DNA of 64,000 bases from Bugula neritina (lineage: Eukaryota; Animalia; Bryozoa): NCBI GenBank assembly GCA_964035545.1, contig OZ037765.1, positions 29,883,504 through 29,947,503 on the forward strand, read 5' to 3'. Numbering within the stretch: the first letter of the stretch is position 1; every line of letters starts with the position of its first letter. Below, one piece after another: positions 1 through 64,000 of this stretch. The position numbers and the translations under genes are program-made. The notes beneath the pieces are model-generated. The model was not told where the DNA came from. It ran no database searches and saw only the letters and a list, made by a program, of their open reading frames with translations.

Positions 1-475
1 GAAGAATGAGTGCATTTATACCACATTCTAGAAAGTGCATTGGGTGGTGCCAGCGGTGCCCCTCTTACTGTTGGCCACTAGTAGGCTTTGTTAGTAGAAT
101 TGGGTCCCATCTCCCTGCTCATTTTTCTCATTCCTTTGTTGCTCACTCGATCTGTTTTATTCTTGAGCTGTTTTATCTTTTTGAAGGTTAGTTATTCACT
201 GTTTGCTCTCGCAATTGAAAGCAAACTTTGAATCAATTATGTTTAATGCCACATGAACAGCCTGCAGGCCACTAATAAAAACTTGTATGTGTTAACATTT
301 TCCAGTAAATCTTATATCCTAATACAAACACTTGGCAAAGCCCTTCTATTCCCGCTGGACATGGTTTCTAGTCAAACGGTTTTTGATTACAAGCTGGTGT
401 CGTTTGTCTAATCTGCAGGCAGTCGCACACAATTCCCGGCAGCTCTGTGTGAAATGCAGACTTATTCTGTTTTAG

Positions 476-3513
<3,038 letters not shown>

Positions 3514-5808
3514 GTGATGTCACTTTGTAAATTATGCTGCCACCCAATTCATTCAGCTGTTTGTTAACTGAAAACGAAGCCAGTTTAATCAAAGTTACTC
3601 CCAGATTCAGAGTACAAAGTGAAGAAAAATGACTGAGTAGTTCTACTGGGATAGCAAATTACGGACTATCCAAATACAGTAGAAGTATATATTGTACTCG
3701 AGTTGTAACTGCAGCTACTAAAATAACAGGAAGATTTAAGCATGCTACAATTTAGTGCTTTTCCCAATGCCAAGCATAAGATGATTCTATAGATGCCTTT
3801 TAGATGCCATGTCTTGGCATAGTTGCATTACTAAATTGGTACTTGTTAGCCTTTGAAATGTTGAATGTGTCTATAAGCATGTGCTGAACTTAGAACTAAT
3901 GCTATACATGTATGTACAGTCTCATGTATTTTATGTCCATATGTCTGGCAAATAGCTTACTTAAATATAATATTATAGTTTAAATTTATATTATAGTTTA
4001 GTCAAATATTTTAGAATGGAACAATCATAAACATTGCATACACAAAGGGATATATTGCAATGTGTATTTCAATTTTTTGCGGTCTCAAATGTACTTTTTT
4101 TTCTGTAATTGTAGAGTTTTAAATAGTTGCTACCTCTTAGGATAGATTTCCATACGCACTTCCACTGTTGATTCAGGTAGTGCGTTATTGTAGTGTACTT
4201 GCAGTGGCAACTTAGCAATGTTATTTTTGCTCTATTTTATTAAATAAATGGCTCACATTTAAACAATATTTGGTCTTTTAAACTCCACAAATGACAGTGT
4301 GTAATCTATGATCTTCAAATTAGCATTTTTATGAGACAAAATTTATCAAGTGTGTAATGCTCTCAGCTAGGTTTCCTAAGGGACGTCAAAAGGTTGATTC
4401 ACTGCAGCTACTTTGTGCCAGTCGAAAGTTATGGCAAGCTTCATTTATCCTCATCTCGATGTAGAAATATGCTAGTGCTTCGCTATTTCAAGTTGTAATA
4501 TGCAAGTAGCTAGTAGTACATGGAACAAGGCATATAAGATTCAATAGTTTGTCACTCATATTCATGCAACAACCTATCACATGTTAATCTTCAATTCACA
4601 AAAATCTTGAGCTTTTATTTGATGGTTTCTCCTGCTTTGAACAGAGCTACTTCAAACAGTGAAGTAGAGAAATATGAAGAAGTTTTGAAACAATCCTTTC
4701 AATTAGCAATGATAGAACTAAGATGCCAATGGTGTGGTTAAATACCAGGTTTCTAAACTAACCATTCTAAGATTAAATGACTTCATACAAACACCCCACC
4801 AGCTGCATCTAATTGATGGCAAGACTGCCTCAAGTATTATGCCTGCTTTTTAAATCTATAGAACTACAGGCCTCGAAGGGACTTCAATACACCTCTCTTG
4901 TCCCTATAAAAACTCTCAACTTGTCTTACTCTATACTCAGTCTGAAAATAGTAGCCACTTCAATACGTTTAGTTGCTGCTGTTGTAGAATGCAAAGTAGA
5001 TGCTCTCGTATCTACAAAAATATAATTGTCCTCATCAAAATGCTTTGGTCTTTGGACGCACATTTTAAATACGATGCTTTATTGAGCTATATACTCAAAG
5101 GACCATCAATTACATGTCACAAACCTGATAAAATCATAAGAGCTGTTTGTATAAAAAAAAAACCAATGAAGTATTCTGACATTCTCTAATTGTTGCGGGC
5201 AGATGATCTATGCAAGCTAAATCATATTCTTTTACTCTAATTGCCCATCACCAATAATTGTTACCATTGAAAGACTGAAAGAAAATGGACAATCAAGAAT
5301 ATTATGCTGGCATAAAACACAATGCCAGGTTGCTTAACCAATATAGATAAGAGAATCTTGAGTTTACCACTAACAGATATGTCTGCGTTGCTTAGTAGAA
5401 CTCTATACCACCCTCTAAGATGAGTAAACTTATTTTCCACATGTCACGTGTTGGTTACTTAAATGTTGTGAAACTTAATATTTATGATGGGATTGATATA
5501 GCCGTTGGTTGTATTCTTATACTTTGAATTGGCTCCATATTTGCATCAGTCTATTTAGGTGAAGCAACTTATGGTTGTATTAGCAGAACTAATAATGCAG
5601 TACCGGACCAATGAGTCAAGGAAATATCTAATCATGTAAATTCTAGAGCTTAATGTGACTAAGCACCTTCTATATGTTGTAACATCCTTAAATATTTTGT
5701 AGCCAATGTATATAGTTAACAAACGTGTCAGTATAATATATCATACCTCTCAAGTCTTACCAAATAGTATTTACTACTAAAAAGTATTACCAATGAAACT
5801 AAAACTTT

Positions 5809-5873
5809 GGGGAGTTATAGCTCAATGGGTATTACATCAGCTCTTAGTGAATCACAGAGTGTAGGTTGGACTT
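5809..5873 (+). mobile_element. Degenerate tRNA-derived SINE head / tRNA-like remnant
   Basis: GGGGAGTTATAGCTCAATGG (A-box-like) ... GTAGGTTGGACT (degraded B-box). No intact cloverleaf. Confidence 0.4.
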
Positions 5874-5990
5874 ATCTGTCCACATAGGCATGCATTCTTA
5901 TTGAGCAAATCTCTTTGAAACTAATGAAAGTATTAAAAAAACACGAACAACACTTTTCTAAATTTAGTTTCGCACACACACCAACAGCTA

Positions 5991-6186
5991 GTTGAAGATA
6001 GTGGGGAAGAGAAAGAGAGGACGGCCCAAACAAAGATGGATGGACACGATAGATGACATGAAGCGTTGGGGCCTTAAATCAGAGGATGCAGAAGACCGGG
6101 AAAGATGACGGACGCTGATAGAGATTGGAAGCCTGCAGACCGGTCACCCGTACAGGGCTACGACTGTATAAGTGTGAAAGGTGTGA
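5991..6186 (+). mobile_element. 3' terminal fragment of an RTE-clade LINE (5'-truncated)
   Basis: Translates LKIVGKRKRGRPKQRWMDTI..DMKRWGLKSEDAEDRER, the GxRxRGRPxxRWxD C-terminal motif of RTE ORF2. GC/purine-rich against AT-rich flanks. Confidence 0.75.
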
Positions 6187-8003
6187 ATATGTTAACTACA
6201 ATAATTATGTTCAAATCAGTAAGGTTTTGTTGTATTGGGCCAACTAAACTAGTTGATGAACCACCACTTTTTAGAGTTGTTCCCTTTATTTTTATGGCAT
6301 ATAGAGTTATCATCCCTCATCATTTTGAGTTCAAACAGCCAATTATTGCTTTACTGGTAATTTTGTTTATAAATAATAGCTTTGTCAGAAATATATGCTA
6401 ATTTGTGCTGTCTTTTATATCTACAATTATGTTGATACAAATATTACAATTTTTAATTTAAATATTGTAAAAACTGTGAGGCTCATAGTTATAACCATTT
6501 TTATATTTCCAAATTATTTACAAATATTTTCATACAAGCTGCATATTTTAAGCAGCTTTTGTGGAATACTGAGCTCGTTTTTGTAAACAAGTAGCAAACT
6601 TTTTTTTGAAATCTTGAAGCTTATTTATTTTTTAATGTAATATTTAAGGAGTTGTCTGTTCATTTTTACTCTGGACAGATAATAACAAACCAAGTATATA
6701 ATAAGAATATTGTTATGCTTAAATTTATTTGAGATAAATATTATTATGTCACAAAATTAAGATTGTTAATATTGAGGTAAAAACAATTGCCATTATATTC
6801 AAATCTTTCATACTGGCCTGTTACTTATATGAAATCTAAACATAGGTACATATCTTCGTGTAAAGTCAAATAAAGTATAAGAATTTCTAAGCAGGCAAGA
6901 GGTAAACCATAGGCTTTAAATGCATCCTAAATAACTCTGCTGAAAATTGATCTTCAATCCAAGCACATCTGGCATCAAAATTAAAGAGCAGCACCCATAG
7001 TCATTGCTGCTCCTCGACTATTGACTTATAGAAACTTTGTAGAGCTCCCACTTCGGTGATCAGCTTTTTTGTTATATCAAATACCTTACTAAAAATCTTT
7101 TGTTGTTGCTCAAAGTAGTAGATCAAAATAAAAAAAGTACCTTAAATGTCAATGACCTAATAAAAGTTATTAATATGATACAAAAAGTGTAAATTTTATT
7201 GCATGTGGTTAATGGTCATTAAACATCATCTATATAGAAATGCATGCTTATTTACAAAATGTACTAAAAATATAATATAAAACTTCCAAATGAAAGCACA
7301 ATTGAACATGAAAACTAAACAAAAGAAAAGTAATAAAAGACAGCTAAAAAGCTGAAGAAAAGTTATTGTATAAAAAATAATATATCAATAACAACAAATT
7401 AATAATATTGTTAATAGCACATGCAAGTTTAAAACATGAAAAAACAATATCATATATAACAGAGTTTGTACAATATTTTGAAATTTTGCTATAAAATTTC
7501 ACTTAATAGGTATAATACATTTTTTGCAAACTTCTAATGGCTTCTTTATACAATAATAATCTCTTTTTCCCAGAACTAGGGTTATCTTCCACTTTCACAA
7601 AAAATATAATAACTAATATGGGCAGCTTACACCAACAGCAATCGTACACTAAAAAGAAAAATCCAAATACGAACTTATTAAGCTTTTTATTGGTGAATGG
7701 ATGGTTTTACAAATAATGTAACAGCAGGTGAGTAGAGGTTGGAAGACCTGCTGCTACTTGCCACAAAGCAGCATAAGTTACATACCAATAAGTATGTATT
7801 CATCAAGCCCAATACTCAATACAGTTCAATTATAGTCTTTTAGTGTGATATATTATATCCTCTTTAACCCTTGGAGTTTTGTTGGAAAGCTCGTTGGTGG
7901 CTAACACAGAGATGTTACTATATTGATTGTGACTGGATTGTTCCAAATGGCATGGCCAGCATGCAGTAGTGCATGCTTAGTGTAATTTAGAGAACATCTA
8001 AAC

Positions 8004-9716
8004 CAGGGCTGTCCAACAGGCGGCCCGCGGGCCGGATCCGGCCCTCCAGCTATATTTGTGTGGCCCCCCAAGGTATAGCAAGTTACAAATTTTTGTTCAT
8101 CAAATTTGCTAACTAGCCTGAAACAGCAGCACATATAGGATAGCTGAGAGCATCCCACTAAGAATTTCTATTAAAATGTAGTTTAAGTTCTTCTACAATA
8201 TTATTCTGCAGGTGGCATGCGTGTTGCCTACTTGTCATTGTTTAGCCTGAGATCAAACTACAACCAATAACAGCAAGCTAGTCATTATAGTCTGTTAGCT
8301 AGCAAGCCTGTGACTTATAGTAATGTAGACCCCTATATTATATTATGCTCATCTCTACGCGTTCACTGAAGTGTGAAGTGATGCACAGTACTTACCACTT
8401 AAAAAGAAATATACCATTTCCAGTGTATAAATCCACAGTTTATATATAATCTAAAAGTCATTGATTTTTTATTCAGATATCATGTTTTCCTGCTAAGATA
8501 TTTCACTGGTACTAAAAAAAAAAATCAACTTTTGAGGCAAAATTAGCCAAAAATGTGCAGTTTTTTTCTATAACTTTGCAAAAGAATGAAAAACTTCCAA
8601 AAAAGTTGCACTGGGAAAATGAGATTCACAACATAGTTTTTAAATTTTGATTCTAGTAGCCTACAATCAAATGAGATTGTTTTTACTGGTACTGAATTTT
8701 TACACAGTTGCAATGCAAACTTCAGCAAGGCAGTTGCAGCTAAAAAGTTACCTGTAACTATCCTGTGCAGACAGATATTTCAAAGACATTTAATCAGGAC
8801 TGGCCATATAGAGACAAGACTTTTTTGAAAGTATAGCTAAGATCTCATTTTTACTGATTGTAATGTGAAAGATAAGTAGTTGAAGAATCCCTGACACACT
8901 TCACTTATGCAGTACTAAAATATTCTTATGTATATGTTAGTTTTCATTTACATACTGTTTTAAGGTTAGATGCCTAAACAATTTTGTTTTTATAATGAAT
9001 TTTGTGCGAGTATGTACTGAAATGATTTGAGAATTGTGATCTCCTTGACCTTTGACCTTTGACTGCTTGTTAGATGCTGCACTGCATAGCATTATCACTG
9101 AGTGCTTGAAGGTTTGAACTTTGAACTTTCAATTTTCAGTCAAATGAAATACACAAAAAAAACACTACACTTCACCCACTAATTAGCACTTAGTCCAGCA
9201 ACTGATACGAAACCAGATATTAACAGAATTGTTTAAGTCAAACAGTACTCACTGTGTACTCACAAGTGTTTCACTGATGGTTGTAAAATATAACTATACT
9301 GGTATGAGTACAGACTCTTAGCACTGGCACATCTTGTTTAAATTTGCATGTGCAATCATGAATATATACTTTGTATGTATATAATATGTATAATTTTTTA
9401 TGCACAAACATAAATGCATATATAATTATTGATTATTAAAGTAATAAAAATGAAATGTTTCTTGTTTACCTTTTTTAATTAAATGCATATATACACACAT
9501 ACACACACATAAATAATATATATCTATTTAAATATGTTATGATTTTAATAAACATGCAAAGCCTAGCCATTGCTTATAATTACAATACATAATATAGCCT
9601 GCAGATGTTTAATGAATCTTGAAAATTGATTTTAAAAACAGAAAAAATGTTGTGGCCCTCGGCTCAAGCTGAAACTTGCAGACTGGCCCTCGGTCTGAAA
9701 AGGTTGGACACCCCTG
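8004..9716. mobile_element. Non-autonomous hAT DNA transposon (~1.7 kb)
   Basis: TIRs CAGGGCTGTCCAAC ... GTTGGACACCCCTG. Perfect 8-bp TSD ATCTAAAC at 7996-8003 and 9717-9724. Subterminal GGCCC repeats. No recognisable transposase. Confidence 0.92.
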
Positions 9717-10640
9717 ATCTAAACTGTCTAAAAAGCATAATTAAGACAATAAAAAAAGTTGAACAATTTGATAGGTTATAAAGTTAGAAATTTTTTGTTT
9801 CAAATTTGTTAGTCTCCATCATGCATGTGAAAGAGGCGTTTCCTGTTTTTTCTAGAACACGTAGTTTGATATTTTAGTTTGCTGCTTTATTTAGTGAAAA
9901 GAACCCGGATGATATTAAGCCAAAACAACCAGCAAGTTAATAGAAAGCCAGTTATGGTGATAATTATCAATTTTTAGCAGTAGTGGCCACGTTGCAAATT
10001 ATGTTGGTTTCATGTGTTTATGTCACAAAACTATTTTTAATTAATTTACATCAGAAATTTATATCAATGTTATAGCATTGCAAGATCTGGTGGGACAAAT
10101 AGAATATCTCCTTCACCACCACCAATTCCTTGCTTCATTTTGTACTCTTTCTACTATTTTTACTATTCTTTGAATATATAAATCTAAAGAAAACTGCCAT
10201 CCTATCACAATCTTCTGCGACCCATACATTCACTACTAATCAGCCTGAGTTTGATGATGTTGAAAAGAACACTACTACGTTGATCAGGAAATATTAATAA
10301 TATTAGAAAAGCTGCTACTGTGTTTGCGAGCCTGAACGTATAGGAAGTATAGGGCAGACAACTCAGCATTTATACCAAGGTTAGAGTCTGTGTAGCCAGT
10401 ATTTTAAACATCTTTATTGACGAATCAGTGACAAGAATTAAAACTCAGCAGTTTTCATACCAGAAGTCTAAAGTACATTCTGGGAAGATATAATAACAAA
10501 TGAGTTGTTTTCAAAATCACAGGTTGAGGTTCTTTCCATAATTGAAAATCTTCTGCCTTTGCTAGGCTGGTCATGCATCATACTTAATGGAACTTTTGTC
10601 AAACTGGAAACTAGCATTTATTTATATTACTAGGAATATA

Positions 10641-12391
10641 CAGTGCTGTGAAATAGCTTAAGGACGCCTCATTGTTTTCCATAATAGCAATGTTCCAAGC
10701 TAATTTTAAGACATAACAAAAGCATTTCCATAGGCATGATGCCTATCAAAATGATCCTTAAGATCTCCTTATCTCATTTATATAAATCATTAGTGTTTCG
10801 TTTCACTTCCTTCCAAAATATGGGTGAAATAATGAGATACTATGCATATATGGGAATTATTCAATGTTCTCACAATTTGTGTGTACTGTAGGATATCAGA
10901 ATATTTTACTTGAAACATAGAAAAATATTGTATGTGAATTGTTATACACATTATAGCAGCATTGCAACACACAGTGCTTTAAATTTTAGTATCAATGTTT
11001 TGTTGGTCAGCCTTTATTCTCAATCACTAGTCAGCAGCGGCGAGGCATTGACTCGTACAGCTTCTCCAACTCGTTTTCAGTCACAACATGATACTATGCA
11101 TGAATTACAGGCTCTATGAGTGTCACCTTAGTTGTTGGCTTCTGTGAAGAGACTATTTTAGCTATTCTTGACCATGAATTTCTTATTGGGTTCAAGTCCC
11201 GGCTTTGGGCTGGCCAGTTAAGCGTTGAGACCCTCTGCTTTTTCATCCACTCTTTAACAGTTTTTGCCCAATGGCATGGTGCATTGTCATATTCAAATAT
11301 GTTAATTTCATTTAAAAAGAAGTTTTTTTATGATTAGAAGAAGTTTAGCATTGAGATTCTCTATATATTTTTGGGCATCAACATCATTCTAGAGCAATTA
11401 CTGAGTCGACCTACACCTTTTGATGTTATACAACCCCAGAACATAACACCGATGGGGTGCTTAATTGTTGTAAGAATACATTAGGGGTTATATTCCTCAT
11501 ACTGATATCTTCTAACAAAACAGTTTCCAGCATGATTGTTCACATTAAATGTAAATTAATCTGAAATAATTACTTTTTTCTAATCATTCACTGTCTAACT
11601 ACCATGCTCCTTGGCCCACCGTAGCCGGTTTTTTCGCTACTTCTCGGTTAGTAGAGGCTTTCTTCTTGCTTTGCAGACACGTAGACCATGGCTCAGCAGT
11701 CTTAGCCTTATCAGGGATGTCGAAGCTGTTGTTCCTGTTAATTCTGATCATTCTTTGCCAACTCAGGACTTGTTTTATGGCAATCTTTCTTGCTGATCCT
11801 GATGAAAACCTTGTCATCTCCCAGTGTGCTTATTCTTGGTCGTCCACTTCCAGGTCAATTTGCTACACTGCCAGTCTCCATGAACTTCTTGATAATTTGA
11901 TGTACAGTTGTCTTTGCTTTACCAACCTTTTCAGATATTTTCGTAATTGAATAAGCTTCGTTATGCAAACAAATTATTAAAAAACTTGCTTTTGAAGTAA
12001 GATTTACAGCTCTCATTTTATCTATGCGCAGCACCTAAGTGGACCCCATGTAAAAGCTCATAACTAAATGACAGATTTCAAATTATGGAAGAAAGTCATA
12101 CTTTATGGTATCATGATGCCATGCACAAAGTTAAATTTCACTGTTAGGTCTTTGGTGGTTATCAAAAGCGATAAGCTTTGGAAACATAAAAACATAGAAG
12201 TTGCGCTTTCCTAGCTGCTTGTGTAGTTAGCCCGAAAATAGGTAGAAAACATCACAGCAGTAGGAATTTATAAAGTGGGTTATTTTGATATATAGAACTT
12301 GCAGGAAAATACTAAGAACTTCCAAGAAATGCCTATTAAACAAGATACATAGAAATTTCTGCAAGCGTCCTTTAACTTTTTCACAGCACTC
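10641..12391 (-). mobile_element. Full-length, decayed Tc1/mariner element
   Basis: ~27-bp imperfect TIRs CAGTGCTGTGAAATAGCTTAAGGACGC / GCGTCCTTTAACTTTTTCACAGCACTC, flanked by TA. Confidence 0.9.
11000..12035 (-). pseudogene. Tc1-family transposase pseudogene (approximate bounds)
   Basis: Minus strand reads KTTVHQIIKKFMETGSVAN*PGSGRPR, KARRKPLLTEK*RKNRLRWAKEH, KVIISD, YDNAPCH and WPAQSRDLNPI. Multiple stops and frameshifts. Confidence 0.88.
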
Positions 12392-13008
12392 TAATATTCA
12401 TTTTGAACATTTTTAAAGATACTTGCACGTCTTGGATAACATTTTAGCTATAAAGTCACACTCCAATTAATACAATTTTGCCAATAATTTGTATTCAGTT
12501 CTTGCCAGGTACAGTTAGTTGTGAATAATTTTTATACAAAAAACACGTGATTTATAAAATGTAAATTATTTCAATATGAGCTGGAATAATCTAAAAGCTT
12601 TTAGCTCAACGAAAATAAACATAAAAATGTTTAATTTTTGTTATAAAATTTATATTTTGTAAAAAAAAAGAAAAAGATAGGAATGAGTACATAATATTAT
12701 ATAATATAATATTTACAAATATTTAAAATACAAACTGTCTAAGTTTTGGAATGTTGAAATAGTTTGCTTTGTACACATGGATGTCAGCAAAAGACTGATG
12801 GAATGCACATTGTGTATTAGCACAGGAATGTATCATACAAAAAATACTAATATATATCTATATACGTATTGATTCCATTTTAATATTCAAGTATTTATAT
12901 CTAAGATTTAGATTATCATCAATTCTTGGATCGATCATCATTAAAGGAAGAGCATATCAGCATTTCTGATTTGCAAAATGTCAGTAAACTTACAAAATAC
13001 TTGGAACT

Positions 13009-16000
13009 TTATAAATAGCTGCAGAATGAATTCCTCCAAGTTAAAAATAATAATAAGATAGGAATTATGAAAGTAATGGTGCTAACATGAATATTACTCG
13101 TTGCAGTATTACACCCGTCTACTTTACAGTGACAGTATTTCACTTTAACTCTGTAGGTGCCCAGTTTGTCATAACAGCTCCAGTCTTGTCTGGGGTTGTT
13201 GGCATCTAGCTCGCCCTCCTTCGCACACTGACGGATATATCTCATATGCCAGGCTCCTTCGTAGAATGCTACAAACAGCAATGTGAATATCTTCACAACA
13301 TCACAAATATGCCACACAGTAAATAATCAGAGAATATACCAAATCTAAAATTACTTTCTCAAAAGATAAATATGGCCAAGTTTCAACTCAATTGAGCGAA
13401 CAACTTCTTCAGAACATTATATATTCCATGTAAAGCTTTTGAAATTGCAAGAAGTTCATGAATGGCACAATCTCGAAGCTAGTAATCACACAACTACAGA
13501 TTACTTGGCTAAAAACTCTTTTAAGAGTTTCAATAAAACTGATTGAAAGAAATCACCTTCACCACTCCTTAACTTTTTCATGCAAATCGTCCACATATAT
13601 GGACACCATTTATATAACTCAAAGTGACTCATACAAAATTCATGCATGAAAGAGCTAATACCTGACTTGTATAATTTTTACCTAAAGTAGTCAATTGCAT
13701 AACAGTGGTAACGAGTTTGAAAAAAGCTTTTACTTGAATTTCTCAATTTTTTTATTCACTTACCTTTTAATAAATATTTCAATACCGAAAGCATCTGTTG
13801 AATGCAATAGCTAAGAGGGTAAATTATTCTTGTAAATTTCATACCGAAAATTGCTTTTACTATGAAAGAAAACTCCATAAAACTATCAGATTGGTGAAAT
13901 AGCTTTTTGACTGAAAATAATGAAGGTATAAATGAAGCTTTTAGCTTGCAGAGAAGTGGTCTATTTTCCATCAAGTCAATATTCAATACCAAATTCACTA
14001 ACTGCTAGTTTAAATGTGATAAAAACAGTTCAGCTCTCGTTAGCTATTTGAAGTATAAATACTGAAAGTTTCAAACTGTTGATGTAACAGTTGCAGTATA
14101 CTGCAACTGGTACAAATTTAGGAAAACTCTGCCGAGATCAATTAGGATAAACAACTCCAAATGTTACATTAACTAAAAACTACAGCCTACTGAGCAGCTA
14201 ACAAGCAGTGGAGACCAGGTAGACTGTCTCATTGTGTTACAAACAGAAACCGCACTTACTTTGCTGAATGACTTTCCTACAATATTTAGCATCTTCTGGA
14301 CAGGCATGGATGACGTACGTCTGGTTATTGAAGAAGTCAGCGCAGCCAGGGTCATCGTATGAGTTACACTGATAGCATTGTATACTGTATGCTAAAATAT
14401 TCAATTACATTCATAAAAACTAGTGCATGTTTACACCTTAACTTACTCATTGTAACTTACAAACAGTTTATATATTGCTGCCATGCTACAATCAGAAACG
14501 TCTAGATATTTACAAAGCTTTACAACTTTAGGAAGTTGAAAGGGAAGTGATGTAGTTGCTGGAACAGACAATTGCAATTAAATTATTTCCCCCAAACCCA
14601 ATGAGAGTGGCTTCTTTTAAAATAGAGTATATACAGCTACAGACAACACTTACAGCTACAGACTACACCTACAGACTACACTTACAGCTACAGACTACAC
14701 TTACAGCTACAGACTACACCTACAGCTACAGACTACACTTACAGCTACAGACTACACCTACAGACTACACTTACAGCTACAGACTACACTTACAGCTACA
14801 GACTACACTTACAGCTACAGACTACACCTACAGCTACAGACTACACTTACAGCTACAGACTACACTCACAGCTACAAACTACACTTACAGCTACAAATTA
14901 CACTTACAGCTACAGATTACACTTACAGAAGATACCTACATTTGATAGTGCATAATAGTTAAAACCAATAGGTAATATCAGAAATATAGGTTACTTGAAT
15001 TCCTATCATAAATAGATGGATTAGCTTTTTTAAATAAATTTTTCCAACTATTGCACTTAACCAAACTTTTTTAAAAGCTAATTAAGGCTTATCTTACAGG
15101 AAACAGAAAACAACTTCTCAGCATCATTAGAGCTCATGTGATAAGGTACACCCTAGTACTAACTGAAGGTCTGTCCACATGGACACATATAAGGGTAAAA
15201 CACATCCATGACTTAAAAATACAAACGGGACATTTTATTGCTAGAAAAAGCTTAAATAATCCACAGGAAATAGTCTATAGCCTACAGGATATAGGGAAAT
15301 TTTGCCTGGGAATACCATTCCTCAATAATCCTAATCATAGATAGTAACTTGAAGTGACTAAACAGTAGTAATTAGCTGTAATTATAAGCCAGTTCAAGTT
15401 TCAGTAATAGCCATTTAAAAGCAAACTTAGAGGTACTCATACCGATACTCATAGTCATACTGATACTGAGTCTAATAATAATAGTGATACTTATAACAAT
15501 AATAATAATTCTAAACTTAATGGCTCATACTAATAGTGATAGCAATGGTAATAATTCTACAGTAATGAAAATATTAATAATAAGTTTAATAAAAACAATT
15601 TTAATAAAATTACTTCAATTGGAATTTGGATTCCAAATCACCTTGAATTCCTTAATTATTCAATAGTAATTTAACTAATATTAATAACGAATAAGTAATA
15701 AGCAATAACAGTTTGATTTACTATAACTCAGTCAAAAAGTATAACTATAACAGTTATACTATAAGTTGAAAAATTAGAATAACTATCAGACTTAAACCAA
15801 GTCTAAGAGTTAGAGTAAAATAAACTTAAAGTTATTATTAAAGCTTAACTTTAAGTTTAACTTCAACTTGTAGTTGTAAGAGTTTAACTTTAGCTTTTTA
15901 AATGTAACTGGGAAACTAAAACTAAAATAAATCAGATTACAGTTGATGATTTATAACTAAAAAAATCAAAATATTTCTAATACAATAAACAACAAAAAGC

Positions 16001-16292
16001 ATAAGTAATAACAATATCAATATGTAAATGTAATAAAGTAGGTCAGAGTAAGGACTTGAAACTTGTATCGTCCATCACAATGAATTAAAAACTGAAGTCG
16101 AGAATGAGGTTAAATGAACCCCATTGCCCCGAATATGTTGTTATTTTTACATATTATACACTAGCAAAATAAAACATTTCACTAATTTAAGTATGTGTAA
16201 AACATTAGGCAGACAATGAGTTGACAATACTAACCTATTTGTATCGTGAATATTGCAGCAAAAATTAATATACACCAATTCTTTCCATCCAT
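13009..16292 (-). CDS. Ly6/uPAR three-finger protein, Crooked/Quiver-like, with signal peptide and GPI-type tail (~149 aa)
   Basis: Exons 16292-16235 (MDGKNWCILIFAAIFTIQI), 14391-14260 (YSIQCYQCNSYDDPGCADFFNNQTYVIHACPEDAKYCRKVIQQ) and 13268-13009 (..RYIRQCAKEGE..CYDKLGTYRVKVKYCHCKVDGCN + hydrophobic tail). Ten-Cys LU pattern ending in GCN. Confidence 0.9.
14632..14940. repeat. Intronic compound tandem repeat built from TACAGC, TACAGAC and TACACY subunits (~19-bp unit TACAGCTACAGACTACACT)
   Basis: Directly visible. It produces the spurious repetitive ORF 14556-14945. Confidence 0.92.
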
Positions 16293-16940
16293 TTTGCTGG
16301 AGTGATTGACTGCCAGTAAATTATACGAAGATGTTTAGTTGAAGAACGAATTTATAAGAGTCGATATAATAGCCTACTTAAAATATTAGGTAGAGGATAA
16401 CTCTTAGGTTTTTTACTTTTTCAGTATAATTTTTCAATCAACGTAATTATTGGTTGTAAAGACGGTAGGCGTGGTTTATTTCACGTGCTTATCCCGACTA
16501 AACTTATAATACACTGTACACTTTCTACTGCAGTTACTATTGTAATAGTGCTTATAGTTATACAAACTCGCCACATCAATATTATAATATTTTCATTAGG
16601 CTTGCTAAAATTATTTAATAGCTTACAATTTACAGCGGGATCGATTACAGAATACGGAGATTTCTAAATCTGTTTGGTTTTACTTTAGCTAGGTCAAAGC
16701 TTTAACGTTGAAAGCTGCATAAAGGAGTAGCTTGCAGTTACCGTCAGTAATAACTTAACATAAGTTCCTCCTTCTAAATTAGTTTCAAATTTACTAATAA
16801 ATGTAACTCTAATAGAATTAAATGTCGTAACTTGCTGCTGCTACAACGACTAGAAACCATTCTTTAGTAAAATACTTAAATTTATCATCGCAGCTGCATG
16901 AGACTGGGTAGACATAAACAATCGACACAGTACAACAGAA
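16293..16940. promoter_or_regulatory. Putative bidirectional promoter between the Ly6 gene (-) and the Cys-rich surface-protein gene (+)
   Basis: Only 648 bp separate the two divergent signal-peptide ATGs (16292 and 16941). Confidence 0.65.
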
Positions 16941-19900
16941 ATGGCTGCATATCTCTACGGAGCAGCAATTTGCTACCTTATAACAGTTGGTAAGTTTTAA
17001 AACCAGTCTGAGTACATAGCGATACTGTTGGCGTGAATTTAGCTGAATGAAAACCCATCTTCGCATTCATCATAAATTATGTTCTTAAATATATAGCCAC
17101 AGGCTCCCATTCCTGCAGGGTGGGGGGGGGGGGCTGTAAGCTATTGGTATTATAATTCATAATTATGTCAGTACAAAATGTTAGAGTCTAAAGTGCATTC
17201 TTGCCGAAGCCAATTGTAGGGCAAACATTAGATTTAAATATCTTCTCTTCAATTTAATAAGATTAAATATTTTGAAGGGGCTGTGCAGCTCTCCACAAAA
17301 GTAAGCTGTACGGAGATATTGAAATAATACAGAACTATTAGTTGAATAGTTTTACACTACTGCTGCTCTCTATTTGCATTCCATGAGCACTTTTGATACA
17401 GTCTGCAGGCTACAGCATGCAAGTAGCATCTTCACTTCAAAAGATTGACACTTTATAAAGAGGCACTAGATTCCCTGTAATTACTGCTTGACAGGAATAT
17501 GTGCTACTTAAGATGTTTCCATGATTTATTAGTATGAGGGCAAAAAACATAAATGTCAACTGCATGACTCATATAATTTATAGCTGACTTTTATGGCATC
17601 AGTTGCTATGCTTTAGCTACAATGTCAGCAGCAGTTGCTGTTTAGTGACATACAACTGTGGGAGGGGTTTGGGGAGGGAAGGTATAGTAATGATGTGTAC
17701 CTGTAGTCTGCAGGTTGTTTTGACAGTGAGTCAAATTTGTTTGTTAAACGCTAAAAATTTGATCGCATATTGTGATGTAGAAAACAAAGATTCCACTGTG
17801 CAGTTTACAATAAGATACGACTACAATAAGTTTGTAACTGTTTGCTGATGGTTTGTTAGAAAAGTAATCAATTAATTGTGATTTGAAGGAATCAGCATTT
17901 TTATTTGATGAATGTTTGTCTAATTTGAGACTCTGTATACAAAACAACATATAAACTTAATGCTCAGAGAGAAACCACAATCACTCATAAGCTAAATTAT
18001 CTTAATTACTAGTTTTACATCAATCACCTGCTGCTAATGTTTGTATTTTAAGAACCATTTTCTATACACATTTTCTATACACTTCTATTAAGATACATAT
18101 ACATACATGGATTTGTGTTTGCCAAACAATACTATCGTGTAGTTAGTGCATGTTCTACAGCTTGTGTGGTCTCCCACATTGCTCTAATAATATTTTCTAG
18201 CTCTATGAATGGGAAAAACATTTTATTTGTAGTTCTACTGTACTCATGGGAACATTAAATCATGTAGTATTGTTTTTAGACCCATTATTATTTACTCAAT
18301 ACATCTCATGTTCAGATGCTGTAATGCTAAAGGATTGGATAGCATTTTAACAGTCAATTCACTAATTCATAGCTTGCAGAATGCGATATTTCCTCCGCAG
18401 TTTGTGTCAGTCCGAAAGTATTTCAATATGTCATGATCATTCATCATTAACAACAAAAGCCAGATAATTGATATGCAAGCTAAACCTTTCCTTTCACATG
18501 GTCACGGATTGCTGGCGAGACTACAGTTCTCAATGGACACTACAACGGCCATACCTGCTTTTTCTGAAAATAGAATGATACTAGACTTGTCAGGGAAGTC
18601 ATTCTAAAAATTGAATTATTATGATTTATTTGAACACATTTTAGTTGATAAATCTGCCACTTTCGCTATGACAATCCATGTCAAATTTAATGTTATGAAG
18701 TCATCCTAATTCAATATGATGAAGGAAATAAAATAAAATCATAATTTAATCAGATTTTGTATATAAAGATCTACATTTGAGCATTTCTTTACTAAGCTGA
18801 CGTAGTCTAAAGTAAGATGATAAAAGCAATTACTCGTTACTGAAATTTCAACCCCCAAGCTGTGGACTCAACAAAAATTTACATAATACTCTACAAACGT
18901 CTAATTGTTGACATATCATCTACTTTCCCATTTGAATTCTTATAAAAACTTAATAGTCAACAAAGTTATTCACTGAAAGAACAATGTACCATTATAAGCT
19001 AGTAAACCATTAGATATAATAATAATCTTCATGTATATCAATTATCATACATTTACATGCTAACCCTGAGAGCCGCCTCTATTCTCATTTACATCAATTA
19101 AGCTACCCCACACTAAGAGCAAATCCTTTCAGGCTTTTACTCCCTCAGTGTACTAAAGATAGATAAATGTACTAAATATGGAAAATTGAACTTTGGCTGA
19201 GTTTTTTGCATTGTCTGAAAGCTCTAAAAAGCCTGAGAACCATAGTTTTACTGGGAAAACTGATATAAGTTGGATTTGTTTATAGACAACCCGCTGAGCT
19301 GTTGTAGGCTGAAGATTGTGAACTGTTGTAAGAGATGATGAATTGATTAGGTGATGGATTGAAGATTACATTAAAATCTAATTAGCACAATATATTTGCT
19401 GTTACTTACATTTGTGTTGCATCAAGACTTTCATCAGATAGTCTATTAATTGTGCTATGAGATAATATTCAAGACAGCGTTTATATTCTACAAAGGAGTT
19501 GAATGTCAGCGTGTATTATTATTATTCCAACAGACCAAAACTATGTTGCCCATCTTTCTTTGATGTGATGAAAAATGCACTTGAAACTTGATTTGTAAAT
19601 GATGAAAACTTTCACTTATTGACAGCTTCTGGCCAAGTTTGTTCTTTTCCACCAAACTGGAGAGATACGTGGTTAATCAGCGGGTTCCAAAGCATTCTGG
19701 AGTACCAGGTTACGAGCAACACTATAACTTCCAAAGGAACTTGTCAGGCATCCGGAGGAGATAATCGCTATCTTTTACTCAGTCAAAGGTGAACACTAGG
19801 GAGACATGAAAAGAATCAATTTATATCACATTCATTGAATAGATTAGCGAAAACTTATCATACGATGAACAGATGGTTCAACAGTTTCTCTCACTTATAG

Positions 19901-22900
19901 CACCTTTTAACTAGTTTATGCATTATGCTAAATGCACATTAATATGTCAATCACTGTTACCACTAGTAACCAGCAGTTTATAATTCATAAATATGTCTCT
20001 AAGGATGTCAGTGAAAAATAATTATATATATTTAATCCTGGTGTATAATAGCATCAATTTACGGGGTTATTGATAACTTCAAAAGGTAAGAAAGCTGTAA
20101 TAGGTTTTACACTGATTTATAACTACTTTAATTTGATTTATATTCATTATGCTGCCGTTGAACTTCTGTTTTGGCCAGTTGAGTTATATATTTCATTATT
20201 GTAATAACTAGTCTAGCTGTTCTGTTCCTATCAATAATTCTTCTCACTTTAAAACTGACTAGTGATTGACTGAACCATGTAATGATTTGTAATTTCATGT
20301 TATTTTTCTTGTAGTTCGAACTCAAATGATGGGCAGATCAACTGTTACAGATGTTTAGTGTTTACTGTCCGCCATGTAAACCTGTTGCAGTTCAAAGAAG
20401 GTTCGTATGCTGTATTAGGCTATCATCAAATTAGCAGTACCTGACATTCACCACCTTTGATCCTCTGCAATCATTGCTGCGCTATAGGTTAATAAATCAT
20501 AATTCTCCATTAGGGTTGTTGTATTCATTTTTGGTTCCAATAACATTATGGATACATGTTCTCGACCATTAGCTTACGATGTAAGTCTGAACACCATTGT
20601 GAGAATAAAAATAGGAAATGAATTGTAATGCATAGCGTTTACTAGAATATTCCTAGATGATATAGTATTATAGTTACTGTTGCTCCCAAGCTTAAATTCT
20701 TGGTATTTTCTTTTGATGTTCTCTCTCTCCATACCTCTAGAGAATTTTTTAAGCACAAAAGCTTTTATACTAATTTATCTGAATGCAACAATTTGTATTC
20801 ATCGGAATAGATTTTGCTATTAAGGTTTCTGCCTCCGTGAGGACATGGAACTAAGCAGTTTCCATCTGCCCTGCTCCCTTGATTGCATACCTATTTGCCA
20901 CAGAATCTAAGTCTCGTGCACTTGTGGTCACTGCTAATTAACCTAACGTAGCTGCTCCACTTCAATGTGTCAAATGTGTACAGTTAGGCTGTGGGTTTGA
21001 GCAATGTAAGATACATTAAAGTAATAATTTGCAATGATTATCCTGTGGTTAGACTCAGAGGCAGACTATTGTTTCATCGGAGAAGACTGCATATGTTTCA
21101 TGCTTACTATTTATGTTAAAAACCGGTTGAGTTGTTATTGAATGGATGGAAAATAAAAGGTATTGTAAAATATTTGCCCCCAGCACTTTACTGCTGCAAT
21201 GTTACTTTATCCCAAGAGATAGCAGATGTAAACTTCAACGCATGACTGCTTTTAGTTATTTTGAAGAACATAATAATGTTGTTGTGACTTTAAACATCTT
21301 CCCTAAGCGAAACATTTGAATAATCTAGCAGTTTCCATTTCTTTGCTTTTAAATAAAGCACCACCTGCTAAATATAAGATGCATTCTTTGTTGTTGAAAA
21401 GTCGAAAGTCTGGGATGATTTATTTGCTAGAGAAAAAATCTTAATTTGTTAATTGTGTGGAAAATCCAATTATTGTTCATTGAAACATCTAAAATTTAAT
21501 TTTATTCTTTATTAGTTGCAAGTCGAGTAGAATAATTAGTTTTCTCAGTACTATGGGATGACTTGGCATTGATTTAAAAAAAATTATCTTCTAACTTGTA
21601 TGTCTATGTTTATTCATTGCAGCTGTAAAATAAAGTTCAACATAGTCAAGTTCATGACTCCACGCATGAGTCATTGTATATCTTATCTGTTAGCTGGCCA
21701 CTACTATATTGTTTCTCATATGGAATTATTTGTAGCTATTGTGTGTGACCCTCCCAACACAGATGGTGACTTTCTGGACAGTCTGTGTGGTCGAATACAC
21801 AACAGTAACATACTCAATACTCTTATCAGAAGTAAGTTATCAGCACATGACTTTACACACAGCTTCTTATCACCTATACTCTGTAAGCTGTGTGCACATT
21901 CTAGATAAATAGCAAGCTAGTTGAGACTTGAGTATTGATAGAATGTGTGATATAATAAGTAGTTTGAGTAGTCTGCAAAATCTGTTGAATTTTCAACGGA
22001 CTAAAAAAAATGAATATTTCTATTAGATATTTTTTTTCATCTTCTGCTATGATAGTAATTTTGGTGGCACATTTGCATGAGATGGGTTTTGGTGTTGGGG
22101 TTAGAATTTTATGATTTGGCTATAAAATATATCAGACTCATCTGTTGAGCAAATGAGTGAATAAAAATGCGATGAACAACCTGCAGACAGCTGTTGATGT
22201 ACCAGAATTTGTGTAATTACCTTGATTAACCTTTACATGCTACTCAGGTAGTAAAAAGACAATAAAAACACTCTGGGCCAGTGAACATGACTGTTAGTAA
22301 AACTGAGTATATGGCCAACTTTATAGGTAGGACCAAGTGTAATAACTCTTCTCAACAAAGCAAAAATTCTCTCAGGTAAAGGGAGGCAAACAACCCATGC
22401 ATTATAATTAAGTCGATTCATACATTTTATTAGCCATAGATATGCCTTTAATTATTAGTGAACAATTTCTGCCGCTCTTTGCTCTAAAAACTGACATAAA
22501 AACAATGTTGAGTATAATCTAATTACGGCATTGTTGGCCTGATCTGCTAGCTTAGTTTATTACACAATTTAGAGCAATTTCCTTCATCTTATCAATCTAA
22601 ATATCAGTAATTATTTTATGCTTTTTTATCTTATTAATAAAATTATCTTATTATCTTCTTAAATGCTATAAAAGAGAGTTTTGGATATTTTATATAAATT
22701 AACACGTCACTTTCCGCAGACGTGTGTCTCCTCATCTATCATGGGTTTGTCAAAGTTACAGGCACCACATATCGTCTGTTATTTAAATTATCTTGTACCC
22801 AATATTTTCATCTTGAATAGTTGCCCAAAATGGTTGGTTAGTCATATTCGCAATTAATTGAAATGAGCATCAATTTTCTAGGATTATTTTTATTGCACAA

Positions 22901-25900
22901 TGGAATTTAAATGATTTAATAATAGGTCTTATATACTTAACTTGAAAAGATTTAATTAAGATACTGAAATTATTGTATTGCTAAAAGCTATAGTTTCTGT
23001 ACATCAATCAATTTAATATGCTGCAAATAAGTGTAATATGGCTTCAGTAGCTACGGCTTCATTTAGATAAATTTTAGAGCATTTCATAATTTATAAATTT
23101 TTATTAAATTTTTATATTCGAAGTCGGATTTGTTAACAGCTACTAATAGGACCAGTTCTACGTTCACTGCCCTCTAGTTTGCTGGTAGTCTTAAGATTCG
23201 ATAGCATTGCGTCATTATGTGGAACTTATGTACATACAGCCTATTAAATATAAATTAGTCTATTTTGTAGAACAGGAATTTGTTAAGTGTGAAAGTGTAA
23301 AAATACTAACTATATATTGTTGCTATTGCATAGTAAAATTTTTAAAATCAATATGGCGTGGTTGTAGTACAATTAGTCAAGTACAGTAAAAGCCAATGTG
23401 TACTCATGATGCTAAGGAAACAGTTGAATTACATTAAGAATTGATAATTCTAGTATTACGTATGTATTAGTGCAGTTGAAAAATTTAATGGCGAATATTT
23501 CTAAGGGATACTTTGAAGCCTCTATTTCCCCTGCTAGTTTCTAGGGAATATAAAAAGCATTGTTCATTATTTCATGTTATAATATTGCAAACATGCTCCA
23601 TGCTCAATCAGTGTAATTTTGATTTATTGACTCTGTCAGCTTGTGTTAGTAAAAGGGCTTTCATTTGTAACGAGCTTCTATTAAATTTTCATTGATTTTC
23701 TTCTGTTTACAAAAATGTTGCACCAGAAACTTTGCTTGTAATTAAAAACCACTTCATAGTGATACTATCAGTCCCTATGAATATGTTGCAACCTCTGATA
23801 ATGCTAGTTCTGTTTCCAGAGCATTCTGTCCCAGTGCCATGTCCTAAAGCCTTGCACAACGACTTGGACTTTAGCTATGACAGAGGTGACGGCACGTGCA
23901 CTTCTGAAGATTCCAAGATTAAAAAATGTGCATCTGAAAAAAGTTTCCATATTCAAATGGGTGATTGTGGAAGTTACGGCTATTCAGGAGAAGGTAGGCT
24001 TTAAAGGAATATGGTAACTTCAAAATGTTTGAGTTTTAATTCCATCGTAGCTCCTATAGTGTAATGATAAGCGAACTGGCTTGCAAGTCAGAAGTCTGAG
24101 TGTGGAATTCCAGTGGGGCAGAAATTTTTTACAACAAATTAATGGATTGTACCACTAAATACTAACCCTTAGAAAGAATAGCTACCTGTGTCATTATATT
24201 TGTATTATTAAGGGCTGCGGTCAGAAGCCATTCTGTAATAATTAATGAGGGAGGGAAACTAATGCTAACATATGTTAGGCTGGCTAATTTTTTTAGCCAG
24301 ACTGCATAGAATTTAAAATTTAATTAGACAATGTAGAAAATTATGCCATTAAGTTTTGACATGAAATTGATTGTACTTTGGCTGTAGCTGATGAGAAATA
24401 ATAAATTAGGTAACTAAATAGAACATGCATAATATTTACAGTACTTGCTGGACTTCTTTACAGGCATGACAGTCTGATATGCCTCAGAAATTGGCTTTTG
24501 CTTATTTGTGACAATAGTCTTGGGTGAAATGAAGCTCTAAATACATTACTGATATTATGTTGCATTTCTTAATATAAACAAAGTCTTGCTGACCAAGTGA
24601 AAGCTATTACATAACAGCAATCTGTCATGTTTTGTGCTTCACACAGCTATGGATTAGCAATTTTGCTGTTGCACGCAGTTAATCATTGGCGAAATTGATT
24701 TTTATTCTAATGTTAAAAGTTCTATGCAAAACACTGGTTTAGTACTCTATAATTTTTCTTAAAGCATTGCTTTGAAGTTGGTAGAAAAATCATTTGCTTG
24801 TCTGACTAAAGGAAACAAAATAAGTGCAGCTTGTTGACCAGTCATAAAGGTCAAGGGCAAGTGAAACCCAGCCAGCTTGGTAGAGTAGCTGCTGAACGCA
24901 GCCGTATAATTGAATAAACACTTACAGTCACTTTACAACTTATATACTCAGTGTAGAGTATATGTCATCACTCATTGAATCTGATTGTAAGAATTTGAGT
25001 TATGTGCAAATTTTCTAAATTGAATCTGACAGCAGAAACTAAAAGTAAGAATTCAATGGGGTGCAATCAAACTGAGATCACTAATGACATTATGTCCTTA
25101 TAATAAGGGCTTTGCTAGGGAGCAGCCCTGGTCTAGGGGTTAGAGCATTTGCTTAGTAATCACGAAGTCATGGGTTTAAACCCCTACAAAGGCTAATGGT
25201 GATGTTAGGAAGAGCATCCAATAATTGCTTCTGCGCCCCATCTTAGCACAATTTAACAAAAACCCTTTCCAACAAGGGGTTTCTCACAGGGATGGCGACT
25301 ATAAACTTGTGTGAGTTTAATAAAAGCTTTGTTGTCTTTACAGAAGCGGAGGTACAATGTCTAGCTGACTGGAAGAGCAGTCTAGGATACTGGCTGTTTG
25401 TGAAATATGGCGAGAATGACTATAGATGCATGGTAATACAACTCTGCTATATTCTATATTGATATTCTAATTTCTTCAATATGCCTTCTAATCAAAATAA
25501 CATCATCTTGTAGCTCAAATCTCCTTCAATTTTAATTAACATTCTAAATGCTTGATTAGCTGCTGTCATAACAATGGATATCTTCATGGATTTTTGGTGT
25601 TAATCAGCAATGCTTCGGGCTGCTTAGATTCAACTTTAGAGCACTTAGAATAGGTTGTAATTACCTTCCAGTATTTAGTGAAAAGTCAGTTGTTGGTTCT
25701 CGTAATTAGCTCATTTCACAGGCTAGAGTTCTAATAGACTTTTCATCACATCTACACAGTTATAATAGACCACCTACAACTAGTTGACTAACAGTAGCAC
25801 TTGAGGGCACCTTGTCCTACTACAAAATGACACAGGTTACATAAGTATGGGCTAAATTAGGTGCTAAGTGAAATATTTAATTACTTTGCGAAATGTCAAC

Positions 25901-28900
25901 TATTTACATTGGCAGGTGGTCTTTTGAATAGCAACTTATGCATGGGTAGATTTCAAAATGGCTGTCATACTATACTGAACTTTCACATTGTGCAATCTTA
26001 TAGCAATTACTCTTGTTGTATACAAACAGATATTGTTTGAATTCTAATTATTTAGTCATCTAACTAATAACAGTAATAAGAAACTGTATTGCAATATAAT
26101 ACACATTATTTCTGTTTGTTTCAGTATTATGATCTCACAGCAAAGACTATGGGCATGTCCACTGATGCCTCATGTATAGGGATTTCCATAATCTATAACG
26201 CCCCTCTATTTATAGAATGGCAAGAAAGTAAGTGAGAATAAAGTAATTGTGTTAATTGTAGTTGATTATGGTATGCTGGTACCAACCCTGCCAGCTAGAT
26301 TATTGCACTTTTCTTCATGACTTCAGTTTCTAATATACCAGTAATATATAAATTCCATAACACTGTTTTCAGAATGCCTGCCTGACAGACTTTTAAAATC
26401 GTATAGTTGGCATACTTGAGTTCCACCTCATAAATCAAGCAGCTGTTTTAGTGAAACCTGCTGCATTGACTAGTGTTGCTTGCATTGCTTCAGATACACA
26501 ATCCTATGTGCAGTCAGTGCTATGGCATGCATGTGTATAATAATTGCTATGTGAAATAGACAGTACATTTATTGATGTCGTTCTCTCGGCAGCATGGGAA
26601 CTATTTTAGTATAGCATTGCTTTAGCTCAAAGTCTATTACCCATTAAAACATGTGGCCCACATCTTGCTTCACATCTGCTTCAGATTTCTTAATTTCTTT
26701 AATTAGGAAAGAATGAAAGTTTGCAGCTAAATAAAAATTGCATTATTGTTGCAAAACAAGATATTGTATTGTAGGTCCAACTTCCGTACAGACTGTAGAA
26801 CCGTGCAGCTACGATACGTTCTTCACCCAACGGGAGTGGTCGGATCTGGAAGCTTCTAGCATCTACAGATATGACTTGTCAACCAATGAGCTCGTAGTTG
26901 ACAAACTTGTTAGCGGTGTAGTCACTTATACAGAGACTGTCCAACGATTAACCTGCTTTCAGAAGATCTACACCGGAGTTGAGCACAAGCAGCAGTTTGT
27001 AGCCCAAGTTCTTAACAAATGGTGGGTCATCACAGCAGATCTTCTCAATTTTTTCTGACCCAATTTTTACGAGTGTTGGTTTTGATGGTAGCACGTTGTC
27101 TGTAGTATTCGCACTTTGCTTATCACTTCTACCCCTTATAAGTGGCTTTATAGTTAGAGGTGTTTTAGTGAAGTAGCCCTATCTTACAAATGATGGAATA
27201 AATTAGCTTTCATTACACACATCTGTGTTTTATATGTCTAAAGCACAAGTATTTCACATGCAAGTTTATTTACAATCCCAGAGTGATTTTGCTCTTTTTG
27301 TCACTGGTAGTTAGCAGTATTTATGAAACTTTTTAACTTATACTCTGTGGGTTTTGGGCGTGTCTATTGTTTTTCACTATTTCAGTTGTGTATATCTTGT
27401 CTTTTAGTGAACGTGGATACCAATGCTTGAGTTTCAAACGGAAATCTGATACAGTGATAGAGTTAGTCATGGGTACGGTACAGTTACAGTAATTGCCTTG
27501 ACAATAGTAATGTATAACCGCCATAAAAAGTGCATGCCTCTGTAAATAAAGTCTATAGTCTGTTATAAGATACTAGATATAGGAAAAAGTTCCATGAGCT
27601 TATTATATGTATATAGTTTAATTTGTAAAACTTGTTCAATTCTGTAAAAGGACCAATAAGTGGTTATTTTTGAATATCTAGTTTTACTAAAAGGTTGCGC
27701 ATGAGAGCGAGATTTATAGTGAAAGATTGGTAAATTTTGCAGGTGCTCTAACAAGTTCCTCAGCCAATGCCTGTTCGGCACGGAAAATGAGTTCTCCATT
27801 GTCACAAAAGCGAATACTAGTGGATGTGAATGCTGACCCTGTAGCCTGTCCTCTCCCTGGTATATACTCTGTACAGCAGCAAAGTCATGCCTGTTCACTT
27901 ACTGTGGAGATGGGCTGCTCAAACCCCTCTGAAATAGAGCTTAAAGAATGTGACATGATAAGTAAGTGTTTCCTTATCGGCTATCCCATTGTTTGAGTTA
28001 AATATGACTAACGTTTGCCAAATCTTCCTCCTTTTTTTATGACAGAATCTTCACATTTTGCCAGCATCAGCAACTTCCTTTTTTCACACTAGCCTACATC
28101 ACTGCTATTTTTATCTTTTCACTATAGTACTATTTAGTTACTGGGTTTGAGTTGAAATAAATAGGAATTTTTCCAATTTACTCTATTAAATTTACACTAT
28201 CAAATATAGCAAGTTTTCGCAATTTATTCTAGTGCTTGTATAGATAACAAAATGAGTCATAAATATATACCAACACAAATAAAGTATAAACATATTTCCT
28301 CATTACTGGCATTTGCAAAGGCACACTTGTGAAGAATTGTTGCATGCGTAGCTAATGCACTAGCTGACATTCAAATGATGCCATTTGTCTTCCGTATAAT
28401 TTTTCTATTCTGTAAGGTTAGCTCACTCAACATCTAGGCAGACTTGTTTTTACTACGGATCACTTCACAGATATTGATCAACCAGGAGTTGACTTTTTAA
28501 GCACGTTGAGTATTCCAAAGATTATTAATTAGGCAGAGGAAATGATATTACATTGTGGTGTGAGAGCATAAGTTGTCTATCATAGAACTATGAACTAAAC
28601 GCTCAATTAAATTTCCAACAGGTGTAAAAGTATAAGCAGACGTAATTAAATTCTCTTGCAGAAGAGACCCATTATTACATGATTAGCTGATGTCTGACAA
28701 TGGATCTCATGACTCTTGATAATGTTTGAATGCTTGAGAGTTTAATTGTATAAGTAAGTTAAGATAATTACATTTTAGAATCAACTATGCAGTGTCTGGC
28801 AAGTTGGAGTGAAGGCAATACCAACAAAATTATAATCTCTAAGAAAAATCACCCAAAGAAAAGCAACTGTTATGTAAGTATATAAGACAATTATGCAACT

Positions 28901-29990
28901 GATTATTGTTAGTTAATTAAAAATATTTTCTTTTATTAAATTGAAAAGCTTGTTGAGGTTGTCTGTGTGCACATGTCAAAGAACATATGCAAATTTCTAT
29001 TGTTGACACTATTTAATTTTTCATCATTATATAACACTAAATATACAAAAGTAGACCCAATAGCTTACATCGTAGACAACTAATTTATGTTGATTAATTT
29101 ACGACTTGCCTCAAGGATAACATCAACTGGATATTATGCAAGCATTCGGTTGATGTGTGCCAACAGCAAATGTGTCAGGCTTTAAATATAAATGCCATCA
29201 AAGATAGCGGAGTGTTCTTTTTGAATGCTTGTCATGTCTGTGATTTTTGGCTATCTGGAAGATTCCATAAATTTGAGTGCATATTTTGAAATTTATATGC
29301 ATTCAACAGTTTCTTGACATGCCACCAAGCAATTCTTTATGTAACCCTAAGTAACAAGCTGACATATTTGTCAAAATTTATATCAACTCGTGACAAGCTA
29401 CCTGTATTACATATTCATTGTTTTAGAGCTACAAGATAAATGAGCCCAATACAGTATTACAATTAGATGAAGGGTGTAACAACCAAGCTCCTAATATTTT
29501 GGATAGCCAACTGTATTATCCTCCTTTTAAATTACATTCCGTGGTTGGTAAGTTATGCTTCAAAATTAATTCATCAAATTTATTATATTTTAAATCGCTT
29601 TTAAAATTTTTTCAACAAGTTTTAGATGTCTGCATGTAAATTTCTTGTACTAATCAATACTTGTCAACAAGCATATTCACTCAATCCTCACCATGGTGAT
29701 GGGCACCATCATCCTTTTTGATCAGCACAGTTATAGGTAGATGGGAAAAGTTGGATAATATTGTTTGTGAAATCAGCTATATTTTTTACACAGATAGTTG
29801 GTTTATGTTACAAGATTGCTGTTGTTTTTTAGAGCAATGCAAAAATGGCTTAACAGTAAGAAGCTCTGATAAAGACTATCAATCACAAACCAGTTCAGAT
29901 AAAAACACTGGGAATAGATTGCAACAAAACATGGTGTATTTATTAGTTAGTGCAGTAACATTAACTCTAATTACTTCAAGACTGCTGTGA
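16941..29990 (+). CDS. Secreted/GPI-anchored cysteine-rich protein, DUF7042-7044 family, Undicht-like (~554 aa, 13 exons)
   Basis: Phase-consistent exons 16941-16989, 19626-19788, 20315-20400, 21736-21831, 23820-23993, 25344-25432, 26125-26227, 26775-27021, 27408-27472, 27743-27961, 28779-28873, 29427-29547, 29833-29990. Signal MAAYLYGAAICYLITVASG. Motifs CSFPPNWRDTWLISG, CYRCLVFTVRHVNLLQFKE, PVPCP..FSYDRGDGTC, QCLADWK and QCLASWSEG. Hydrophobic C-terminus. Family assignment is from recalled insect homologues. Confidence 0.85.
24049..24135 (+). mobile_element. tRNA-derived SINE head (degenerate)
   Basis: AGCTCCTATAGTGTAATGATAAGC (A-box-like) ... GTGTGGAATTCCAGTGGGG (B-box-like), followed by a T-run. 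Confidence 0.45.
25118..25325 (+). mobile_element. tRNA-derived SINE, copy 1
   Basis: tRNA-like head, core GTGATGTTAGGAAGAGCATCC and tail TCTCACAGGGATGGCGACTATAAAC. Clearly homologous to the copy at 45820-46022. Confidence 0.8.
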
Positions 29991-30645
29991 TTTCCTTTAC
30001 AAAGAAATCTACTAAAGAAATTAAGTGGTGCTAGCTGTGATACTGGGTCATGCTCCCATTAAGAAACTTAGATATCAAGGAAATATTTATTAATTAACTT
30101 GTAAATACTCTTTGTATGTTATTGGCGGTTATACATAAGTTCTGTTCACTTATTCATTTTTGTGCAATACTCACAATCCATTGATTATAAATTGACTAAA
30201 CTGAATTTAATGTTGAACTTTCGAAGTTTTGATGTTCACACATTTGTTGTGCTACACTGTGCCTGCTTGGAATTTTTATATACATAGCTGTTAATGCAAG
30301 GCACTTTTTGCAACTGCTGGAATTGTACATGATTCAATTGTCAAATATCTCAAGAAAATTCTATAACAAAATAATGTATTTACTTTTTAAAGTTATTTAC
30401 GATAGGGCTATGACTGACACTCTCTATAACATAAATTATACGTCATATTTATTGAATTCCACACATTTTTTGTAACTTCACATGTCTAATATGTTATGTC
30501 ATTGTTTGTAAATGTCCATGTATATAATAATTATATATATTGTTGATATATTTTTGTATCATTGAATGACGCTCAAAATATTGTGTATAAATAAAAATAT
30601 GTTTGAAAGCAAAGACATTATGCAATACTTCCACTTCATGAGAGA

Positions 30646-31617
30646 TTACGTTATGCCAACTCTCATGCATTCTCTAACATAAAAACCCAGATCATCTCTC
30701 GACATTCCTTGATGTTTCTCCAACAGTTCTTTCAGCAACTTTCTCGCCCAATTCAAATCATCTTCCCACAATTCACTACAGTCTGGCTGAAGATGAATGG
30801 CTTTTTGGAAAGAGATAATAGAAGCTCTAATTTCTCCCATATTGAGTAGTGCTCTACCCAGAGTCTGCATTGATACCCACCATGTAGGGTTACAAGCGAC
30901 AGCATGCCTGGCTGCCTGAACAGCGGGGAACAATTCTCCCAGACTTGTAAGAGCCTGTGCCTTCATTTCCAGTGTTTTTGAGTTATCAGTGACTAACTGA
31001 AGTGATTCATTCCACTTCTGTATGGCCTCCCAATATCTGCATAGAAAGGAAGTTTTGTGCGCTGCTAGAATACAAAAGCTGAAGTTTCCAATCACTAGCT
31101 GAAAGTGATATCAAATAGGTCTAGTAAACCCTAAAATATTATAAAGACATTGCAATAAACATATAGCTCTGATAAAATTAGCCAGTCAAGTAATGTCATG
31201 TCTATTATTCACGAGCAAGTTATGAATATAAGGAAAATTTGGAGGAATTTGATTTTCCATGCTATGACTAACCGTCATAATGCATGACAGTTAATCCATC
31301 TTATCAATGATGCTATTTAGATATGCTGTGAGAGGCAGTAGTTTACATGAAGCTGTCATGAGACGGAGAAAGGGATTAACAAACCTCTCATGCTCAGCTA
31401 AGGTGATGCCTTCCATATTTAGCCTGTTGGCCTTTGCAATGCTGTCCTCCAGGTGAAGTCGCTGCCTTTTAACTGGAACATTGTGAAGCCAGTCCACGTC
31501 ATCACCCACCTCACCGGGGTCAATCTGTGCCTCATTTGAAAAAGCTTTACTTGCTGCTGAAGATGACCTTTTTATAACCCGAGAATGTTTACTTTTCCAG
31601 TTGAAAGAAGTAGCCAT
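30646..31617 (-). CDS. TTC33: Tetratricopeptide repeat protein 33 (~207 aa)
   Basis: Exons 31617-31385 (MATSFNWK...DWLH..KR..LED...EGITLAEHER) and 31036-30646 (YWEAIQKW..EMKAQAL..ELFPAVQAA..QTLGRA..WEDDLNWA). Matches the TTC33 pattern. A splice acceptor lies 13 nt upstream of the ATG. Confidence 0.92.
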
Positions 31618-32051
31618 GGGTGTTACACATCTGCAATAAAGAAACATGAATTTAAAGTTTATAAAATAGATTTCTATTTTACACTCTGACTTCCATCACT
31701 TTGGAAATATTGCAATATAGGAATAAAAGAGGCGTGTTTTTTATGTAACAAATATATTTCATATGAATAACACAAACCAATCTATTGGAACTCATATGTA
31801 CATCCAGTCTTAACAATAATATAAACCAACTCATTAAAATTCATACGTACATTTTTTCATGAATAATGCAGACCGATTGATCAACGTTCATTAAGTTTAC
31901 ATTAAATTATACATTTATAAAATATTAATTTAAAAAAATTAACATAACCATAAATTCATAACAATAACAATACATTCTCTTCTGAATCATCCGGCTATCA
32001 AGTGACACGGCTGAATACACAACGACATTAGCTCCCCGGGTGCTGTATGAC

Positions 32052-34273
32052 TCAACACAGGTGCACCCCGGGACCTTTGCCCACTGCCTTTTTCAAGCTA
32101 CTGAGGAATGACGTTAAAGTAGCGGTGCCCGTCACAGCGCCGATAGCGGCTGGGTTGTATCTTTTAGTATTGACATGGAAAGCCTTCCCAGAATCCATAT
32201 CTCCTGGTCCCCATGCGTCCACTTCAACTGTGTGCCATTCATGCAGCTGTGGGTCTGATACCAGCTTTCCAATAACCTGTTGCAATAGTAAACAAAAACC
32301 TCAAGTCAAAATAACTTGTAAACAAACCATTAGCTCAAGTTTTTAAGATCTGACCAACTAATATTCATAACATGTTGCTATAGTGAAAATAAATGTCAGG
32401 AGTGAAAGATAAAAAGCAGCCATAGCAGCTGACCTTGTCAAAACCAAGGTTGGATGCCAACATGGAAGCCACAGCCATGGTGTTGATGTTATTTGGAGCT
32501 AAAGGACACAGGCTACGGACATCTCCTTCATACAGAGTGATTACTTCATCAGTTACGCTGGCATTCTTCTCTTTCAGATAACCATTGAGTTTGAAACATG
32601 ATGGGTGTTTAGTCATTGTAATTTTTAATGCCTGTAAAATGAGCATATTACACATTATTAAATTAGCCAGTTGGTTAGAGATTAAGTCTTAAACATTCAT
32701 TAATATGCCTTTAATCAGTTACCTAATGCAAATATATAGGCTATTGTGTAGGACTCATAAATGCAAATGGCGGTTTTTGATTAATTTCAAACTACCTTTG
32801 AAGACACAAACTTTACCACACAGAAATGATATAATAACCAATAGTTTGGTCCCAAGGTTACAGTTGACCAATTCATTATTTAATAGACATAATTGTGTTG
32901 TATGAAATCATACCACACACCATTATTTAATTTATAATATGAAAAAAAAATCAGATTTGAAAGTTGAAATGAGATTCCAGGGCAAATTGTCTATTACAAC
33001 TTGTAAACCCCCTGATTATTAAGTAAATTAATGTTAAAGTTGTTGAGTATAACAGTTGTCATCAGATGCTTTGAAATTAACAGAGTGCGAGGTTTCCATT
33101 AGTGGCTCCCCATTATATGCAAGTTTAAAAAAATGTGGAGCAATTGAAATTCACAAGAAACATTTAGTCTCAGAAAGAAATTTGGTCCTACATCTATGCT
33201 TTGACCATTACTAATTTCAAGTGTCTATTTTTAAACATACATTTTAGTACTTTTGTATATAATTTTTTTCAAAATTTTCTGCAGATATAATGCACTTCTG
33301 CAGATATTATGTACTTCTGCAGATTACCATATACAAATGCAAATCACCATGTACTTAGGACTACAACAAATTGGACTTCACCTGCAAAGTTCCCAGATCA
33401 TTCATTTTCTTGATATCTTCACCTCCCCAGAGGGCACCTGCAGGAAGATAGATGGCATGTTTGACACAGGAAGCTCTTAATTCTCTCTCCACTTCCTGGT
33501 CTGCTAAGATAGTTGGCGACCCAATGAGGTAATCTGCAACCTTAAAAGAAATAATTATTTGTAGGTACGAATTGTATCATTTAAAGCATAATGGTGGGTT
33601 TTAGATGGCTTTAAATGAAATAAAATATATTGGGTTGACAACTCCCAAGTAATTAACCTACATTTAGTTTAATTATATTACAACGTATTATAAGTAAAAA
33701 TATTTGTTTTATCAAGGCTTCAATTACAAAGTTTAGATAAAACTTGTGAGATTCCGACCAATCGTGACGTTTCATCTCTGATATTAGCCAAGGAAAGTAT
33801 TTTTACAAGAAACTTTTCTTTTTCAAAATGCTTCAATTCTTGAATTTAATATTTATAAATAAACTAAATTATATTGAACATTTGCTTGAACTGATTATTA
33901 AAACACTTTATTATTACATTTCTGTATTTATACAGACTATATAACCTATATAGCTATCTGCACATGGCATACTAACTGCATATCTGCACATATCTGCTAA
34001 GTAGTTGTTATGAAATACCTCTAAGAATAGCTTTCCATAGTTTTTAGTGATACAGGGGTGGGCCACTTCTATAATTAAATCAGGGCTGCGCAGTGCTACA
34101 TCTTTGAGGTAGTGTAAAATATATTTCTCATCAACTTTGCCAGTTAAGGCATCACTGTTACGATTCCAAACAAAGGCTAGTTCAAGATCAGGATCTGTGA
34201 GAATCTGTTCTACTAGAAATGCTCCTAATTTACCGAATCCTACCACTCCAATTCTTCTTGGTTTGTGGGCCAT
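32052..34273 (-). CDS. ASPDH: Aspartate dehydrogenase domain-containing protein (~278 aa)
   Basis: Exons 34273-34019, 33540-33382, 32631-32434, 32276-32052. Rossmann IGVVGFGKLG, DLIIEVAHP, GSPTILAD, PAGALWGGEDI, APNNINTMA, RYNPAAIGAVTG and C-terminal GVHLC*. Acceptor at 34285/6 and a likely UTR exon ending at a donor at 34501/34500. Confidence 0.93.
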
Positions 34274-36334
34274 CAGCGAGAAAGCCTATTGCCAAGTATA
34301 GAGACATGCCTATACTACACATGATATCTATTAAGATTAGTTTCAAATTAATATTCATAACTCAAAATAAAAAGACGGCTAAATAGAACACAGTTTCATG
34401 CTTTCTAAACTTATAGTCTTAACTTTCAATTGAAATTTACAATCGTTCCATTCATCTTTATCTATTAATTTAGAAGCATAGAATATTATTAAATACCTAC
34501 CAACACTCAACAGCGCATAAGATTTCCAGTAATAATCCTTTGTGGCGCTGGCCTTTGGTGAACAGCAAATAAAATTAGAATAACCACTTTGGGTTGAGCA
34601 GTTTACACCAAAATGGCTAACATATAGTATGGTGAGAAATGTACTAAAATTTTTGAAGGCTTATTTACACTAGCACAAAACTTCCATGTACCTTACAAAT
34701 AATTTACGAGTTGAACTTAGAATTCCAAAGCTTTATTAACCATAATCAGTATGTTTAAGCAGCTATACTGTTGGGAAAACATACAAAGTCAGAGTGTAAA
34801 TATAAAAAATAACCCTTCAAAATATAGTTACCAAATTTGAAGGCCTATTCATTGACCCAAACAAACCAAACAACTGTCCAATAAAATACACATTTCATTA
34901 TAATTTAAAAGATACATTTTATTTTATTGAAATTACATATAATAGAATTTCAATAAAATAAAAATTTGCTTAGTTTTTATATGAATTTTGTAAAAACTCA
35001 TCTTCTTGGATGCAGACCAAGATTGGCCAATATAAGAGTTTATATAGTTTATAGGGACTCTATATGGTCATAGTGATAGAGATTTTATATAGGGACTTCA
35101 GATTCCTTAGATATCAGCAACTAAGAGGCAAAAGACTAAAGTAGACATGTCTATGTTGAAAAATTACCAAACAGTTGCTAGTTCTGGTTCTTTAATATAA
35201 GTCAACACTGGGTAACTAAGTAACTTTGCTACAGCATAACTTAAACATTATGGCTTAGCCGCTGCAATAGCTTTACATATCTAATGACTACATTACCATA
35301 ATCACTAGTTATTGATAATTAGTCATAAATCAAACTATAATTTATTAATTTGCTATATTGATTGTTAACAATAGTAGTACACTAAAAAGGATTATAAATT
35401 TATAATCATGATAAGAATGTACATACAATCTAATGATAAATCATTGTTCAAATTTAAACAAAGCAGCTTTTGTAGCAGTTAGACATAGAGTTGCTGGTGA
35501 GGTGTCAACAGACAATTCATGGACAAAAACTCTACGACTCTTTTTACATAATTTTGCAGCTATAACTTTTTTATTATTATTATACTCATACTGATAGTCA
35601 ATGTCATAGTGATACTGATGCTCATAGTTATATCACTATATTATGCTAGCCTAATAGGTATCAGCATGAGCATATAAATTAATAAGATGATACTCATACT
35701 CATAGTCAAAGTGATAGTCATAGTGATAGTCACAATAGATTCATAGCAATAGTGCTAGCCATACTGAATGATTATTAACATTATGATTATCATTATGATA
35801 TAATTGATACTGATATTGAATTTGATACTTATGAGTTATAAGTTATAACTATAAGTATAAGACTAAGAGTAAGTTACTAAAGTAAGAGTAACTCTAAGTA
35901 TAACTATAATTTATTTGATAAAAATTAAAATACAATAAATTATATAACAATCATTGCCCCGCACAACCATAAATATATATTTACTTCATAAATGCAATGA
36001 GATACAGAAAAATAGATACAGTAATTGAAAAGTGGTTTAAAATTGTGTCAACATTATTATTATTAATGTCAACAACCTACAAATAAGTATTTACTCATTT
36101 TAATAGTACGAAATCGCTAGGTGCAGCACAAAGTTTAGCATCGTTGAGTGTGTTGTTTGTATGGACACCCTTGTCCGAATCTTAAGCTAACTCCTTCCAC
36201 GAGCCACTGCACTCAAGGACAACCAAATTGGTGCTGCTTCAAGCTACTTTCTTGACAAAATTCACAATGAGCAGTTGCTTTGACATAGCGTAGTTCTTTA
36301 ATTAAATTAATTACATGGACTGTGACGATAAGCT

Positions 36335-36448
36335 TCTCGCGATATTATTTGACAACGTTTAATTAAAGTTTACAGGCTTACAAAGTGACATCAGGCCCGC
36401 GAAACTGTATTTGTAATCAAAATAGAAAAGGCTGTCCTGAGAGTATCG
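36335..36448 (+). promoter_or_regulatory. Putative ORC2 promoter / first non-coding exon with E2F-like and CGCG elements
   Basis: CCGCGAAA (reverse complement TTTCGCGG, E2F-type) at 36397-36404, TCTCGCGATA at 36335-36344, donor G|GTATGT at 36449. Confidence 0.5.
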
Positions 36449-37908
36449 GTATGTTTCTTTATTAATTATTAATATTATTACTCATACTCATGGTGCCAAT
36501 AATGCTCATACTGATACTCACGTTGTTGTTTTATACAGATAAATCGTTGAAATTTCTGGCGTGTAATTGCATCAGTTTGCTTAAATGTTAAATTGCCTCC
36601 AAACACTAACAGAACATTCTCATTCTGATTCTCATAGTCATACCCAATGGCCAATCTCATACTCATAGTCAAAGTTGATAGTGATACTGTTAGTCATCCT
36701 CAATCATTCTAATTCTTGATAATTTAAGTTTAAAATTTAATGACATTACAAAAGTCGAGTAAAAATATGAAGATAAAAATGAATATGAATACCATTATGA
36801 TTATAATTATTATTCTGATTATGCTTATACTTATAGTTAAACTTAATGTTATACCTATACGGCTATACCCGATACCGGCTATAACTTATAACTTATAAGT
36901 ATACCGTATACGTCATAATTACTTTAGTACGTTTATAATAACTTTAATGGTTATCATTTTAAATATGATTTATAATTAAATGATTAATATTGATTATTAT
37001 CACGGTGATTTTGATCATCAGTATCACTTAGTCATTATGATTATAAATTTATTATTATAATTACTAAATTAGTAATTATAAATCGTGATTGTCACTATGA
37101 CTGTGGGTATGACTATGTTCAATTTTAGGATTTTATCAATATCTAACATATTGATTTCATCTTATGATCCTAATCATAACACTTATCCTTATGATTATAA
37201 TGATATTAATAACTATAATCAATCACTGCATATAATTTTACTGATAAACATTAGTATCCGACAAACTAAGTATTATTATAAGTATGAGTGTAAACTATAC
37301 TGTATAACATTAATCTTAGTTATACTTGTTACTATAACTATTAGTATTACTTATCTACTTTTTGTTTTATTCAATTGCTGTATTACTAATACTGTAATAC
37401 TAATTATATGGTTATTAAATTTAACCCTTATTTTCATGGCAATAGTTGTGATGATAAACATATTGATATTGATGTTTAGTAATTTATAGTTATCAGGTGT
37501 CATCTTAGTCTTATACTTATAGTTTTAGTAATAGTAGTAATCGAATTACTAGTACTAGCTGTATGTTAATACTAGCATCAACAATTAAAGCAGGCGTAAA
37601 TTCAAGTCGAAGTCGTGACAAATCAACATGTTCATCAGCTACAAATAAGACTTTTCTGTGTTGCACATCACTGGTGCTTTACTTTTGGCATAGGAAGCAA
37701 CTAGGCTCTCCTTCTAACATATGAAACAAAAGCAAAGGCAAACTGAATATATTGCAATATATTCTCCTGTTCTGTATATAAGAACTGCATATTGCTTTAT
37801 GATAATCGTGAACTTGCAGACCATGTAAACACATTTCAAAGTTTATATTTGTATAGTATATATTTATAATTTTCTTTTTAAATAGTATATTTACCTGCAT
37901 AAGCAACT

Positions 37909-40900
37909 ATGAAGCAAAAACAGGAATCAGTTCACAACTCCACCCGAGAAATTAATCATATCCAAACTAATGCTACAGTCTCTTACATGTGTGATGGAAA
38001 ATCTCATAATTTACTTCAGGATGCCACCAAAAGATCAAAGCGTGAGTTAATTAGGAACTTAAATCTAATATTAATTTCTATTTACAAGTATTATAAAAAT
38101 AAATAAACAAGAAGCTTCTCTTTTGATTACTACTCTATGTATAAAATGATTAAATAAAATAAACTGAAATTTCAGATACCACTTCAAAATCTGAAGATGG
38201 ATACAATGGCATCTGAAATTTAAGTAGTAAAGTATAAGTAAGTATAAAAACGTGTTTCTCGTTTGTTTATATTTTAATCTAGATAAAATAATTTACAGGC
38301 AGCAACACAAAGGTTAGATACCCTCATGTTGGCGCAAAGACAGTCTCGTTGAACTTGCCTGCTGCCGAAGATAAAGAAAATGATGAGGTGATGCAAGAGG
38401 ACTATGACGTTGCTATCACTCATAAGCGTACGTCTACTCTGTCTCAAATAGCATTATAAATATTTATATATATTTACATAATAGGATGTAGAATATTGTT
38501 TACTATATACTTTGAATTCAAGGCAATAAAAGTAATGTCAACATAATTCATTTCTTAGAACAATGCAGTGAAGATGAAAATGACATAGACATAACAAATT
38601 TCTTTGGATTCAGAACTCCTAAGCGCTCTAAACTCTCAGGTATTTGGTTATACTTTGGTATGCGGTACTATCAGTTGTTATGATTTTATCTAACTCAGTT
38701 ATTATATACTGCAATTGCTATAATTATCTTCACTATTTTAATATGTCTTTTGCTATTATTCTATGCTATTTAGCGAGTTAATTTTTAACTGTGTGGCCCT
38801 ATATTCTGATAATGAATGAATATTCACGCTATTGTTTCTGTATGCAGGTAAAACTCCACTGAAAGAGCAAAGCAAGACACCCGCAACACCATCAGCCAGC
38901 AAGCGCCGCGCCAGGAAACTGAAGCTAAAGTCAAGCACCCCGTCTCGTCTGGTGGCCCGTATGACTCTTGGTTTGTATCCTCTCTGTTTTGTCTTATCTT
39001 CTCAGTATGAAAACTTAGTCTTAGTACGCTTTATATCACGTGTGTTTCCTGTGTAATTATATATATTATATGTTGCTTTTGGATCTTTAGGTTTTCAATC
39101 TGTTGTTTGTTAATATGCATCATCTACATTCTACAAGAATATTGTTCAGTTATGAGGAAATTGTTACTATAACTTCAGATGAGTCTGTGGACGATAGTAC
39201 AGACAGTGAAGGTAGTGAAGGCAGTGAAGACTTGCCCTCTGATTCCTTCCCTTCTACCATCTGCTCATCTCAGCAACTGGTGAGTAGAATATCGTGTTGA
39301 ATTACTTCACATACATGTCATGGACAGAGGAAGTTTGAGTTGCAAGCCGGCCTAATAAAGTAAAATGTTGATCGTCTGTTTTTTGTTAAAGTTACAGCCC
39401 AGCACAGATAGTTTTTCGTTCTCAAAAGTGATTGCCTAGCTTGATTGGTTAGATGTGAATGGATTAAAGCACCTGTCAGTGTGTGTCAGTGTCTCTATCT
39501 CTTGTAGCCAAGTCTTGCAGAAGATTTTTTTCATGCTCAAAGCCAAAAACAGATAACTAGTAATCATACGTTAGCTAAGCTTAGAGAAGAAGGGGTGTTA
39601 GACCAAACGTCCCTTAAAGATATCCTCTCCACAAAGTGCTGTCAATATGGTGAAGGAAGACAATTTCTTATGGAAGAGCATAGATCTATGTTTAGGAAGT
39701 GGATGTTACAACTGTGGTAGTTATCTTCTCTTTATACCGCAGTTCATTGTTCACTGCTGAATTATTTTGTCAAATGTAGTTAGTGGAAATTCATCGAAAC
39801 TAAATGGGAATTCATCATGAAAATTATGGTGCATGTTTATTTATATATTGGATTTGAGTTGAAGATGACCAGTAGCTTTTCTACAGTTATAATAATTTTA
39901 CTTAAAAATCAAACGGTATAATCAAGTTGTTTTTTTGCATTAAAAAAGTTTAGTGATGAATATTTTACCAGAAAACTTTAATATTCTATATGAGTATTAT
40001 GTACTTGCATGGACATGGCATTAGTATTAAGTATATTATTTTCTTTCTTATACGTGTTGCTTAGCAACAGAATTGCTAGTGATAAAGTTTACTTCATCCT
40101 TCACTGTTTTAGCCTGGGATTCAACCTCATTTTATATGGCTATGGTTCTAAGAAGGGGTTACTGGAAGAGTTCAGGAAGACAGTCTGTTCAGATTATCAC
40201 TGCGTTGTAATCAATGGATTTTTCCCTAGTATAACTTTAAAAAATGTAAGTTTTGAATAATTATAGTCAGCACTGGCATTATGACACCTGCATGCTAAGC
40301 TGTTCTTCATGAAAGTTTTATAATGAAAACTAGTAAAGCTGTTTCTGTATTTATTTTTTCAAAATGTTAAATATAATACAATATAGATCTACTAATTCAT
40401 TAGTAAAATTGTGTATTTTATCGGCCCATACAGCAAAGTGTATGTGAGAAAAGTATGGAGCTTATCTCGGATTTCTCTGTTTTTAAAATTTCTGTAGATA
40501 ATAGTTTCTATCTGCGAGGATTGTCTGCAGTTGAAAGAGATTCCTAGTGACTTTGATGAGGTGGTTCTGGCCATTGATGAGTATTTAACAAGCAATGGTA
40601 TAGTGTATATAGTAACGTAATATTTTATTTTATTTGGAATAAAATATTAAGTTGATATAATAAATGATATGATGTGATATAATATTATGAATATTTAAAT
40701 CAAAATCAGACTCTCCTATTGATGTACTAATTAATGTTCTGCGGATTTTTAAGCATGGTTATAATTTTCCAACCAAGTTTTCTAACCGATAGAATTATGA
40801 ATATTGGTTTATTGCTGAATTACTTCATTGGAATACGTAATGCATTTTTCAATGTCAACACTTGTAAATTGAGAGTTATCTATTTTGTGTCCTTTTTTAA

Positions 40901-43279
40901 GTAAAGACAACCCCACGAATTAAGCTGGTATAATTCACTGCTTTGTTCATATACGTGTGGCGATATATTAAATAAATTTTGCATTTATTATTATGTTAAA
41001 AATTTTTTTGGTTTAAAATTCTGTTGGTGCATTTGATGTGCTATGCTGGCATTGTAGATGAGGCCCTGTATATCTTCGTGCATAACATAGACGGTCCTAT
41101 GCTCAGGTTGTCTTCAGTGCAGACGTTCTTAGCCTCACTGTCTGCCGTAGATAATGTGCACCTCATCGCTTCGATAGATCATGTCAATGCCCCTCTCAGT
41201 AAGTTCAATTCGAACCATTTAAATATTTTCCTTTCAAAAATCTTACTTTACATTATTAAACTTGTTAGTTGTTGGTTGTAGAAATGCTCATTCTGTTCAT
41301 ATGTGGATAAAACAGCCTTAGTTAATATTTTATAAGCAATTTCGTTAGTTTAGGTGGCAGACATTTTATTTTGCTTTTGATGATTCTTTAAATTTTTACA
41401 ATATTTCACCGTAATAAACTACTTCACTTAGAAATTTGCATCATTTATTTCTCTACGTGTGTATCTATTGTCCTTCGGCAGTGTGGAATCAGTCTGTAGT
41501 GACTAAATACAAGTGGCTATGGTATGATGCTACGACCTTTGACCCCTATATTGAGGAAACCTCTTATGAGAACTCATTGTTCACTCAGCAGTCCGGCAAT
41601 CTCGCTCTTCGTTCCATGATTAATGTATTCAAAAGTCTAACTCCAAATGCAAAGAATATTTTCTTGCTGCTAACCAACTATCATTTAGAGCATTGTGCTG
41701 ATCAGTCATACAGTGGTAAGATAACTTCTAATTTAACTGTCTTTTCATACTTTTGATAAATCAATGCTAACATTAGTTGGTGCTTCTTAACTTTGTTCAT
41801 GCTGTTTATTATTGTTATTGGTTAAAATTAATTTAAATTTTTCTGATGTGCATTTACTTGTGCAGCTTTAAAAATTTTCGATCTTCATGCTGGAGTATTT
41901 TTACCTGCATGTGTGCGTTTATAGGGTTAATAGATACTAATGGTGTATTATATGCAGAAGTACGAGATGCTTAAGCTGTTTCTAGCGATTGTTACGTATA
42001 ATAGCTGTTATGAACACTGATACTTATAAATGATTTATCACTTTCGCTAGATGACCCTCCCAAGGGTATATCTGTAGAATGTTTCTTGTAATGACGGCAC
42101 GCGTTGCTGAATGCCACTGCTGTGATTCACGTACCAACTATTACAATACTGTTCCGTTCCATGCTTGCTTATATCTAAATCTCTTGTATCATTTTATTAA
42201 TTTAATCAATAAAATCAGTAAAAGGCTCTATGTAACTTTATTGCTTAACTTTTACATTCTTTTTAGTTTCAATGCTTTACTGAGGGCGTGGGTGTGCGGA
42301 AATAGGGGTGTGATGTGCAGAGAGTCTGATCTGTAGATAGAGTGTGAGGGTTTATGTCATATAATATTGTGTTACTGTCTCAACTTATTGCCCTGGTTTT
42401 ATTTTCTTCTCTTTATTAAACATTATTTGGTTTTAATTTTAGGCATTCCTTTCCAAATGCTTTACCAGAAATGCAGAGAAAACTTTCTAGTCAATAGCGA
42501 TCAAACCCTGAGAACACAGCTTATAGAATTCAGAGACCACAAGCTAATTCGTTCTAGGAAGGTAAAGTTCAGTCGCACACTGGGGCATGTCATGACGCCC
42601 CAAACATATAATTGTTTTGTAACCCAACTATAACGGGCTGTAGCCAATCACAGTGTCTTTCTAATAAAAGCCAATGCATAATTGGCTTCACAGTGACTAG
42701 CAGTGACAGACTAAACACACACAGTTACACTGTATTGATGTTTTACTGAAGTGTAAAATATGCAGTTCATAAGTTACATAAGTTGGTCCCATTATTAGGC
42801 CTAATTATCACTCTATAGTCTATGCGTTTACATTATAATATGTTTGTTTCTATAGTCTATATGCATATAATCTATGTGTCTATAGGTTATGTGTTATCTG
42901 CGTATATCCTGTACACTGTCAAGTATAGCAATTATATTAGTATGTATTGGTCATACCTCAATGTTTCCCCATAAGTAATGATGTCCATCATTAATACCAC
43001 CTAATCTATCACAAGCTTGGATACATGTAGCTTAACTCTACATTATATGAAACTGATCAAAACCATTTACTGTTTAAGTTCATGATTAGACACTGTAAAC
43101 ATTCTGTATAACTTTTTAAATGTTTATTTTCATTTCACATGAACTCATGTCAGCCCAATGTTCACATACGCCATATAAATTTCCAGGGAGCTGATGGAGC
43201 AGAGCATATATTTCTACCTGCCGATTCAAGTACACTTGGAGATTTCCTGCAGCAAGTGGAGTCCATGGACCATTGTTAG
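37909..43279 (+). CDS. ORC2: Origin recognition complex subunit 2 (~531 aa; N-terminal exon less certain)
   Basis: Exons 37909-38041, 38299-38427, 38559-38639, 38848-38970, 39179-39279, 39508-39716, 40113-40245, 40498-40597, 41058-41198, 41482-41715, 42443-42561, 43187-43279. Motifs [63 protein letters not shown] and [14 protein letters not shown]. Confidence 0.93.
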
Positions 43280-43599
43280 TGAAATATGTCATCAGCTATG
43301 CTGTAAAACTCTGCAAATACCCTGGGAGTTTATGAAACTTTATTAAAGACTGTAATTTTTATTATTTCCTGTAATTTTTTTTATAAACTAAGCAGATATT
43401 TTGTCCTTTCCATATTGATTATGTTATTTAAACATTTTTTTGACCTCAAAATTCAAGCAGGTTTGAAATAAAAGTTGCTGTCCTCTTCACTCCAATAATC
43501 AAGGGCTCTTATAATTAAGAACCACACGTGGCTGACTTATAATTATATCTGTAATTGATCACGTAGCATATTGGATGGACATCACCATAGCTTGTAATG

Positions 43600-43670
43600 A
43601 GTGTACAGGGTGAATGACTCTAGCCCCAGTGGCCTCACAACCCTTTCTAACCACTGGCCCACCATAACCT
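43600..43670 (-). mobile_element. Degenerate tRNA-derived SINE head
   Basis: Minus strand reads GGTGGGCCAGTGGTTAGA...GGGGCTAGAGTC (A/B-box-like). Confidence 0.35.
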
Positions 43671-43898
43671 TAAGTTAACCCAGTTTTGACTTTGTGTACT
43701 GATGGCATCAGAGATAGGCACTGATTGAACTACGATCTCTCATCTCATTACAACTGCATTGATAGTAGTTAGTAATAAAGATATAGTGCTCACTTCTTCC
43801 AATATTTATTTAATACTCCAATAGGGGATTGTAATCTCCTTAATTTATTGACTATTGATAAACTTTGTGTTTGCAAAAGATGTTTTAATTGCATTACC

Positions 43899-46800
43899 CT
43901 ACCTTCTTTTACATAATAGTCGTTTGAAAGCTAATCTAAAGTCCCTGTTGAATATACTATACAGAACTGGGTTAACAGCCGAGTTACAGTAACCCAACCA
44001 AAATATCACAAGGAATCCTTTTGTGTCCTTCAGGTTATATGAACAAACTGTGTCAATAAGATAAGTGATAGAAAACGGCAGCCAACAGATTAGAAACGCT
44101 GCCACGATGATGGCTATGGTGACCGTGGCACGGCGCTCTCTCTGGTAGACCCTTTTCACGTGTTGCTGATCTTTGAGGAGCCCTTCGGCTTGTCGATTCT
44201 CATACTGGTCTTTAGATCTGCTGTACTGCCGATGCATGAATCTAGAAGCAAATATTGTGAACTTCCTCTTCCTGTGAGGATCTATGACCGGATAGTCTTG
44301 TGAATAAAGTTCTGACGAAACTGATTCTTTTGTTGTGTTGTTGTTCTCGCTGACTGGCGGATTGGAGTCGGTTGAAGTCGTCGAGTTGTTGGTCGCTGTC
44401 GAGTTGTTTACTTCTGTCATGTTGGTCGAGTTTGTATTCTCAGTAGTTGTCTCTACTTGTTTATGTTTGTTAGCTTGAACATTTTGTATCGTTCCGAGTC
44501 GGATATGTTGGTTGGCTCTTCTACAATATAAATTACAAAGGCAATAAGGAGATTTCTAAGACATCATGTTGTAAGGTTTGTAACTTGAGCTAAATGCAAC
44601 AAACAAATTATAGTCGATATTTTAATAACAGTACGGAAAGAGACCTATGATAGCGGAATTGGCTGTATTGATTAAGTTATCAGACCAGAGAACCTGTTTT
44701 AATCATGCTTTTTTTTATGTTTTAAACAGCATCGCAATATGAGTAAAAAATCTATATTTATTAATATTTTATTGGCAGTAATGAATTCTGAGACAGAATA
44801 CACACGCAAATGAATGCACACTACATAAATGCAAATGAATAGACATTGTACATGGACACAAGTGGATATATATTATACATGCACACACAAATAAGTATAC
44901 ATTATACACACGCAGATGGATATATAACACATTATAAACATGCAAATGAATTGTAGAGGTGTGCAAAATATAATATGTATTTGTGTCATCCAGTCAATGG
45001 TGCATTTCACAAAATATTGAGGCTTTGAAATACAGCCCATCTACCAAAGTCAATATTTCAAGTTTCTCTAAAGTATATAAAACAATTTTTCACTTGTTTG
45101 CATTCATATCCTACTAGTAATACGGGTGTCTTGAAGAAATTATATAAACTAAAGTTATAAATTGAATAAACAGCTTAATCGGATGCAAAAATCTACACAG
45201 TAAAATACACTTGAAACTTACATCGAGCTAATTACTAGATATATACCTAAACTTTTTCGATATATTGATTTTCTAGCATTGCAACATGTGATCCTATTTC
45301 TTATATTAGTTTTAAGACTTCAAAAGGTGCTTGTGTTGCTTTCATTAAAAGCTCTTGAAATATATTTCACACGGGTTAGCAAAGAGTTAAATAGATTACA
45401 ATAATTAGTAGACAGTTTTAATATATGTAATATGTTATTATACACCATGATATGTAGTGCAGTCATAACAGATTTATCTTTTGTCTCCCTTCAAGCTTCA
45501 ATGTTTGAATGCAGAACTTAAAACATAAATCCTAAAGTTGTAATAATGTTCATTTTAGATCTTTCAACAATTTTGTGTACGCCTCAACTACATGATGAGC
45601 TACAGCCCTGTAACTGTGGAAATATACTTTAATTCAAGATAAATATAATGACCTTGCTAACAAAAAGAGCTGGAGCCTAAACTCATATGACTCTGAGATT
45701 GTTCGCCATAAAAATCCTAAAACCACAGAGCAGTTGCATAACACTATGTAAAACACAAATTTATGTTCCTATATTTTATACCAATAACTACAAAATAAGT
45801 TCAGCATGTTTTAGGAAAAGAAGCAGCCGTGATGTAGTGATTAGAGTGCTGGCCTAGTAAACACGAGGTCAGTGGTTAGAGTGAAAACACCAGCAGTGAT
45901 GTTAGGAAGAGAATCTAGTCATAATTGCTCCTGTGCCACATATGAATAAGTCCTTAACTTGCTAAAAAACCTTTCTATTAGCGGTTCTCACAGGGATGGC
46001 GACTATAAACCCATGTGAGTTTGTTTTAGAAAAGCTCAAAACGTGCTTAACTATGCAAATGGAACTTACATGCGAAAAACTACAAAGTTTGCTTATGCGA
46101 GCGACGTTAGCAGAGTAACTACTTTATATTCAATAATGAAAATAAGTGCAGCAGATAATGAGCTAAAGGAAATTGAACAGGTGAAGTGGACCCTCGAGTA
46201 TGAATACTCAAATGGCTTCGAGTGTTTTCTGTAACTGCTTACCCAGATACAACCTGTGTGTGTAACTGCTGCAGTTTTTCACAAACTTTATCAAAACTCT
46301 TGAGAATGCGATAGTAGACAGCATATGCCTACACATAATGGGAAGATACAAGCTGACTAAAGTTGGCTTGACTACGGATTCCTTGAAGAAAATTTTACAT
46401 ATAACTTTAAGCCTAGGGCCACACGGTGCGTATTTTCGCATGCGAAAATTGAAATCACAAGTAGCAAAGGTGTCCACTGTAGCGCCAGTGATGCTTGATA
46501 AATAAAGCTTTCATTTTTAAATCGCACTCGCTTTCAATAAAACGCAATTTACTGGAATGTAGCACTAAAATAAAGAAGTTGGGCTCGCTGAATAACTATC
46601 AGCCAATTAGGTGACGACGACAGAGACGATTCACACTTGCGTTGAGAATGCAGAGCGACAAGTGCGAAGGTTTTCTCAACGCGCACAGTGGACACCTTTG
46701 CTACTTGTGATTTCAATTTTCGCATGCGAAAATACGCACCGTGTGGCCCTAGGCTTAGTCTACCACAACATATGATTTGCCCCAATATTTATGTAATGCT

Positions 46801-47906
46801 GCAATGTATACTTTACTTGAGAATGAAGCAAGTTTATGTCGCTCAGACTTAACCTTTTCATTGAAGCTGTGATTTAAATTTTGATTAAATACAAAATAGC
46901 CTCGTCAAATATGAAAATCTGTAGAGGTGGCTTTAAACAATATGCACAATACCTGGGGCTTTTTGCCTGCCCTCACATTTAAGACTTTAATATTTAAGTG
47001 CATCACGTGCTTACAAAGATGCCTGAATTTTCTTATAGGCAATGCAGCTCACCTAAACTAGACTATAACTAGTCTAAGAAGTTGTCTCCCCGACTATGCA
47101 GTTCTACGGATACAGCAGTCAGGAATGGAATATAGCAAGCCTTTTCATGAATAAATATTGCAATTTTTAATTTTTTCAACTACATTTATATTTGGGTTTT
47201 TTATAACTTACCTCCGAGCCACTTGAAATATTCGAGCATAAGCTATCATTATGATGATCATCGGTATATAGAAGGAAATAGTCAGTGAGTATATAATGTA
47301 GCCGAGCTCGTCTGCCAAGTTGCATTGCAAACTATCTAACTCATCGGCAGGTGTATCTGACGCCCAACCCGCGAGTGGCGGTACGGAAACTACGGCTGAT
47401 GTAATCCATATCCCAACTATAGCAATGTTCACTCTTTTAGATGTGCGTATCTGAGGATATTCCAGAGCTTTTGTGACGCTCCAATACCTGTCCACACTCA
47501 CCACCACCAAACTCAACGTGGATCCTGTGCACAGAAAGACATCCAAGGCCAACCAAATGTCACACACTATTGTCCCCAGTGCCCAGCAGCTCAGCACTTC
47601 CATGTGGAGAGATAGTGGCATGATGAATATGCCGATGCACATGTCTGCAAAAGCTAGAGACAGGATAAATCTGTTTTGTAGAGACTGCTTTAGTGTTCGA
47701 TCTTTTATTACAGCTAATATAACCATAGAGTTACCGAATATTACTGTCAGTATAATTGATCCGAGGAATATGCAGCTCAAGATAGCATTTAATTCCCATA
47801 TATTTTCTGCTGAGTTATTCCCCAGTCCACAGTGAGCAACAGATGAGGGTGTTGTGTTTGTATAGTTGCTGTAGTCAGCAGAAATATTATAAATGTCTTT
47901 CTCCAT
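43899..47906 (-). CDS. Biogenic-amine GPCR, alpha2-adrenergic / Oct-alpha2R-like (~438 aa)
   Basis: Exons 47906-47212 and 44520-43899 (phase 2). Motifs GNSMVILAV, SLAFAD, CDIWLALDVFLCT (D3.32), DRYWSVTKALEY, YSLTISFYIP, CWLPFSITY and FWLGYCNSAVNPVLYSIFNRDFR. Confidence 0.92.
44795..44955. repeat. Degenerate ~26-bp minisatellite (ACACGCAAATGAATAGACATT-like) in the GPCR intron
   Basis: Recurrent GCAAATGAAT / ACATTATACA motifs. Confidence 0.55.
45820..46022 (+). mobile_element. tRNA-derived SINE, copy 2
   Basis: Same head, GTGATGTTAGGAAGAG core and TCTCACAGGGATGGCGACTATAAAC tail as 25118-25325. Confidence 0.8.
46408..46757. mobile_element. Young MITE with perfect 73-bp terminal inverted repeats
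   Basis: 46408-46480 is the exact reverse complement of 46685-46757. The ends fit a TA or TWA target site. No coding capacity. Confidence 0.93.
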
Positions 47907-50900
47907 GTTATTTCTGAGCAATATAAGTATATTCTAGCTTCTAAACTCCAACTCTATAAATAGTAGCAAACCATTTAGTAATAACTTATATAACAATTCA
48001 AATAGTGACCTCTCCTTTTTAGCCCAAGCTTTCCAAGACCAATATATCAAGTGAATGTAGTCGTATCATTTTCACTATTTTCTACTAGCCTATGAAATAA
48101 TACTTACAGAGTAGTATGTTTTTATACTGAGCTGTAGCTTAACACAGAATTGTCCACTAACCAATAAAGGGCTACTTCTTTAATACTGTATAATTTGCTG
48201 ATGTTCAGCATAATTATGAGGTAAATAGGCTTAGTCTAAAGTAAAAGCTTGCTATAGTAATTCATTGTAACCAATATTGATTAATTTGTTAAACAAACTA
48301 CATTTCCAAAGATTTCTGATAAACCTGTGATTATCTTTAGATAGTGATGAGTTGAAAGAGTTGCTAAATGCACACGTACACTCCAGGCAGCACACATCGG
48401 CAGCACTCTCAATTTCTCCACTGAGTATTCTTCATTTCCCCCACATTGTAAAATCAATGTACTCACATAGCTCCTGTCGCACACACTAAGTGCTACTAGT
48501 ATAGTTCACATTTACTCAATAAATTCATAACGTATACTTTATTAAATCCCTCTTTACCTTTTCATCAATGGGCTAAGTAAAAATAATCTGAATATATTAT
48601 GCAGTGTGCAAATAATGAATATACGTAATCTGTTCTCAAAGTTATTATACAATCTAATGGTCCTCAGCCTGCACTCACATGCTCTTTAAAGAGGTTACAT
48701 TATTATTACTGCTGTGCTGTAATAAAATTTCTACTCAGCATTCATCTATAGGAAAACTTATCAATATGCTTTAGATTTGTTACATGAAATACTATTGGCT
48801 TATCACAATATGCTATTGGCTAATGAAAAAAGCTTTCCATTATCAATTTGGAGACTCTGTGTTTTATATTTTGTGGGCTGCTAACTCTAAATTTATATTT
48901 TGGATGAATTTTTCCAACACCAGTTTTTGAAAACACTGAAATGACACAATCAAGATTTTACCATTTAGTATATTTTAAAAATATTTTTGTTATAAAACTT
49001 AAATAGCACTGTTTAAACATGTTGAATTATCACAACCCCTAAATCTGTGTACAATTATCATTTGTAATTGCATGTGTGCAATGTATTATAGCTGAATTTT
49101 ATTATTTTTTTGGTGACAATTACAGATGGGAATCTACTTTTAAAAGTTTTCTACCATTAAGCATTTTTAGATTTGTGGGAATCTTTAAATTTGCAGATCC
49201 TAATCAAAATAGTCTTTTGTAAAAAAAACATCTATTCGATGATTTATAAAGACAGAAGTTCCAAAAAAGGTCGATCATCTAAACTTACCTATGTAAGTTC
49301 GTTTAACCTCGTAGATCTTATCAAGCTGATGCATGGATGCAGATATTTCTATTCAGTATAAATCTCAAGCCTGTTGATGCAAAAAATTTTAGATAGCACG
49401 AATGAAAACACAAAACTCAAATGGCAATTGAAAATTTGAAATGCATTTCATCAATAAATGAATTAAACATTTTACATCAATATCATTTGTTAAAAAACAG
49501 CAAACATGTAATGTATACCATCAATTCACCAAACTAAAACCAGTAGCTCACTGTAATATTATCACACATCATATTTAAATATAAGCACATCTGGCAATAT
49601 TTTCACCAATTAATCAATATAGTTACTTTAATTTTGCAAATAATACAATAAAAAATAAGTTTAACAAGAATCAAATTGACGTCACTGGCTGTAGAAAAAC
49701 AGGTGGGCGATACTTTGTTGTGGTTGTTTCTACAGCAAACTAAATTTAATACTTTGTCTTACTAGGTAGTTTAAATTTTCTATTTCTGTGCGATTGGAAA
49801 AGCAGAAAAAGATTTTTATAAAGCTGCAGTATTATATTTTCAATATAGATGAAGTTTTGTAGTTTTTTTTTAAAACATGTTCATTTGAGCTGACTAAAAA
49901 TGATAAGACATCACGATGATAAAATTATTGTATCATTTTATTCTGCGTAAAAGTCATATAGTTTTATTACATTTGTTTGCAATTAAATGAGCCTGCTTTT
50001 TACATTAAAAGTATTATTGCAGGTATCATGGCTACCATGTTACAAACAACTGAAAAGTAATATACGATCATCAATCTTTTACATCTATTGCTTAGGTTTA
50101 ACTTTTTGCTAAAGAAAATAAATGGTGTATAACCTACTATCCTGTGACCCAATAAAGCTCAATCAGAAACATTGGATTCTCTAAACAACAAATTTTGATG
50201 TTGCTGGCAAAGATGTTTCACAACAATGTCTAAAAATATCTACAATAGTATTGAAGATTTATAACATTTTCATTATCTGTAGCTTTAATAAACTTGTATA
50301 CACTTATATAAAGCATATGTAATTTGATGAATTTAACTTATATATATTTTATGTTCCCGCAATAGTTCTAAACATATAATATATCTAACATTCATTTAGT
50401 TGATTACAGTTTTCCAGCATGTTATATTCATTGGCAATAACTTTGCTGATGGTAATAGTCCATTGTGTTGTTCTCTATAAGGTTTAGATAGCTTATATTT
50501 GTCTCAACTCTCACATTCCAGCTTCTAATGACTAACTGTTGGTATTTATCTTTGCTACATAATTATGGACAGACTTAATTACCACGCCACTGCAACTACT
50601 TCACCTCAATTTCTTCTAAGGAGACCAGCTATAGAAGAGTATTGATATAATAATTAGAGCATACACTTGCACACACCATTTATAGCATAGATTGTGCACT
50701 GACGCTCATTGCTCATATAGAAAAATATACCAAAGTGGAGCTGCAAACTGAAGCTATTATTATAATTAATTACTGAAGCCAAGTATTTTGTTATCAGTGA
50801 ATAAAGAGCCACTCCAGAATTATTAAATTGCGGCATTAAGACTTTGAACAGAGGTCCAAGTACTCTCAATATTGATTCTTGATTTTAAATTCACTCCCAT

Positions 50901-52082
50901 ACACAATGAGAGTCATCAAAATGAAATTTCTTTCAAAAAGGTCAGGTGAATCTTACTGACTTTTATGCTGCCGAAATACAAACGATGCCTAAATGCAAAT
51001 AGCTAGAAGCAAATCAAAACATGTGACAGAAATATAAAGCTACTTATATTATGATACCATTTATTTTCAATATAAATATTATTTATGTATCAACAGCAAG
51101 AAAACAGGAAAATGGAGGACATAAAACAAAGTAATGAATACTAGAATATGAAACCCATGTTATGGATGACAAAGTAAAATTTGAAATCCACAAAAAGCCC
51201 TAGTGTTATAAAATATTACTAAGCGAGTGTAATACATATTATTATGTACATGTAGTGTGTGTGTGTATATATAATATGGTCTAGAAGCATATCATATTAG
51301 TTAAGCTAACTAGGAGTTTAAGTATAAAGTACATAAAGCTAAGGTGGCATTCAAGAGACAATATCTAAGAGTTACCTTCTCTTTCAAAAACTATGCACAA
51401 GTATGCAACAAAGAGGTTATAATTGGATGAAATTGGACCATTTAAATCAATTTTATGAAATTCATTAAAATAATTTCCTATTACCGTAACATATAAATGT
51501 TAATGCTTTATATTTCCATTCACAGCCGCAAACATTGTCCTAGAAGTAGAGGGCAACTTTCACTAAAACCTCAGGAAAAATGTTGGTAAGCTACTGTTTT
51601 AAATAGCATCACGGCAGCAGAAAAGAGAAATAAAATAATATATTACTTACAGTTTCCAATAACTTAACATAAACATTATTTAAACTGATCAAATCCTTTT
51701 TCAAATATTTAATAAGTTAAACTTTTTTAAAATTTACGATTTTCTTCATTGAGTGTAAATTCTGAATTAAAGCAACCGAAAATTTTGCATTTTTTCAAAA
51801 TACACTCGGACCATATCATCCAGTTGTTATATATTCATAATGTTATTCACCACAAAGACATACAAAATAAATTCTATTTTACTAGTATATTAGCATTTTT
51901 AGTCTTAGCTATTGGAGAAATCTACTAATTCTTGAAAAATAACAATTTCAAATAGGCTATATATTTTTTGCCCGCAGAATTGGAAGAATAATTACTAAGA
52001 AAAATTCTCAGTATAGTTTTCAAAACAGTTGTATAAATAATACATTTCTTTGTATTGCACACGTTTTTCTGTAGTAAATTGT

Positions 52083-54275
52083 TCAACTTATTTTAGTAGC
52101 TAATCTGGCATTGTCTTTGTTCAACTTCTGTTGCTCTTTGTCTTGATTTCTCTTTTGATGCTCTGCTAGCCTTCGCTCTCTCTCTGCCTTGCGGGTTTGA
52201 CGGGCCATCAGTTCCGTCTCCTCTAGTGAGATGTCCTCACCATCCCAGGCTCCTGTGGAGTCATCCCACTCCTCCAGCTCCGTAGACTAAAGACATAGTA
52301 GAAATGCTGGTACAACTCATCACCACTGCTACTAGGCATTATATAGGTTTTACTTCGTTGAACTAATAATGTAATTATTTTCCACTATATAGTTTTAAAT
52401 GCAACTTAAATCTGATGAAATTCTAAATTTATTGAATAAAAAATTTTTTATTTATTCTAAAATTTAAAACCGAGTTTAATGCTGATAGAATGTAGACAGA
52501 TTCACAGCGACTGTTAAATATTATTTCACCATAGATAAGACAACTTTCAAAATTTACATGGTTATCACTAACACTATGAGGTTAAGAGAAAATAACATTA
52601 ATGAGGGTTTAAGTCCAAATACCCATAGCCAAAAGGTCATTGAACTGCATGATAACAAATTGTAAAAATATTTCATGATTAAGCAAAGCAAATGTTCCGA
52701 TAATTTATTTCTTGTTCAGCTAGAGATAAAATTTCAAAATTTAGTAATACCGTAGCAATTTTTAGCATATCCAAAGACTCTAAACAAAAAATTAGAAATA
52801 AAAAAATGCAAGAAACAGACCGTTGTACAAGAATTTGTATTTAATTTATACACCGGAAATATATGTAATAGCAAAATAATATAAACATTAAAGTCTTTTA
52901 ATTACAACTTGAAGATAAATTCCTTAAATTTTACAAATTGGGTCAGGTGAAAATAAATAGAGAAAATAGCTCTAGTATGATTAAAATCTCTTACGATAGG
53001 AGCAGCTAAATCTGGAGTGAACGCAAGTCTATTGGATTGTTGGGAAGGTTTCTGGGTGTAGGCTCCACCAACAGGCTTAACTAGTACCTGAAATAGAAAC
53101 AATATTTATTCAAGCATCACATTAAAAGCTATTATAAATTTCCATCTTTAATAGGATTATCAACTCTATTATTTTAATTTATTGTTTCTTACATAAGATA
53201 TCAATTCTATATACTCCACAAAAAATTACAAAGATATTAAAAAATAAACTATCTGAGATGAATGTTAAACACCAACACAAACATTTTCAGAAAATAATCA
53301 TTAATTTATAAAAATATCAGTACTAATATGCTAATATTCTAGTTAATAATTTTAATACATAATTTGACGATAAACATTTTTAAGCTTTTTCATAAACTAA
53401 ACCTATTTTGTACAACAAAGCTGCTGTTTACTAAATAATTGCTACCTTCTTTTGTTTTTTTATAGTAGGTGCTAGACCGAGATCTGAGAAGTAATCTGGC
53501 TCAGGTTCAGGGTCGGGTTCCTGTGACGGTCTCGAACCGATCCGACTATGTTGCTTAGGTTCTTGAGAGAACTTAGACTCCTGGGAAACATGCGGAGCTG
53601 CAAGCTTATCCCAGTTATCCCAGTCTGTAAAAACTTCTTCTGCCTCAGCTTCTAGCTCATTATAGCCGTCAGGGCCAGGTAACTGTTGGTATTAGAAGCA
53701 ATGAATTCGCATTTCAAATATCAAAACTAGAGTATACAATAAGATACTTTAATTTATCAAAATTCTATAAAAAATTAGTTTTATTCAATATGGCCATCAT
53801 AACAATTTTATTCTAATCAGAAATTTTGTGTGAAGAGTGGTCACAACAAATCATTTGCATCACATGAACGTCTATTGTATAAATAATTTCATAATTAAAT
53901 AAACTTGGCTATAGTATCACTCATATTATCATCGCAAACATTTGTAAATTTTCAACGATAAGCTTTTAGCATGCACTTGTCAATATACACACTGACTTTA
54001 ATCATATTGCTAACTTGAAATAAATACAAATAAACTTTGGTAGTGAAAATACAGTCACATACCACATGACTAGAATGATCGACTGGTGAAGGCGGAATTT
54101 CAAAATTGTTAGAGAGCACCTGTGTTGGCATGTCAAGCGTTGACTGCTGTATATGAGTTGGGAGTATTGAACCTGAATTTCTTCTTTTACGACTTAGAAA
54201 ACATAACGCTCGCTTAAACAGCGCTAGAAAACCCACAAACATAGATTTAACTAGCTTCCCTAGAGCGGTTATCAT
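52083..54275 (-). CDS. EBAG9: EBAG9 / RCAS1 homolog (~248 aa)
   Basis: Exons 54275-54063, 53682-53446, 53087-52995, 52286-52083. N-terminal hydrophobic segment then FKRALCFLSRKRRNSG, DWDNWD, EPEPDYFSDL..PTIKKQKKV, SNRLAF, ELEEWDD..AW, a coiled coil ERERRLAEHQKR and C-terminal LATKIS*. Confidence 0.9.
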
Positions 54276-55555
54276 TTCTTCAACTTTTGGCTTCTGCAAA
54301 TAAAATTATTATACAAACTATATATTATAAGTAAAGGCAATTCAAACTTGAACTGTGTACATGATCATAACTGATTGAAAGTTGGAATCAAAAGCAACAC
54401 CAACTACCACTCATACTTTCAAAAGTTCATCAATATATAATGTATAGGCTATTGAAATTTTTATTTTGTACTGCAAAACTGCACAAATGGGCAACTAATT
54501 TACCATCAAAACTAGATTTACATTGGTATTATTTTCCACAACATAATTACGGTCAAAATGAGCTTAACATGATTTATAAAGTTGAAGTTTTACAAAACCG
54601 ATTTTAGTTTGATTGATTTACCTTTAGTTTTAAAAAACTTGGTCAAAATTAACAAAATTTCATAAGAAACAATTTTACATTTCGAAAATTAAGATTACAA
54701 TTAAAGCAAACTTTGAACCATGTTTAATGTATCCAATTTATTATTGGATACATTATTATACCAATGGGTGAATATATAAACTCATATTGATATTTAATAC
54801 AAAATAGATAACCCAAAAGAAACTGTATTACTATCAACATGAGCATGATACTGGTACCCATTTAGTTTTATATTAATAAAGCTAATTCCAATTGGAACTG
54901 AAAGCAGTTAGACTAAAGGCAAAGCAGTTATTGGATATAAAATTAAATATCAATATGAATATTCATATTGAATATCAACATTGATATAAATTTGGAATAA
55001 GAACATCAGACTAATAGTAATGATTAGATCAAATTCAATATTTATATTGATATTTTAAATTTAACTATCATATTCATATTATGAATAATTATGGCTATCA
55101 AATTGATTTGAATATTAATATGAATATTTGACTCTGTCTTTTTTAGTAGCTCAGTAGTCGTAGACGCAGTACAAGTGGCAGTGCTACTAATACTACCACT
55201 AGTAGACGTAGTACTAGTAGTTGCACTTGTTGACGGGCGCACAATCATCAGACACAATTCTTGACAATTACAATCAGTGAATAACATTGTTATCATTGTT
55301 ATTAACAATGATATTCATATTCATATTGACAATGACAAGATGAAGAAGTAGAACTAGAAGTAGAAGGAAAGATAAGCTCACGCAATGTTAAAACTGTAGT
55401 AAAAACAAAAATCCAAAAGCAAAATAAAGTTAGAGCAGCTTGAACCAATAACTATAAGTTTTAAGCATAATTGATATCAATAATAATAACATTAACATCA
55501 AGTGTTCAGTTAGTACTAGTAGTAGTAGTGTTGAAAACCTTCAAGTTGGAATGAC

Positions 55556-55676
55556 TTTATAAGCAGCTCCAAGTTGTGGGTGAATGAGTGCAGCAATTTG
55601 GAGTTCTCGTGTTTGAAATTGTTTAGAATTGCGAACTACTGCACTCAGTCACCCCTAACTTGGAGCTGCTTATAAA
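55556..55676. repeat. 121-bp imperfect inverted repeat (small MITE-like hairpin)
   Basis: 38-bp arms TTTATAAGCAGCTCCAAGTTGTGGGTGAATGAGTGCAG / CTGCACTCAGTCACCCCTAACTTGGAGCTGCTTATAAA with 3 mismatches. Confidence 0.85.
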
Positions 55677-56273
55677 ATTATTCTTTGAGTCGAGGTGAAA
55701 AATTAAAATAGCATCGGCGACATCCGTAAACCTGTTAGAATTTATTAAAAGAATAACTGAGATTATTTTACCTGTTCTAAATTTTTTAAAGCTAACCCAA
55801 TTCTATTATTTTTCTAACCAAAGAGTAGTATCCGTTGTTAACCAAGCTCGGAAAATCTTGTCATTTTTAAAAGCTGTTAAAACTTACCACTTGAAATTTA
55901 TGCTCGAATCTCTTATTCTACAAGTCTTCATTGTGTAAAATTAATTAATGAATATATTTATAACTGCAGCAATAGATATTTTGCTATTATAGAATATCTC
56001 TTTAAAATATATTTTGGTTATTGAGTTTGAACTTTAAAAGTAAACTTAAAAAGGTATTCTATCAATTTTAGGTTGGCTTAGATTACTAGACTTTCAAAGA
56101 CTTTTAGATCAGCATTAGTGAACAATAAAACAGAACTGTTTTTTTTTAAATTGTTTTGTGCAAAGCCAATAATTATAATGAACTGCTGTGTTAGAAAGCC
56201 TTTTACTTCAGCAACAGCTTTATACTTTTTGTTTGAATGCAACCAGTAACACTTACAATGTGTTGTTTTACTA

Positions 56274-57991
56274 CCGTAAAATGGGGTAACTGTAGCCACT
56301 TGGGGTAACTTTGGCCACTTTGGAAAAAATGTTTAAAATGTAGCTGGTGCTATATCTATGAAGTCTAAAAATATTTTAATTGTATATATGCACTGACTGC
56401 AGATTGGTGCATCCTATTCCTGAAAAATAATTGATATACTTATTTGCTGCTTCTTGCTGTCAGCCATTTTCAATTTCCTGTTTGACGACAAGATTTTCAG
56501 CGCTGTCCAACTTTAATCTATTTGAAGGCGTTAGAAAAGCTGGACTCATTTTCTTTTTTGTATTAAAGAACTTTGGTAAGTATTTAACCAGGATATTTGT
56601 AATTTAGGTAAATAAATTGAAATCCAAAATTAAAATATGTGTCTTGAATTCACTGTGTACAATTTTTGACAAATTTGGGGTAACTTTGGCCATGACTAAA
56701 TGGTACTCCAAAGTAGGTTTCTGGCAGCGCTGCAAATTTTCTGTTACTTCAGACACATAGTACATTACTCTATAAAGGCACAATCATTTGATTCACCTAT
56801 ACCCAATGCTTTAGTTATATATTTGAAACAACTTAGAGTCCGAAATATGTAATAATTACATGGGGAATTATACATTTTTGTTCCCAGACAGCAATTTTGT
56901 GTTTAATGTTTTTTTTTATATAAGAATTTGACCATGCATTGTAAAATGTATTTTTCAAGACAATTATACTCAGAAAATATTAAAGAAAAGTAATATCTCC
57001 AAGATATGGTATATCTGAGGAGATCATTGGTTTTGCTTTATTCACAAGAATTGGCAGCTGGAAAGTCTTGACAAGAAGTGGCTAGAAATATGATATTACC
57101 AAAGGAACACTACAAAACAGAGCCGCATGAAGACACAAGCTGAAGCCTGGACGCCAAACTGTGTTATCACAAGTAGAGGAGGTAGCCATTGTTGACCATA
57201 CCTACTACAAAGCTGGCTCAATGGGGCTTTCCATTAGATAAAACAGACTTTCGAATAATAGTCAAGACCTATTTTGACAAATGTGAGAGAAGAGTGCAAC
57301 ATTTCAAAAGCAACTACCCTCAAGATTACTGGAGTCTCAGTTTTATGTCAAGACATAAAGATAGCTTGTCTCACAGGTTGTGCCAAAACATAGCACCGGA
57401 ATGGGCAACAGTTAATTCTGAAGACATTACGCATTATTTAAAAAATCTACAGACAACTGCTACAGCCTATAGTTTGAAAGGGCATACTTGAATTTAAGAT
57501 TAAATTCAATGAAATTTGAACTTGTACAGTGATTTATTCAATGTTGCCAGCAAAATACATGATTTTTTATACATATACAAAAGTTTTTACACTTAATAAC
57601 AATGTACCTCGAATAGCTGTGGTTTCAATGCAATAATTACACTATTATAGCTTGCATTTTGTCTAAAATAATTTTTTTTTGTAGTAATGAAGTTGAATAA
57701 TGTTGTTCTTTAATTTCTAACTGGCTAAAAAAGCTCCAAGTGCTGCTAACTTTAGCTACATGGAGAATAACGACACCGGCCAAAGTTACCCCGAAAATAG
57801 GGTAACTTTGGCCACCTACTTTTTTTAATGCCACAGGAGATCTAGCAGTCCCAAACTGCAAATGGTTCTTTCATTTAGTGCATATGTTGATAAGCTTCAT
57901 TTAGCATCCAAAAATTTTAAAGAATATTGTAATCCTTTCATATGACACCCAAAATATGTCTCAAAACGGCCAATGTTACCCCATTTTACGG
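56274..57991 (+). mobile_element. Internally deleted pogo/Tigger-like DNA transposon
   Basis: TIR CCGTAAAATGGGGTAAC ... GTTACCCCATTTTACGG with TA on both sides. Repeated GGGGTAACTTTGGCC motifs. Broken HTH-psq/CENP-B-like coding remnant at ~57000-57490 (KGTLQNR; PGRQTVLS; QWGFPLDKTDFRIIVKTY..SFMSRHK..LSHRLCQNI). No DDE domain. Confidence 0.88.
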
Positions 57992-58632
57992 TACTACATA
58001 TGTCATATGTACGTTATAAAATAGTGTTTTGCTGTGTAACTGTGTTATTAAGTTTAGTGAACAACTGATTGTAGTAGGAAAATATTGATACATAACTTAT
58101 AATTTTTATTTATACACACAATGTAATATTTGAGTTAATTGATTCAATTCAATAGCAAACTTTATGCCAACAGTCATACTTCTGCTTTGAATCATTGTTT
58201 TAATGTTGCTAATAATAATTTAAGCAACTTTCTGTAAGCTGAATTATCCAAATTTTTAATTTTAATAATTAAACTCTACTGAGTACCTATATATATTTTT
58301 TGCACACACCACCTAAAACACAATGTAATTAGCATTGAAAGTAGTTTACAGAGCTTATATTCAAAACTTCTTCTTGTTAAAGACTTAAGAAATCATAGCT
58401 TATGCTGAATAAAAGTTTAAAAACCTTTAATTAGGTACTCTTCACATACTGCTTAAATATAAAAATCTTCTAAATGTAATAAAGTTTAGAATGATGAAAT
58501 TTTAAGCTAAGATTTTTAATTTCTGTATTATTAAATCAGAGTTTAATTTTAAAACCTGAACTTTGTTGAAATTAACTGCGACACACTTAATTTTAATTAT
58601 ATAATAAAATGTAGGTATACTACTTTTAGAAT

Positions 58633-61600
58633 ATGGCAGTGTCAAACTACTTCAAAGATCTCGAATTGGAAATAACTGCAACAGGGAATGATGTGCGAAC
58701 CGCTTACAAAAGATTAGCTAAGCAATGGCATCCTGACAAAAATAAAGAACCTGGTGCAGAAGAAAAGTTTAAACAAATATTGGCAGCATATAATCACTTA
58801 CAATCTGATGACAGACGTGAGACTCTTGCCAGAGAATTAAGGAGACAAAATGAGTCAAAAGCTGCTCCTATCCCTAAGCCACCCCCACAGCCTCCACCTG
58901 CAGCTCAACCTCCAACCAGACCTTCATCAGCGCATAATTTTCAACAAGCAAAGCATTCTGGAGATGCTAGGCCTAAATCCTATAAATCAAAAACAAAACA
59001 GTCCAATGCTTCCACAAGTAAAACTTCAAATGAAAGTTGGTGGGACAACTACAAGTCAAACAGTAGCAATAGTACTGAAAATAAAAGAGAGTCTAATCAA
59101 AAGACAAAGTTTAAAAGAACTAAATTTAGTAGGAACAGTCCTGAAAGATTCATGCATTCATTTATGAACTTTGATGATCCGTTTGACGATATTCTCTTCA
59201 GTATTTTCATGATTCCACCTAGTAAATCTCCACCTAAATCTAAACCTCGGGTTGATCCATTTGGTAACAAACTGCCAAATAACTTGATGTCGGAAAATAT
59301 TTATGATTGGAAGTCAGCTACAAAAGGACGAGGGCAGCAACCAGATTATCAAGAGTATCTCGATGGTTGGTGTTAGTTTAAATTGTGTTTAAAATAAGCC
59401 AATTATTATAATACTGTTAGATGACAAATATTATATAGTATTGTAAACAGAAATTAATCAACACCTAGAAGCCAAGATTAAATTTAAAAAAAACATGCAA
59501 AAATCTATTTAATTATAGCTCTGTATAACAAGTCATGTTTGTATAAATTTGTAATTTATATCTACAAATCTTTGTAATGATAAGCTGGTTTTAGGCAGAC
59601 TTTAGCAGGTGCCTCTTTTTTGTCAGTTTGTATGGGTTTGAGAAGCATGCATTTTTGACATCACCTTGCTGGTATTCAAGCTTATGTCCTTATACAAAAA
59701 GGCTGGTGCACGACCACTATACTACAACTACTCGCTGCATATACATTATATAACATATATGAAAAGACCAATTAGTTTTAGTTGCATGTGTTATAAGCAT
59801 TATAGTATAGATTATATATAAATCATTATGTATTTTATTGCAGATGAAACTGAATTTGCCTGTCATTATTGTGGACTTCTCATGGAGATAGACATGCTAG
59901 TAAGCTCATATAGTGTATCAGTATTGAATTATATGAATATAACAGTAGGCTAATGCTAGATCACCATAAAAATTAATTTACAATTCATTTCATTAAAGAA
60001 AAACTTGTGCAGAAATTTTAGCACATGGCAGTATATAATATTTGCTCGCTTATAAGTGAAACATTCCCAAAATCTTGAATCATTAGTGCATGCAGGTAAA
60101 GTGTTGGACAGCGCTAATTGATTTGATATATAATTACATGTAAAGACACAATTAATAGTACCAGTTCTCATGAATATAAAAATAAATTAATCATAAAATA
60201 TATTTTTATGAATTATCTCAAACATTAAGCCAGTTTATGTGATAACATTATTTATTATAAATCCTATGTCTATTTTTGCACTTCTATTTAGTAGTGTTTA
60301 TTAAGCCAGCAAATGTTATAAAACTTCACAGATAATATTTAAAATCTGTCCTTGCTATTGTTACAGCAAGCTTTACTGTTATACATATTTATATAGAGAA
60401 AACACGAGCCAAGATGTCAAAGACTAGGTGGAAAGACAGTGAAGCCTGGTTACCAGTTTGATGACGAAGAAGTCAATGAAGCATACGCTACAAACTTTAA
60501 TACTAAACCTAGTCAGGGCTCTAAGCCCAAATCATTTGCCAGGAAAATAGTCTGCCGATGGTGTGGGCAATCCTTCAGTGCTGGAGTTGCTGCAGCTCAT
60601 ATTGCGCAATGTCAGTTAGATAGGACAACTCCTAAAACTACTAGGGTAATACAATAATCCTATTTTTGTAATAGTTAATATTTTAGATGGCAATATCTCA
60701 CTTCTTAGCAGGAGTAATTGTCACTACAGCTTATATTATGACAACATGCTAATATAATGTGTGCAATTAGATGCAAGTTTAATGCCAAAGATATGGTAAT
60801 AATCAATATTTAGAATTGAATTGAGACACTTTTTTAAAAACCAAGCCGAGTTAAATGTTTTGTAATTTGACAGTTATTATCACTAGCCTTTACTAATTAG
60901 ATTTTCATATTATTGACACATTGTATTTTATTTTTGCACAGTACCCAAAATATTTTTCTGTTACTTTTTTATTTCTAGGGTCGTCCGGAGTGGAATAATA
61001 ATTTTGCAGAAACTGAGTATAACGGTAAGAATAAATACTATAATATTATATTACTTTCATGTCATCTAAAATTTTGTTAAAAGCACTTGGCACACACTAT
61101 TCTTAGTGTACTTGATATCATAAGCTGAATAGTTGCTGCTTTTTAACTACATTAGTGTATGTGTGGGGTATTAGCACCTCTTTATTTTATAATAGTTATA
61201 AAGTTATAATAGTTTCCTGTAGTAATAAACTACATATTATGATCATTAGTTTATGCACTGTGATTTTTGAGATAGTGTAATGCATATGTAGCAAAGACCA
61301 AATTTCACTTTTTCAATAAGCAAATGGTACGACACTATATACAAAGTCCTACATTAAATTTCGGCCTTTTTGTTGTAGTTTTGTAAATGCTTACAAATAA
61401 TTTTGCATTTTATAGTTGTTATCTATCTGTCTTGTTTCATATAGAACTGCAAGGTAGTTTGATTATATATAAATGGTATATACTGCTATAGCTATAGGGT
61501 GGTGAGTAAAATTCTAAAAATTAAAACATGGTAGATTTGAATCAAGAATTTGAAAAGCTATATCTATTAGGCAGCTAATCAGTATGCGTCACTTGTCTTG

Positions 61601-61660
61601 TTTGTAGAGCCACCGGAATCCATATTTGAGGAAAGACCGAGGTCGTCCCGCATAAAGTAA
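58633..61660 (+). CDS. J-domain (DnaJ) protein with a disordered linker and two C2HC zinc fingers (~378 aa)
   Basis: Exons 58633-59365, 59844-59899, 60397-60645, 60979-61024, 61608-61660. J domain with HPD (AYKRLAKQWHPDKNKEPGAEEKFKQILAAY). CHYCG..LRKHEPRC and CRWCGQSF..AAAHIAQC. The last two exons are less certain. Confidence 0.85.
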
Positions 61661-63237
61661 AAATTTTACTTATTACGCTCATGTAAACATTATAAAGTTA
61701 TTTGATTGAAGGGGAAATAACTTCAGCACTTATGTATCCTGTAAAAGTGCAGCCTAATAATGAAGAATATAAAGTTTTGTGACAACCACATGTGTTGTAA
61801 ATGGAGCAGATGATGTAGCCTATGCAATTATAATAGGCATCGTAATATAATCAACGAAGTTTTGTGAGACCTTGTGCTATTCCAAAAGTATTGTAGTTGA
61901 TACTAAAATAATATTACTGCTTCTATAATATTTGATAAAATATTGCATATCAAGTAGTTTTCTCACAATGATTGTAGTATTGATGACTTCAACCCCTTTG
62001 CCAGTAGTCCAAGGAAGGCATGCCTGTCTTGTAAAGTGAAATATGGACTTACCGCCCCAAACTACTGCATGCATTGCTGATTCAAGGCTATTAGTAGACA
62101 CAGCAAATATATTATAGTGCATTAATTTTTAAAAATTCATCACAAGAGCAGCATTTCCTCTTTATTTATAACATACTCTTAATACTTATTGAAACCCGCC
62201 TACAATATTACTGGTTTTTATAACATGAATTATTAATATTTATTTATGTTTTTATATTGTGACATTGATTATTATGTACTGGATATTCAAATCAGGTAGG
62301 TACTTAGCAAGTTTTATCAAATTTCAGTGACAATACAGCGAAATAGTACATTAGCTGCATTTTTAAGTTAAAGTCAGCTTTATAAAATTTTGTATTACAA
62401 GTTGTACATTGAAATCAATAAAAGCTGTGGGAGTAAACAGAAATTGCATTTATCATTACTGTTTGATGTCTGTATAGAATCCTACAATGCACATGCATAT
62501 CATATAATTATTGCTCTCATCTGTTGCTTGGGTTCTTGAATTCAGAACAAGGACAGAATTATGCCTGCACGTGGCGTGTCTAGCTATTATGTTGCAGTTA
62601 GTAATTAAAATTTTATTTCTAACATATTATACGCATATTAAATATAATGTAACATATTTTCAACATGATGATATATAATTTTTGACACAACACATGCCAT
62701 GATAAAATAAGACTGTAATGATGATGCAAATGTGACGATAGGATTTGATGAAAATGTATTTATTTCTCACATAATCATACTCTCACAAAGTTGAAAATTC
62801 TATTATGAATAAAGTAAAATAAAAGCAACCCAATATTAAAATCACGACACAAACATGGTTAAGTGAGAATAATAGATTATGCCTTAATGATAAGTAATGT
62901 AATTGTAAATATACTATACCTTTACCATCGAAATCATAAAAAACTTCTTGGAAAACAAACATGGCAAAATAATTGCCTTTGTCAACAATTACGGAACACT
63001 AGGTGAGTAGATATATTAAGTATAACATTTAAATATATAATTTAGCAAAATACAAAATTTAAATTAAGTACACTACAGTGGAATTTGCATAGGAGTTTGT
63101 ACAAAATGAGTATTGGACATAATTAATATACGAAACCGTCATTTTTCACAACTAATTTATATTTCAAAACAGACAACCGTTAGTAACTATTAATCTACCG
63201 TAAAACGTATCTTGGGCAACTCCAGTAAAAGGAGTTA

Positions 63238-63817
63238 TTATTCCACTTTAACAGAAACCCTGTGCCAGGAATTGTTCAACAAGCCCCGCAGATTCCAGAT
63301 ACCTTCTATTCGTTCTGGCTGTACGTTGTGGGAACTGTCTACAGCCTTGCATACCAAGTCTAATTTCTTCTTATTCTTAGGGATGGGTACTGTGGCCTCC
63401 CAGAGTGTCCACGCCCAGGACTTGTAAGGACTCTGGCCTACAGCAAACCTGACACTTACACAAGGAACATCACACATAATAAAGTGGGAATAATTCATGA
63501 TTATTACAGAAACTGTCGTCCCATTAACTTTCAAAATCAAGTTGGTTTGTAATAATTTAAGAGAGAAGAGAGAGAAAATATCATTATAAAAATTGAGCCT
63601 CTCATAAAAGCCTTCATACCATTATTATCAAGATCTGCATTTAGCCAAGTTTCCCCGCCATCTAATGACAGGTCAACACGGGCAATGCCTCTACCGCCCC
63701 CACTGAATGCATATCCTCTCACTGTTACATAGCCATCATCTGCACTAACAGAACTGCTAGCTGACGGCTCAGATATGACAGACTGTACTGGTGTTTCCTG
63801 TACAGCATACGCCGTGT
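63238..63817 (-). CDS. SUOX: Sulfite oxidase, last two exons (dimerisation domain); gene continues beyond the window
   Basis: Exons 63817-63620 (AVQETPVQSVISEP..VRGYAFSGGGRGIARVDLSLDGGETW) and 63437-63238 (WAWTLW..CKAVDSSHNVQPE..IWNLRGLLNNSWHRV). Confidence 0.93.
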
Positions 63818-64000
63818 CTGCAACATTCACATACGATGACTGGTCAAACACAGCAGCAAACTTACGACACAAACACATTCTTACAAGATGATGAGATTCC
63901 ATTCCCAGCATATTTCTGCATGTGTAATTTCTAGTGGTTTGTCTCATTCTCTTACACAATAGCCTTTGCTCTTGAATAAAAAGCCCTTTTTATAAAAAAA

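What the first reader, a model, noticed from the sequence alone, without database searches (positions are those of the whole stretch)
31617..32075. Candidate dicistronic ASPDH->TTC33 transcript
Seen in sequence: TTC33 has a strong acceptor (TTTCTTTATTGCAG|) 13 nt before its ATG, so it needs an upstream exon, yet the co-oriented ASPDH stop is only ~420 bp away. On the minus strand between them I find no AATAAA or ATTAAA, only weaker TATAAA/AATGAA. A plausible donor (AAT|GTATTG at 31974/31973) lies 78 nt after the ASPDH stop, where composition switches from GC-richer to AT-rich. Splicing there gives one mRNA: ASPDH ORF, a ~90-nt spacer, then the TTC33 ORF. It also puts the ATG at 31990 in frame with TTC33 (MIQKRICVTP-MATSF). 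Inference: a spliced bicistronic mRNA, or alternatively an operon-like unit resolved by trans-splicing. I know of no described ASPDH-TTC33 coupling.
Basis: partly seen in the sequence, partly recalled or inferred. Interest (0 to 1): 0.8.

Follow-up and report, generated by a model that had tools for sequence, protein, structure and literature searches.

The report
ASPDH-TTC33 shared transcript, leader-spliced TTC33
In this moss-animal (bryozoan) genome the two unrelated genes ASPDH and TTC33 lie on one transcription unit, and TTC33 does not use the predicted internal splice but gets its 5' end from a shared trans-spliced leader or from a far-upstream exon, the nematode-style "operon" logic that I found no report of in this phylum.

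Summary
The main reading is not supported. None of four RNA-like contig sets shows the proposed splice 31974->31630, and three of them read straight through 31974.

The acceptor at 31631/31630 is real and takes two kinds of 5' piece:
- **Trans-spliced leader.** In run X3 the exon is preceded by 17 nt identical to the 3' end of a ~70-nt spliced leader. That leader comes from a ~17-copy snRNA-like gene family on another contig.
- **Far-upstream exon.** In run X11 it is preceded by a 91-nt noncoding exon whose visible last 30 nt map uniquely to 36134-36163. That lies upstream of the whole ASPDH gene, beside a head-to-head ORC2 gene.

RNA contigs also tile the whole 420-nt spacer while introns stay empty. 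The ASPDH->TTC33 order, and an acceptor 13-23 nt before the TTC33 ATG, are kept in at least two other divergent lineages.

Best reading: a co-transcribed two-gene unit, with TTC33 mRNA resolved by leader trans-splicing or by long-range cis-splicing. The ASPDH poly(A) site and any promoter in the spacer remain untested.

Earlier notes of this scan already reported leader trans-splicing and two-gene units elsewhere in this genome.

The parts
36134..36224 (-). Noncoding exon 1a. In run X11 it is cis-spliced straight to the TTC33 acceptor at 31630, skipping all of ASPDH. The 5' limit is taken from the 91-nt contig overhang.
   Evidence: X11 record 6 has a 91-nt loose end at 31630; its last 30 nt match 36134-36163 with 1 mismatch, and the reference version of that 30-mer occurs only once in the 216-Mb genome. 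The reference reads AAA|CTTTGT here. The nearest GT is 4 nt further on, so the exact donor in the reference strain is unresolved.
36250..36450 (.). Inferred bidirectional promoter region between exon 1a (minus strand) and an ORC2 gene (plus strand).
   Evidence: ORC2 RecA-like domain exons on the + strand from ~40 kb; locally GC-richer sequence. Promoter activity is an inference, not a measurement.
35547..35906 (-). Six-base periodic tract lying in the intron/outron just downstream of exon 1a.
   Evidence: periodicity scan (d = 0.36); very deep multi-copy RNA contigs with many loose ends at 35580-35860. No such tract exists anywhere in 30000-35500.
34501..34588 (-). ASPDH 5' noncoding exon with donor GTTG|GTAGGT at 34501/34500. 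The 5' limit is approximate.
   Evidence: X11 record 7 has an 88-nt loose end at 34293; the visible part of it aligns best at 34529-34498, including a 15-nt exact run. The RNA lineage is too diverged there for the 95% read filter.
34017..34312 (-). ASPDH first coding exon, ATG at 34273. RNA aligns up to 34293. The acceptor is probably GTGTAG| at 34313, with a 17-nt indel between lineages.
   Evidence: (joint 34017/33538; pieces ending at 34293).
33381..33538 (-). ASPDH coding exon 2.
   Evidence: joints in X1, X3 and X11.
32432..32630 (-). ASPDH coding exon 3 (Asp_DH_C).
31693..32274 (-). ASPDH last exon. Stop TGA at 32054-32052, then at least 360 nt of 3' UTR read without any splice.
   Evidence: X11 record 7 covers 31696-32274 and X1 record 4 covers 31797-32274. 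Asp_DH_C.
31631..32051 (-). Spacer between the ASPDH stop and the TTC33 acceptor. It is present in RNA at exon-like depth and is as conserved as a UTR.
   Evidence: X1 records 2, 3 and 4 tile 31385-32274 while intron bins read ~0; 92.5% identity to a sister lineage, against 90.5% for the intron and 82.3% downstream of TTC33.
31973..31974 (-). It is present in the sequence but not seen in use.
   Evidence: no 31974->31630 joint, and three runs read through the site.
31385..31630 (-). TTC33 first coding exon. The acceptor at 31631/31630 takes the spliced leader (X3) or exon 1a (X11). ATG at 31617. An out-of-frame uAUG sits at 31630.
   Evidence: (loose ends at 31630 and 31632; joint 31385/31036).
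30602..31036 (-). TTC33 second exon (TPR). Stop at 30648-30646. AATAAA at 30453-30448 lies just beyond the RNA piece.

Best explanation
ASPDH and TTC33 form one co-transcribed unit on the minus strand.

**How the unit is read.** Transcripts that start upstream of ASPDH run through ASPDH and the 420-nt spacer into TTC33. The start is at the promoter shared head-to-head with ORC2 (exon 1a, ~36224), and possibly also at ASPDH's own 5' exon (~34590).

**How TTC33 mRNA is made.** It is made at the acceptor 31631/31630 in two ways:
- by trans-splicing of a ~70-nt spliced leader, supplied by snRNA-like SL RNA genes elsewhere in the genome;
- by cis-splicing from exon 1a, 4.5 kb upstream, which removes ASPDH as part of an intron.

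**What is shown.** The acceptor is used. The leader's 3' end is joined to it. Exon 1a is joined to it. RNA is continuous across the spacer. The 31974 donor is not used.

**What is inferred.**
- The leader-bearing TTC33 mRNA comes from the same precursor that also yields ASPDH mRNA, a true operon in the nematode, tunicate or chaetognath sense. I put this at about 50%.
- The spacer holds no promoter.
- ASPDH mRNA ends shortly before the acceptor.
For: **The acceptor and its two 5' partners**
- X11 record 6 reads 91 non-local nt, then 31630-31385, then 31036-30602.
- those 91 nt end in a 30-mer that maps to 36134-36163 (1 mismatch), a site unique in the genome. A single precursor must therefore span ASPDH.
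- X3 has the loose end TTATAGTTGCATAAA plus AG at 31632.

**The leader is real**
- 5 exact and 24 one-mismatch copies of that 17-mer in the genome, against 2 for the reversed control.
- it is the 3' end of a conserved ~70-nt exon followed by |GTAAAT, in about 17 gene copies on contig C8. These have a conserved upstream CACACCGTTT box.
- the ~140-nt intron part is conserved and has a covarying stem.
- the same exon is fused to unrelated ORFs elsewhere. It is therefore a leader, not a local exon.

**The spacer is transcribed**
- X1 contigs tile 31385-32274 while introns read 0-4.

**Promoter cues**
- the only promoter-type periodic tracts near the unit flank 36.1-36.5 kb. None lies in the spacer or just upstream of ASPDH.

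**Conservation**
- gene order and strand are kept in lineages with 50-70% protein identity. Spacers are 546-582 nt and ~1470 nt. Every lineage has an AG acceptor 13-23 nt before the TTC33 ATG.
Against: - The leader junction rests on one short contig overhang (15 + 2 nt) in one run.
- All RNA evidence is assembled contigs from sister lineages, about 3-8% diverged from the reference. Contigs cannot show molecule ends, strand or abundance. Overlapping contigs do not prove a single molecule.
- In the reference, exon 1a is followed by CT, not GT. The cis junction therefore needs a lineage difference (a substitution or a 4-nt indel) that I could not check.
- My single read-laying run stopped at 36000. 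Exon 1a itself was therefore never laid.
- No data exist on ASPDH poly(A) sites or on transcription starts in the spacer.
- In the L013 relatives an AATAAA sits mid-spacer, so ASPDH may end well before the acceptor there.
I did not test it here.
Confidence: 0.6

Rival explanations
1. Nested genes with alternative outcomes, not an operon. TTC33 is a gene whose promoter and first exon (1a) lie at ~36.2 kb, and ASPDH is an independent gene with its own promoter (~34.6 kb) inside TTC33's first intron. Each precursor yields either ASPDH or TTC33 mRNA. The leader form arises only from the long TTC33 precursor. The RNA over the spacer is just a long ASPDH 3' UTR.
For: -: exon 1a is spliced directly to TTC33.
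- ASPDH mRNA carries a different 5' exon (~34501-34588).
- the X11 ASPDH contig stops at ~31693, before the acceptor.
Against: - An acceptor with a cis donor upstream would not be expected to take a leader.
- X1 record 2 runs from the spacer across 31630 to the exon-1 donor with no break.
- No promoter-type periodic tract lies upstream of the ASPDH 5' exon.
- It is not known whether the ASPDH 5' exon is a first exon or an internal one. A plausible acceptor, CACCAAAG|G, sits at 34551.
Confidence: 0.2
2. TTC33 has its own promoter inside the 420-nt spacer. Its short outron is replaced by the leader, as for most trans-spliced monocistronic genes. Adjacency to ASPDH is incidental.
For: -: a leader at 31630 does not by itself require an upstream gene.
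- the spacer is long for an operon (420 nt here and ~1470 nt in L028).
Against: -: the exon 1a-TTC33 join shows that transcription from upstream of ASPDH reaches TTC33.
- RNA is continuous from spliced ASPDH exons into the spacer.
- the spacer holds no periodic tract.
- gene order is kept across divergent lineages.
Confidence: 0.1
3. A stable, unresolved dicistronic mRNA (ASPDH ORF, unspliced 420-nt spacer, TTC33 ORF, polyadenylated at 30448-30453) is the main TTC33 template. TTC33 is translated by reinitiation or internal entry. The leader and exon-1a forms are minor.
For: -: in X1 the contig with TTC33 exon 1 continues unbroken into the spacer. Its word depth (70) is similar to ASPDH (82) and TTC33 exon 2 (59).
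- the first canonical poly(A) hexamer after the ASPDH stop is the one behind TTC33.
Against: - Contig depth is not a measure of abundance, and overlapping contigs need not be one molecule.
- X1 is random-primed total RNA.
- The spacer contains many AUGs and stops.
- Two processed TTC33 forms exist in other runs.
Confidence: 0.07
4. One reading: a cis-spliced bicistronic mRNA made by removing 31973-31631. An N-terminally extended TTC33 starting at ATG 31990 is an optional consequence.
For:: the GT at 31973 and the reading frame are as described.
Against: -: no such joint in four runs from four studies.
- three runs read through the site.
- no clearly corresponding donor in the L013 spacer (read by eye).
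Confidence: 0.03

Closest known systems
Spliced-leader-resolved operons of nematodes, tunicates, flatworms and chaetognaths (for example RP S14-PCNA in Spadella, PMC2481426)
   Same: - Co-oriented unrelated genes.
- The downstream gene's first coding exon opens with an acceptor a few nt before the ATG, and that acceptor receives a leader from separate snRNA-like genes.
- RNA is continuous across the intergenic stretch.
   Different: - The spacer is 420 nt (546-1470 nt in relatives), against about 100 nt in C. elegans and 0-3 nt in Ciona or Spadella.
- The leader is about 70 nt, longer than the leaders I know of (16-51 nt, from my own knowledge).
- No specialised downstream leader was tested.
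- The same acceptor is also used in cis.
- I found no report of trans-splicing in this phylum.
Cholinergic gene locus (unc-17/VAChT nested in the first intron of cha-1/ChAT with a shared 5' noncoding exon). This comparison comes from my own knowledge.
   Same: - A far-upstream noncoding exon is spliced past a complete, co-oriented upstream gene to reach the downstream ORF.
- One promoter region serves two unrelated proteins.
   Different: - I could not show that exon 1a is also used by ASPDH, which has a different 5' exon.
- The two proteins have no known functional link.
- A trans-spliced leader competes for the same acceptor.
Drosophila-type dicistronic mRNAs (for example Adh-Adhr, stoned) and the two-gene messengers this scan noted elsewhere in the genome (s1-457112, s1-475693, s1-472187)
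   Same: - Two ORFs of unrelated genes lie on one transcribed stretch.
- The gene order is conserved in relatives.
   Different: - Those pairs sit 5-80 nt apart on one mature mRNA.
- Here the gap is 420 nt, and the downstream ORF demonstrably gets separate 5' ends by splicing.

Membership tests
SL trans-splicing operon | Same-strand neighbouring genes with no intervening gene | tested here: met
   ASPDH stop at 32052, TTC33 acceptor at 31630, both on the minus strand.
SL trans-splicing operon | The downstream gene's mRNA carries the spliced leader at an acceptor just upstream of its ATG | tested here: met
   the X3 overhang at 31632 is 17/17 identical to the leader's 3' end. This rests on one contig in one run.
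SL trans-splicing operon | A leader donor RNA encoded elsewhere: multi-copy gene, exon|GT donor, snRNA-type promoter, Sm site | tested here: inconclusive
   about 17 copies on C8, AAAAG|GTAAAT, a conserved upstream box and a covarying stem. No canonical Sm site was recognised and there is no Rfam match.
SL trans-splicing operon | A polycistronic precursor spanning both genes | tested here: met
   the exon 1a (36134-36224) to 31630 join requires a precursor that contains ASPDH. X1 contigs tile the spacer. This comes from contigs, not from single molecules.
SL trans-splicing operon | The upstream gene is cleaved and polyadenylated in the intercistronic region, shortly before the trans-splice site | not testable with these tools
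   Contigs show no ends. The X11 ASPDH contig stops at ~31693. The spacer has no AWTAAA.
SL trans-splicing operon | No independent promoter for the downstream gene | not testable with these tools
   Only indirect evidence: the spacer holds no periodic tract.
   the joint is absent in X1, X3, X5 and X11. X1, X3 and X11 read through 31974.
Shared-5'-exon nested locus (cholinergic-locus type) | A common upstream noncoding exon is spliced alternatively to each of the two ORFs | tested here: inconclusive
   Exon 1a to TTC33 is shown. Exon 1a to ASPDH was not seen. Only the last 30 nt of the ASPDH leader are visible, and they map to ~34501-34529.
ASPDH (aspartate dehydrogenase domain-containing protein) | N-terminal NAD-binding Rossmann part plus the Asp_DH_C domain | tested here: met
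   exon by exon: NAD_binding_3 E = 1.6e-4; Asp_DH_C E = 2e-9 and 2.2e-5. The single-exon scores sit near or below Pfam's whole-protein cut-offs. The joined protein was not searched.
TTC33 | A short TPR protein that groups with TTC33 rather than with other TPR families | tested here: met
   TPR_2 E = 1.1e-7; the top Atlas cluster is 'Tetratricopeptide repeat domain 33' (0.98, 211 of 256 shared features), with further TTC33 clusters at ranks 11-12. This is a feature-based match, not an alignment.

The most novel reading that the evidence does not exclude
Bryozoans run true SL-resolved operons. In ASPDH-TTC33, one precursor yields both a polyadenylated ASPDH mRNA and a TTC33 mRNA capped by an unusually long (~70 nt) leader. 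The same acceptor can be served in cis from the unit's first exon or in trans. The pairing has been kept across divergent bryozoan lineages because of this shared transcription. That would add a phylum to the patchy list of animals with operons, and would give a locus where cis/trans competition for one acceptor can be measured.
Probability: 0.45. Interest if true: 0.65.

Novelty: new member of a known kind. Interest (0 to 1): 0.5.

Why it matters
**The wider question.** Leader trans-splicing and operons are scattered oddly across animal phyla, and each new phylum bears on whether they arose once or many times.

**What this locus adds.**
- I found no paper reporting either feature in Bryozoa.
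- It gives direct, though thin, evidence that a downstream gene of a co-oriented pair receives the leader.

**Practical consequence for annotation.** Bryozoan genes that begin with an acceptor just before the ATG should not be given invented upstream exons or fused to their neighbours.

The pairing of ASPDH with TTC33 has no evident functional meaning.

Tried and rejected
- **Junction 31974->31630.** Looked for in four runs and absent.
- **TTC33 spliced from the ASPDH 5'UTR exon.** Not seen. The TTC33 leader in X11 maps to 36134-36163 instead.
- **X3 overhang as a local exon.** The 15-mer has no match in the window even with 2 mismatches. That pointed to a leader from elsewhere.
- **Sister-lineage genomic DNA across the exon 1a donor and the ASPDH 5' exon.** Two exact-pattern scans of metagenome contigs found nothing. 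The CT-instead-of-GT puzzle at 36133 therefore stays open.
- **Full-length spliced TTC33 or ASPDH proteins from transcript contigs.** The two word-index protein searches returned only exon-sized ORFs from genomic contigs. No further transcript 5' ends could be fetched.
- **Rfam.** No family matched in the window or on the leader gene.
- **Absence of AATAAA/ATTAAA as evidence.** Rejected as weak, since it is about 28% likely by chance.
- **Joined (spliced) protein models.** Deliberately not built or searched. Exons were searched one by one by reference.
Full report
**What is in the sequence**

Two genes lie on the minus strand. ASPDH has its ATG at 34273 and its stop at 32054-32052. TTC33 has its ATG at 31617 and its stop at 30648-30646.

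- ASPDH exons hit NAD_binding_3 and Asp_DH_C.
- TTC33 exon 2 hits TPR families. Its nearest ESM Atlas cluster is named TTC33, at score 0.98.
- Exons were searched one at a time by reference. I did not build or search a joined protein.

- a strong acceptor ending at 31631, 13 nt before the ATG;
- 422 nt from the ASPDH stop to that acceptor;
- no minus-strand AATAAA or ATTAAA in between;
- a GT at 31973;
- the frame relation to ATG 31990.

The missing hexamer is weak evidence. AWTAAA occurs about once per 330 nt of strand here, so a 422-nt gap has roughly a 28% chance.

**RNA evidence**

I laid window 30100-36000 against four contig sets from four studies (X1, X3, X5, X11). They behave as RNA: every intron bin reads 0-4 while exons read 20-80.

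- The joints confirm the ASPDH introns (34016-33539, 33380-32631, 32431-32275) and the TTC33 intron (31384-31037).
- No run has a 31974->31630 joint.
- X1 record 4 (31797-32274), X11 record 7 (31696-32274) and X3 record 10 (31899-32025) read straight through 31974.

The proposed cis splice is therefore not supported.

**What the acceptor at 31630 is joined to**

Two different things.

*A far-upstream exon (X11).*
- X11 record 6 (772 nt) holds both TTC33 exons preceded by 91 nt that lie nowhere in the laid stretch.
- The last 30 of those 91 nt match window 36134-36163 (minus strand) with one mismatch.
- The reference version of that 30-mer occurs once in the whole 216-Mb assembly.
- This noncoding exon, which I call 1a, lies 1.6 kb upstream of the ASPDH 5' exon and 4.5 kb upstream of the acceptor.
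- The intron it defines contains the entire ASPDH gene, so a single precursor must span both genes.

*A spliced leader (X3).*
- An X3 contig carries, just before the exon, TTATAGTTGCATAAA plus AG.
- That 15-mer is absent from the window.
- The 17-mer has 5 exact and 24 one-mismatch copies in the genome, against 2 for the reversed control.

**The leader**

- Four of the exact 17-mer copies share about 55 further conserved bases upstream.
- One copy (L005, also held as L016) continues AAAAG|GTAAAT.
- A search with that unit finds about 17 copies at 86-100% identity, scattered over contig C8 at 11.85-13.14 Mb. More divergent sets lie on C3 and C5.
- Aligned copies show four features:
  - a conserved CACACCGTTT box about 55 nt upstream;
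  - an exon of about 70 nt starting near AGAGTGTGTT;
  - the GT donor;
  - a strongly conserved intron part of about 140 nt with a covarying stem.
- I saw no canonical Sm site, and Rfam has no match.
- At other loci the exon alone is fused to unrelated sequence, including PHD-finger ORFs that look like retroelement ORF1s. This is what retrocopied leader-bearing mRNAs would look like.

This reproduces independently what earlier notes of this scan reported for the genome (s1-481163, s1-457112). Those notes also name the organism as the bryozoan Bugula neritina. I did not verify the species myself. A 'symbiont metagenome' run label and a 'BRYA' sample name are consistent with it.

**The spacer**

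- In X1, contigs 31385-31741, 31712-31811 and 31797-32274 tile the whole spacer, joined to spliced ASPDH exons. Their breaks fall at indel polymorphisms.
- X1 record 2 crosses the acceptor unspliced and ends exactly at the exon-1 donor.
- In X11 the ASPDH contig runs to ~31693, so the ASPDH 3' UTR is at least 360 nt.
- Against a sister-lineage genomic contig (L011), the spacer is 92.5% identical. The TTC33 3' UTR is 93.8%, the TTC33 intron 90.5% and the region beyond TTC33 82.3%.
- Contigs cannot show ends or single molecules. The ASPDH poly(A) site and the existence of a mature dicistronic mRNA remain open.

**Upstream end of the unit**

- Exon 1a sits next to a GC-richer stretch (36250-36450).
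- Beyond that stretch an ORC2 gene runs the other way.
- Six-base periodic tracts lie on both sides, at 35547-35906 and at 36582-36923 plus 37408-37652. None lies anywhere in 30000-35500.
If that holds, the only promoter serving this unit is the one shared with ORC2. I did not test that link.
Whether it is a first exon or an internal one could not be seen.

**An unresolved point**

In the reference, exon 1a is followed by CTTTGT, not GT. The nearest GT is 4 nt further on. The RNA comes from lineages 3-8% diverged and rich in indels, so a substitution or a 4-nt indel would explain this. Two pattern scans for sister-lineage DNA found nothing.

**Relatives**

- Genomic contigs from at least two other lineages keep ASPDH followed by TTC33 on the same strand.
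  - L013 and L030-L034: TTC33 exon 2 64% and ASPDH last exon 71% identical.
  - L028: TTC33 exon 1 51% and ASPDH 66-68% identical.
- Their spacers are 546-582 nt and about 1470 nt.
- These lineages, and L014, all have an AG acceptor 13-23 nt before the TTC33 ATG.
- In L013/L033 one AATAAA lies about 63 nt before the acceptor and another lies mid-spacer. L030-L034 have only the mid-spacer one.

**Reading**

The best-supported account is a co-transcribed two-gene unit. TTC33 mRNA is produced at one acceptor, either by leader trans-splicing or by long-range cis-splicing from the unit's first exon (confidence 0.6).

Whether one precursor yields both mRNAs (a true operon) or each precursor yields only one (a nested gene with alternative processing) is about even. 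Three readings are less likely:
- a private TTC33 promoter in the spacer;
- a functional unresolved dicistronic mRNA;

**Comparison and novelty**

The unit works like the SL-resolved operons of nematodes, tunicates, flatworms and chaetognaths (PMC2481426 gives the chaetognath case and a table of phyla). It also resembles the shared-5'-exon cholinergic locus, a comparison from my own knowledge.

It differs in three ways:
- the long spacer;
- the long leader;
- the dual cis and trans use of one acceptor.

Full-text searches found no report of leader trans-splicing or operons in Bryozoa, and no paper mentioning ASPDH together with TTC33.

I class it as a new member of a known kind. The general phenomenon was already noted by this scan on other DNA of the same genome. 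What this locus adds is a leader seen on the downstream gene of a pair.

Noticed in passing
window 36250-41756 (+ strand gene) and 35547-35906, 36582-36923, 37408-37652: An ORC2 gene (RecA-like_ORC2, E = 1e-16 to 1e-18 per exon) sits head-to-head with the ASPDH/TTC33 unit. Six-base periodic tracts flank the shared GC-richer region on both sides. Further tracts lie at 14682-15942 and 55054-55455.
   Followed up: partly
L016:1441-1710 (G000:C8:12439933-12440133) and about 16 further copies on C8 at 11.85-13.14 Mb; divergent sets on C3 at 31.46-31.63 Mb and C5 at 8.08-8.32 Mb: A spliced-leader RNA gene family of ~210-nt units. Each has a ~70-nt exon, a GTAAAT donor, a conserved upstream CACACCGTTT box and a covarying stem. 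There is no Rfam match and no obvious Sm site. The C5 copies share only the intron part, so they may carry a different leader.
   Followed up: partly
L003:1447-1762, L004:1447-2564, L002:1447-1600: The leader exon is fused directly to ORFs with a PHD finger and a coiled coil, which look like retroelement ORF1s. These look like retrocopies, or a retroelement family, whose mRNA was leader-trans-spliced.
   Followed up: partly
window 31630-31589 (-); L013:3881-3905: TTC33 exon 1 opens with an out-of-frame AUG whose 13-codon frame overlaps the main ATG. The relatives L013 and L030 also have out-of-frame AUGs between the acceptor and the ATG. This is a possible conserved translational brake.
   Followed up: no
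window 34294-34312 (-): A 17-nt stretch between the direct repeats TATA..GGCA appears to be missing from the X11 RNA contig, and all three RNA lineages (X1, X3, X11) stop aligning at 34293. This blurs the position of the acceptor of the ASPDH first coding exon.
   Followed up: partly
window 36131-36134 (-): The reference has CT where the exon 1a donor should be, and the nearest GT is 4 nt downstream. This is a lineage difference, a shifted donor in the reference strain, or a non-canonical junction.
   Followed up: partly
window 33044-33211: A low-depth (4.2) X1 contig lies inside ASPDH intron 2. It is the only intronic RNA signal in the unit, and its origin is unknown.
   Followed up: no
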